Shown here piece after piece: positions 1-33,578 of a stretch of 33,578 bases of DNA (within the stretch, counting starts at the first letter, position 1; the number at the start of each line of letters is the position of its first letter). Source of the DNA: Hadesarchaea archaeon. GTDB taxonomy: Archaea; Hadarchaeota; Hadarchaeia; Hadarchaeales; Hadarchaeaceae. The notes beneath the pieces are model-generated. The model ran no database searches, had not been told where the DNA came from, and worked only from the letters and a program-made list of their open reading frames with translations. Made by a program: the position numbers and the translations under genes. The stretch spans positions 1-33,578 of the forward strand of contig DAOUSU010000002.1 in NCBI GenBank assembly GCA_030627035.1, written 5' to 3'.

Positions 1-1477
1 ATTCCGCAAACTGAGCAACAGAAAGAAGACTCAATGCCGCGTCTGCATACTCGAGGGGTGAACCCGGATATCCTGGGATTGGGCCATTTACTCGTAAAAT
101 TTCTGGCATGCTATCCTCGATTAGCTTTGAAAGATTCCAAGTCGTGACAACCGTTTTTTCGTACAATACGCGATCCGCTTTCCACATCAATAGTGTCATT
201 TGCATGTTATTGAGAACAAGCCCCGCGATTATCCTTACTTCAGGGTATACGCCATCCTTGTAGAAAATTTTAGAAAGCGATTCCATAAAATTGTCTATTG
301 AACCTATTTTCGGAATTATTGGAAATCTTCCAGCCTCGATTTCTTTCAAAAATTGTTCAGCGATACGGGCTAACACGATGCTTTCCGCTAGATGAATATG
401 CCGTGGCTCTATGGTTTTTAGGGCTTCTCTCAGTGCCTCCGCAACTCTATTCAAGTAGAGTTCATAAGTGAGGTACGATTGCGGCTTGAGTCTTGATACA
501 AAGATATTGAGCGCTTTGACTATATCAGGAAAGTCTTTGAGGTGCTCTTTACAATAAGTAAATTTCTTATCAAACGACGCTCGAAGATGTCGGTACAGTG
601 GCATCCGTTCATATGCTAAATTAACAGAAGCTAATGCCACCGTAAATCTTCCAAATAAATTGTAGACCTCGCCGAGTATTAGCATATCGCCCCATTTAAT
701 TTCATCGAAAATTGCTTCGATTTTTTTGGTCAAAAAATTAGCAGTAGCTTGAGTGGGGCCGGCCCTCTCTAGTACATCTTTTAATGCGAGAAATTCTGCA
801 TAGCTACGCCTTACATTATCCGTTAGAATCTGAATCAAGACTCGAACATTTTCATCATCTGCAACGAAGGGGATCTCAAACTTTTTATTGTAAGCAGAAA
901 GTGTTTCGTCGATGGCCCGTTGAACAACCGTAGCGTCTCTTAAGGCAATTTCTTCCCAGCGTATCAATAATCTCTGAATGAATTGCAAAAGAAAATCAAC
1001 ATCAGACTCCGATTCCAATAAGGCATGTAAATTCAAAAGAATAAAACTCTTACCTGATCTGGGATCGATACATATACTATAACGTGACTTTTCAGGCGGG
1101 CGTTCAAATAACTCTACTACATGTTCTCCTACCCCAAATTTCTTACAGAGCGCGGTGACCATCCTGTAAGATAACTCCTTTGATGGAAACAGAATAACAT
1201 TTTGCTTAGGCGATACAAAAGCATGGCCTGTTAGACTGAGAAGAATCTTTGGGATTTCCTCAAAATCGACAAGACCTACCCGCTTACCTCCCTCAAAAAT
1301 TAACCATTCAATTAAAATGTCGTCTACCTTTTCATATTCGATAATGGCGGGAGTTAATCTTCCTCCACAAAGTTCGCACGTAGATCCTTCTCCATGCCTG
1401 TTACAGTAAAGCCTAGCGCATTTTTGACAGATCATGCCTTTAATAAAATTTTCAGGGCAGATTGCGCAACGAACCAT
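1..1477 (-). CDS. Hypothetical protein with a Cys-rich zinc-ribbon-like N-terminus; partial, C-terminus lies beyond the left window edge
   Basis: My own minus-strand translation from ATG (1477-1475) reads MVRCAICPENFIKGMICQKCARLYCNRHGEGSTCELCGGRLTPAIIEYEKVDDILIEWLIFEGGKRVGLVDFEE... and stays open for about 492 codons to position 1. I checked the first ~150 codons (1477-1021) codon by codon; the rest comes from a single-pass translation with no stop seen. It has no in-window stop, which explains why the supplied ORF track omits it. A GGGAGAGG Shine-Dalgarno-like run ends 4 nt upstream. There are seven Cys in the first 37 aa, arranged in CxxC-type pairs. I recognise no family for the helical remainder. 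The region is AT-rich. Confidence 0.6.
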   Translation of the reverse strand, partial: MVRCAICPENFIKGMICQKCARLYCNRHGEGSTCELCGGRLTPAIIEYEKVDDILIEWLIFEGGKRVGLVDFEEIPKILLSLTGHAFVSPKQNVILFPSKELSYRMVTALCKKFGVGEHVVELFERPPEKSRYSICIDPRSGKSFILLNLHALLESESDVDFLLQFIQRLLIRWEEIALRDATVVQRAIDETLSAYNKKFEIPFVADDENVRVLIQILTDNVRRSYAEFLALKDVLERAGPTQATANFLTKKIEAIFDEIKWGDMLILGEVYNLFGRFTVALASVNLAYERMPLYRHLRASFDKKFTYCKEHLKDFPDIVKALNIFVSRLKPQSYLTYELYLNRVAEALREALKTIEPRHIHLAESIVLARIAEQFLKEIEAGRFPIIPKIGSIDNFMESLSKIFYKDGVYPEVRIIAGLVLNNMQMTLLMWKADRVLYEKTVVTTWNLSKLIEDSMPEILRVNGPIPGYPGSPLEYADAALSLLSVAQFAE

Positions 1478-1573
1478 AATACCTCTCCCAAGTTTTAGTC
1501 CTCGGCGTATCATAAATGGCTTTTCTGACATGCTGAAAACCTTCATGCGTATAATCAACTAAGAGATCAAGTG

Positions 1574-2701
1574 TCAAACTAACCCATATGTCGTCGTTCG
1601 CTGCATGGGCACGCGTCCGAGTTCCAGGGCAAGTTTTTCGAGTTGTTTGGGGAGCATCGCCTGTCGCTTCCCTCCAGCAGCCCGCGTGATGTTCTCCTCG
1701 AGCAGCGTCCCCGAGAGGTCGTTGGCCCCGGCGCCCAGCATGATCTGTGCCCCCCGAGGGCCCAGCTTCACCCACGAGGTCTGGATGTTGTCGATGTGCC
1801 CCGCAAGCATCAGGCGCGCGACGGCATGCACGCGAAGGCTCTCAACGGTGTTCGGTGGCGAGCGGACGACGCCCTCATGATAAAGCGGGGTGTTGTAGGG
1901 CATGAACGCCAGCGGAACGAACTCGGTGAAACCCCCGGTCTCGCGCTGAATTTCGCGGATGAGCGCCAGATGTTCGGCCCGCTCGCGCGGCGTCTCAACG
2001 GTGCCGTAAAGCATGGTTGCGGTCGTGGGGAGGCCCAATCGATGGCATGTTTTGATGATATCGGTCCATTCTTTCGTGCTCGGCTTCTTCGGGCATATGA
2101 TTGCGCGGACGCGGTCAACCAGAATTTCAGCGGCAGTGCCCGGCACGGAGTTCAACCCGGCCTCGCGCAGCGTCTTGGCGACCTCCTCGATCGATAATCC
2201 ATCTCGCCTAGCCGCGTGGTCCAGCTCGGCGGGGGAGAACGCGTGAATGTGAATGCTTTGGGAAACGTTCCTCACTACACGGAGGATCGCGAGATAATCA
2301 TCAAACCCGAACTCCGGGTGCAATCCCCCCTGGATGCATACCTCGGTCGCCCCGAACTTCACCGCTTCACGAACTTTCGCAGCGATCTGCTCGGGGGTGA
2401 ACGCATAAGCGTCTGGGTCGCCGGGTGAGCGTCTGAAGGCGCAGAACTTGCAGGTACCCACGCAGACGTTAGTGAAATTTATGTTTCGATTAACCACGTA
2501 GGTCACGACATCCCCAACTGCTCGGCGCCTTACTTCATCTGCTACCCGAACCAATGCATGCAGCTCTGGCCCCTCGGCTTGTAACAGCTGTTCGCCCTCG
2601 GCCACGCTCAGCTCCTCACCGGCCAGCGCATGTTGCAAAATTTCTTCGAACTCCGGTTCAGCAAGCACGGTATCCATCCTCGTCTGCAAGCGCAAGGACA
2701 C
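1574..2701 (-). CDS. cofH: FO synthase subunit 2 (7,8-didemethyl-8-hydroxy-5-deazariboflavin synthase, CofH), radical SAM
   Basis: 375-aa ORF with the radical-SAM CxxxCxxC motif (CVGTCKFCAF) and a CofH-like length and layout. It lies immediately downstream of cofG and overlaps it. The start could be ATG 2701 or ATG 2677. Confidence 0.88.
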   Translation of the reverse strand: MSLRLQTRMDTVLAEPEFEEILQHALAGEELSVAEGEQLLQAEGPELHALVRVADEVRRRAVGDVVTYVVNRNINFTNVCVGTCKFCAFRRSPGDPDAYAFTPEQIAAKVREAVKFGATEVCIQGGLHPEFGFDDYLAILRVVRNVSQSIHIHAFSPAELDHAARRDGLSIEEVAKTLREAGLNSVPGTAAEILVDRVRAIICPKKPSTKEWTDIIKTCHRLGLPTTATMLYGTVETPRERAEHLALIREIQRETGGFTEFVPLAFMPYNTPLYHEGVVRSPPNTVESLRVHAVARLMLAGHIDNIQTSWVKLGPRGAQIMLGAGANDLSGTLLEENITRAAGGKRQAMLPKQLEKLALELGRVPMQRTTTYGLV

Positions 2702-3668
2702 TCATTCTCACCTCCCTCGACATGAACTTCTCGTCCTTCACATAACGCGGGTAGATCGGCAAGCGCTCGCGCGGCACGAAGCCGGCGCGCTCGACTGCGG
2801 CCCGAAGTTCTGCGACGCTTGGCCAGGGTTGCTCGGGATTTACGAAGTCGGGGGTCACGGACGAGATGCCCCCTAGGTCGTTCGCACCCGTGAGCAGGAA
2901 TTGATTTAAATCTCGCACCAAGTTGGGCGGCACTTGGATATTCATCTCTGGCATGAGCCGACGCGCCATCGCGACCGTCGCGAGTAACTCGCCCTCGCTC
3001 GGCCCCGCGTAGGTTGCCATGGGCGTGTTTGGTTTTGGCACGAACGGTTGGATGATGACCTCCTGGATGTGGCCGTATTTTGCCTGCAGTTCACGGATTG
3101 CGAGCAGCGATCGTGCCCTGTTCTCAGAGCTCTCACCTATGCCGATCAACAATCCGGTCGTGAAGGGTATTCGTAGTTTTCCCGCCGTTTTGACAACCTC
3201 GAGCCGAAGCTTGGGATCCTTCCCGGGGCTCTGCGCATGCGCGGGGAGTTCGGCGGCGCACTCGAGCATCAGCCCCATGCTGGCGTTGTAGCGGCGCAGC
3301 TGCCGAAGCTCCCGCTCATTCAGCAGGCCGGCGTTGGTGTGGGGGAGCAGGCCGAGTTCTAAAATTTGTTTGCAAAGGTATTCGAGGTAATCGATCGTGC
3401 TCCCGTATCCAAATGCCTCGAGTTTTTCCTTGGCCTCGGCATGAACCTCGGGCCGCTCGCCGAGGGTGAGCAAGGCTTCAGAACAGCCAGCGACTTTGGA
3501 CCTCTTCGCCAGCTCGAGGACTTGCGCGGGCGACATGAACCAAGCGCCATCGTTGGGGTCCCGCCTGAATCCGCAATAGGCGCAGCGGTTTCGGCAGAGG
3601 TTTGTGACAGGCAAGAAGACATTGCGGGAGTAGCTAACCTCTCGCCTGGGCCCTGAACCGCCATTCAA
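2658..3668 (-). CDS. cofG: FO synthase subunit 1 (CofG), radical SAM
   Basis: Radical-SAM motif CRNRCAYCGF preceded by SYSRNVFLPVTN, which is typical of CofG N-termini. The track ORF extends to TTG 3797, but that start would overlap the divergent cofC gene and the AT-rich promoter region. An in-frame TTG at 3668 leaves 11 aa before the conserved block, so I prefer it. The start remains uncertain. Confidence 0.85.
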   Translation of the reverse strand: MNGGSGPRREVSYSRNVFLPVTNLCRNRCAYCGFRRDPNDGAWFMSPAQVLELAKRSKVAGCSEALLTLGERPEVHAEAKEKLEAFGYGSTIDYLEYLCKQILELGLLPHTNAGLLNERELRQLRRYNASMGLMLECAAELPAHAQSPGKDPKLRLEVVKTAGKLRIPFTTGLLIGIGESSENRARSLLAIRELQAKYGHIQEVIIQPFVPKPNTPMATYAGPSEGELLATVAMARRLMPEMNIQVPPNLVRDLNQFLLTGANDLGGISSVTPDFVNPEQPWPSVAELRAAVERAGFVPRERLPIYPRYVKDEKFMSREVRMSVLALADEDGYRAC

Positions 3669-3716
3669 TCGAGCACCACCATAAAAGTGCGCGATGCCAT
3701 AAATACGCCTGATTAT

Positions 3717-4376
3717 ATGCCGACCTGGGCCATCATCCCCGTCAAGCGCCTGAGGGGGGCGAAGTCGAGCCTCAGCCAAACGCTGACGCCCGAACAACGC
3801 TGGGAGCTCGTGCTCTGCATGCTGGCCGACGTTCTGAATGCCCTGCGAGAGACATCGATGAAAGCGCTGGTCGTCTCACCTGATGATGGTGTCTTGGACT
3901 TCGCCGATGAACACGGTGCCGCATGTCTCAAAGAACCAGGGCTGGAGCTGAACGAGGCGCTAAAGCTTGCGATCCGTCACGTTTCAACCAAAGGCGCCGA
4001 CTCCGTGTTAATAATGCCCGCAGACCTGCCATTGCTCAAGGTGGCTGACATCGAGAACATCCTCGCAATGGCTTCCCTGCATAAGGATGTCGTGATCGCG
4101 CCCTCGAAGGCCAACGGAACGAATGCCCTTTTCCTGCGCCCACCGGACATCATCGAGCTGAAATTTGGCGGCGAGAGTTTCCCACTGCACGTTGCCGAAT
4201 GTCTAAAGAGAGATATTAACCCGCACGTTTATCGCTCACCAACCACTGCCACGGACATCGACGAAGCCGCCGATCTCCTGAGTGTTGAGACGTTGGGGCT
4301 GGGCACGCGCACGTACAATTTCCTGCGCTCGTTGGCTAGCGAGATGTCGACGGAAGGTCCGAATCGACGCGCGTGA
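3717..4376 (+). CDS. cofC: 2-phospho-L-lactate guanylyltransferase (CofC), F420 biosynthesis
   Basis: The N-terminus MPTWAIIPVKRLRGAKSSL matches the CofC/MobA-like signature (IIPVK...AKSRL). Length is about 220 aa and the gene is divergent from cofG. I prefer ATG 3717 to the track's GTG 3687. TATA-like runs (ATAAAA, ATAAATA, ATTATAT) lie at 3681-3717. Confidence 0.8.
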   Translation: MPTWAIIPVKRLRGAKSSLSQTLTPEQRWELVLCMLADVLNALRETSMKALVVSPDDGVLDFADEHGAACLKEPGLELNEALKLAIRHVSTKGADSVLIMPADLPLLKVADIENILAMASLHKDVVIAPSKANGTNALFLRPPDIIELKFGGESFPLHVAECLKRDINPHVYRSPTTATDIDEAADLLSVETLGLGTRTYNFLRSLASEMSTEGPNRRA

Positions 4377-4421
4377 TCAAGCAAGAGGGCTAGCTCAAGG
4401 AACGAATACGGGTTTTGAGGT

Positions 4422-4484
4422 GCCTCAGTCCGCCCATCAGTCATATCATGGCCGAAGCTCAGACGATGTTGTGACATCATCGGC
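4422..4484 (-). ncRNA. Candidate C/D-box sRNA (copy A)
   Basis: The minus-strand RNA reads cGCC-G-AUGAUGU-CACAACAUCGU-CUGA-GCUUCGGCC-AUGAUAU-GAC-UGAUGGGCGGA-CUGA-GGCa. It has a terminal 3-bp stem and a box C/box D pair able to form a kink-turn (bulge GAU, G.A/A.G, U.U, G-C). The internal D' CUGA is present and C' is degenerate. The D guide UGAUGGGCGGA is complementary to the universal 16S sequence CCGCCCGUCA. Confidence 0.55.
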
Positions 4485-4612
4485 GTTCAAGAAATGATCC
4501 TCTTCGGATAAGAATTTTATGAGACAACTGAAGTACTGCTAACTCGGCTTTCATCTTATTTTTTTGGAGCGGTTGATCGAAACCTTCGTTCAGGCGGGAA
4601 GAGGTCACCGAT

Positions 4613-4681
4613 GGCACGTCAGTCCGCCCATCATCCCGTCATCGCGAAGCTCAGACGATATTAATTAACATCATCCGTGCC
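4613..4681 (-). ncRNA. Candidate C/D-box sRNA (copy B)
   Basis: The minus-strand RNA reads GGCACG-G-AUGAUGU-UAAUUAAUAUCGU-CUGA-GCUUCGC-GAUGA-CGGGA-UGAUGGGCGGA-CUGA-CGUGCC. It has a perfect 6-bp terminal stem flanking box C and box D with canonical kink-turn geometry. The internal D' CUGA and C' cGAUGA can form a K-loop. The D guide is identical to copy A. A TTTTTAC run lies about 23 nt upstream. Confidence 0.6.
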
Positions 4682-4772
4682 AATTTAGTTCAGCTTTTGT
4701 CAAGTAAAAACGTTGAGGTTGAGAAGAAAGAAGAAAGCAGTTTTTATCTAACTTTTCTGATTAGTAAAGCGT

Positions 4773-5984
4773 TCATCCAAACATCCGCTCGGGCTTCGGT
4801 GTCTTTGGAATCTTGGCCGGAGGCAGAACCTTCGCTATCGCCAGATCGAAGTCGGCTCGCTCCACCCTCCCGCGTCCCTCGCGGATCGCAAACATCCCCG
4901 CCTCGGTGCAGATCGCCTTGATATCGGCTCCCGTTGCCCGGTCCGTCCGCTTCGCGAGTTCCTTCGCATCCACGTTCTTCGTCACGTTCATCCCCTTCAT
5001 GTGGATGTTGAAGATGATGGCTCGCGCCTCTTCGTTCGGGAGGGGGAAGTGGATTAGCCTGTCGAAGCGCCTAGGGCGAAGCAGGGCTGGGTCCAGGATG
5101 TCAGGGCGATTGGTCGCGGCCAAGATCTTGATGTCACCGCGTGGGTCAAATCCGTCGACCTCCGCCAGCAACTGCACGAGGGTGCGGTGGACCTCCCGAT
5201 CGCCGCTCGTGGATGCATCAAGGCGGCGGGCAGCGATCGCGTCGAGCTCGTCGATGAACACGATGCTCGGCGTCTTCTCGCGGGCCAGCTCGAACATCTC
5301 ACGCACCATCCGGGCCCCCTCGCCTATGTATTTCTGCACGAGCTCCGAGCCTATCACCCGGATGAAGGTTGCTCGAGTTTCGTGGGCAACCGCCCTAGCG
5401 AGCAAGGTTTTCCCGGTCCCGGGGGCGCCATAGAGGAGCACCCCCTTCGGGGGCTCGATGCCCACCTTCTTGAAAAGTTCGGGCTTCAGCAGCGGGAGTT
5501 CCACGCTCTCTCGAATTTCCTGAATCTGTTCCGCGAGCCCACCAACATCCGCATAGCTGACCTCCGGCGCCTCCTCGATCTCCATCCCGAGCACGAGCGG
5601 GTCCTTTTTCGATGGCAATATCTCCATTATGCTGAGATTTCGCTGGTTGAGCGCCACCCGCACGCCCGGCTTGAGCTGCTCCGGTTTGATGAGCTGTGGC
5701 ACGTTTACGACGAAATGGGGTCCGGTGCTGCTCCTAACGACCGCGCGCCCATCCGCCAGCGTATCTAGCAAAGTGGCAGCGACCAATGGCGGCGCGCGCA
5801 TCCGCTCGAACTCGGCGCGGAGGCTTCGAAGCTCGCGATCTATGTGCAGAGATCGACTCTCGAGCGAGCGCTTCTCGCGCTCCAGCTCACGGACGCGATT
5901 TTCCAGACTGTGGATGTAATCCGTAACATAGCTCTCGCCAAAAGCGTTTGCCCTCGGTTCCTTGGGTTTAGCTGCACCCGACAA
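4773..5984 (-). CDS. pan: Proteasome-activating nucleotidase (PAN), AAA+ ATPase
   Basis: 403 aa. The N-terminus is coiled-coil-like ([35 protein letters not shown]). Walker A is GAPGTGKT and Walker B is IVFIDELD, followed by an Rpt/PAN-type AAA module. Confidence 0.92.
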
Positions 5985-6056
5985 TTTTCTCTCTCCTCAA
6001 AACACTCTGTTGAGGTGCGCTTTTAAAGTTTCAGTGGAAATGAAGCCCGTCTAAAG

Positions 6057-7820
6057 CTAATGCCCCCGCCAAATCCAGTAGGCGACCAAACCGATCGCAA
6101 CTATCGCTCCCGCAACGAGTAAAAATGGCAACAGTTTTTCCCAGTCGATGAAAATCCCCTCCTCGCTCGGAGGCTTTCCGAGGGCAATGATAACGATGTT
6201 GGCATGTTGGATCGCGTCTTGGGCCAGCCGAATTGCATCCGCATCGCTTGCCATCTGCGCCTGTGCGAGCTCCGCGCGCGCAAGTTTGAGCTTCTGGTAC
6301 AAAGTTTCCATATTCTCGGATGCAAGCATTCCGTCCGCCCGGTCGATCGCCAGCTTCCCAGCTTGAATGAATGCCTGTGCGGCTTCGGGATTCGTGAGCA
6401 CAACGAGGTTCTCCTCCTCACCCACACTTGGTTGGCTATCCCGCCACTTGTACTCCGAGGCGGATTCGGATGAACTCAAACCGCGGACATTCCGAAGCAG
6501 ATGGATCGGGTCGAGCTTGAACAGGTAGTCGCCTGATGGTTTGGCCCAAGTCGGATCGGCTGGCTGCCACCCCTTACCCGGCAAATAGAACTCAACCCAC
6601 GCGTGACCGATGAATTTCTCCTCGTGGTACCCCCAGCCGAAATCGATGCGCGCCGGCAGGCCAACAGCTCGGCTTAAGGCGATCGTGAGGTCGCTGAAGC
6701 AATCGCAGTCCCCGGCTCCGGTGAGGAGGGTTCGGAGCGCCCCCTTTCGCTGCGGGGTGACCTCGTAACTGATGTAACTGCTAACGAATTCGACTATTCG
6801 CTCCGCCACGCGATAGGTGTTGGTTTCACCTCCAACTACCTCCTTGGCCCTCTGTTGGATGCTTGGATCATCGACCTCCCAGTACTCGTCCGCCTTCAGA
6901 TAGGGCGAGAGTTCTGCAGGCACCTCGGCCAATGTACCGACCTGGTCATCGGTAATATCGGGCAAGTAAACGATCTCGGAGAAGACGAGCTTGATGTTCA
7001 AATCCCGGCTTTCACCCGGCTGTAGGTCGCCAATTTCGAACACTCCATGCCAGTTGTTTTCGTTATCCACGTACATGGTTTCGATCGGCAGGCCGGACCA
7101 CTCAAGGGCGGCGAACTGCGATTGACTGTGGGAGAACAAAATCGTGTCGAGGAGGATGGTTTTGGAGTCCCTAGCCCCCGGGTTGCTGAAGTGCTCGGTT
7201 AGGGTGAGCTTGTAGTAAACTGGTTGCAAATAAAATCTTGTTTCTAGTCCATCGAAACTTCCTGGGGCGCTGACGCTTGTTTCATACTGGACGGTGGGCG
7301 GGTCGTTCTCCGAAAGCTGGGCTTTGTCCGGATTTTTCAGAAAAAGCGTTGAACCAGCGGGGCCCCGAATCCTCACGATGTATCTATGGCAAGGGAACCC
7401 ATCCGCATCCAGAGAGATCCCCCCAAATCTGCCCACATAGCTAGGGCCGGTTCCAGAGACCAAATCGCTGGCGTCATAAGAGATGTGATACGTCACTCTG
7501 GTTTTACCGCGAAGCGTGAAGCGGACCGTGATCTTCGTCTTTCCGAGAGGTCTATCTACATTGTAGCTCAGATTCCCCGCGTCGCCACAAACGTTGACGT
7601 TGGTGGTGTTCTCTGTTGGGATAATGCGCGTGATCGTGTAGGAAGAAGTTGCCCAAGATGGGCCAGGGTTATAGAGGGTGTAATTCTCGCTGGCGCCGAT
7701 GGTTCGATCCAGATTGATGTTGTAACTCAACTCCACAAGCTCGTAATATGCGGTCGCTGGCCGTGCACTGGCCGGCGCCGCCGTGGCCATCACGAGCACG
7801 ACCAATAACACAAGCAGCAT
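6057..7820 (-). CDS. Transglutaminase-like domain protein with a signal peptide and a C-terminal membrane anchor
   Basis: Transglutaminase core Cys-His-Asp context: GAGDCDCFSDLTIALSRAVGLPAR ... IGHAWVEFY ... GWQPADPT. ATG 7820 gives the signal-like N-terminus MLLVLLVVLVMATAAPASA. The C-terminal TM segment is LLPFLLVAGAIVAIGLVAYWIW. The track's start at 7931 would overlap hflX. Confidence 0.8.
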   Translation of the reverse strand: MLLVLLVVLVMATAAPASARPATAYYELVELSYNINLDRTIGASENYTLYNPGPSWATSSYTITRIIPTENTTNVNVCGDAGNLSYNVDRPLGKTKITVRFTLRGKTRVTYHISYDASDLVSGTGPSYVGRFGGISLDADGFPCHRYIVRIRGPAGSTLFLKNPDKAQLSENDPPTVQYETSVSAPGSFDGLETRFYLQPVYYKLTLTEHFSNPGARDSKTILLDTILFSHSQSQFAALEWSGLPIETMYVDNENNWHGVFEIGDLQPGESRDLNIKLVFSEIVYLPDITDDQVGTLAEVPAELSPYLKADEYWEVDDPSIQQRAKEVVGGETNTYRVAERIVEFVSSYISYEVTPQRKGALRTLLTGAGDCDCFSDLTIALSRAVGLPARIDFGWGYHEEKFIGHAWVEFYLPGKGWQPADPTWAKPSGDYLFKLDPIHLLRNVRGLSSSESASEYKWRDSQPSVGEEENLVVLTNPEAAQAFIQAGKLAIDRADGMLASENMETLYQKLKLARAELAQAQMASDADAIRLAQDAIQHANIVIIALGKPPSEEGIFIDWEKLLPFLLVAGAIVAIGLVAYWIWRGH

Positions 7821-7881
7821 TTTTCTCAACTGATTCCCCACCTTTTTTGAGTTAAACCAGCGATATTTTAAACGGTGCCGT

Positions 7882-8949
7882 ATGCGCGTCGTGCTTGTTG
7901 AACGTCGGTCACGCGGGGAAAGGTCTCGCATGGAGGAGCTCGCTGCCTTGGCTAAAACGTTGGATTACGAGATCGTCGCTGCCCTCGAACAAATCGGTGG
8001 GCCTAACCCGGCTTATCACATCGGCAAGGGCAAGGCCCAAGAGCTGGCGAGGTTGGTCCGCTCGAGCGAGGCGGAGCGCGTAATTTTCAACAACCAACTC
8101 ACCCCCTCCCAGGCTTTCAAGCTCTCCCGGCTCGTCGGTGTAGATGTAATCGACCGGTTCCAGCTAATCCTCGAAATATTCGCCATGCGGGCAGGATCGC
8201 CTGAGGCGAAGCTCCAGGTCGAGTACGCCAGACTCCGCTACGAGCTACCGCGCATCCGAGAGCAGGTGCGAGCGATGACCCTGATAGAGCAACCAGGCTT
8301 TCACGGCCCCGGTGAGCCCGAGGTTGACGTTCGCTACGACATGGTCAGGCGAAAACTGGCAAACTTGAGGCGAAAGTTGAGGTCGGTAGGTCGTTCGCGC
8401 GAACAGAGGCGCAAGCGCAGGCGAAGGCGTGGCTTCAAGCTCGTGGCGCTAGCGGGTTATACAAACGCCGGGAAGTCGACCTTGCTAAATGCCCTGACAG
8501 CCGCAAACGCCGAGGTCGATGACATGCTCTTCACGACTCTCATGCCCCGGACGCGCGTCATGGGGGCAAGCCGAAAGGTCCTGCTGACCGACACCGTCGG
8601 CTTCATCGACGGTTTGCCGCCTTGGTTGATCGAGGCGTTTAAGGCGACGTTGGAGGAGATATACCTCGCTGACCTCGTCGTGCTCGTCGTCGATGGGGCC
8701 GAGCCATTGTCGGAGCTTCTTCGAAAACTTCGGACATCGAGGGAGGTGCTTGTAGAATATCCCGTAAAAGTCGTCACGGCCCTGAACAAGATCGATCTCA
8801 TTCCTCCCGAGGAACTTGGGAACAAGCTCGGGGTCCTAAACGATGCTGTGGCAACGATCGTCCCGATCTCGGCGAGCGAGCGCATAAACCTTGCCCCCCT
8901 GATCGAGGCGATAAGGACCAACATTTTCGGCGACAGCAGGGCATCCTGA
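7882..8949 (+). CDS. hflX: GTPase HflX
   Basis: G1 GYTNAGKSTL, G3 DTVGF, G4 NKID. The HflX N-terminal domain carries the conserved EAKLQVEYARLRYELPR helix. The first strand MRVVLV resembles the remembered E. coli HflX N-terminus (EQAVLV), which supports ATG 7882 over ATG 7930. Confidence 0.9.
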   Translation: MRVVLVERRSRGERSRMEELAALAKTLDYEIVAALEQIGGPNPAYHIGKGKAQELARLVRSSEAERVIFNNQLTPSQAFKLSRLVGVDVIDRFQLILEIFAMRAGSPEAKLQVEYARLRYELPRIREQVRAMTLIEQPGFHGPGEPEVDVRYDMVRRKLANLRRKLRSVGRSREQRRKRRRRRGFKLVALAGYTNAGKSTLLNALTAANAEVDDMLFTTLMPRTRVMGASRKVLLTDTVGFIDGLPPWLIEAFKATLEEIYLADLVVLVVDGAEPLSELLRKLRTSREVLVEYPVKVVTALNKIDLIPPEELGNKLGVLNDAVATIVPISASERINLAPLIEAIRTNIFGDSRAS

Positions 8950-9116
8950 GCATCCAGTAAGCCGTTTTAGACTCCAAACTCAAAAAAAGATTGAGAGATG
9001 CGTTAATCTAAGGGTTTAAGCCCAAAAATCGGGTAAAAAGCCATTATCGTGCATTTGAGGCACGTTAATTTTATCTACAAGTTTTGACATAATTATAGGT
9101 CGCTCAGGTGGATGAA

Positions 9117-9656
9117 ATGGGCAAAAAACGTGGGGGTGCAAAGGCCCAACAAAAGCCGCTTGAAGATCCCGTTTTGAGGGGGATCATAATGGGGATAGGC
9201 GGTGAACGTGGATACGAGATAGCGAAGCTTCTGGCCAAGGAGGAGCTAACCGATGACGAGCTTGCGAAAAAGATCGAGATCCGCGTGAACCTCGTCCGAA
9301 GGATCCTCTATGACCTCTATGAGAACCGCGTGGTAAGCTACCGCAGGGTCCGGGACGAACACAGCGGGTGGTACATTTACTACTGGCGGATCGATCCGGA
9401 GCGGGCGGTTGGGTACTTCAATGAAAACAAGCGCCTCCTCCTGCAAAAGCTTGAGAAGCGCCTGGAAGTGGAGCGCAGCGCGATGTTTTTCGGGTGTCAG
9501 GAGGGTTGCCCCAAGCTCCCATTCGAGCTCGCGGCCGAGAACGACTTCAAGTGTCCGCGGTGCAACGGGAAGCTTGAGCCCTATGATAACTCGAACGTGA
9601 TCAAGGCCCTCGAGCGGCAGATAGAATCGCTTCGACAGCAACTCGTGGGGAGTTAA
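9117..9656 (+). CDS. tfe: Transcription factor E (TFE, TFIIE-alpha homolog)
   Basis: Winged-helix N-terminal half plus a zinc ribbon (CQEGCPKLPFELAAENDFKCPRCNGKL). ATG 9117 is preceded by CAGGTGG 6 nt upstream. TATA-like AATTTTAT and ATAATTATA lie at 9067-9098. The track start is GTG 9108. Confidence 0.85.
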   Translation: MGKKRGGAKAQQKPLEDPVLRGIIMGIGGERGYEIAKLLAKEELTDDELAKKIEIRVNLVRRILYDLYENRVVSYRRVRDEHSGWYIYYWRIDPERAVGYFNENKRLLLQKLEKRLEVERSAMFFGCQEGCPKLPFELAAENDFKCPRCNGKLEPYDNSNVIKALERQIESLRQQLVGS

Positions 9657-10171
9657 TGTTCAGGCGTGAGGATGCGCTGCGCGTGCTGCGCGAGGTCGGT
9701 TGTTCGAGGGAAGTCATCCAGCATTGTCTTGCCGTCGAGCGGATTTCTCTAAGACTCGCCCGGCGAATTCGCGCTAATGGCAACAAGCTCGACCTGAGGC
9801 TCGTAAGTCTGGGCGCGTTGCTGCACGACATCGGGAGGGCACGGACACATGACATCCGGCACGGTGTAGAGGGGGGCAAAATTCTTCGTGAACTCCGTCT
9901 GACCGATTTTGTCAATTTTGCCGAACGCCACCTCGGCGCGGGCATCACCGCTGTAGAGGCAAAAGATCTTGGATTGCCCGAGCGGGATTTTGTGCCAAAA
10001 ACGCTTGAGGAAAAGATTGTCGCATACGCAGACAAGCTCGTGATGGGCGAGCGGGGCGCATCGTACGAAGAGGCCCTAAAGTGGTTCAGATCTGAGCTCC
10101 GGCCGACTCACCCCGCCATCAAACGTTTTGAGGCTCTTCATATGGAGATCCAAAGGTTGTTGGGTAAATGA
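9656..10171 (+). CDS. HD-domain metal-dependent phosphohydrolase
   Basis: 171 aa with the HD motif (ALLHDIGRARTHDIRHGVEGG). The start ATG overlaps the tfe stop by 1 nt (TAATG), so the two genes are probably co-transcribed. Confidence 0.8.
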   Translation: MFRREDALRVLREVGCSREVIQHCLAVERISLRLARRIRANGNKLDLRLVSLGALLHDIGRARTHDIRHGVEGGKILRELRLTDFVNFAERHLGAGITAVEAKDLGLPERDFVPKTLEEKIVAYADKLVMGERGASYEEALKWFRSELRPTHPAIKRFEALHMEIQRLLGK

Positions 10172-10289
10172 TGGTGGGCCCGCCGAGATTCGAACTCGAG
10201 TTCTCACCGAACCCAGACACCTTGTGAGGGTGATGTTTGTTAGGGAAGGGAAGGCACCCTTACCCTCTTAACCACTGGACCACGGGCCC
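10172..10289 (-). tRNA. tRNA-Val(CAC) with two introns (30 nt at 10237-10266 in the D-arm; 13 nt at 10210-10222 at canonical 37/38) and an encoded CCA
   Basis: The minus strand reads GGGCCCGTGGTCCAGTGGTTAAG[AGGGTAAGGGTGCCTTCCCTTCCCTAACAA]ACATCACCCTCACA[AGGTGTCTGGGTT]CGGTGAGAACTCGAGTTCGAATCTCGGCGGGCCCACCA. Removing the bracketed segments gives a 75-nt cloverleaf: 7-bp acceptor GGGCCCG/CGGGCCC, U8, A14, G15-C48, GG in the D loop, anticodon arm TCACC-CUCACAC-GGTGA, and T arm TCGAG-TTCGAAT-CTCGG. Both introns sit in bulge-helix-bulge motifs (details in findings). Confidence 0.85.
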
Positions 10290-10310
10290 AGTAAAATTTT
10301 GGTAGCGCGG

Positions 10311-10324
10311 TATTAAACTTTTAG
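10311..10324 (-). promoter_or_regulatory. Candidate BRE/TATA promoter of tRNA-Val
   Basis: The minus strand reads CTAAAAGTTTAATA. The TTTAATA element ends 21 nt upstream of tRNA position 1, which fits the archaeal TATA spacing of about -26. Confidence 0.5.
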
Positions 10325-10602
10325 AAACCGGGCGCTCAGTTGCAGCTACGCTATGCCCAAATCGACCGACAGGCGTTTGCCCCTTCCCTGCCGAGTTCCA
10401 CGAGTTCCCGCTCGGATCTTTCCTCCGCTGGAGGTCCTGCACCCGCTTCACCTGTCCATCTTCTTGCCCCCAGCCAATGTGTCTCGCCATCGGGGAAATG
10501 GGACGGTTTTAGGATGTACATAATTGTACTAAAAAGGCTTAAATAGACTATCAGGGAAAAAAAGATGGAGGTTTGAGACACGTGCGCCTCAGGGAAATAG
10601 CG

Positions 10603-10611
10603 TTAAATAGA
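10603..10611 (+). promoter_or_regulatory. Candidate TATA box for the permease operon
   Basis: TTAAATAGA lies about 49 nt upstream of ATG 10660. An identical 9-mer is at 10539-10547. GAGGTGA lies 4 nt upstream of the ATG. Confidence 0.35.
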
Positions 10612-10659
10612 GGCACCATCGTCAGTAATTTTGTTCTAAAAGTGAGGTTGAGGTGAAAC

Positions 10660-12216
10660 ATGCCGAAAGAAGAGCCAGTGGTTTTCGTCCGAAGGGCATC
10701 CGGATTGGTCAGGGAACTTGGCTCCCTCGACATAATGGCAGCGGTGATGGCCACCGTCGTAGGGGCTGGAATCCTCTACTTTGCGGTGAAAGCACCCGTT
10801 GATTTTCCGGGCGCGAGCATCCCCGGAGCCTATCTGATCGCTGCGCTTTTGGAAATCCCCTTCGTCGCTTGTATGGGGCTAATGGTGACGAGTTTGCCGA
10901 GATCCGGCGGATTGTACGTCCCGATAAGCAGGGTACTTAACCCGACGATCGGTTTCGTCGGAGGGTGGGCTTTCTTCATATGCTTGGGGCTTGTCATAGG
11001 GGTCGTTAGCTTTGTCTCGATGCTTACCCTCGGAACCGGTTTCATAATAATCGGTTCGTTGATCGGGCCCCTGAAAGGTGTTGGATCGGCCCTTTGTTCG
11101 CCGATCGGATCTACCATGGGAGCGCTCGTTTTGTTGTTCATCGCCTGGATGTTGATCCTGAGGGGGATCAGGGCGAGCAAAAATGTTATAAGGGCCATCG
11201 TGTTCATCCCCTTCATAGTCTTGGTGGCGGTCGCTCTTTACTTCCTTGCAATCGGCCCCGGTGGAGCGGCCTCGAACATAGATACAGTATGGGGGCCGGG
11301 GGTGTTTTCATCCGTTATCGCCTCCGCAAAGGGGGCCGGCTGGAAATCCGTTCCCTTTACCCTAGGGGCCACGGTTCCCGCTTTGCTTGCGGTCCTGTGG
11401 GCGTATGGGGGCTCCGAGAACGCGGCAAATCTCGGTGGGGAGATGAGGATGATGGGCAAGAAGATAATGTATAGCTTCATAGCCGCGATCACGATCGTCG
11501 CCGTCATTTACCTGTTGGTAACAACGGCAACTTATCATTCCTTCGGGGATTTCATCCCGGCTTACGCCTATTTGCAAACCAATGCCCCCAATACCCTGGA
11601 GGGGATAATACCCGGGGCGGTGGAACCCTCGATCCCGTTTTACATGGCATCCTCGATCACGAGCCCATGGGTTGCCTTCGTGTTGATCTTGCTGCTTGCC
11701 CTTTGGCCTATAAATTCGGTTATCATCATCACGCTGGGCTGCTCCAGGCTCCTCTTTGGGATGAGTTTCGATAGGGCCCTGCCGGAAAGAATTTCAAGCG
11801 TAAATAAAAGGGGTTCCCCAACTTGGGCAACACATTTAACCGTCCTCATCGCGATCATAGGAATCTTCATAATTCGTCAGGGCGTGTCTTCATTGCTCGG
11901 AATTTTGACCATAACCAATGTAACTATTTACTGGCTCTTCGGCCTGGCCGTCGCGGTGCTGCCATTCCTGAGGCCAGATATCTTCGACAGGATACCGGTG
12001 AAGAGCAAATTCGCCGTTTCCGCGATCGGCGTGTACAGCTTTTGCTTCGGATTTTTCGCATTTCTTTTGGCGGCCACCGAGCTCACCATCCACATGATTT
12101 TGATGTTTATAGCCCTGCTTCTAATTGGCCTGATCCTGTATGGATGGCAGCAAAACAAGAACGTGGAGAAGGGAATAGATCTCGGAAAAATTTACGCCCA
12201 AATTCCCCCAGGCTGA
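10660..12216 (+). CDS. APC-superfamily amino acid/polyamine permease
   Basis: 518 aa and hydrophobic throughout, with about 12-14 predicted TM segments and Gly/Ala-rich helices typical of APC transporters. Confidence 0.8.
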   Translation: MPKEEPVVFVRRASGLVRELGSLDIMAAVMATVVGAGILYFAVKAPVDFPGASIPGAYLIAALLEIPFVACMGLMVTSLPRSGGLYVPISRVLNPTIGFVGGWAFFICLGLVIGVVSFVSMLTLGTGFIIIGSLIGPLKGVGSALCSPIGSTMGALVLLFIAWMLILRGIRASKNVIRAIVFIPFIVLVAVALYFLAIGPGGAASNIDTVWGPGVFSSVIASAKGAGWKSVPFTLGATVPALLAVLWAYGGSENAANLGGEMRMMGKKIMYSFIAAITIVAVIYLLVTTATYHSFGDFIPAYAYLQTNAPNTLEGIIPGAVEPSIPFYMASSITSPWVAFVLILLLALWPINSVIIITLGCSRLLFGMSFDRALPERISSVNKRGSPTWATHLTVLIAIIGIFIIRQGVSSLLGILTITNVTIYWLFGLAVAVLPFLRPDIFDRIPVKSKFAVSAIGVYSFCFGFFAFLLAATELTIHMILMFIALLLIGLILYGWQQNKNVEKGIDLGKIYAQIPPG

Positions 12217-12222
12217 TTTTGG

Positions 12223-13167
12223 ATGAGAATTTTCTTCTCGGCGGATGTACACGGTAGCTCGGCCATTTGGAAGAAATGGGTCAACGCCGCTAAGTTTTAC
12301 CACGCCGACGTGCTGATGCTCTGCGGCGACCTCACGGGGAAGGGTCTAATCCCGCTGATAGAGCAGGGCGATGGATCGTACATCGTTCATTATTTTAAAA
12401 AATATAAACTCAAGGGAGAGAAGGAAATAAGAAAAATTGAGGAGAAGATCTCCGCCTCGGGATTTTACACGAAGAGGTGCACCAAGGATGAGGTGGAGGA
12501 GATGCAGGGGGACCGAGCGAAGGCTAATGAGGCGATAAAGGAGGCCATGAAGGAGAGGATGAAGCAATGGCTGGAAATCTTGGTAAAAAAGGTCGACACG
12601 AAAAATGTTACCGCTATCGTGATGCCCGGCAACGACGATGAGCCTGAGATAGACCCGATAATCAAGCTTTACGAGGCCGACGGCGTTATTTACCCGATCG
12701 GGAAGGTTGTAGATATCGGTGGATTTGAGACGATCAGCCTGCCCGATGTCAACCCAACGCCCTGGAACACCCCCAGGGAGGCCACCGAGGGGGAATTGAA
12801 GAAGAAATGCGATAAACTTATAAAGAAACTTTCGGACCCGCGTCGAGCGATCTTCAATTTTCACTGTCCGCCCTATAACACGATGCTCGACCTCGCCCCA
12901 GAACTGGATGGGAATTTAAAACAGGTGATAATAGCAGGCCAGCCCCAAATGCGCCACGTCGGAAGCAAGTCCATAAGGGAGGCCATAGAGGAGAATCACC
13001 CCCTGATCGGTCTGCACGGCCATGTACACGAGTCCCCCGGGGCGGATAAGGTCGGAAATGCGCCCGTGATAAATCCAGGTTCGGAATACGAGAGGGGGAT
13101 ACTGAGGGGGTTTATCGTGAACATGACCAAGGAAGGGGTAACGAATTACTGGAAGGTCGAGGGATGA
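12223..13167 (+). CDS. Calcineurin-like metallophosphoesterase
   Basis: Motifs in canonical order: SADVHGS, CGDLTGKG, GNDD, and GHVHES near the C-terminus. Starts 6 nt after the permease stop. Confidence 0.8.
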   Translation: MRIFFSADVHGSSAIWKKWVNAAKFYHADVLMLCGDLTGKGLIPLIEQGDGSYIVHYFKKYKLKGEKEIRKIEEKISASGFYTKRCTKDEVEEMQGDRAKANEAIKEAMKERMKQWLEILVKKVDTKNVTAIVMPGNDDEPEIDPIIKLYEADGVIYPIGKVVDIGGFETISLPDVNPTPWNTPREATEGELKKKCDKLIKKLSDPRRAIFNFHCPPYNTMLDLAPELDGNLKQVIIAGQPQMRHVGSKSIREAIEENHPLIGLHGHVHESPGADKVGNAPVINPGSEYERGILRGFIVNMTKEGVTNYWKVEG

Positions 13168-13168
13168 T

Positions 13169-13933
13169 ATGAGCTTTGAGCTGAGGAAACAGGAGAGGAA
13201 ATTTTTCGAGCTGAAGGATGATATCATGCGGAGGGCGGATGAGATGGGGATAACGCTGCGCGTACTTGGGGCGGTCGGGGTGAGGATCCATTGTCCCAAG
13301 TTTAAATACATAGAATATTCGGCGGGCAGGAAGCTCTCCGATTTGGATTTTGCGGCTTATAACTCCAGCGCGGAGGGGATCGAGAAAATCTTCGCCGATC
13401 TTGGGTGGGCGGAGGACAGATTTGTAAGGGCCCTGTACGGAACTAAGAGGCGCATCTTTCACTCGAAAAATGGAATGCACTCAGATATCTTCTTCGATAA
13501 ACTGGAATTCTGCCACGATGTAAACCTACGCGGGAGGCTTGAGATAGACTACCCGACTATATCCTTGGTGGATCTGCTGTTGGAAAAATTGCAAATAGTG
13601 AAGCTCAACGGGAAGGATGTTGTCGATATGATGACGCTGCTCCGAGAACACGAGGTTGGCGAGGCCGATGACGAAACGATAAACATCGAGTACCTCGCCT
13701 CGTTATGCGCGAAGGATTGGGGGCTTTGGAAGACGGCGACCGCGAACCTGAACAAGCTGGTGGATTTTTTGCCGATGCTCAAAAAAGGGGACGCGAGGGA
13801 TGTCGGAGCCAAGATCAAAAGGGCGCTGGAGGCGATAGAGGGGAGGCCGAAGACGCTCAAATGGAAGCTGAGGGCCAAGATGGGGGAAAGGCAAAAGTGG
13901 TATAGGGAGGTCGAGGAATTATACAGGCAATGA
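13169..13933 (+). CDS. Nucleotidyltransferase-fold protein, AbiEii/MenT (DUF1814)-like at motif level
   Basis: 254 aa. It has LGAVGVRIH...RKLSDLDF (a Gly-rich strand plus DxD), HSDIFFD, and LLEKLQIVKLNGKDVVDM (EK ... KDxxD). As I recall, the DUF1814 motifs are GG, RxSxDLDF, EK and RDLYD. Starts 1 nt after the phosphoesterase stop (TGAtATG). Confidence 0.5.
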   Translation: MSFELRKQERKFFELKDDIMRRADEMGITLRVLGAVGVRIHCPKFKYIEYSAGRKLSDLDFAAYNSSAEGIEKIFADLGWAEDRFVRALYGTKRRIFHSKNGMHSDIFFDKLEFCHDVNLRGRLEIDYPTISLVDLLLEKLQIVKLNGKDVVDMMTLLREHEVGEADDETINIEYLASLCAKDWGLWKTATANLNKLVDFLPMLKKGDARDVGAKIKRALEAIEGRPKTLKWKLRAKMGERQKWYREVEELYRQ

Positions 13934-13963
13934 ATCCCCAGCGGGTTAAAGGAGGTGTCGTTC

Positions 13964-14287
13964 GTGAAAATTTCTTATGAGGAATTCAAAAAAATGGATT
14001 TGAGGATCGGAAAGGTGATCGAGGCCGAGAGGATACCTGGGAAGACCAAGATCCTGAAATTGAAGGTCGATGTCGGGACTGCAACGCTCCAGATCGTCGC
14101 GGGCGGGGCCGAGCACTACCCCCCGGATTTTTTCAAGGGCAGGCAGGTCGTCGTGCTCACGAACTTGGAATCGAGGAGGATAGCTGGGGTGGAATCCACC
14201 GGCATGATCCTAGCGGCGGATCACGGGGGCAAACCGGTCTGGCTGGGCATAGAGCAGGAAGTACCTCCGGGGACGATCGTTAGATAG
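13964..14287 (+). CDS. tRNA-binding domain protein (Trbp111/CsaA/EMAP-like OB fold)
   Basis: FKKMDLRIGKVIEAERIPGKTKILKLKVDVG...QIVAG......GRQVVVLTNLESRRIAGVESTGMILAA is the classic tRNA-binding domain signature found in the MetRS C-terminal domain and CsaA. I prefer GTG 13964 because GGAGGTG lies 6 nt upstream. The track start is GTG 13955. Confidence 0.85.
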   Translation: MKISYEEFKKMDLRIGKVIEAERIPGKTKILKLKVDVGTATLQIVAGGAEHYPPDFFKGRQVVVLTNLESRRIAGVESTGMILAADHGGKPVWLGIEQEVPPGTIVR

Positions 14288-14574
14288 GACATCGACGTGA
14301 AACCCGAGCGAATTAGGGCATCGTCAAAGCCATAACTGCCAGCGAGGGCGTCTCGCTCATAACCGTCGGCGGAGCGGGGATCCTTGCACGAGGAGCTTAA
14401 ACTTGGCTGTAAGCTATTTTTATGATGATGGAAAGCTATTACTTTATTTCTGGCTCTTCACGCATTTTTCCTTTATCTGGTGATAGTCCGCAATTACCTG
14501 TTGCCCACCACCCAGGCTACCACGCCACTAAGACTTTGGGTTAAGAAATCCATCGCGCTTCTGGAAATACTAAA

Positions 14575-14958
14575 CTATCCAACCCCAACTGTCGCTTCGT
14601 CCGCATTGACGATCAGTTTATCTCCTGTCTTGATCTTGTCGATATCAATTCCGTCGACACAGGGGATCCCAGCCAGAATGACTCCCGTCGCCACAACCGT
14701 TTCCGTTTCCTTATTCACGATCGCTGCAGGAGCAACTCCATTTCGCTTCATCCCATAAATCACGTATGACCCTACAGTGGAGCCCTTTCCCTGCGGAAAA
14801 ACTAGGATTTTCTCCTTAACCGATTGCCCTTCAAGCTCGTGCCCCTTCTCAATCACGACGCCGGTCTTGGGGTCGATTCCGCCGTAGAACCCTATCGGCT
14901 CCTTTGAAACAATCGCCTCGCCCTCTGCTTTTCCTGGACTGATCATGCGACCCTTCAC
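14575..14958 (-). CDS. Aconitase X swivel-domain protein (DUF126); putative phosphomevalonate dehydratase small subunit
   Basis: 127 aa with an AcnX small-subunit pattern (GEAIVSKEPIGFYGGIDPKTGVV...KILVFPQGKGSTVGSYVIY). Overlaps the stop of the large subunit by 4 nt. Confidence 0.82.
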   Translation of the reverse strand: MKGRMISPGKAEGEAIVSKEPIGFYGGIDPKTGVVIEKGHELEGQSVKEKILVFPQGKGSTVGSYVIYGMKRNGVAPAAIVNKETETVVATGVILAGIPCVDGIDIDKIKTGDKLIVNADEATVGVG

Positions 14959-16142
14959 GCAAGCACCTTCTTTAACAGCTCATTCACGTTGCCAAAAATT
15001 ACCTCCTGTTTACAGAAGCCTGGCAGGTAGTTGGCCGCCTTTCCAGAATTCACAGCCGTACGCTTGAAACCCATGCGTTCGATCGGCGAAACCACAGCGC
15101 AGGTGTCTGCAACAACTTTCCCCCCAGCTCGCTCAACCTGCTCGACAAATCCAAGTTTCGTGGCTGTTTCCTTGGTCGTGCGTGCGGTGCAAATCCAAAG
15201 CGGCTTTCGCAACCGCTTTCCTTCGAGCTTGTTCGCCAGAGTTGCGATCTCCTTCAACGAGGCGTGGGGGCAGCCGAGGATGACGATATCTGGTTCTCGC
15301 CCGGTGTTGAGCTTCTCGCAAGTTTCCTTTAACTCACGTTCCCCAACCTCGATCACCTCGAGGTTTTTAGGATCCATGAGACGAGCCTCCGGTGTCAGGC
15401 CCTCCACGTGATAAAGGGCGACAGCCCCCGACGCCGCCATCGCTGCTCCGAACGCCTTCAGCTGGTCGACATCCGCACCCTTGATCCCTTGAAAGTACGG
15501 ATTTCCTTTCTTGACCAGCTTCCCGACGTGGTAGCCCAAGGCGCCGAAATCCGAGTTGTGTTTCAGCTCGGCGTTAACTTTCACCGCCACGCTCGGCTTC
15601 CGGTTCTCGTCTAGGTGCAAGCCATAGTTTGGGGTCACCCCGCAGAGCGCTGCGGCTAGCGCAGATGGCCCACCCTCGCGGTTCGTGCGCGCACCTATCA
15701 CAGAGTTTGCGAATGAAACCGCCGACGACTCGGACCACGCGATGTGCTCTCCGAAACGCGGGAGATTACCGACTAGGTAGGGGGTGCAAGTCGCAGTCAT
15801 CATTATCCCCATTTTTTTGAATGCCTCCATTATGCACAGCTGCTTTTTGGCGAAATCCTCGGGGAACCCCAATTCCCTCCAGTCCACGAGATCCATGCCG
15901 GGCGGATTCAAGGTCGTGGGTACTCGGACCTTCGCCCCCTTGCCCGCCATGTCCTCCAAGAACTCTAGCCCGGGATCGCCTATCGATTTGTAAGAAACGC
16001 CCGCGACCTGAACTGACCCGACTGGAATCATCCGATCGGCGCCGTAGATGTCCCCGAGGCGCACGAGCAAGCGGAACATCCGCTCGAGGACCTCACCCCT
16101 CTCGCCGGCCAGGATTCGCTCTTCCTCCTTCGTTAAATACAC
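14955..16142 (-). CDS. Aconitase X catalytic-domain protein (DUF521); putative phosphomevalonate dehydratase large subunit
   Basis: 395 aa. The N-terminus MYLTKEEERILAGERGEVLERMF and the TLNPPGMDL and CTPYL blocks are typical of DUF521/AcnX large subunits. Its position within an mvk/UbiD operon supports the call. Confidence 0.85.
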   Translation of the reverse strand: MYLTKEEERILAGERGEVLERMFRLLVRLGDIYGADRMIPVGSVQVAGVSYKSIGDPGLEFLEDMAGKGAKVRVPTTLNPPGMDLVDWRELGFPEDFAKKQLCIMEAFKKMGIMMTATCTPYLVGNLPRFGEHIAWSESSAVSFANSVIGARTNREGGPSALAAALCGVTPNYGLHLDENRKPSVAVKVNAELKHNSDFGALGYHVGKLVKKGNPYFQGIKGADVDQLKAFGAAMAASGAVALYHVEGLTPEARLMDPKNLEVIEVGERELKETCEKLNTGREPDIVILGCPHASLKEIATLANKLEGKRLRKPLWICTARTTKETATKLGFVEQVERAGGKVVADTCAVVSPIERMGFKRTAVNSGKAANYLPGFCKQEVIFGNVNELLKKVLA

Positions 16143-16146
16143 ACGA

Positions 16147-17421
16147 TCACTCCAGGTAGTCTTTCAACTCAAGTTTCAATGGGAGTTCTGGCTTTTTGAA
16201 ATCCTTGGGATCGCGCCCGCTCGGTATGGTCAAGTCGAATCCCATTTTGGTCGTCATGCGCGTCTCGAGTTCCGATGAGGGATCGAGGGATGAGCCCTTC
16301 TCGCGTTTGATGACGAGGTCTCGATCGCCCTGAAACCTTGTCGCCATCGCCCACTCGATCTCATTCGGGTCATGGATGTTGATATCGTCATCGACCACCC
16401 ACACGTGCTTCAGCGACTTGTGCCCCTTGAACGCTGCCTCTATCGCTTTTCGCCCATCATCTGGGTTTCTCTTCTTTATGCTCACCGCAGCGTGTAGCCA
16501 GGAGCAACCCCCCGGGGTTATCAGCACATCCTTGCACTCACAGACCTTGCTCACCTCGCGGAATATCGTCGGCTCTCGGGGCATGCCCATAAGAATTTTG
16601 TGCTCCAGACCACCCGGGAGTAACGCGTGATAAATGGGATCCTTCTTCACGAATATCCTCTTCACCCTTGCCACCCGCTGCTTTCGCACGATGTCGGGAG
16701 TTTCCGTCAGATCAAGAAATGGGCCCTCATCGTGCTCCTCGCCGGTCATCTCTGCGATCATGATTATTTCAGACCGGGGGACCTTATGGCCCGCCAGATC
16801 CATCAGATCAGTTTCCGATAGGGCGTTTGCTATGCTCAGCTCGCTCCTCCCCAGTTCTGCCGAGACCGCAGATGCCACCAAGACCGGCATAGAATTCCCT
16901 ATGCAGATCGCGAACTCTTTATTCCCGCGCCTCAAGAATTCGTCGAAATGTCGTGGGAGTATTCGAATCACGAGCCTGTCTTTTCCTATAACCATCATCC
17001 GTTGATACGAGGCGTTGAGGCCGAGTTCGGGGTCGCTCGCGACAACGACGCCGGAGGAGATGTAGGGCCCCCCGTCGATTGGATAGTGAGTCAGAATTGG
17101 AATCTTCGTGAGGTCGACGTCCATTTCCCCATAACCCTCCGCTTTCACCACCCGCGGCTCCTTCGGGTGATCGATTGCATCGGCCAGTTTGCTTATGATC
17201 TCCTCTTTCTTTATTCCCAGACCTATTGCGATCAACTCGCGCGAGGAGCACAGGTTCGCCACCACGGGCATCGAGAAACCCTTGACCCGCTCAAATAGGA
17301 TCGGCCTTCCGTCGAGGAGCTTCATCAGAGTTGCAATCTCGTATTTGACGTCAACTGGGCGCTTGATTTTTATCAAGAGCCCCTGCCTGTCCAAAGCATC
17401 GATGAACTCCCGCAAGTTCAC
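16147..17421 (-). CDS. UbiD-family decarboxylase; putative trans-anhydromevalonate 5-phosphate decarboxylase
   Basis: 424 aa with the UbiD-like N-terminus MNLREFIDALDRQGLLIKIKRPVDVKYEIA. It lies between mvk and the AcnX pair with gaps of 2-4 nt. Confidence 0.8.
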   Translation of the reverse strand: MNLREFIDALDRQGLLIKIKRPVDVKYEIATLMKLLDGRPILFERVKGFSMPVVANLCSSRELIAIGLGIKKEEIISKLADAIDHPKEPRVVKAEGYGEMDVDLTKIPILTHYPIDGGPYISSGVVVASDPELGLNASYQRMMVIGKDRLVIRILPRHFDEFLRRGNKEFAICIGNSMPVLVASAVSAELGRSELSIANALSETDLMDLAGHKVPRSEIIMIAEMTGEEHDEGPFLDLTETPDIVRKQRVARVKRIFVKKDPIYHALLPGGLEHKILMGMPREPTIFREVSKVCECKDVLITPGGCSWLHAAVSIKKRNPDDGRKAIEAAFKGHKSLKHVWVVDDDINIHDPNEIEWAMATRFQGDRDLVIKREKGSSLDPSSELETRMTTKMGFDLTIPSGRDPKDFKKPELPLKLELKDYLE

Positions 17422-17423
17422 AG

Positions 17424-18353
17424 CTACACCCCGATTTTCGTCCTCAGGGCCTCAAAGCCCTCCCCTTCGATCGCGCAGGCAACTTTTTCCTGTAGCTCTT
17501 TTCCGGGGGTTAGCGCGACCATGTTTCCGCCAAGCCCTCCACCCGTCATCTTCGCGCCGAACGCGCCCTGCTTGCGTGCCAGCTCGACCAAAAAATCGAG
17601 TTCCCTACATGAGACCTCGATCGCCTGTAGTTGTTTGTGATTTTCATCCATCAATTCCCCAACCTTTTTTATATCATATGCTTCGAGCGCCCTTCTGGCT
17701 TTGTGAGCCAGTTCTTCCGCTTCCTTGAAAATCTTGTTATACTTCTCGGGGTACTTCTCCCTCCGTTCTCGAACCCCTGCAACCGCCGCCTTCGTGTTCG
17801 CTACCAGCCCGGTGTTTCCCACCACCACCTCGACCGGGCGCTTGATCTTTATCCGCTCCATCATGTTTGGCTGCCCACGCACAAACCAGATCAGCCCCCC
17901 GTAGGTCGCCGCGGTGTTGTCGATTCCCGAAGGGGTGCCGTGGTAACCCTTCTCCCCCTCATAGGCCAGCTCGTTTATCCGCTCATCCGAGAGCCCCAAG
18001 TTAAACTCATCGGAGAGGGCCCTCGCGATCGCGGTGCAGGACGCCGCGCTTGCCCCAATCCCGCTGGCCGCAACCAAGTCCCCTGCGAGGGTTATTTTGA
18101 TTGGATTTTTCATGGTGTCAATTCCAGCCGCTTTTAGTATTCGCTCCACAGACTCTTTCTGTTGCTCGAGCTTTTCCTCCTTGTACCCTGGCGTGGCATG
18201 TCGGCGGTCATCCAAGGTCCATCCAGTTCCATCCGCGCGCTCAACGGTGGCGGTGGTAGCCTTGTCGATGGCCGAGACGATCGAGGGCACGCCGTAAACA
18301 ACGAAGTGTTCATTGAAGAGGATCACCTTCCCATATCCGATGCCTTTTCCCAT
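17424..18353 (-). CDS. mvk: Mevalonate kinase (GHMP kinase)
   Basis: GKVILFNEHFVVYG N-terminal motif, GHMP motif ASGIGASAASCTAIARAL, and a C-terminal KMTGGGLGG motif. I prefer ATG 18353 (MGKGIGYGKVILF). Alternatives are ATG 18368 and TTG 18377. Confidence 0.9.
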   Translation of the reverse strand: MGKGIGYGKVILFNEHFVVYGVPSIVSAIDKATTATVERADGTGWTLDDRRHATPGYKEEKLEQQKESVERILKAAGIDTMKNPIKITLAGDLVAASGIGASAASCTAIARALSDEFNLGLSDERINELAYEGEKGYHGTPSGIDNTAATYGGLIWFVRGQPNMMERIKIKRPVEVVVGNTGLVANTKAAVAGVRERREKYPEKYNKIFKEAEELAHKARRALEAYDIKKVGELMDENHKQLQAIEVSCRELDFLVELARKQGAFGAKMTGGGLGGNMVALTPGKELQEKVACAIEGEGFEALRTKIGV

Positions 18354-18406
18354 CAAACGGCCTCGCATATGTCCCAAATTTTGTCGATAGCATTTCGGTG
18401 GGTACC

Positions 18407-18414
18407 TATTTTAA
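18407..18414. promoter_or_regulatory. AT-rich TATA-like element shared by the divergent mvk and metE-like genes
   Basis: TATTTTAA (with AAAAGTTAAAATA on the other strand) sits in the 78-nt gap between the mvk start and ATG 18432. It lies 17 nt before ATG 18432, implying a leaderless or very short leader transcript. Confidence 0.35.
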
Positions 18415-18431
18415 CTTTTGGACAAATATCC

Positions 18432-19427
18432 ATGGGGACCCGAATGGAGATCCTAACCGCGAGTACGGGAAGTTATCCCCGGATAGGTGACAGTCCAGAA
18501 CAGCAGCGTCACCGTCAGGCTTACGCACAGCGAGAGCGAGGCGAGATTTCCGATGACGAGTTCGAGCGCATCCAAGACGAAGTGACTCGAGAAGTTATCG
18601 AGGAGCAGATACGGGCCGGCCTCGATCTCGTAACAGATGGGCAGGTGCGATGGTACGACCCGATCTCCCACTTCACGCGAAAGCTCGGGGGATGCGAACT
18701 TGATGGCCTGCTCCGCTTCTTCGACACGAACTTCTACTTCCGCCAGCCCGTTATCAAGGAGGAGCTTGAATGGCGCGGACCCATCGCGAAGCGAGAGTTC
18801 ACCTTCGCCAAGGGAGTCTCACCGAAGCCGGTTAAGCCGGTAGTGACCGGCCCCTACACGCTGGCGAAGCTTTCCATCAACCGACGTGGGGGGAGCTTTC
18901 AATCGCTCGTTGATGAGTTCGCTGAGGTGATCGCTCAAGAGGTCAAAGAGCTCGCGGGGGCTGGCGCCGAGCTCATCCAGATGGACGAACCAGCAATCCT
19001 GAAGAACCCGAACGACTTTCCGGCATTTCAGGGAGCCATCGAAAAAGTAGCGGCTGGGAAAGGTGATGCGAGGCTCGCTCTCTACACCTACTTCGGAGAT
19101 GCGGCGCCCCTCTACGGAAAACTGCTCAAGCTGCCGGTCGATGCGCTGGGGTTTGACTTCACCTACAGCCCCAGCTTGCCGGTGGTGGTGGCGAAACTTG
19201 GCTGTGAGAAGGATCTCGGGCTTGGCCTCATAGACGGACGAAACACGAGGCTCGAGATCGAACGGGAAGTTCTCGCCGTGTTAAAAACAATTCTGCCAAA
19301 CGTTGGGTCCGAACGCGTGTTCATCAATCCCTCATGCGGGCTAGGGGAATATCTGCCGCGAGAAATCGCCTTCAAAAAATTGCAGAACATGGTCGCCATC
19401 GTCGAAAAAGTCAGGGGGTTGACCTGA
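18432..19427 (+). CDS. MetE N-terminal-domain-like protein (cobalamin-independent methionine synthase family, non-catalytic half)
   Basis: STGSYPRIG...DLVTDGQVRWYD...VTGPYTL...MDEPA follows the Meth_synt fold pattern, but the His-x-Cys zinc ligand block is replaced (LYTYFGD). The first 270 nt of the track ORF are antisense to mvk, so the start is ATG 18432 (or 18444). Confidence 0.72.
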   Translation: MGTRMEILTASTGSYPRIGDSPEQQRHRQAYAQRERGEISDDEFERIQDEVTREVIEEQIRAGLDLVTDGQVRWYDPISHFTRKLGGCELDGLLRFFDTNFYFRQPVIKEELEWRGPIAKREFTFAKGVSPKPVKPVVTGPYTLAKLSINRRGGSFQSLVDEFAEVIAQEVKELAGAGAELIQMDEPAILKNPNDFPAFQGAIEKVAAGKGDARLALYTYFGDAAPLYGKLLKLPVDALGFDFTYSPSLPVVVAKLGCEKDLGLGLIDGRNTRLEIEREVLAVLKTILPNVGSERVFINPSCGLGEYLPREIAFKKLQNMVAIVEKVRGLT

Positions 19428-20434
19428 TGCGCGAGAAATTGGAAAAGCTCGGGTTGAATCTGCCACTCCTCCCGATCACTACCGTTGGGAGTTTCCCGAA
19501 ACCACCCTACCTAATCGATGCAAGACGAAAGTTTGCGACGAAGCTGCTTGGCGCCGAGGAGCTTAAAAAACTCGAGGATCAGGCGACTCGAGAATGGGTG
19601 GCGCTGCAAGAGAAAATCGGCCTCGATGTCCTCGTTGACGGGGAGATGTACAGGGGTGACATGGCGACTTACTTTGCGCAAAATCTTGGAGGATTCAAGA
19701 TAAGCGGCCCCGTTCGTTCGTATGGCAACCGCTACTATCGAAAGCCGATCATCACCGGAGAGGTCAAATGGCGTGGCCCGATCACCGTCGACTGGTGGAA
19801 GTTTGCGCAGAAACTGACGAAAAGACCGGTCAAGGGAATGATCACGGGGCCCTACACCATGATGGACTGGTCATTCAACGAATATTACCCGAGCCGCCGC
19901 GACGCCTGTCTCGACCTCGCGAAGACCCTGCACGAGGAGGTTGTGGCACTTTCTAATGCGGGAGCGAAGATCATCCAAATCGACGAGCCTGCCCTTTCGG
20001 TGCGCCCGGAGGAGCTATCGGGTTTCGTGGGCGAGGCCATGCGGATGGTCACGCGCGGCATCAATGCATATTTTATCATTCATTGCTGTTACGGTGCATT
20101 TGAATTCATCTACCCCCAGATGCTTGACCTTCCCGTCGATAACTTCGATCTCGAGATGTCAAACAGCGAACTCGACCTGGTCGAGCTGTTTCACAAATAC
20201 CCATTTACCAAGGACATGTCATTTGGGGTTGTCGATGTCCACTCACACATCGTGGAGGATGTAGGGCTGGTGAAAAAACGCATCCAACAGGCACTCGAAA
20301 TTTTGGAGCCGGAACAACTCTGGATAGACCCCGACTGTGGACTCAAGACACGGACGCGAGAGGAGACCATCGGCAAGCTCCAAGCAATTGTGGGCGCGAC
20401 CAAGGAAGTAAGAAAATTGCTGGGTGAGGGGTAA
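19427..20434 (+). CDS. metE: Cobalamin-independent methionine synthase catalytic-domain protein (MetE C-terminal-half type)
   Basis: TTVGSFPKP, GEMYRGDM, ITGPYTM, IQIDEPAL, and the zinc ligands HCCYG and DPDCGLKTR are all present. ATG 19427 overlaps the upstream stop (TGATG). The track start at 19334 lies inside the upstream gene. Confidence 0.85.
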   Translation: MREKLEKLGLNLPLLPITTVGSFPKPPYLIDARRKFATKLLGAEELKKLEDQATREWVALQEKIGLDVLVDGEMYRGDMATYFAQNLGGFKISGPVRSYGNRYYRKPIITGEVKWRGPITVDWWKFAQKLTKRPVKGMITGPYTMMDWSFNEYYPSRRDACLDLAKTLHEEVVALSNAGAKIIQIDEPALSVRPEELSGFVGEAMRMVTRGINAYFIIHCCYGAFEFIYPQMLDLPVDNFDLEMSNSELDLVELFHKYPFTKDMSFGVVDVHSHIVEDVGLVKKRIQQALEILEPEQLWIDPDCGLKTRTREETIGKLQAIVGATKEVRKLLGEG

Positions 20435-20545
20435 TCTAAACGGATCATAAATGATTGAATTCTCAAACAACAATCGTGTGTTATTTAACGGCCCAGAACA
20501 CCGCCCACTCCGTTTAACTTTTATGACGAATAACCGCACCCTACA

Positions 20546-20929
20546 ATGAGCGAAATGTTGAACATTTGGGGGATCGAACGAGAAGCGTTGGAGTTTATTC
20601 TGGGGGTCTCTCGCTCGAGCCATCCGCGCGAGTTTGCAGGGGTGATGCGTGCCAAGGAGGGTGTAATCACAGAAGTGCTTTTGCTGCCCGGGACTCTCTC
20701 CTCGAACGAATCGGCGGTGCTACGCTTGCACATGCTTCCGATAGACCCAAGCGCCTGCGGCTCGGTGCATAGCCACCCTTCGCCGAGTCCAATTCCCTCT
20801 GGGGCCGACCTCAGGTTGTTCGCGAAGTTCGGGCGCGTGCATATAATCGCTGCATTCCCCTACGACGGGCGATCTTGGCGGGCTTACGATCATCGCGGAA
20901 ATGAAATCACATTAAAAATTATTGGATAA
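20546..20929 (+). CDS. JAB1/MPN/Mov34 (JAMM) metalloprotease
   Basis: 127 aa. JAMM motif HSHPSPSPIPSGAD (HxHx7Sx2D) with an upstream Glu (PREFAG). TATA-like ACTTTTATGA lies about 20-29 nt upstream of the ATG. Confidence 0.85.
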   Translation: MSEMLNIWGIEREALEFILGVSRSSHPREFAGVMRAKEGVITEVLLLPGTLSSNESAVLRLHMLPIDPSACGSVHSHPSPSPIPSGADLRLFAKFGRVHIIAAFPYDGRSWRAYDHRGNEITLKIIG

Positions 20930-20973
20930 GATTAAATCGCTCGGCGGATAACCTTTTGAAAAGGTAGGTTCTT

Positions 20974-22770
20974 GTGCATATCAAAAAAATTGCTCTAATT
21001 GTTATCCTCGTGGGCGTCACGATAGCATTTGTATCAATCACATACCTCCTGATGCACCAACGGGAATTTGAGAAATTCGTAAAAATGGATGGTATCTTAA
21101 TTGACCTCGACGCAAATGGGAATGCCAGCTGCCAGTTCATCGCGTGCGTTCCTCCGTCCAAATTGGCTGATGTGTTGAAGCGCGTGACTTCAGCGACCGG
21201 TGTCGACAAGATGGGAGAGATGTATGTGGAGAGCATGCGGGGCTCGCTCGCCCGATATGGCCTTGAAATGAAAAATCCCGTTTGTGAAGTAACGGGGCTC
21301 GGCACAGAAGAAAATTTCAAAATAGTCATGTCATGGAAAACCGATGCTTTTGCTAGGTGGGAAAACAATGTTTGGAGGATAAACATGGAGTTTGTGGACA
21401 GGGAAAGTGCCGTCCAAGAGATAGTCGCCGAGCAATACTCCTTGTGGGCATCAATCCTCTCTGTTTCTGAAAACGCCCAGTATGAAGTCTTCCAGAGAAC
21501 TACACTCGCCCTGCCAAGCGGTGCGGAAAATGTCGAATGCTCGCTCATCGGTACTTGGAAGATTGATTACGGTGGCGGGTCATACGAGATCGACTCGGTA
21601 TATTTGGGATGGATCGATGGTAAAACCACCATTATCGAGAATGATTACGCTTTGATCGCGACCGAACACGAGATAACGCTAACGTTTCAGCAGTTTCTTG
21701 AGAACTACTCCGCATATACTGTAACTTATAGCAGCGGCCCCCCTGAAGACGCATCTTTTACAAGCTCCGTGAACCTAGTTCGTCTAGATTTGAAATACGG
21801 GCGGGAACTCAGCGAGTCCTATTTAATTTACGATGGAGGGTCATGGTACTCCCTCTCCCCAGCGCAGGTGCTGTACTACGCTGCCGATGCAATCGTGACT
21901 ACAAGTCAAGGGGGCAAATTTTCAATTCAGGAACCGGTCAAAGGCGTTGTCCCCCCAGATGATGAAAGTGGCGATTGGACAAGCTGCTGGAAGGATCTCT
22001 CGAAGGACGAATACGTCGCCATAGCGCGCGCGGTTTGCGAGGAAATAGACTCCACAGGCAAGGTGCCGGGCACGCTTGGAACTATCATTGGAAACCTCAG
22101 GTTCAGGGACATTTTGTTTACCTTTACCAGGATCCTTTCCAGCTATGGGGGGTTAGAAGGATTGCCGGGGGAAGTTACCTTCGTACCAGCCCCTTCGGGT
22201 GAGTTGACCTGGGATAACAACGTGGTCCCCGCGAATCACGCGTACTTCCTGCTCCCGGATACCTTCGTGATTATCGACACCCCTATGGTACACGAAGTGT
22301 TGGAGAACATCCTACAACCCAACTACGATAACCGAGAGCTCGCCGAGGAGATCTGCAACTGGACGGGCACCAACATTACTTATGGACTATCGTTGGCCCC
22401 ACCGACATCTGAAGAGGTATTGATCTCGAGGAAAGGTCAGTGCAGGGACTATACAAATGTGTACCTCGCACTGAGCAGGACGGCCGGGATACCCGCTAGA
22501 AGGGTAAGTGGATGGGTCATCACAAAGTGGCAACCGCCCGCAGGTTGGGAGTTCGTTGTGGGAACGACGCCCGATGGAAAAACTGTTGCGAGCCACGCGT
22601 GGGTCCAAGTATTTGTGCTTGGGGAAGAATGGGTACAAGTGGAACCACAGAGTAAAAGACCAAATCTGTACATGGGGGAGCTCCCTTATGAGGTGTACAA
22701 GCAGGTTGAAGTTAAACAAACGTGGATGGAGGCGCTCGCTGCATACGAGACGGCACGTGGATTGATTTAA
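20974..22770 (+). CDS. Transglutaminase-like domain protein with an N-terminal membrane anchor
   Basis: N-terminal TM segment IALIVILVGVTIAFVSITYLL, followed by a large extracytoplasmic region. The C-terminal transglutaminase core is GQCRDYTNVYLALSRTAGIPARRVSGW ... SHAWVQVF ... WVQVEPQ. GTG start. Confidence 0.8.
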   Translation: MHIKKIALIVILVGVTIAFVSITYLLMHQREFEKFVKMDGILIDLDANGNASCQFIACVPPSKLADVLKRVTSATGVDKMGEMYVESMRGSLARYGLEMKNPVCEVTGLGTEENFKIVMSWKTDAFARWENNVWRINMEFVDRESAVQEIVAEQYSLWASILSVSENAQYEVFQRTTLALPSGAENVECSLIGTWKIDYGGGSYEIDSVYLGWIDGKTTIIENDYALIATEHEITLTFQQFLENYSAYTVTYSSGPPEDASFTSSVNLVRLDLKYGRELSESYLIYDGGSWYSLSPAQVLYYAADAIVTTSQGGKFSIQEPVKGVVPPDDESGDWTSCWKDLSKDEYVAIARAVCEEIDSTGKVPGTLGTIIGNLRFRDILFTFTRILSSYGGLEGLPGEVTFVPAPSGELTWDNNVVPANHAYFLLPDTFVIIDTPMVHEVLENILQPNYDNRELAEEICNWTGTNITYGLSLAPPTSEEVLISRKGQCRDYTNVYLALSRTAGIPARRVSGWVITKWQPPAGWEFVVGTTPDGKTVASHAWVQVFVLGEEWVQVEPQSKRPNLYMGELPYEVYKQVEVKQTWMEALAAYETARGLI

Positions 22771-22776
22771 TTTAAA

Positions 22777-23508
22777 ATGGTCGATAACATGCGCTGGGAT
22801 CTCTGGCTGCCTTGGTACAAAAAAATCGTTGCTAGGTTGAATTTGGATGAACGTGCCGACCGAGCTGCAGCTAAAATTTTAAACTGTACTTTACCCGAAC
22901 CTGATCTCAAAAAGTTCACCCGCTTGCTCCAAGGACAAGAATGCATCGTCTTCGGCGCTGGCCCATCGCTCGATGAGGACTTGAAAAAACTGCAGCGCAC
23001 GGGGTATCCAAATAAAGTTTTAATTGCGGCAGATGGTGCAACCTCATCTGTTGCCAAATATCGCAACCCGGATATCATCGTCACCGATTTGGATGGCAAT
23101 GTTAACGATCAGCTCAAAGCATGGCACCGCGGCTCTTGGTTCGTCATCCATGCGCATGGCGATAACGTTGCGCAGGTGCGTGGGATTTTACCAAAGCTAA
23201 ACGCGCGCACCATCGGCACGACACAGATCAAACCATTTGGCAAACTTTGCAACTTCGGAGGGTTCACTGATGGCGACCGTGCAGCCTTCATGGCTCATGA
23301 ACTAGAGGCATCCAAAATCTACCTAGCCGGGATGGATCTTGGGACAAAGATCGGGCGATACTCAGGAGATAATGACACCAACCGCAAGCTTATAAAGCTC
23401 AAGATCTGCAAGGAACTTCTCTCGTGGCTGGCGGGAGAACTCGGCGCGAACTTGGTCAATTTAACTGCCGAGGGTGAAGATATCCCTAATGTTCCTCGAA
23501 CGGTGTGA
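22777..23508 (+). CDS. mptE: MptE-like 6-hydroxymethyl-7,8-dihydropterin pyrophosphokinase (DUF115 family)
   Basis: IVFGAGPSLDEDL, IAADGATS, VTDLDG and IHAHGDN blocks occur in the order I associate with DUF115/MptE. Confidence 0.7.
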   Translation: MVDNMRWDLWLPWYKKIVARLNLDERADRAAAKILNCTLPEPDLKKFTRLLQGQECIVFGAGPSLDEDLKKLQRTGYPNKVLIAADGATSSVAKYRNPDIIVTDLDGNVNDQLKAWHRGSWFVIHAHGDNVAQVRGILPKLNARTIGTTQIKPFGKLCNFGGFTDGDRAAFMAHELEASKIYLAGMDLGTKIGRYSGDNDTNRKLIKLKICKELLSWLAGELGANLVNLTAEGEDIPNVPRTV

Positions 23509-23555
23509 ACAATATTTATGTAGTGCTTCACGAAATTGAGAACGAAGGGAGAAAC

Positions 23556-23768
23556 ATGTCGATTAGGGGGTATGTGGAGTACAAAAAGCGAGAATTTTGC
23601 AATGATGTAAAATGTCCGGTGCAACTAGACTTGAACTCTCAAAAACCGGGCTCAGAAGAATACGAAAAGATAAGGCAAACTTGTAAAACAAACTGTAAGT
23701 ATACTACATGGCAATTTCATCATTGGCTAATAGAGAAAGGGTATTTAATCGTCAAGCCTGAAAAATAA
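23556..23768 (+). CDS. Small Cys-rich hypothetical protein (70 aa)
   Basis: MSIRGYVEYKKREFCNDVKCPVQLDLNSQKPGSEEYEKIRQTCKTNCKYTTWQFHHWLIEKGYLIVKPEK has two Cys pairs (Cx4C, Cx3C). AGGGAG lies 5 nt upstream of ATG 23556. The track start GTG 23505 overlaps the mptE stop. No family recognised. Confidence 0.45.
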   Translation: MSIRGYVEYKKREFCNDVKCPVQLDLNSQKPGSEEYEKIRQTCKTNCKYTTWQFHHWLIEKGYLIVKPEK

Positions 23769-23779
23769 AGGGTGTCGAG

Positions 23780-24595
23780 ATGGATTGGGGGATGAAAAAC
23801 AGGCTCGCACAGCTGATTCAGCGCGACGGCAGGTGCTTCTTCTTGCCCATAGACCACGGGTATTTCCAAGGCCCCACGTATAAGTTAGAAGAACCTGGCA
23901 AGACGATTAAGCCTCTTCTTCCATATGCGGATGCAATCATGCTCACGCGAGGGGTGTTGCGCTCGTGCATAGACCCCGAAAACACCAAACCAGTTATCCT
24001 TAGAGTTTCCGGCGGCACGAGCATCGTCGGAGAGGACTTGTCTCACGAGGGGGTTACCACTTCGGTGAGGGAGGCCATTAGGCTCAACGCAAGCGCGGTG
24101 TCGACTTCCATCTACGTGGGGAGCAAGCACGAGCACGAAACGTTGATGAACCTAGCGCGCCTCGTCAATGAGTGCGAAGAGTATGGCATCCCGGTGATGG
24201 CAGTAACGGCTGTGGGTAAAGAGGTGGAAAAACGCGAAGCGCGATATCTCGCTTTGGCCTGCAGAATCGCCGCAGAGCTGGGCGCACGGGTTGTAAAAAC
24301 ATATTATTGTAAAGAGGGATTTGAAAAAGTCGTGAGAGGTTGTCCCGTACCGGTGGTTATGGCAGGTGGGCCCAAAACAGAGTCCGAGCTTGAGGTATTC
24401 GAATTCGTTTATGATGGCATCCAGAAGGGTTCCATTGGCGTGAATTTGGGGCGGAACATCTGGCAGCACGATTACCCGGTGGCGATGATCCGTGCGATTC
24501 GTTCAATCATACATGAAAACGCCACCCCGCAGGAGGCGCAAGAATTATTTAACGAAGTTAAAAGCGGCAAGAAAAAAGTGGTCTGTGGGAGATAG
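23780..24595 (+). CDS. Class I aldolase of the DhnA/LsrF/ADH-synthase family
   Basis: Several blocks closely track what I remember of E. coli LsrF: DWGMKNRL, LPIDHGYFQGPT, LTRGVLRS, AVTAVGKE, VVKTYY (Schiff-base Lys), GCPVPVVMAGGPK and GRNIWQHDYPVAMIRAI. Confidence 0.82.
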   Translation: MDWGMKNRLAQLIQRDGRCFFLPIDHGYFQGPTYKLEEPGKTIKPLLPYADAIMLTRGVLRSCIDPENTKPVILRVSGGTSIVGEDLSHEGVTTSVREAIRLNASAVSTSIYVGSKHEHETLMNLARLVNECEEYGIPVMAVTAVGKEVEKREARYLALACRIAAELGARVVKTYYCKEGFEKVVRGCPVPVVMAGGPKTESELEVFEFVYDGIQKGSIGVNLGRNIWQHDYPVAMIRAIRSIIHENATPQEAQELFNEVKSGKKKVVCGR

Positions 24596-24678
24596 AGTTA
24601 AGTTCCACCTTGCAGACTTGCGCATACTCCTTTAAAAGCATGAAGTTAGAAATTAATAATAAAAGGAGGGAAAGTAAA

Positions 24679-25437
24679 ATGAACAAATACGATCTAGCTG
24701 GTGAAGTTGCCATAATAACCGGTGCAAGGAGGGGAATTGGGAAAGCGATCGCTCTGAGATTAGCAAGAGCTGGGGCGAAAGTCGTCGTCGCAGATCTTGA
24801 TAAAGAGGATTGCGAGAAAGTAGTAAAAGAGATTGAGGGAATTGGCGGCGAAGGGTTGGCTTTGAAGTTAGATGTAACCAACGAAGAGGAGATAATAGAC
24901 GCCGTAAGAAAAACAAAGGAAAAATTCGGGAAGATTGATATTCTCGTTAACAATGCGGGAATTTTTATTCAGGAAGAATTGGATAAAATGGATACCTCGA
25001 AGATAGACAAAATCTTGGCGGTAAACTTGAGAGGGGTAATTCTCTGCACTAAACATGTTCTTCCAGAAATGAAAGGCAATAGTTATGGAAAAATCATTAA
25101 CATAGCAAGCGTTGCCGGTCTAGTTGGCTTTGAGTTGTCAAGTATCTACTGTGCGACAAAGGGAGCTTTGGTTAATATGACGAGAGAACTAGCGTTAGAG
25201 TTAAGCAAATATAAAATTAATGTCAACGCTGTTGCCCCGGGAGTAATAGAAACTCCAATGACCAAAGGTTTACTTGGAGATGAGAAGACAAAAGCAGCGC
25301 TTCTTGGAAAGATTCCTTACGGAAGAGTTGGTAAACCAGAGGATATCGCAAATGCGGTTGCATTTTTAGCAAGCGATGAGAGCGGGTATATTACAGGCCA
25401 CACACTAGTTGTCGATGGTGGATGGTTAACCACATAA
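24679..25437 (+). CDS. Short-chain dehydrogenase/reductase (FabG/glucose dehydrogenase-like)
   Basis: TGARRGIGKAIA (TGxxxGxG), NNAG, and catalytic YCATKGAL (YxxxK). AGGAGG lies 8 nt upstream of ATG 24679. The track start at 24610 is an upstream extension. Confidence 0.9.
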   Translation: MNKYDLAGEVAIITGARRGIGKAIALRLARAGAKVVVADLDKEDCEKVVKEIEGIGGEGLALKLDVTNEEEIIDAVRKTKEKFGKIDILVNNAGIFIQEELDKMDTSKIDKILAVNLRGVILCTKHVLPEMKGNSYGKIINIASVAGLVGFELSSIYCATKGALVNMTRELALELSKYKINVNAVAPGVIETPMTKGLLGDEKTKAALLGKIPYGRVGKPEDIANAVAFLASDESGYITGHTLVVDGGWLTT

Positions 25438-25484
25438 AAAGGTGAAAGTATCACCTAAATTCGTCTATTAGAAGGAGAAATAAG

Positions 25485-26012
25485 ATGAACCTAAAAACAC
25501 TTCACAAAATCAGTTACGGGCTGTATGTTGTTAGTTCGAGAACTGGCGAGAAATTTAATGGGCAGATTGCCAATACAGTATTTCAGATAACATCAGAGCC
25601 CCCAATAATAGCGGTTAGTATAAATAAACAGAATTTAACCCACGAATATATTCGGGAAAGCAAAGTCTTTACTGTCTCAATTTTATCAAAGGAAACCCCC
25701 ATGAAATTCATAGGGCATTTTGGCTTTAGATCTGGCAGGGAATTGGATAAGTTTAAAGATGTGAATTATAGAGTTGGCGCAACTGGTGCCCCCATAGTCA
25801 TGGAAAATACTGTAGGTTACTTGGCGGCCGAAATAATTGATAGTTTAGATGTTGGAACTCACACCGTTTTTATTGGTAAGATAATAGATGCCGAAATCAT
25901 TAAAGAGGGAGAACCGATGACGTATGCTTACTATCATGAAGTAAAACGTGGCAAGGCCCCAAAAACAGCGCCAACATATATTAAGGAGGAAAAATCAAGA
26001 GGAGGTGAATAA
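25485..26012 (+). CDS. Flavin reductase-like FMN-binding protein (Hrb N-terminal-domain type)
   Basis: 175 aa with a split-barrel flavin reductase pattern (YGLYVVSS...[23 protein letters not shown]...T...I..S..F.VSIL). It lies directly upstream of rubredoxin, as in clostridial/Moorella oxidative-stress operons. Confidence 0.78.
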
Positions 26013-26013
26013 A

Positions 26014-26178
26014 GTGGAAAAATATAAGTGCACGGTCTGCGGATATGTATATGACCCGGGGGTTGGAGATCCAGACTCTGGTATAACGCCTGGGACACCA
26101 TTTGAGAAGATACCAGATGATTGGGTATGCCCGGTATGCGGCGCCAGTAAGGACAAGTTCGAAAAGATAATGGAGTGA
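26014..26178 (+). CDS. Rubredoxin
   Basis: 54 aa: (V/M)[51 protein letters not shown], with both the CxxCG and CPxCG knuckles. GTG 26014 has GAGGAGGTGA 6 nt upstream. The track start at 25948 lies inside the previous gene. Confidence 0.92.
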
Positions 26179-26182
26179 TAAC

Positions 26183-26644
26183 GTGGCAATGATAGAAAAC
26201 TTGAGTAAAGAACAGTTGGAAGAGATATTGGAAGCGATGCCTGTAGAAATTTCTTTCGTTGACGAAGATGATTTGGTCAAATTTTGGAATAAACACGAAA
26301 CTAGAATTTTTAAACGGCCACTTTCTGTAATCGGAAAATCAGTTCAAAATTGTCACCCAAAGCGTAGTGTGGATAAAGTAAACCAAATATTGTCCGATTT
26401 TAAGAGTGGTAAAAAAGATTCAGCGGAATTTTGGATAAATCTCGGGGAGAGGAAGGTATACATTAGATATTTTGCCGTGCGAAATAAAGCAGGCAAGTAT
26501 CTGGGCACATTGGAGGCCACCCAAGATATCACGGAAATAAAGAAAATTGAGGGAGAAAAAAGACTGTTAGAATATTGGGGATTAAATGAGCGTCAGAGAG
26601 ATAAAACCCGATATTTACTGGGTAGGTGCGGTAGACTGGGATAG
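26183..26644 (+). CDS. Stand-alone PAS_10-like domain protein (the domain found C-terminal in DUF438/hemerythrin proteins)
   Basis: ISFVDEDDLVKFWNKHETRIFKRPLSVIGKSVQNCHPKRSVDKVNQILSDFKSGKKDSAEFWINLGERKVYIRYFAVRNKAGKYLGTLEATQDITEIKKIEGEKRLL matches my memory of the PAS_10 consensus (FVD..D.V.YF....RIF.R....IGR.V..CHP.KS......IL..FK.G..D..EFWI......I.I.Y.AVRD..G.YLG.LEV.QDIT). Confidence 0.6.
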   Translation: MAMIENLSKEQLEEILEAMPVEISFVDEDDLVKFWNKHETRIFKRPLSVIGKSVQNCHPKRSVDKVNQILSDFKSGKKDSAEFWINLGERKVYIRYFAVRNKAGKYLGTLEATQDITEIKKIEGEKRLLEYWGLNERQRDKTRYLLGRCGRLG

Positions 26645-27761
26645 AAGGTTGTTTGATGAGCTCATACCACTTCCAGACGGAACAAGTTATAACTCTTATC
26701 TGATAAAGGATAAAAAAATTGCATTGATAGACACCGTTGACCCATCCAAAGAGGATGAACTGATAAATAACCTTAAGAAACTATATATCAACAACATTGA
26801 CTTTGTTATTGCCAACCACGCAGAGCAGGATCATTCCGGGACAATACCCAAGATTCTGGGATTATACCCAAACGCTAAGGTAGTAACTAATGCAAAATGT
26901 AAAGACATGCTTAAGGAATTGCTCCTGATTCCTGATGACAGATTTATAACGGTAAGCGACAGGGAAACAATATCGCTTGGGGATAAGACACTGGAATTTA
27001 TCTTTGCCCCTTGGGTTCACTGGCCCGATACTATGTTCACCTACCTGAAGGAAGGTAAAATTCTATTCACCTGTGATTTTTTCGGCTCACATATCGCAGC
27101 AAGTGAATTGTTTGTAAAAGATGAAACAAAAGTGTATGAATCAGCCAAGCGGTATTATGCTGAGATCATGATGCCATTCAGAACGAGTATCAAGAAGCAT
27201 TTAGAAAGGATAAAAGATCTAGAGATTGAAATAATTGCACCGAGTCATGGTCCAGTTTACAATAGACCAGAATTTATCCTGAATGCATATAAAGAGTGGA
27301 TTTCGGATGAGGTAAAGAATGAGGTGGTTGTACCGTATATCTCAATGCACGGCAGTACAAGAAAAATGGTAGACTACTTCGTGGATGCCCTAATTAAAAG
27401 AGGTATAACCGTAAAGCCATTTAATTTGACTAAAACAGATATTGGAGAATTGGCAATTGCCCTTGTAGATGCCGCTACCATCGTAATCGCCTCGCCCACT
27501 GTCTTGGTTGGTCCCCATCCGAATGTTATTTATGCAGTTTACCTTGCAAATGCTCTAAGACCAAAATTGAAATTTGCGTCCGTGATCGGTTCTTATGGAT
27601 GGGGTGGAAAAATGGTAGAGCAGATTACAGGGATGCTAACTAATCTTAAAGTAGAAGTTCTTGAACCCGTTATCGTAAAAGGATATCCCATGGAGGAAAA
27701 TTTCAAAGCATTGGATAGATTGGCAGACGAAATTCTTAAAAAGCATGAAGGAATAAGTTAG
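26586..27761 (+). CDS. fprA: Flavodiiron protein (FprA, type A flavoprotein; O2/NO reductase)
   Basis: Metallo-beta-lactamase-like domain with the diiron ligand block ANHAEQDHSG, plus a C-terminal flavodoxin-like domain (VVVPYISMHGSTRKM). 391 aa. Confidence 0.9.
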   Translation: MSVREIKPDIYWVGAVDWDRRLFDELIPLPDGTSYNSYLIKDKKIALIDTVDPSKEDELINNLKKLYINNIDFVIANHAEQDHSGTIPKILGLYPNAKVVTNAKCKDMLKELLLIPDDRFITVSDRETISLGDKTLEFIFAPWVHWPDTMFTYLKEGKILFTCDFFGSHIAASELFVKDETKVYESAKRYYAEIMMPFRTSIKKHLERIKDLEIEIIAPSHGPVYNRPEFILNAYKEWISDEVKNEVVVPYISMHGSTRKMVDYFVDALIKRGITVKPFNLTKTDIGELAIALVDAATIVIASPTVLVGPHPNVIYAVYLANALRPKLKFASVIGSYGWGGKMVEQITGMLTNLKVEVLEPVIVKGYPMEENFKALDRLADEILKKHEGIS

Positions 27762-27780
27762 CTAGAACAGGTGCATAAAA

Positions 27781-28158
27781 ATGACTGAAAGATTACAGGT
27801 TTACAAGTGTGAGATTTGCGGAAATATTGTAGAGGTCATCCACAGTGGCAAAGGACAACTTGTATGCTGTGGACAGCCCATGAAACTTATGGAGGAAAAG
27901 TCAGACGAGCAAGGCAAGGAAAAACACGTGCCAGTTGTCGAAAAAACAGAGACGGGAATAAAAGTTAAGGTTGGTTCAGTTCCACATCCGATGGAGGAGA
28001 AGCACTACATAGAGTGGATAGAAGTGATAACCGAGGAGGGAATAATGCGGAAGTTCTTAAAGCCTGGAGAGAGCCCAGCGGCAGAGTTTAAGGTGCGGCA
28101 GGAGGTTGTGTTGGCAAGAGAGTATTGTACCATTCACGGTTTATGGGCTAAAAAATAA
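27781..28158 (+). CDS. dfx: Desulfoferrodoxin (2Fe superoxide reductase)
   Basis: N-terminal desulforedoxin-like [30 protein letters not shown]. The SOR centre is [22 protein letters not shown] and CTIHGLW. It is near-colinear with Desulfovibrio Rbo/Dfx as I recall it. Confidence 0.92.
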
Positions 28159-28171
28159 GAGGAGGGAAAAA

Positions 28172-28747
28172 ATGAAAATTTTGAAAGGAACCAAAACTGA
28201 AAAGAACCTTCTGAAAGCTTTTGCCGGCGAATCGCAGGCGAGGAACCGCTATACCTACTTTGCCTCGCAGGCGAAGAAAGATGGCTATGAGCAGATAGCC
28301 GCAATATTCATCGAGACTGCGGATAACGAGAAGGAGCATGCAAAGAGGCTATTCAAGTTCTTGGAAGGTGGTGAGGTAGAGATCACCGCTACTTTTCCTG
28401 CAGGTGTAATCGGAGAGACAAAAGAAAATCTCAGGGCAGCCGCCGCTGGAGAAAATTACGAGCATACAAAGATGTATCCCGAGTTTGCCCGCATAGCGGA
28501 GGAAGAAGGTTTCCACGAGATAGCGTCTGTATTTAGAGCAATAGCGGTTGCGGAAAGACAACATGAGAAACGATATCTGGCTTTACTTGATAATATTGAG
28601 AAGGATAGGGTTTTCAAACGAGAAAGAGTTGTAAGGTGGAAATGCAGAAACTGTGGATATATCCACGAAGGTACCGAAGCGCCAGAAAAATGTCCGGCAT
28701 GTGCACATCCAAGAGCATATTTCGAACTGTTGAGTGAGAATTATTAG
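28172..28747 (+). CDS. rbr: Rubrerythrin
   Basis: [27 protein letters not shown] and [15 protein letters not shown] form the diiron four-helix bundle. The C-terminal rubredoxin-like CRNCGY...CPACAHP is also present. GAGGAGGG lies 5 nt upstream of ATG 28172. The track start at 28106 lies inside dfx. Confidence 0.93.
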
Positions 28748-28784
28748 GTGTGGCAACTCGCACAACAGCGTGTTTGCGGATCAC

Positions 28785-28820
28785 CCAAGTGTCTTCAAGA
28801 AACCAAGTGTCTTCAAGAAA
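28785..28820. repeat. Perfect 18-bp tandem duplication (CCAAGTGTCTTCAAGAAA x2)
   Basis: Read directly: 28785-28802 is identical to 28803-28820. It lies in the 133-nt gap between rbr and the Zn-ADH gene, about 60 nt upstream of ATG 28881. Confidence 0.97.
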
Positions 28821-28880
28821 TCTTCCATAAGTTAACCAAATTTAAGGTCAGCATCCATAGATTCTCTGGGTGAATACATC

Positions 28881-29906
28881 ATGCGCGTTGCGATGTACTA
28901 CAACAATCGGGATGTACGTTTAGAGGATCTCCCAAGACCGAAGATCGGCCCAGGCGAGTTCTTGATGAAAGTAATGGCATGCGGCATCTGTGGCTCGGAT
29001 GTGCTCGAATGGTATCGCGTTCCCAAATCTCCCCGGGTGCTGGGCCACGAGGTAACGGGGGAGATCATCGAAGTTGGGGAGGGCGTGGAGCGCTATAAAA
29101 TAGGTGACCGGGTTTTCGTCTCCCATCACGTTCCCTGCGGTAAATGTCGCTACTGCCTGAGCGGTCACCACACCGCCTGCGAAACCTTGCACAAAACGAA
29201 TTACGATCCGGGAGGCTTTGCCGAATTCATACGCGTGCCGCGGATAAACGTGGAGCGAGGTGTCTATCTCTTGCCCGAAGATATATCGTTCGAAGACGGG
29301 ACGTTTATCGAGCCTTTGGGATGTGTGGTGCGCGGACAGAGGTTAGCACAGGTGGAAAAGGGCAATACTGTTCTTATCTTAGGCAGCGGCGTCTCCGGAC
29401 TGCTTCACGTGCAACTTGCCCGCGTGCAGAGGGCGGAGAGGGTGATCGCAACCGACATAAATGAATATCGCTTGAATGCAACAAAAAAATTTGGAGCGGA
29501 TGCAACGATACACGCCGAAGAGGATGTGCCGGAAAAATTGTGCCAACTCAATGATGGCAGACTTGCAGACAGGGTGATCGTTTGCACGGGAGCCACCTCA
29601 GCGAGCAAGCAGGCGTTGCGGTGCGTGGACCGTGGAGGCTCGATTCTATTCTTCGCCGTACCCAGACCGGGCATCGACATCCCAGTCCCAATCACCGACT
29701 TTTGGCGCGACGAGATATCGATGATGACCTCTTACGGTGCCGCCCCCAAGGATCTCGAGGAGTCGTTGAAACTCATCAGCGAGCGCAAGGTGAACGTGCA
29801 CGATATGATCACCCACCGCTTGAGCTTGGCGGAGGCAGGATTAGGATTCAAGCTCGTCGCGGGGGCTGAGGAATCGCTTAAAGTGATTATTGAACCGCAA
29901 AAATAG
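28881..29906 (+). CDS. Zinc-dependent alcohol dehydrogenase family protein (threonine/sorbitol dehydrogenase-like MDR)
   Basis: Catalytic Zn motif CGICGSDV...GHEVTGEI, structural Zn Cys cluster CGKCRYCLSGHHTAC, and Rossmann GSGVSGL. Confidence 0.88.
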   Translation: MRVAMYYNNRDVRLEDLPRPKIGPGEFLMKVMACGICGSDVLEWYRVPKSPRVLGHEVTGEIIEVGEGVERYKIGDRVFVSHHVPCGKCRYCLSGHHTACETLHKTNYDPGGFAEFIRVPRINVERGVYLLPEDISFEDGTFIEPLGCVVRGQRLAQVEKGNTVLILGSGVSGLLHVQLARVQRAERVIATDINEYRLNATKKFGADATIHAEEDVPEKLCQLNDGRLADRVIVCTGATSASKQALRCVDRGGSILFFAVPRPGIDIPVPITDFWRDEISMMTSYGAAPKDLEESLKLISERKVNVHDMITHRLSLAEAGLGFKLVAGAEESLKVIIEPQK

Positions 29907-30145
29907 TTTACTTGATATCCGAATCACCAACAGATAAGGTGGGGCCATAATAGAGTTTTACAAATTATGCATGCGTTCACAAGAGCAAGCACCGGTTTTG
30001 AAGCTGGAAGTTCTTGAACTGGCAGACCTTGAAAAGTTGGCAAAAAGACGCCAATCGCCGCCAGAATAGCAAGGGTTACGATGAGCCAGATATAAATTTT
30101 GATTGATGTCGATAGCTTCCTTTTTCCACTTGTTTTTGAATCGAA

Positions 30146-31450
30146 TCATAGTCTTCTATGAAAAGGGCCCCTGCCCAGAAATCCCCTCAAAAACTTGGAT
30201 ATCCCCCTCGTTCTGGTCCCCCCAGTCAGCAGCCTATCGGTCCTGAAGATCCACGCCACCACGGCCACCATAATCGCCGCAAATATCACCACGTACGCGA
30301 TGCCGCTCAGCACGAGCAGGTAGTCGTCAAACATCAGGGTCCTTATCGCCATCATCGGGTGAGAAAAAGGTATGGCAAACAGGATGATCCTCAACACGGC
30401 CGGGAGAGTGTCGAAGTCCTTGAACATGATCAAGAACATGGGGATCACGGCAAGAAACGTTACAGGGAGCATGAGGGTTTGAGCGCTTTTATAGTTCTTG
30501 GCGAAGGTTCCCAAGACCATGCATAGGGACAACCCCGCGAGGAGAGTCACGAACAGAGATAACCCAACCAAGAGATAGTCCTGCGGGCCCAGCGCCAGCC
30601 CAAAATCCGCCAAGTTTATTTCCGCGGATTGGAAGGACTGCATGTAGTACCCGAACCCAACCATATAGATGGCGGCCATCACAAGCCCGACGATGGCGCT
30701 CCCGACTATTTTACCGATCACTATTGAATTCCTTTTTACGGGAAGGGTGAGCAAGGTCTCCAAGGTCTTGTTTTCCTTCTCCATCCCCATCGAGGTGATG
30801 ACCGTGCCTCCCGCCATCATTATGATCAACATCATGATAATCGGGATGGTTATAGACTGTGAGGACAACATCCCGCTTATTGTCCCAGGAGAGATCCCCT
30901 CCATCTCCCTCCCCTTGAAGACCGTCGTTTCGCTTTTCGTGATTGGGCTCACGGCTACATCTGGGTTAACTGGACTGTCCTCTCCGACCAGCGTTCTGGA
31001 TATCTCCTGATTTACGACTTGAACCAACGCATCGACGACTTGGGAAGGAATCGAATCCATCATTCCCGCCCCCTTCATTATCCAATGGATGCGTACCACC
31101 CCGTGGCGGTTTTCGTATATATTTTCGCTGAAGTCCGGAGGGATCACCAGCAGCGCTGCCCCGCCTTCCTCCTCCACATGTTCTAGGGCTTCTGGGATAT
31201 CGGCACCATCCGTTGGGGAATATACGACTTCTGCCCCATGGTTGAGGACTCCTGTGACTATCCCTGACAGGATACTGTTATCCTCATCTATGATTCCTAT
31301 AACTGGTTTTTCCTTCGCCTCCTCGATTACGCCCCCAATCATGTGCCCCATCCCACCGAATACGAACGCCATAACTATAACGGGAATTATGGTGGCGGGC
31401 GTGAGCAGCTCCCTCACCTCCTTCTTTAGGATGTTGCCTAGATCGCTCAT
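30146..31450 (-). CDS. ABC-2 type transporter permease (NatB-like)
   Basis: 434 aa: an N-terminal TM segment, a soluble loop of about 170 aa, then 5 C-terminal TM segments. ATGA overlap with the upstream ATPase gene. Confidence 0.78.
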   Translation of the reverse strand: MSDLGNILKKEVRELLTPATIIPVIVMAFVFGGMGHMIGGVIEEAKEKPVIGIIDEDNSILSGIVTGVLNHGAEVVYSPTDGADIPEALEHVEEEGGAALLVIPPDFSENIYENRHGVVRIHWIMKGAGMMDSIPSQVVDALVQVVNQEISRTLVGEDSPVNPDVAVSPITKSETTVFKGREMEGISPGTISGMLSSQSITIPIIMMLIIMMAGGTVITSMGMEKENKTLETLLTLPVKRNSIVIGKIVGSAIVGLVMAAIYMVGFGYYMQSFQSAEINLADFGLALGPQDYLLVGLSLFVTLLAGLSLCMVLGTFAKNYKSAQTLMLPVTFLAVIPMFLIMFKDFDTLPAVLRIILFAIPFSHPMMAIRTLMFDDYLLVLSGIAYVVIFAAIMVAVVAWIFRTDRLLTGGTRTRGISKFLRGFLGRGPFHRRL

Positions 31451-32163
31451 GAGACCACCTTCACGAAGACCTCCTCAAGGTTGTCCGCCCGGTACCTCTT
31501 TTTCAGCTCGGGGGCGTTCCCCTCCTCGACTATCCCCCCCCTGTTTATCAGGGCTATTCGTTCGCACAGAAATTCCACCTCAAGCATGTTGTGCGAGGAC
31601 AGCAAAACCGTGGTTTCCCTCTTCACAGATTTTTTTATTATTTCCCTTATCTCCCGGGCGTTCGTCACGTCCAGCCCGGAGGTGGGCTCGTCTAGGATGG
31701 CCAACTTCGGTTCGGTCATCAGGGCCCTTCCCACCAAAAGGCGCCTGGTCATTCCCTTGCTGTAGGTGTCTACCCTGTCGTCAATTCTTTCCCCGAGGTT
31801 CGCTATCTCCACCCCGCGCTCGATGATTTTTTTTATTTCATTGCCGCCGCCGAAAAACCTGGCGATGAACTCCAGATATGCTCGGCCAGTGAGGTTTTTG
31901 TACGCCCCGGCGTCCTCGGGCAGGTAGCTTATCAGCCGTCTAACTTGGTCCGCTTCTTTGACCACGTCGTGTCCGAGAACCTTCACGGATCCCGAGTTTA
32001 TCTGCAGGAGGGTCGAGACTATCCTCAAGATGGTCGTCTTTCCCGCGCCGTTTGGGCCTATCAACCCAAATATCTCCCCCTCGTGCACGTCGAAGGACGC
32101 ACCGTCAACCGCCCTAATGCTTCCGAAGTCCTTCACCAGATCTTTAACCTCAACCGCTAGCAT
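31447..32163 (-). CDS. ABC transporter ATP-binding protein (NatA/ABC-2 subfamily)
   Basis: Walker A GPNGAGKTT, signature YSKGMTRRL, Walker B LAILDEPTSGLD, and H-loop SSHNM. I prefer ATG 32163 (MLAVEVKDLVKDFG) to the track's ATG 32196. Confidence 0.9.
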   Translation of the reverse strand: MLAVEVKDLVKDFGSIRAVDGASFDVHEGEIFGLIGPNGAGKTTILRIVSTLLQINSGSVKVLGHDVVKEADQVRRLISYLPEDAGAYKNLTGRAYLEFIARFFGGGNEIKKIIERGVEIANLGERIDDRVDTYSKGMTRRLLVGRALMTEPKLAILDEPTSGLDVTNAREIREIIKKSVKRETTVLLSSHNMLEVEFLCERIALINRGGIVEEGNAPELKKRYRADNLEEVFVKVVS

Positions 32164-32255
32164 TTTTATCCCAAACTCTATGCTAGGTAAGTACATTTAG
32201 TTTTAACTGAACTTTGGCAAATTAGGCTTTAAGCTGAGAAGAAAGTCCCTATCCT

Positions 32256-33029
32256 CTAACTTGGAGTTAGATCTCTTCTTATTTTATTAACCTCAAGGGC
32301 ATTGACAAAATCCGCATGTGGATGCAAACCGGGCCGATATTCGAGGCACGTTAGCCCCTTGAACATTTCTCGAATAACTTTCAGAACTGAGGTAAAGTCT
32401 ATGGCTCCTTGCCCCGGTGGCCTCGAGTTGGTGTCACGCAAATGCAGTTCCATAATTTCTGTTGCATATTCCCTGACGGTCTCGGCCACATTTTCCCCGT
32501 TGGCATGGATGTGCGCGGTGTCCGCCATCAAGCGTACATGATCCGAGCCCACATCGCGAACCAACTCGCAAACTTGGGATACGCTTGGAAGAAACGCGGT
32601 TCTCTCCCTGTCCAGCGCCTCAATGGAGATTACGACGTTGGACTCTGTGCCGAGCCTGCCAAAACGTTTGAATATCTCAACGCATTTCTCCCTAGGATTG
32701 TTAATCGTTGGTTTCCCATAGGTAGCTACCGTCACGACATTCTGGGCCCCAACTTTGGAGGCTATTTTTATCGTTTCCTCCACATGGCGTACTGCAACTT
32801 CCCGATCTCTATTCGCCGCGCTTAACATCCGCAAGTCATGCAGCAGATAGGCTTGAACAGACCTAATGGAGGTGCTAAAGCTCGGCAATATCTCCAGAAT
32901 ATACCTCAATCGTTTTTTGCTGATGTCCTTGTTCACCAATTCTAACCACATTTCGTGCGACTCCAACACCCTCAGTTTATCCTCTAGCGTATCCCCGGGA
33001 ACCGCGAATTCGACGCATCCTAGACCCAT
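32256..33029 (-). CDS. Sugar phosphate isomerase/epimerase (xylose isomerase-like TIM barrel)
   Basis: Alternating beta/alpha pattern with a VVISIEALD ... HVRLMADTAHIHANGE ... ELHLRD metal-ligand-like arrangement (E, D, H, E) typical of AP_endonuc_2/XylA-like TIM barrels. I prefer ATG 33029 to TTG 33083. Confidence 0.65.
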   Translation of the reverse strand: MGLGCVEFAVPGDTLEDKLRVLESHEMWLELVNKDISKKRLRYILEILPSFSTSIRSVQAYLLHDLRMLSAANRDREVAVRHVEETIKIASKVGAQNVVTVATYGKPTINNPREKCVEIFKRFGRLGTESNVVISIEALDRERTAFLPSVSQVCELVRDVGSDHVRLMADTAHIHANGENVAETVREYATEIMELHLRDTNSRPPGQGAIDFTSVLKVIREMFKGLTCLEYRPGLHPHADFVNALEVNKIRRDLTPS

Positions 33030-33104
33030 CCATCTCACCGGTGGTCTCTCGCCTATCCTTGAAATTTGGTAAAAACGCAACAACTCGATTAGCCCGTTTG
33101 CCGT

Positions 33105-33386
33105 TCAGTTAGTCTCTGGAGTCCCCTCATCCTGCTCCTGCTGTTCCGCTTCCGATGGCCCCTCTTGCTGCGGCTGCTCAGCCTCTTCCCGTGGCTCTTC
33201 CTTCTTCGAGACGAGTTCCAAGTAAAGCTTCTTCAGCTCCTCCTCTTTCTGCATTCGCGCCTCCTCCGACGGCTTTGGCATGCTTATGCTCTCCCCGGCC
33301 TCCCGGAGCCTCTGTTTGTACCTCGCCAGCCTCGCCATCTGCATGAGCTGCCTCGTCTTCACGGCCTGACTTTTCTTCCTTCCCAT
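33105..33386 (-). CDS. Hypothetical small protein with a basic N-terminus and an acidic Glu/Gln-rich tail
   Basis: 93 aa: MGRKKSQAVKTRQLMQMARLARYKQRLREAG...EEPREEAEQPQQEGPSEAEQQEQDEGTPETN. TATAATTA lies about 35 nt upstream. Shadow ORFs in three other frames overlap it. No family recognised. Confidence 0.45.
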   Translation of the reverse strand: MGRKKSQAVKTRQLMQMARLARYKQRLREAGESISMPKPSEEARMQKEEELKKLYLELVSKKEEPREEAEQPQQEGPSEAEQQEQDEGTPETN

Positions 33387-33578
33387 GTGGCCCCATTTTT
33401 TGTGGGTGCCTCATCCTAATTATACCCTTGCATGGAGGCCGTGCCTGTTATCGCATCCGCCTGGCACGATTAACCTCCAATGCTCAACCAATCGGAAACA
33501 CAACCGCTATTACTTACGGCGATTACAAGTCGGGATTGCTGCAGGGATAACGTCAGGAAATTGTTGGACGGACGCTTG

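Follow-up and report, generated by a model that had tools for sequence, protein, structure and literature searches.

The gap of 396 nt that separates cofC from pan in this archaeal genome contains two imperfect direct repeats, and the question is whether these are genes for small guide RNAs and, if so, towards which nucleotide the RNAs would be directed. The repeats lie in a stretch of 33,578 nt, the whole of which was analysed and is further called the window. An original prediction had described two imperfect direct copies in this gap, which was confirmed by repeat comparison and by the count of a shared 15-mer. Positions 4425–4439 and 4619–4633 are identical in 15 of 15 nucleotides (TCAGTCCGCCCATCA), positions 4453–4470 and 4645–4662 share 94% identity, and TCAGTCCGCCCATCA occurs exactly twice in the whole window, where 0.11 matches are expected by chance even if up to two mismatches are allowed. 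The names given to the flanking genes hold as well, with NCBIfam assigning cofC to 3687–4376 on the plus strand and pan to 4773–5984 on the minus strand.

The PAN protein of the window is 94–81% identical to metagenomic proteins and 84–81% identical to PAN on contigs labelled Hadesarchaea or Hadarchaeota, and the region is contained in sequencing runs from metagenomes of marine or hydrothermal sediment. An sRNA gene is located immediately downstream of pan, on the same strand, in the relatives L019, L036, L091, L121, L122 and L125. On the cofC side the locus adjoins a cofH, cofG, cofC cluster for F420 biosynthesis (1574–4376), and cofC is found within 2–3 kb of the sRNA gene also in L034, L070 and L082. 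The window further holds adjacent genes for AcnX, a UbiD-like decarboxylase and a GHMP kinase (14955–18377), which is the set of genes of the modified mevalonate pathway in archaea, and genes for two large proteins of 624 and 598 aa (6057–7931 and 20974–22770) that have a transglutaminase-like core and no NCBIfam match; an orthologue of the 624-aa protein also flanks pan in L122 and L123. Contig L089 (JASEGJ010000012.1) bears the label Candidatus Hodarchaeaceae (Asgard), although its PAN shares 76% identity with that of the window and an A-type sRNA of the Hadarchaeota family is present on it; the label may be due to a mix-up of Hadarchaeota and Hodarchaeota.

Structure of the two genes

Copy A (4422–4484, A-type) measures 63 nt and copy B (4612–4682, B-type) 71 nt from stem to stem. 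On the minus strand copy A reads GCC-G-AUGAUGU-CACAACAUCGU-CUGA-GCUUCGGC-CAUGAUAU-GACUGAUGGGCGGA-CUGA-GGC and copy B reads UGGCACG-G-AUGAUGU-UAAUUAAUAUCGU-CUGA-GCUUCGC-GAUGACGG-GAUGAUGGGCGGA-CUGA-CGUGCCA. The strand, the order of the boxes and the geometry of the terminal kink-turn are as the original prediction had them. Both copies carry AUGAUGU close to the 5′ end and CUGA close to the 3′ end, in line with the RUGAUGA/CUGA pattern of boxes C and D, with U instead of A at position 7 of box C in 19 of the 19 family members. Box C occupies 4474–4480 in copy A, in columns that are invariant over these 19 members, and 4668–4674 in copy B, with G4481 and G4675 as the respective first bulge nucleotides; box D is at 4425–4428 and 4619–4622. 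These boxes were placed by reading of the sequence and by the family alignment. When the kink-turn sequence rule (PMC7994747) is applied to the two copies, each has GA in boxes C and D, a U.U pair and the G–C pair between position 6 of box C and position 1 of box D.

The terminal stem of copy A consists of 3 bp, as had been stated, and that of copy B is indeed paired, the difference being that it can extend to 7 bp instead of the 6 bp claimed. Internally, both copies have a box D′ (CUGA), at 4459–4462 in copy A, where it is invariant in the family, and at 4651–4654 in copy B, where the family alignment places it. This box is followed by a mini-hairpin and a degenerate box C′, so that the elements of a second kink-turn or k-loop are present in both. 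In copy A this part (4443–4458) is made up of the mini-hairpin GCUUCGGC at 4451–4458, a pair of which covaries in the family, and C′ AUGAUAU at 4443–4449; in copy B (4636–4650) it is made up of the mini-hairpin GCUUCGC at 4644–4650 and C′ AUGACGG at 4636–4642. The nucleotide before C′ is C in copy A, (C)AUGAUAU, and G in copy B, (G)AUGACGG.

The spacers between C and D′ are CACAACAUCGU in copy A (4463–4473, 11 nt) and UAAUUAAUAUCGU in copy B (4655–4667, 13 nt), and those that precede box D, which form the D guides, are GACUGAUGGGCGGA in copy A (4429–4442, 14 nt) and GAUGAUGGGCGGA in copy B (4623–4635, 13 nt). Taken together, these lengths are close to the 10–12 nt that have been reported, without staying inside that range (PMC7994747). 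The earlier statement that the spacers before box D exceed the usual 12 nt is right, although the lengths of 15–16 nt given for them should be replaced by 14 (A) and 13 (B) in the C′ register that fits a kink-turn.

A family of related archaeal genes

Relatives of the two copies were collected with a search pattern derived from the window, so that the observed conservation of box C, guide and box D is partly circular; box D′, box C′, both stems, the promoter and the synteny were not part of the pattern. A covariance model (R1) was built from 17 Hadarchaeota-type relatives from other genomes, with the sequences of the window left out. It recovers copy A with 78.1 bits (E=2.1e-21) and copy B with 72.3 bits (E=1.2e-19), and the next-best match in the 33.6-kb window has E=0.63.

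The terminal stem is paired in 84.6% of the alignment cells as compared to 66.8% in shuffled alignments, and none of 500 shuffles reaches the observed value; if the stem partners are slid along each other, at most 41.5% of the cells are paired. Two-sided changes are found in five of the six pairs, and the covariation score was likewise reached by 0 of 500 shuffles. The pair of columns 6 and 70 occurs as GC (9), AU (6) and CG (2), and the pair of columns 8 and 68 as CG (11) and GC (6), with no unpaired case at either. The mini-stem of 2 bp that follows D′ has a C–G pair in 9 relatives and A–U in 3.

A scan with one genome per species and a pattern of box C, gap, guide and box D, gave at least 120 matches, and those listed comprise 31 archaeal and 89 bacterial ones. 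Among the matches listed, a terminal stem of 3 bp or more is found in 29/31 archaeal versus 2/89 bacterial sequences, CUGA of D′ at the canonical distance in 21/31 versus 0/89, and a stop-free frame in 2/31 versus 72/89, the bacterial matches typically encoding ...MMGGL.... Since these counts differ so sharply, the archaeal matches represent one kind of gene, and those in bacteria are due to chance. The D guide occurs in canonical C/D architecture under the labels Hadarchaeota, DPANN, Heimdall, Thermoplasmatota and Thermoproteota.

An Rfam search, one of the checks that the original prediction had named, returns no match in the window at the gathering threshold, and a gathering search of 16 same-guide loci from other phyla found only tRNAs. 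In E-value mode, 15 weak matches are obtained in the region, all on the minus strand, of which 14 are to C/D-box families and one is to a scaRNA; the best are snoR77Y (E=0.032; 24.5 bits versus a cut-off of 52) and sR2 (E=0.038; 19.9 versus 42). A scan of the window with a strict C/D pattern has copy B as its sole match, and the literature that was searched contained no paper about sRNAs of Hadarchaeota. The family that shares this guide appears to be uncurated in Rfam. With these data, we are highly confident that copies A and B are archaeal C/D-box sRNA genes.

Origin and maintenance of the tandem pair

The closest relative, L121, whose PAN is 94% identical to that of the window, has a single copy with which copy A shares 91% identity. 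Copy B shares 83% with the B-type single copies of L036, L061 and L122, and copies A and B share only 75% with one another. Because each copy is nearer to single-copy relatives than to its neighbour, the two are, judged from these identities, old paralogues and not products of a recent duplication. Their description as paralogous was thus correct, with the addition that the duplication is old. One position, just behind pan, is taken by an A-type gene in some lineages and by a B-type gene in others. The tandem arrangement is no assembly artefact, since contigs that reach across both copies exist in other public metagenome runs: A and B occur together on metagenome contigs of X1, X5 and X6 (window 4414–5000). 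There are two other arrangements. An abundant relative, with a depth of about 210x and 305x, carries B alone, and in X8 a joint of 4518 to 4780 removes copy B and leaves A alone. In the simplest reading, an old tandem duplication would have been followed by differential loss, and this genome would have kept both genes.

It is conceivable that just one copy is functional and that the other is a decaying duplicate, either A, with its stem of 3 bp, or B, with its diverged C–D′ spacer. This would agree with the presence of a single copy per locus in 34/34 relatives examined, and with the A-only and B-only arrangements in related strains. On the other hand, both copies have kept boxes C, D′ and D intact and share an identical stretch of 15 nt that covers guide and box D, each has a paired stem as well as a TATA-like box, their scores of 72–78 bits are within the range of the single-copy relatives (74–90), and the tandem pair persists in several samples. 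We consider decay of one copy improbable.

The D guide and its predicted target in 16S rRNA

The D guide, which is identical in both copies as had been claimed, was compared with the annotated E. coli 16S rRNA as a proxy. The assignment of the target relies on region 1392–1406 of 16S rRNA, a universal primer site, being universally conserved. The guide UGAUGGGCGG forms 10 contiguous pairs with CCGCCCGUCA at 1399–1408, 9 of them Watson–Crick and one G.U with the U in the guide, in agreement with the original prediction, including the placement of N+5 on C1402 (in the E. coli proxy). Counted from box D and in E. coli numbering, a G faces C1402 at N+5 (G4433 in copy A, G4627 in copy B), and an A faces A1398 at N+1. 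A contiguous run with 9 Watson–Crick pairs is found in the E. coli rRNAs only at ACCGCCCGUCA of 16S rRNA.

All of the 31 archaeal matches listed retain the guide, which was part of the search pattern, and its distance from box D is unchanged. The wobble U is present in 19/19 Hadarchaeota-type sequences and in 11/17 others; copies from Thermoproteota and Thermoplasmatota have C at this position, which gives a perfect duplex, and same-guide members from DPANN have spacers of exactly 12 nt. No archaeal rRNA is present in any locus that was retrieved, scans of viral contigs for 16S rRNA gave bacterial 16S only, and mapping of metagenome contigs on a bacterial 16S reference (L299) yielded collapsed conserved fragments whose depth is not attributable to one organism.

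A separate observation concerns six IMG/VR contigs of low GC content (~30%) that share a conserved element, located at L260:6653 and L278:8520 on the plus strand and on the minus strand of L284, L288, L296 and L302. It contains a 19-nt copy of bacterial 16S 1394–1412 (ACACACCGCCCGTCACACC) in 5/6 contigs and its first 15 nt only in L302. An inverted repeat (TTATTTTG / CAAAATAA) has the copy in its loop, and a gene on the other strand starts at a distance of about 45 nt; when read on the strand of that gene, the element looks like an anti-16S sequence in a 5′ leader.

The complementarity to 1399–1408 could also be used without formation of Cm1402, if the RNAs are real C/D-box sRNAs that act mainly as chaperones of rRNA folding or on another target. 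The duplex is only 10 bp long and has a G.U pair and a mismatch at N+1, model archaea have few methylation predictions in helix 44 and none at C1402 (PMC4644070), and chaperone roles for C/D sRNAs have been proposed in a review (PMC7994747). However, the same review reports archaeal guides of 10–12 nt, the 31 archaeal matches listed, which come from several phyla, all have the guide in unchanged register, and Cm1402 exists in at least one archaeon, N. equitans. A role mainly as chaperones or on another target is quite improbable.

The spacer between box C and box D′

The 3′ part of the C–D′ spacer, ACAUCGU, is nearly invariant in the family, and its 5′ part differs between members both in sequence and in length (CACG, CACA, CAAG, CAG, CAC, CACUG, UACG, UUUA, UAUA). 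Together with the C of D′, these conserved 7 nt are exactly complementary, in reverse orientation, to box C of the same RNA with the preceding nucleotide (G-AUGAUGU). Folding predicts a hairpin of 8–9 bp, at 4462–4481 in copy A and 4654–4675 in copy B on the minus strand (columns 9–16 and 23–30 of alignment A2), in which the variable part of the spacer falls at the loop; for copy B, 9 bp are possible. Over 19 sequences, 92.7% of the cells of this hairpin are paired, and a C-to-U change in copy B retains a G.U pair. Since box C never varies, double covariation is not possible for this structure. The hairpin is predicted to compete with the C/D kink-turn.

No confident target for the C–D′ spacer was found in the E. 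coli rRNAs. In one candidate, positions 816–826 of 16S rRNA, E. coli ACGAUGUCG and the family consensus CACGACAUCGU form 9 Watson–Crick pairs with N+5 on U820. A metagenome scan for GTAAACGATGTYGTG returned at least 120 matches, none of those listed being in a 16S context; with thousands of matches expected by chance, such a scan has little power, and this D′ target is unsupported. A second candidate, in the peptidyl-transferase loop of 23S rRNA around 2501–2508 (UCGAUGUCGG; 8 Watson–Crick pairs, N+5 on U2504), is unsupported as well, the match of an 8-mer in about 4.5 kb of rRNA not being significant and the N+8 pair being broken in 7/19 members. In the relative L103 (208–279), an unrelated C–D′ spacer, CACGGUAAGC, is present that lacks the hairpin with box C, and the rest of the RNA is conserved. 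This is a natural spacer swap, useful for testing the role of the spacer.

Probable transcription of the genes

A TATA/BRE-like element, AUAAAA-TTCTTATC, is present upstream of copy A at 4507–4520 on the minus strand and ends 22 nt before the stem; this element occurs at equal distance in L121, L125, L019, L091, L089 and others. For copy B, a TATA-like element, CG-TTTTTACT, was located by eye at 4703–4712 on the minus strand, ending 20 nt upstream of the stem; a best-match scan did not select it for this copy. In most members of the family a TATA/BRE-like box of the AAAA-TTYTTATC type ends 20–23 nt before the first stem nucleotide, and a TATA-like box is found upstream in L019, L034, L061, L070, L081, L082, L085, L089 and L091, as well as in L103, L105, L109, L112, L121 and L125. 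The box is situated about 26 nt upstream of each gene. This spacing is that expected of an archaeal promoter, and independent transcription is therefore likely; the elements suggest that each sRNA gene would have its own promoter despite its position right behind pan. What is known of archaeal sRNA biogenesis is also compatible with processing from pan read-through (PMC7994747). Three metatranscriptomes of a related study have no coverage of the region, and no public RNA run with the region was found.

A run of seven T is present between the copies on the plus strand (4559–4565), 183 nt past the stop codon of cofC. If it terminates cofC transcripts, the 3′ end of these would be antisense to copy A.

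The location between convergent genes and this T run might fit with protein-independent 3′-end or terminator structures of pan and cofC, or with small ORFs (4229–4480 on the minus and 4282–4497 on the plus strand), but this is highly improbable given that the conserved parts are exactly boxes C, D′, C′ and D plus the guide, that the variation has a non-coding pattern of 1–2-nt indels in loops and compensatory changes in stems, and that the same RNA is found in unrelated genomic contexts in other phyla. A TIGR array or an IS110 bridge RNA was considered and dropped, there being two units only, 194 nt apart, and no gene for a Nop-domain protein or transposase nearby.

Proposed function and relation to known systems

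The best explanation of the two copies, which we regard as highly probable, is that they are genes for C/D-box sRNAs of an uncultivated Hadarchaeota-type archaeon, which would guide methylation of C1402. A TATA/BRE promoter of its own, about 26 nt upstream, would probably drive each gene, with pan read-through as another possible source, and the transcript would be processed to the mature RNA. The short terminal stem would set box C (AUGAUGU) beside box D (CUGA), giving a kink-turn, and D′ (CUGA) with the degenerate C′ would form a second one, closed by the mini-hairpin of 2 bp. L7Ae, Nop5 and fibrillarin would assemble on the C/D and C′/D′ motifs; none of the three is encoded in the 33.6-kb window. 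Pairing of the spacer upstream of box D with 16S 1399–1408 would then place fibrillarin at the ribose of the C1402 equivalent, in the P-site part of the decoding centre. Points that count against this explanation are the terminal U of box C, the degenerate C′ and the stem of 3 bp in copy A, as well as the A opposite A1398 at N+1, the G.U pair in the duplex and the predicted box C/spacer hairpin that would compete with the kink-turn. For the actual production of Cm1402, which is predicted from sequence, our confidence is somewhat lower than for the identity of the genes.

The copies resemble the archaeal box C/D sRNAs such as sR2 (RF01139), sR20 (RF01140) and snoPyro_CD (RF00095) in their length of about 60–70 nt, in the arrangement of boxes and guides (C, guide, D′, C′, guide, D), in the short terminal stem, in the kink-turn rules and the N+5 guide rule, and in the location of the gene close to a protein gene. 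They differ in that they remain below the gathering score of every Rfam family, that box C ends in U, that C′/D′ is closed by a mini-hairpin of 2 bp instead of being a plain k-loop, and that the C′–D spacer has 13–14 nt instead of 12. Copies A and B would thus be new members of a well-known class, with a guide family that appears to be uncurated. In the helix-44 predictions reported for seven model archaea, by contrast, C1402 is absent (PMC4644070).

The nucleotide C1402 contacts the P-site codon, and the bacterial RsmI, which acts on the assembled 30S subunit, carries out at the same nucleotide the same P-site ribose methylation that is predicted for copies A and B. RsmI is a stand-alone protein enzyme, whereas for the two copies the specificity would come from an RNA guide. 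In E. coli, m4Cm1402 is made by RsmH together with RsmI, and archaea lack both genes (PMC2831307). RiboMeth-seq has revealed Cm1402 in N. equitans, for which 'no obvious sRNA candidate' was reported (PMC5389701). Eukaryotes have C/D guides for the same rRNA nucleotide, namely snR70 (yeast), U43/SNORD43 (human) and AtU43 (Arabidopsis), as the copies have by predicted pairing; the 18S nucleotides Cm1639 (yeast, snR70), Cm1703 (human) and Cm1645 (Arabidopsis, AtU43) correspond to E. coli C1402 (PMC2794176; PMC11542601). Similarity to snR70 and U43, be it in sequence or to the models, was not detected, neither family in Rfam matching at E≤10 in the window or in the Heimdall copy L022, and since the target is invariant, homology and convergence with snR70/U43 are indistinguishable. 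We propose that, in archaea, the sRNA has the part that RsmI has in bacteria and snR70/U43 in eukaryotes.

A far-reaching combination of these points can be formulated, which we put forward tentatively and regard as rather doubtful as a whole. The RNA would be the 'missing' archaeal guide for Cm1402 and represent one ancient lineage from DPANN to Asgard that is continued in snR70/U43; ribose methylation of the P-site nucleotide C1402 would be universal to the three domains, with an RNA-guided solution that predates the eukaryotes; and the C–D′ spacer of the Hadarchaeota, no longer a guide, would have turned into a hairpin, sequestering box C and gating the assembly of the RNP.

Copies A and B and their relatives are currently missed by annotation pipelines that are based on Rfam. 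Archaeal guide sets are generally described as fast-evolving, which is why a conserved guide matters. For archaea the literature leaves a gap around C1402, with rsmI absent, helix-44 predictions in model species sparse, and the only Cm1402 that has been measured, that of N. equitans, lacking an identifiable guide. A guide that has the right register across Hadarchaeota, DPANN, Heimdall, Thermoplasmatota and Thermoproteota would fill this gap, and the guide of copies A and B is a concrete and testable candidate for archaeal C1402.

Follow-up and report, generated by a model that had tools for sequence, protein, structure and literature searches.

Multiple-intron tRNA genes of Thermoproteales and other Crenarchaeota were reportedly described by Sugahara et al. 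in 2007 and 2008. The tRNA-Pro(UGG) gene of Pyrobaculum islandicum has introns at positions 25/26, 37/38 and 56/57 (PMC4090602, PMC4033280), and the non-canonical sites that have been listed, chiefly for Thermoproteales, include 20/21, 22/23, 25/26 and others (PMC4090602). In Methanopyrus kandleri, according to the text of a study of archaeal splicing, pre-tRNA-Glu(UUC) combines a D-loop intron with a canonical intron and the splicing endonuclease (EndA) is of the (alpha-beta)2 form (PMC5829648). Markedly increased tRNA gene disruption in Hadesarchaea is reported by Kaneta et al. 2018 in Figure 7 and the accompanying text (PMC5829648).

Within a 33,578-nt stretch of DNA from a Hadesarchaea archaeon (the whole stretch analysed, hereafter the window), we found what is very probably, judging from the locus and its relatives, a functional Hadarchaeota gene for tRNA-Val(CAC) with two endonuclease-spliced BHB-type introns. 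As in the multi-intron genes of Thermoproteales and other Crenarchaeota, short BHB introns occupy a non-canonical site and site 37/38 of a single gene, and the likeness extends to removal by EndA (here predicted), escape from standard gene finders, and intron gain and loss among close relatives. The D-arm site of the window gene, 23/24, differs from the 20/21, 22/23 and 25/26 sites among the examples in PMC4090602, and, unlike in the Thermoproteales cases, both Val isoacceptors share this intron site across the Hadarchaeota sampled. The EndA of Hadarchaeota is a single-unit alpha4-type protein, unlike the (alpha-beta)2 enzyme of Crenarchaeota, which has a specific loop. An initial sequence-only reading of the window had regarded multi-intron tRNA genes as a lineage-restricted archaeal trait; the lineage concerned here is Hadarchaeota, not the classic Thermoproteales.

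The M. kandleri precursor shares with the window gene a Euryarchaeota-side lineage and the combination of a D-region intron with a 37/38 intron in one molecule, but its D-loop intron is relaxed (HBh') and its canonical intron strict, the reverse of the arrangement in the window gene. Like the strict hBHBh' introns of Euryarchaeota, which are cut by alpha4 or alpha'2 EndA (M. jannaschii, PDB 1A79), intron 1 of the window gene has the strict motif; unlike those introns, which lie at 37/38, it carries that motif in the D-arm, and its companion at 37/38 is without h'. The disrupted Hadesarchaea tRNAs of Kaneta et al. 2018 come from the same lineage as the window gene, and the text of that paper gives proportions for one genome (YNP_N21); the window gene, its intron site and the conservation of that site do not appear in that text (PMC5829648).

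The gene is 118 nt long with an encoded CCA and occupies positions 10172-10289 on the minus strand; every index (counted from the 5' end of the gene) given in the sequence-only reading proved accurate. Exon 1 (index 1-23; 10267-10289) comprises the acceptor 5' strand, U8, G9, the D-stem 5' strand, the D-loop, A22 and G23, and is identical in five other loci (L083, L091, L087, L086 and L081). It is followed by intron 1 (30 nt, index 24-53; 10237-10266), a strict hBHBh' intron between tRNA positions 23 and 24, and by exon 2 (index 54-67; 10223-10236), which runs from A24 to A37 and has the anticodon CAC at 10224-10226. Intron 2 (13 nt, index 68-80; 10210-10222) lies at the canonical 37/38 position with a relaxed motif, and exon 3 (index 81-118; 10172-10209) supplies C38, the anticodon stem 3' strand, a 4-nt variable region, the T-arm (TCGAG/TTCGAAT/CTCGG, with a T-stem like that of Val(TAC) genes in relatives), the acceptor 3' strand, A73 and CCA. 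Since the three exons are contiguous, in order and on one strand, a split or permuted tRNA was rejected.

Removal of index 24-53 and 68-80 leaves exactly the 75-nt product that had been proposed, and ARAGORN calls this spliced 75-mer tRNA-Val(cac), in agreement with the proposed identity, with a normal cloverleaf except for the D-stem, where only three Watson-Crick pairs and a C13.A22 mismatch are present in the mature form. All four stems are paired, the T-stem including one U.G, and U8, A14, G18, G19, U33, T54-C56, A58, A73 and the CCA are intact, as had been claimed for the canonical tertiary positions and the encoded 3' end. The exact boundaries of both introns are corroborated independently by the relatives described below.

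A convergent HD-domain gene (9656-10171, plus strand; PF01966) lies next to the tRNA gene and outside it, and serves as a synteny marker. Its protein is 72-78% identical to those of Hadesarchaea/Hadarchaeota MAGs (78% in Hadesarchaea MAG L001), and the gene order HflX-TFE-HD is common to the window and Hadarchaeota MAGs, identifying the host as a Hadarchaeota (Hadesarchaea) archaeon. The stop codon TGA of this gene (10169-10171) directly abuts the terminal A of the tRNA at 10172, confirming the absence of a spacer noted earlier; in L001, 15 nt separate the two genes, and the zero spacer is thus specific to the window genome. No second copy of the tRNA 3' end, as a possible att repeat, was found in the window with up to three mismatches allowed. 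On the other side, a TATA-like TTTAATA (10311-10317), as read from the sequence, lies 22-28 nt upstream of G1 behind a purine-rich CTAAAAG (10318-10324), and CTAAAAGTTTAATA is conserved upstream of the Val(CAC) genes in L083 and L091. The CTAAAAG-TTTAATA element (10324-10311, minus strand) fits an archaeal BRE/TATA promoter and is a likely, putative promoter of the gene. A 76-aa ORF on the same strand (10260-10490) overlaps the 5' end of the tRNA gene and the promoter region and is most likely spurious.

We found that default tools do not see this gene, as the sequence-only reading had expected of standard gene finders. ARAGORN reported no tRNA on the unspliced window, and Rfam, run on the window at the gathering threshold, gave no match under its default speed filters. 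Once these were loosened to the 'evalue' setting, the Rfam tRNA family RF00005 matched at 35.8 bits (cut-off 29) over 10175-10289 on the minus strand and model positions 1-71, with 33 nt in the D-loop and another 14 nt behind the anticodon arm absorbed as insertions. Related genes fare similarly: ARAGORN labels L001 4529-4625 as tRNA-Gly(ccc) and L002 5361-5451 as tRNA-Cys(aca), and misses L003 2678-2783. Public annotations of these three MAGs may carry the same ARAGORN-type errors.

These blanks would also be expected of a sequence that resembles a tRNA by chance, with accidental BHB-like pairings and no RNA gene behind it, a reading that could draw further on the frequency of the motif itself. 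A generic strict BHB pattern (3+4+3 pairs, G.U allowed) matched 204 times on both strands of the window against 173-214 times in ten shuffles, which is not above chance, so the case rests on the tRNA restored by excision and on comparative data. Both speak against chance: RF00005 scores above its family cut-off once the filters are relaxed, the spliced product is a complete tRNA, and dozens of homologous genes with the same architecture and covariation refute such an origin, to which we assign a negligible probability. Folding was uninformative in this respect. RNAfold does not favour the cloverleaf with two BHB motifs (-37.6 versus a minimum free energy of -47.9 kcal/mol at 37 C) and misses that fold, and thermodynamics therefore weighs neither for nor against it.

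Intron 1 was compared with the strict hBHBh' form, defined by two 3-nt bulges, a 4-bp helix between them, and outer helices h and h' of at least 2 bp. Its central 4-bp helix is formed by G18-U19-U20-A21 with U48-A49-A50-C51 (index numbering), its bulges are A22-G23-A24 and A52-A53-A54, and its inner stem h', of 8 bp with a single bulged U, closes a 6-nt loop (-11.0 kcal/mol alone). The outer helix h consists of U16-A56 and G17-C55, to which G15.U57 can be added, giving 2-3 bp. The sequence-only reading had described this layout with a 3-bp h; the helix, bulges and h' stand, and U57 is used twice, in h and in the anticodon stem. The two pairings are exclusive, so that h has 2 bp when the anticodon stem is formed. 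All elements of the strict form are present nonetheless, and intron 1 is a strict motif that is unusual in position only. Cuts after the second bulge nucleotide restore the D-arm GUCC-AGUGGUUA-AGAC, and the intronless orthologue in L004 has an uninterrupted D-arm, GTCT-AGTGGTTA-TGAC. The 30 nt contain no RUGAUGA or CUGA box, and a C/D-box guide was rejected by eye.

To place this intron among relatives, a pattern scan for D-arm introns gave 12 stretches from species-representative genomes and a further 30 from metagenomes; with the window added, the site holds an intron in 44 loci, among which 27 BHB cores are distinct. These are Hadarchaeota MAG or metagenome genes for tRNA-Val(TAC/CAC), together with one tRNA-Gly (L111) and one Woesearchaeota tRNA-Val (L090). 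As the scan pattern fixed the central helix and the bulges, both are uninformative, which leaves the inner stem and, of the outer helix, its 3' side. Inner stems are between 3 and 9 bp long (for example GGC/GCC, GGG/CCC, GAG/CUC, AGGG/CCCU and UCUCU/GGAGA). Across the three outermost pairs of h', every pair shows double compensatory changes (13 cells), 96.9% of cells in the alignment are paired as opposed to 26-44% when the partner is slid, and the covariation score was reached by none of 500 shuffles. The alignment thus points to homologues of intron 1 in which structure is conserved, and sequence is not, through compensatory changes. ARAGORN calls all 34 of the correctly parsed spliced products tRNA; one further entry is a mis-parse of L116.

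Two of the loci lie further afield, both with the same D-arm site (GGUUA-AGA ... UAAC-AGA-C). L111 (about 7480-7600 of Ga0209541_10000265) is an AT-rich tRNA-Gly(TCC) that also has a 14-nt anticodon-loop intron, and L090 (959-1074) is a tRNA-Val(CAC) in a Woesearchaeota MAG, with a 40-nt intron. The D-arm intron site is thereby confined neither to Hadarchaeota nor to tRNA-Val.

For intron 2, the anticodon stem UCACC/GGUGA serves as the outer helix, the central helix joins C62-U63-C64-A65 to U75-G76-G77-G78, and the bulges are CAA on the 5' side and U79-U80-C81 on the 3' side, around a 6-nt inner loop. Within that loop only G69-C74 can pair, around 4 nt, which bears out the earlier description of a 6-nt loop in place of h'. 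An h' of at least 2 bp, as in the strict form, is absent from intron 2; it has the features of the relaxed hBH/BHL form, namely position 37/38, a 4-bp helix with nucleotides 32-35, and a 3-nt 3' bulge next to the anticodon stem. With h' closing at most one pair, the motif is relaxed and the 5' splice site is effectively in a loop. Homologues of intron 2 occur in nine further genes (L083, L091/L120, L087, L086, L114, L003, L104 and L116), and the two-intron layout of the window gene is found in L083, L091, L087, L086, L114, L003, L104 and L116. Their length is 13 nt in L083, L091, L087 and L114 (CAC) and in L003 and L104 (UAC), 14 nt in L086 and 17 nt in L116, and their central helix uses UGGG, UGAG or UAGG. 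In each of the six distinct homologous introns the inner loop begins and ends with G...C or U...A, a hint that one closing pair may delimit the 5' bulge of intron 2; in L116 there are two pairs.

An alternative parse is available at this site. If only the D-arm segment were an intron and the 13 nt were retained, the product would be an 88-nt tRNA-Val with an anticodon stem CACC/GGUG (index 58-61 with 69-72) and UCUGGGUUCGGUGAGAAC as a long variable region. With the 13 nt left in, this is the parse that ARAGORN and the Rfam tRNA model select, and the RNAfold minimum-free-energy structure pairs CACC with the intronic GGUG. The stem so formed, however, has only four pairs and a U.U mismatch, and tRNA-Val belongs to class I, with its short variable region. 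Relatives argue in the same direction: the inserts of L086, L003, L104 and L116 are without a GGUG copy, and only the intron reading yields a tRNA from them, while in L087 the distal GGUAG covaries with CUACC and the intronic GGUGA does not. The same covariation of the distal strand, GGUAG with CUACC in place of the UCACC/GGUGA of the window, is seen in L086. In the intronless Val(CAC) gene of L081 the loop reads CTCACAC, with GGTAG and then a 4-nt variable region behind it; the loop equals the one predicted for the spliced window gene, including the unusual C38, and likewise L001 equals spliced L003. We therefore regard retention of the 13 nt as highly improbable and keep to the two-intron gene. 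The 13-nt intron of the Val(CAC) clade begins with AGGUG, a copy of the anticodon stem 3' strand that is absent in L086 and in the Val(TAC) introns; it can pair with the anticodon stem 5' strand (CACC), thereby competing with the BHB fold, and raises the question of a local duplication.

Among Hadarchaeota MAGs, a tRNA-Val gene convergent to the HD gene is a recurrent arrangement, with an intronless gene in L004, L006 and L007, a gene with the D-arm intron only in L001, and one with both introns in L003. The tRNA in this slot is Val(TAC) in seven relatives and Val(CAC) in the window. Val(CAC) lies about 500 nt from AcnX-AcnX-UbiD genes in L083 and L081 (L083 873-4327; L081 11-1374), and the homologues of these genes in the window are at 14575-17421, 4.3 kb from the tRNA. 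The promoter flank and the 5' two-thirds of the window tRNA are of Val(CAC) type and nearly identical to L083, and its T-stem, TCGAG/CUCGG, is shared with none of the others in a set of 20 distinct Val(CAC) sequences and corresponds to the CCGAG/CUCGG found in Val(UAC) genes. Together, a Val(CAC)-type 5' part and a Val(UAC)-type T-stem fit a crossover between paralogues in the T-arm region, and from its sequence the window gene appears to be a hybrid between the Val(CAC) and Val(TAC) paralogues at a synteny breakpoint; given the T-stem difference, it may be a recent one. Tentatively, such a recombinant could have received the promoter, both introns, the anticodon arm and the variable region from Val(CAC), and the T-stem and 3' flank with the HD gene from Val(TAC).

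A hybrid of this kind need not be a working gene. It could be a non-functional or decaying product of recombination between Val(TAC) and Val(CAC), with the tRNA-Val(CAC) used by the cell encoded elsewhere, and the Val(TAC)-type T-stem, the placement of Val(CAC) by AcnX in L083 and L081 when the HD-adjacent slot holds Val(TAC) in seven relatives, and the disruption of that slot in L002 can all be read in its favour. Against decay, all four stems pair, the conserved positions and the CCA are intact, both BHB motifs are preserved, and the promoter-like flank is conserved with L083 and L091. Moreover, a crossover in the T-arm would leave a functional tRNA because the acceptor stem is common to both parents. 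We consider decay very unlikely and treat the locus as a functional gene, whether or not it is recombinant.

The slot beside the HD gene differs again in L002 (4529-5451 of JAUWYN010000029.1), where the last 19 nt of a tRNA (AATCTCGGCGGGCCCACCA) remain beside the HD gene, followed by a 263-aa LAGLIDADG homing-endonuclease-like ORF (4627-5418; PF14528, E = 2.5e-10) and then by an intact Val(TAC) gene with a D-arm intron on the minus strand (about 5362-5451). The arrangement resembles a mobile insertion at the 3' end of the tRNA, or a replacement there, and the tRNA-Val/HD locus appears prone to rearrangement. A separate observation concerns L087 (4227-4334 of CAZOUO010000202.1), labelled uncultured Thermotogae bacterium, which holds a two-intron tRNA-Val(CAC) of Hadarchaeota type; an archaeal tRNA in a bacterial bin is probably a case of binning contamination.

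We also considered the endonuclease, the type of which had been raised in the sequence-only reading. The window itself has no EndA gene (Pfam on 30 ORFs), and the type was examined in related genomes. The M. jannaschii EndA sequence was checked against PDB 1A79 and homologues were aligned for a genome scan, with an arginine-rich EndA homologue leading the scan alignment so that Hadarchaeota EndA was reached. Fourteen Hadarchaeota MAG loci (within L138-L169) each have one single-unit EndA, mostly of about 173-180 aa, two ORF calls being longer because they begin further upstream; Pfam scans of three of them (L138, L139 and L151) show PF02778 and PF01974. All 14 align along the length of the M. 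jannaschii alpha4 EndA (1A79) at 39-45% identity, with small N-terminal gaps only and no C-terminal-domain indel, and the catalytic triad Y115, H125 and K156 is conserved. These comparisons indicate that related Hadarchaeota MAGs encode an alpha4-type EndA, and from its lineage the window genome presumably does so too.

In the classical description, alpha4 enzymes are strict and require the full BHB (PMC4090602, PMC4033280). A strict motif such as that of intron 1 is a substrate for any EndA type, whatever its position. Intron 2 is relaxed and, by the classical view, should need a broad-specificity enzyme (PMC4090602, PMC4033280). Kaneta et al. 2018 describe the Hadesarchaea EndA as alpha4 and ascribe its broad specificity to an 'L3' loop, an insertion in the C-terminal region (PMC5829648). 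An L3-like insertion was not seen in the 14 EndA sequences relative to M. jannaschii, and the text of Kaneta et al. does not carry the loop coordinates (PMC5829648); Hadarchaeota are absent from the 2025 EndA structure paper. An alpha4 EndA with no visible specificity insertion would have to process the h'-less intron 2.

The following processing route could account for the locus. Transcription would start from the TATA-like promoter about 25 nt upstream, and in the precursor G18-A21 of the D-loop would pair with the intronic UAAC to form the strict hBHBh', displacing the D-stem, while anticodon-loop nucleotides 32-35 would pair with UGGG of intron 2 beside the anticodon stem. EndA, a single-unit alpha4-type enzyme in this lineage, would cut after the second nucleotide of each 3-nt bulge, and an RtcB-type ligase, as in the known archaeal pathway, would join the three exons into the 75-nt tRNA with its encoded CCA. 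Transcription, cleavage, ligation and the order of intron removal are all steps that we infer. The two-intron gene is supported by the exact restoration of a tRNA, the covariation in relatives, and the match of its junctions to intronless genes; weighing against it are a T-stem unlike all other Val(CAC), the missing h' in intron 2 in a lineage whose EndA shows no specificity insertion, the competing AGGUG pairing, and a fold that is not the minimum-free-energy structure.

Multi-intron tRNAs with non-canonical sites are already well described, disruption of Hadesarchaea tRNAs has been noted at summary level, and the known picture of archaeal tRNA splicing is unchanged by this locus. Modestly new are a D-arm site at 23/24 that is common to both Val isoacceptors across the sampled Hadarchaeota MAGs and metagenome contigs, and its recurrence in DPANN-like contigs. 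The alpha4-type EndA of the lineage shows no obvious insertion. The annotation is corrected for a required tRNA-Val(CAC) that is invisible to default ARAGORN and Rfam and whose relatives are mislabelled tRNA-Gly or tRNA-Cys. If the gene is recombinant, recombination between two intron-bearing tRNA-Val genes would have joined two chromosomal regions and, with the LAGLIDADG insertion in L002, would make the tRNA-Val locus a rearrangement hotspot. The relatives with none, one or both introns form a small natural set for intron gain and loss. The locus adds a well-documented case, conserved in the Hadarchaeota MAGs sampled, of non-canonical and multiple tRNA introns beyond the lineages with heteromeric endonucleases, and bears on the co-evolution of endonuclease architecture and intron type.
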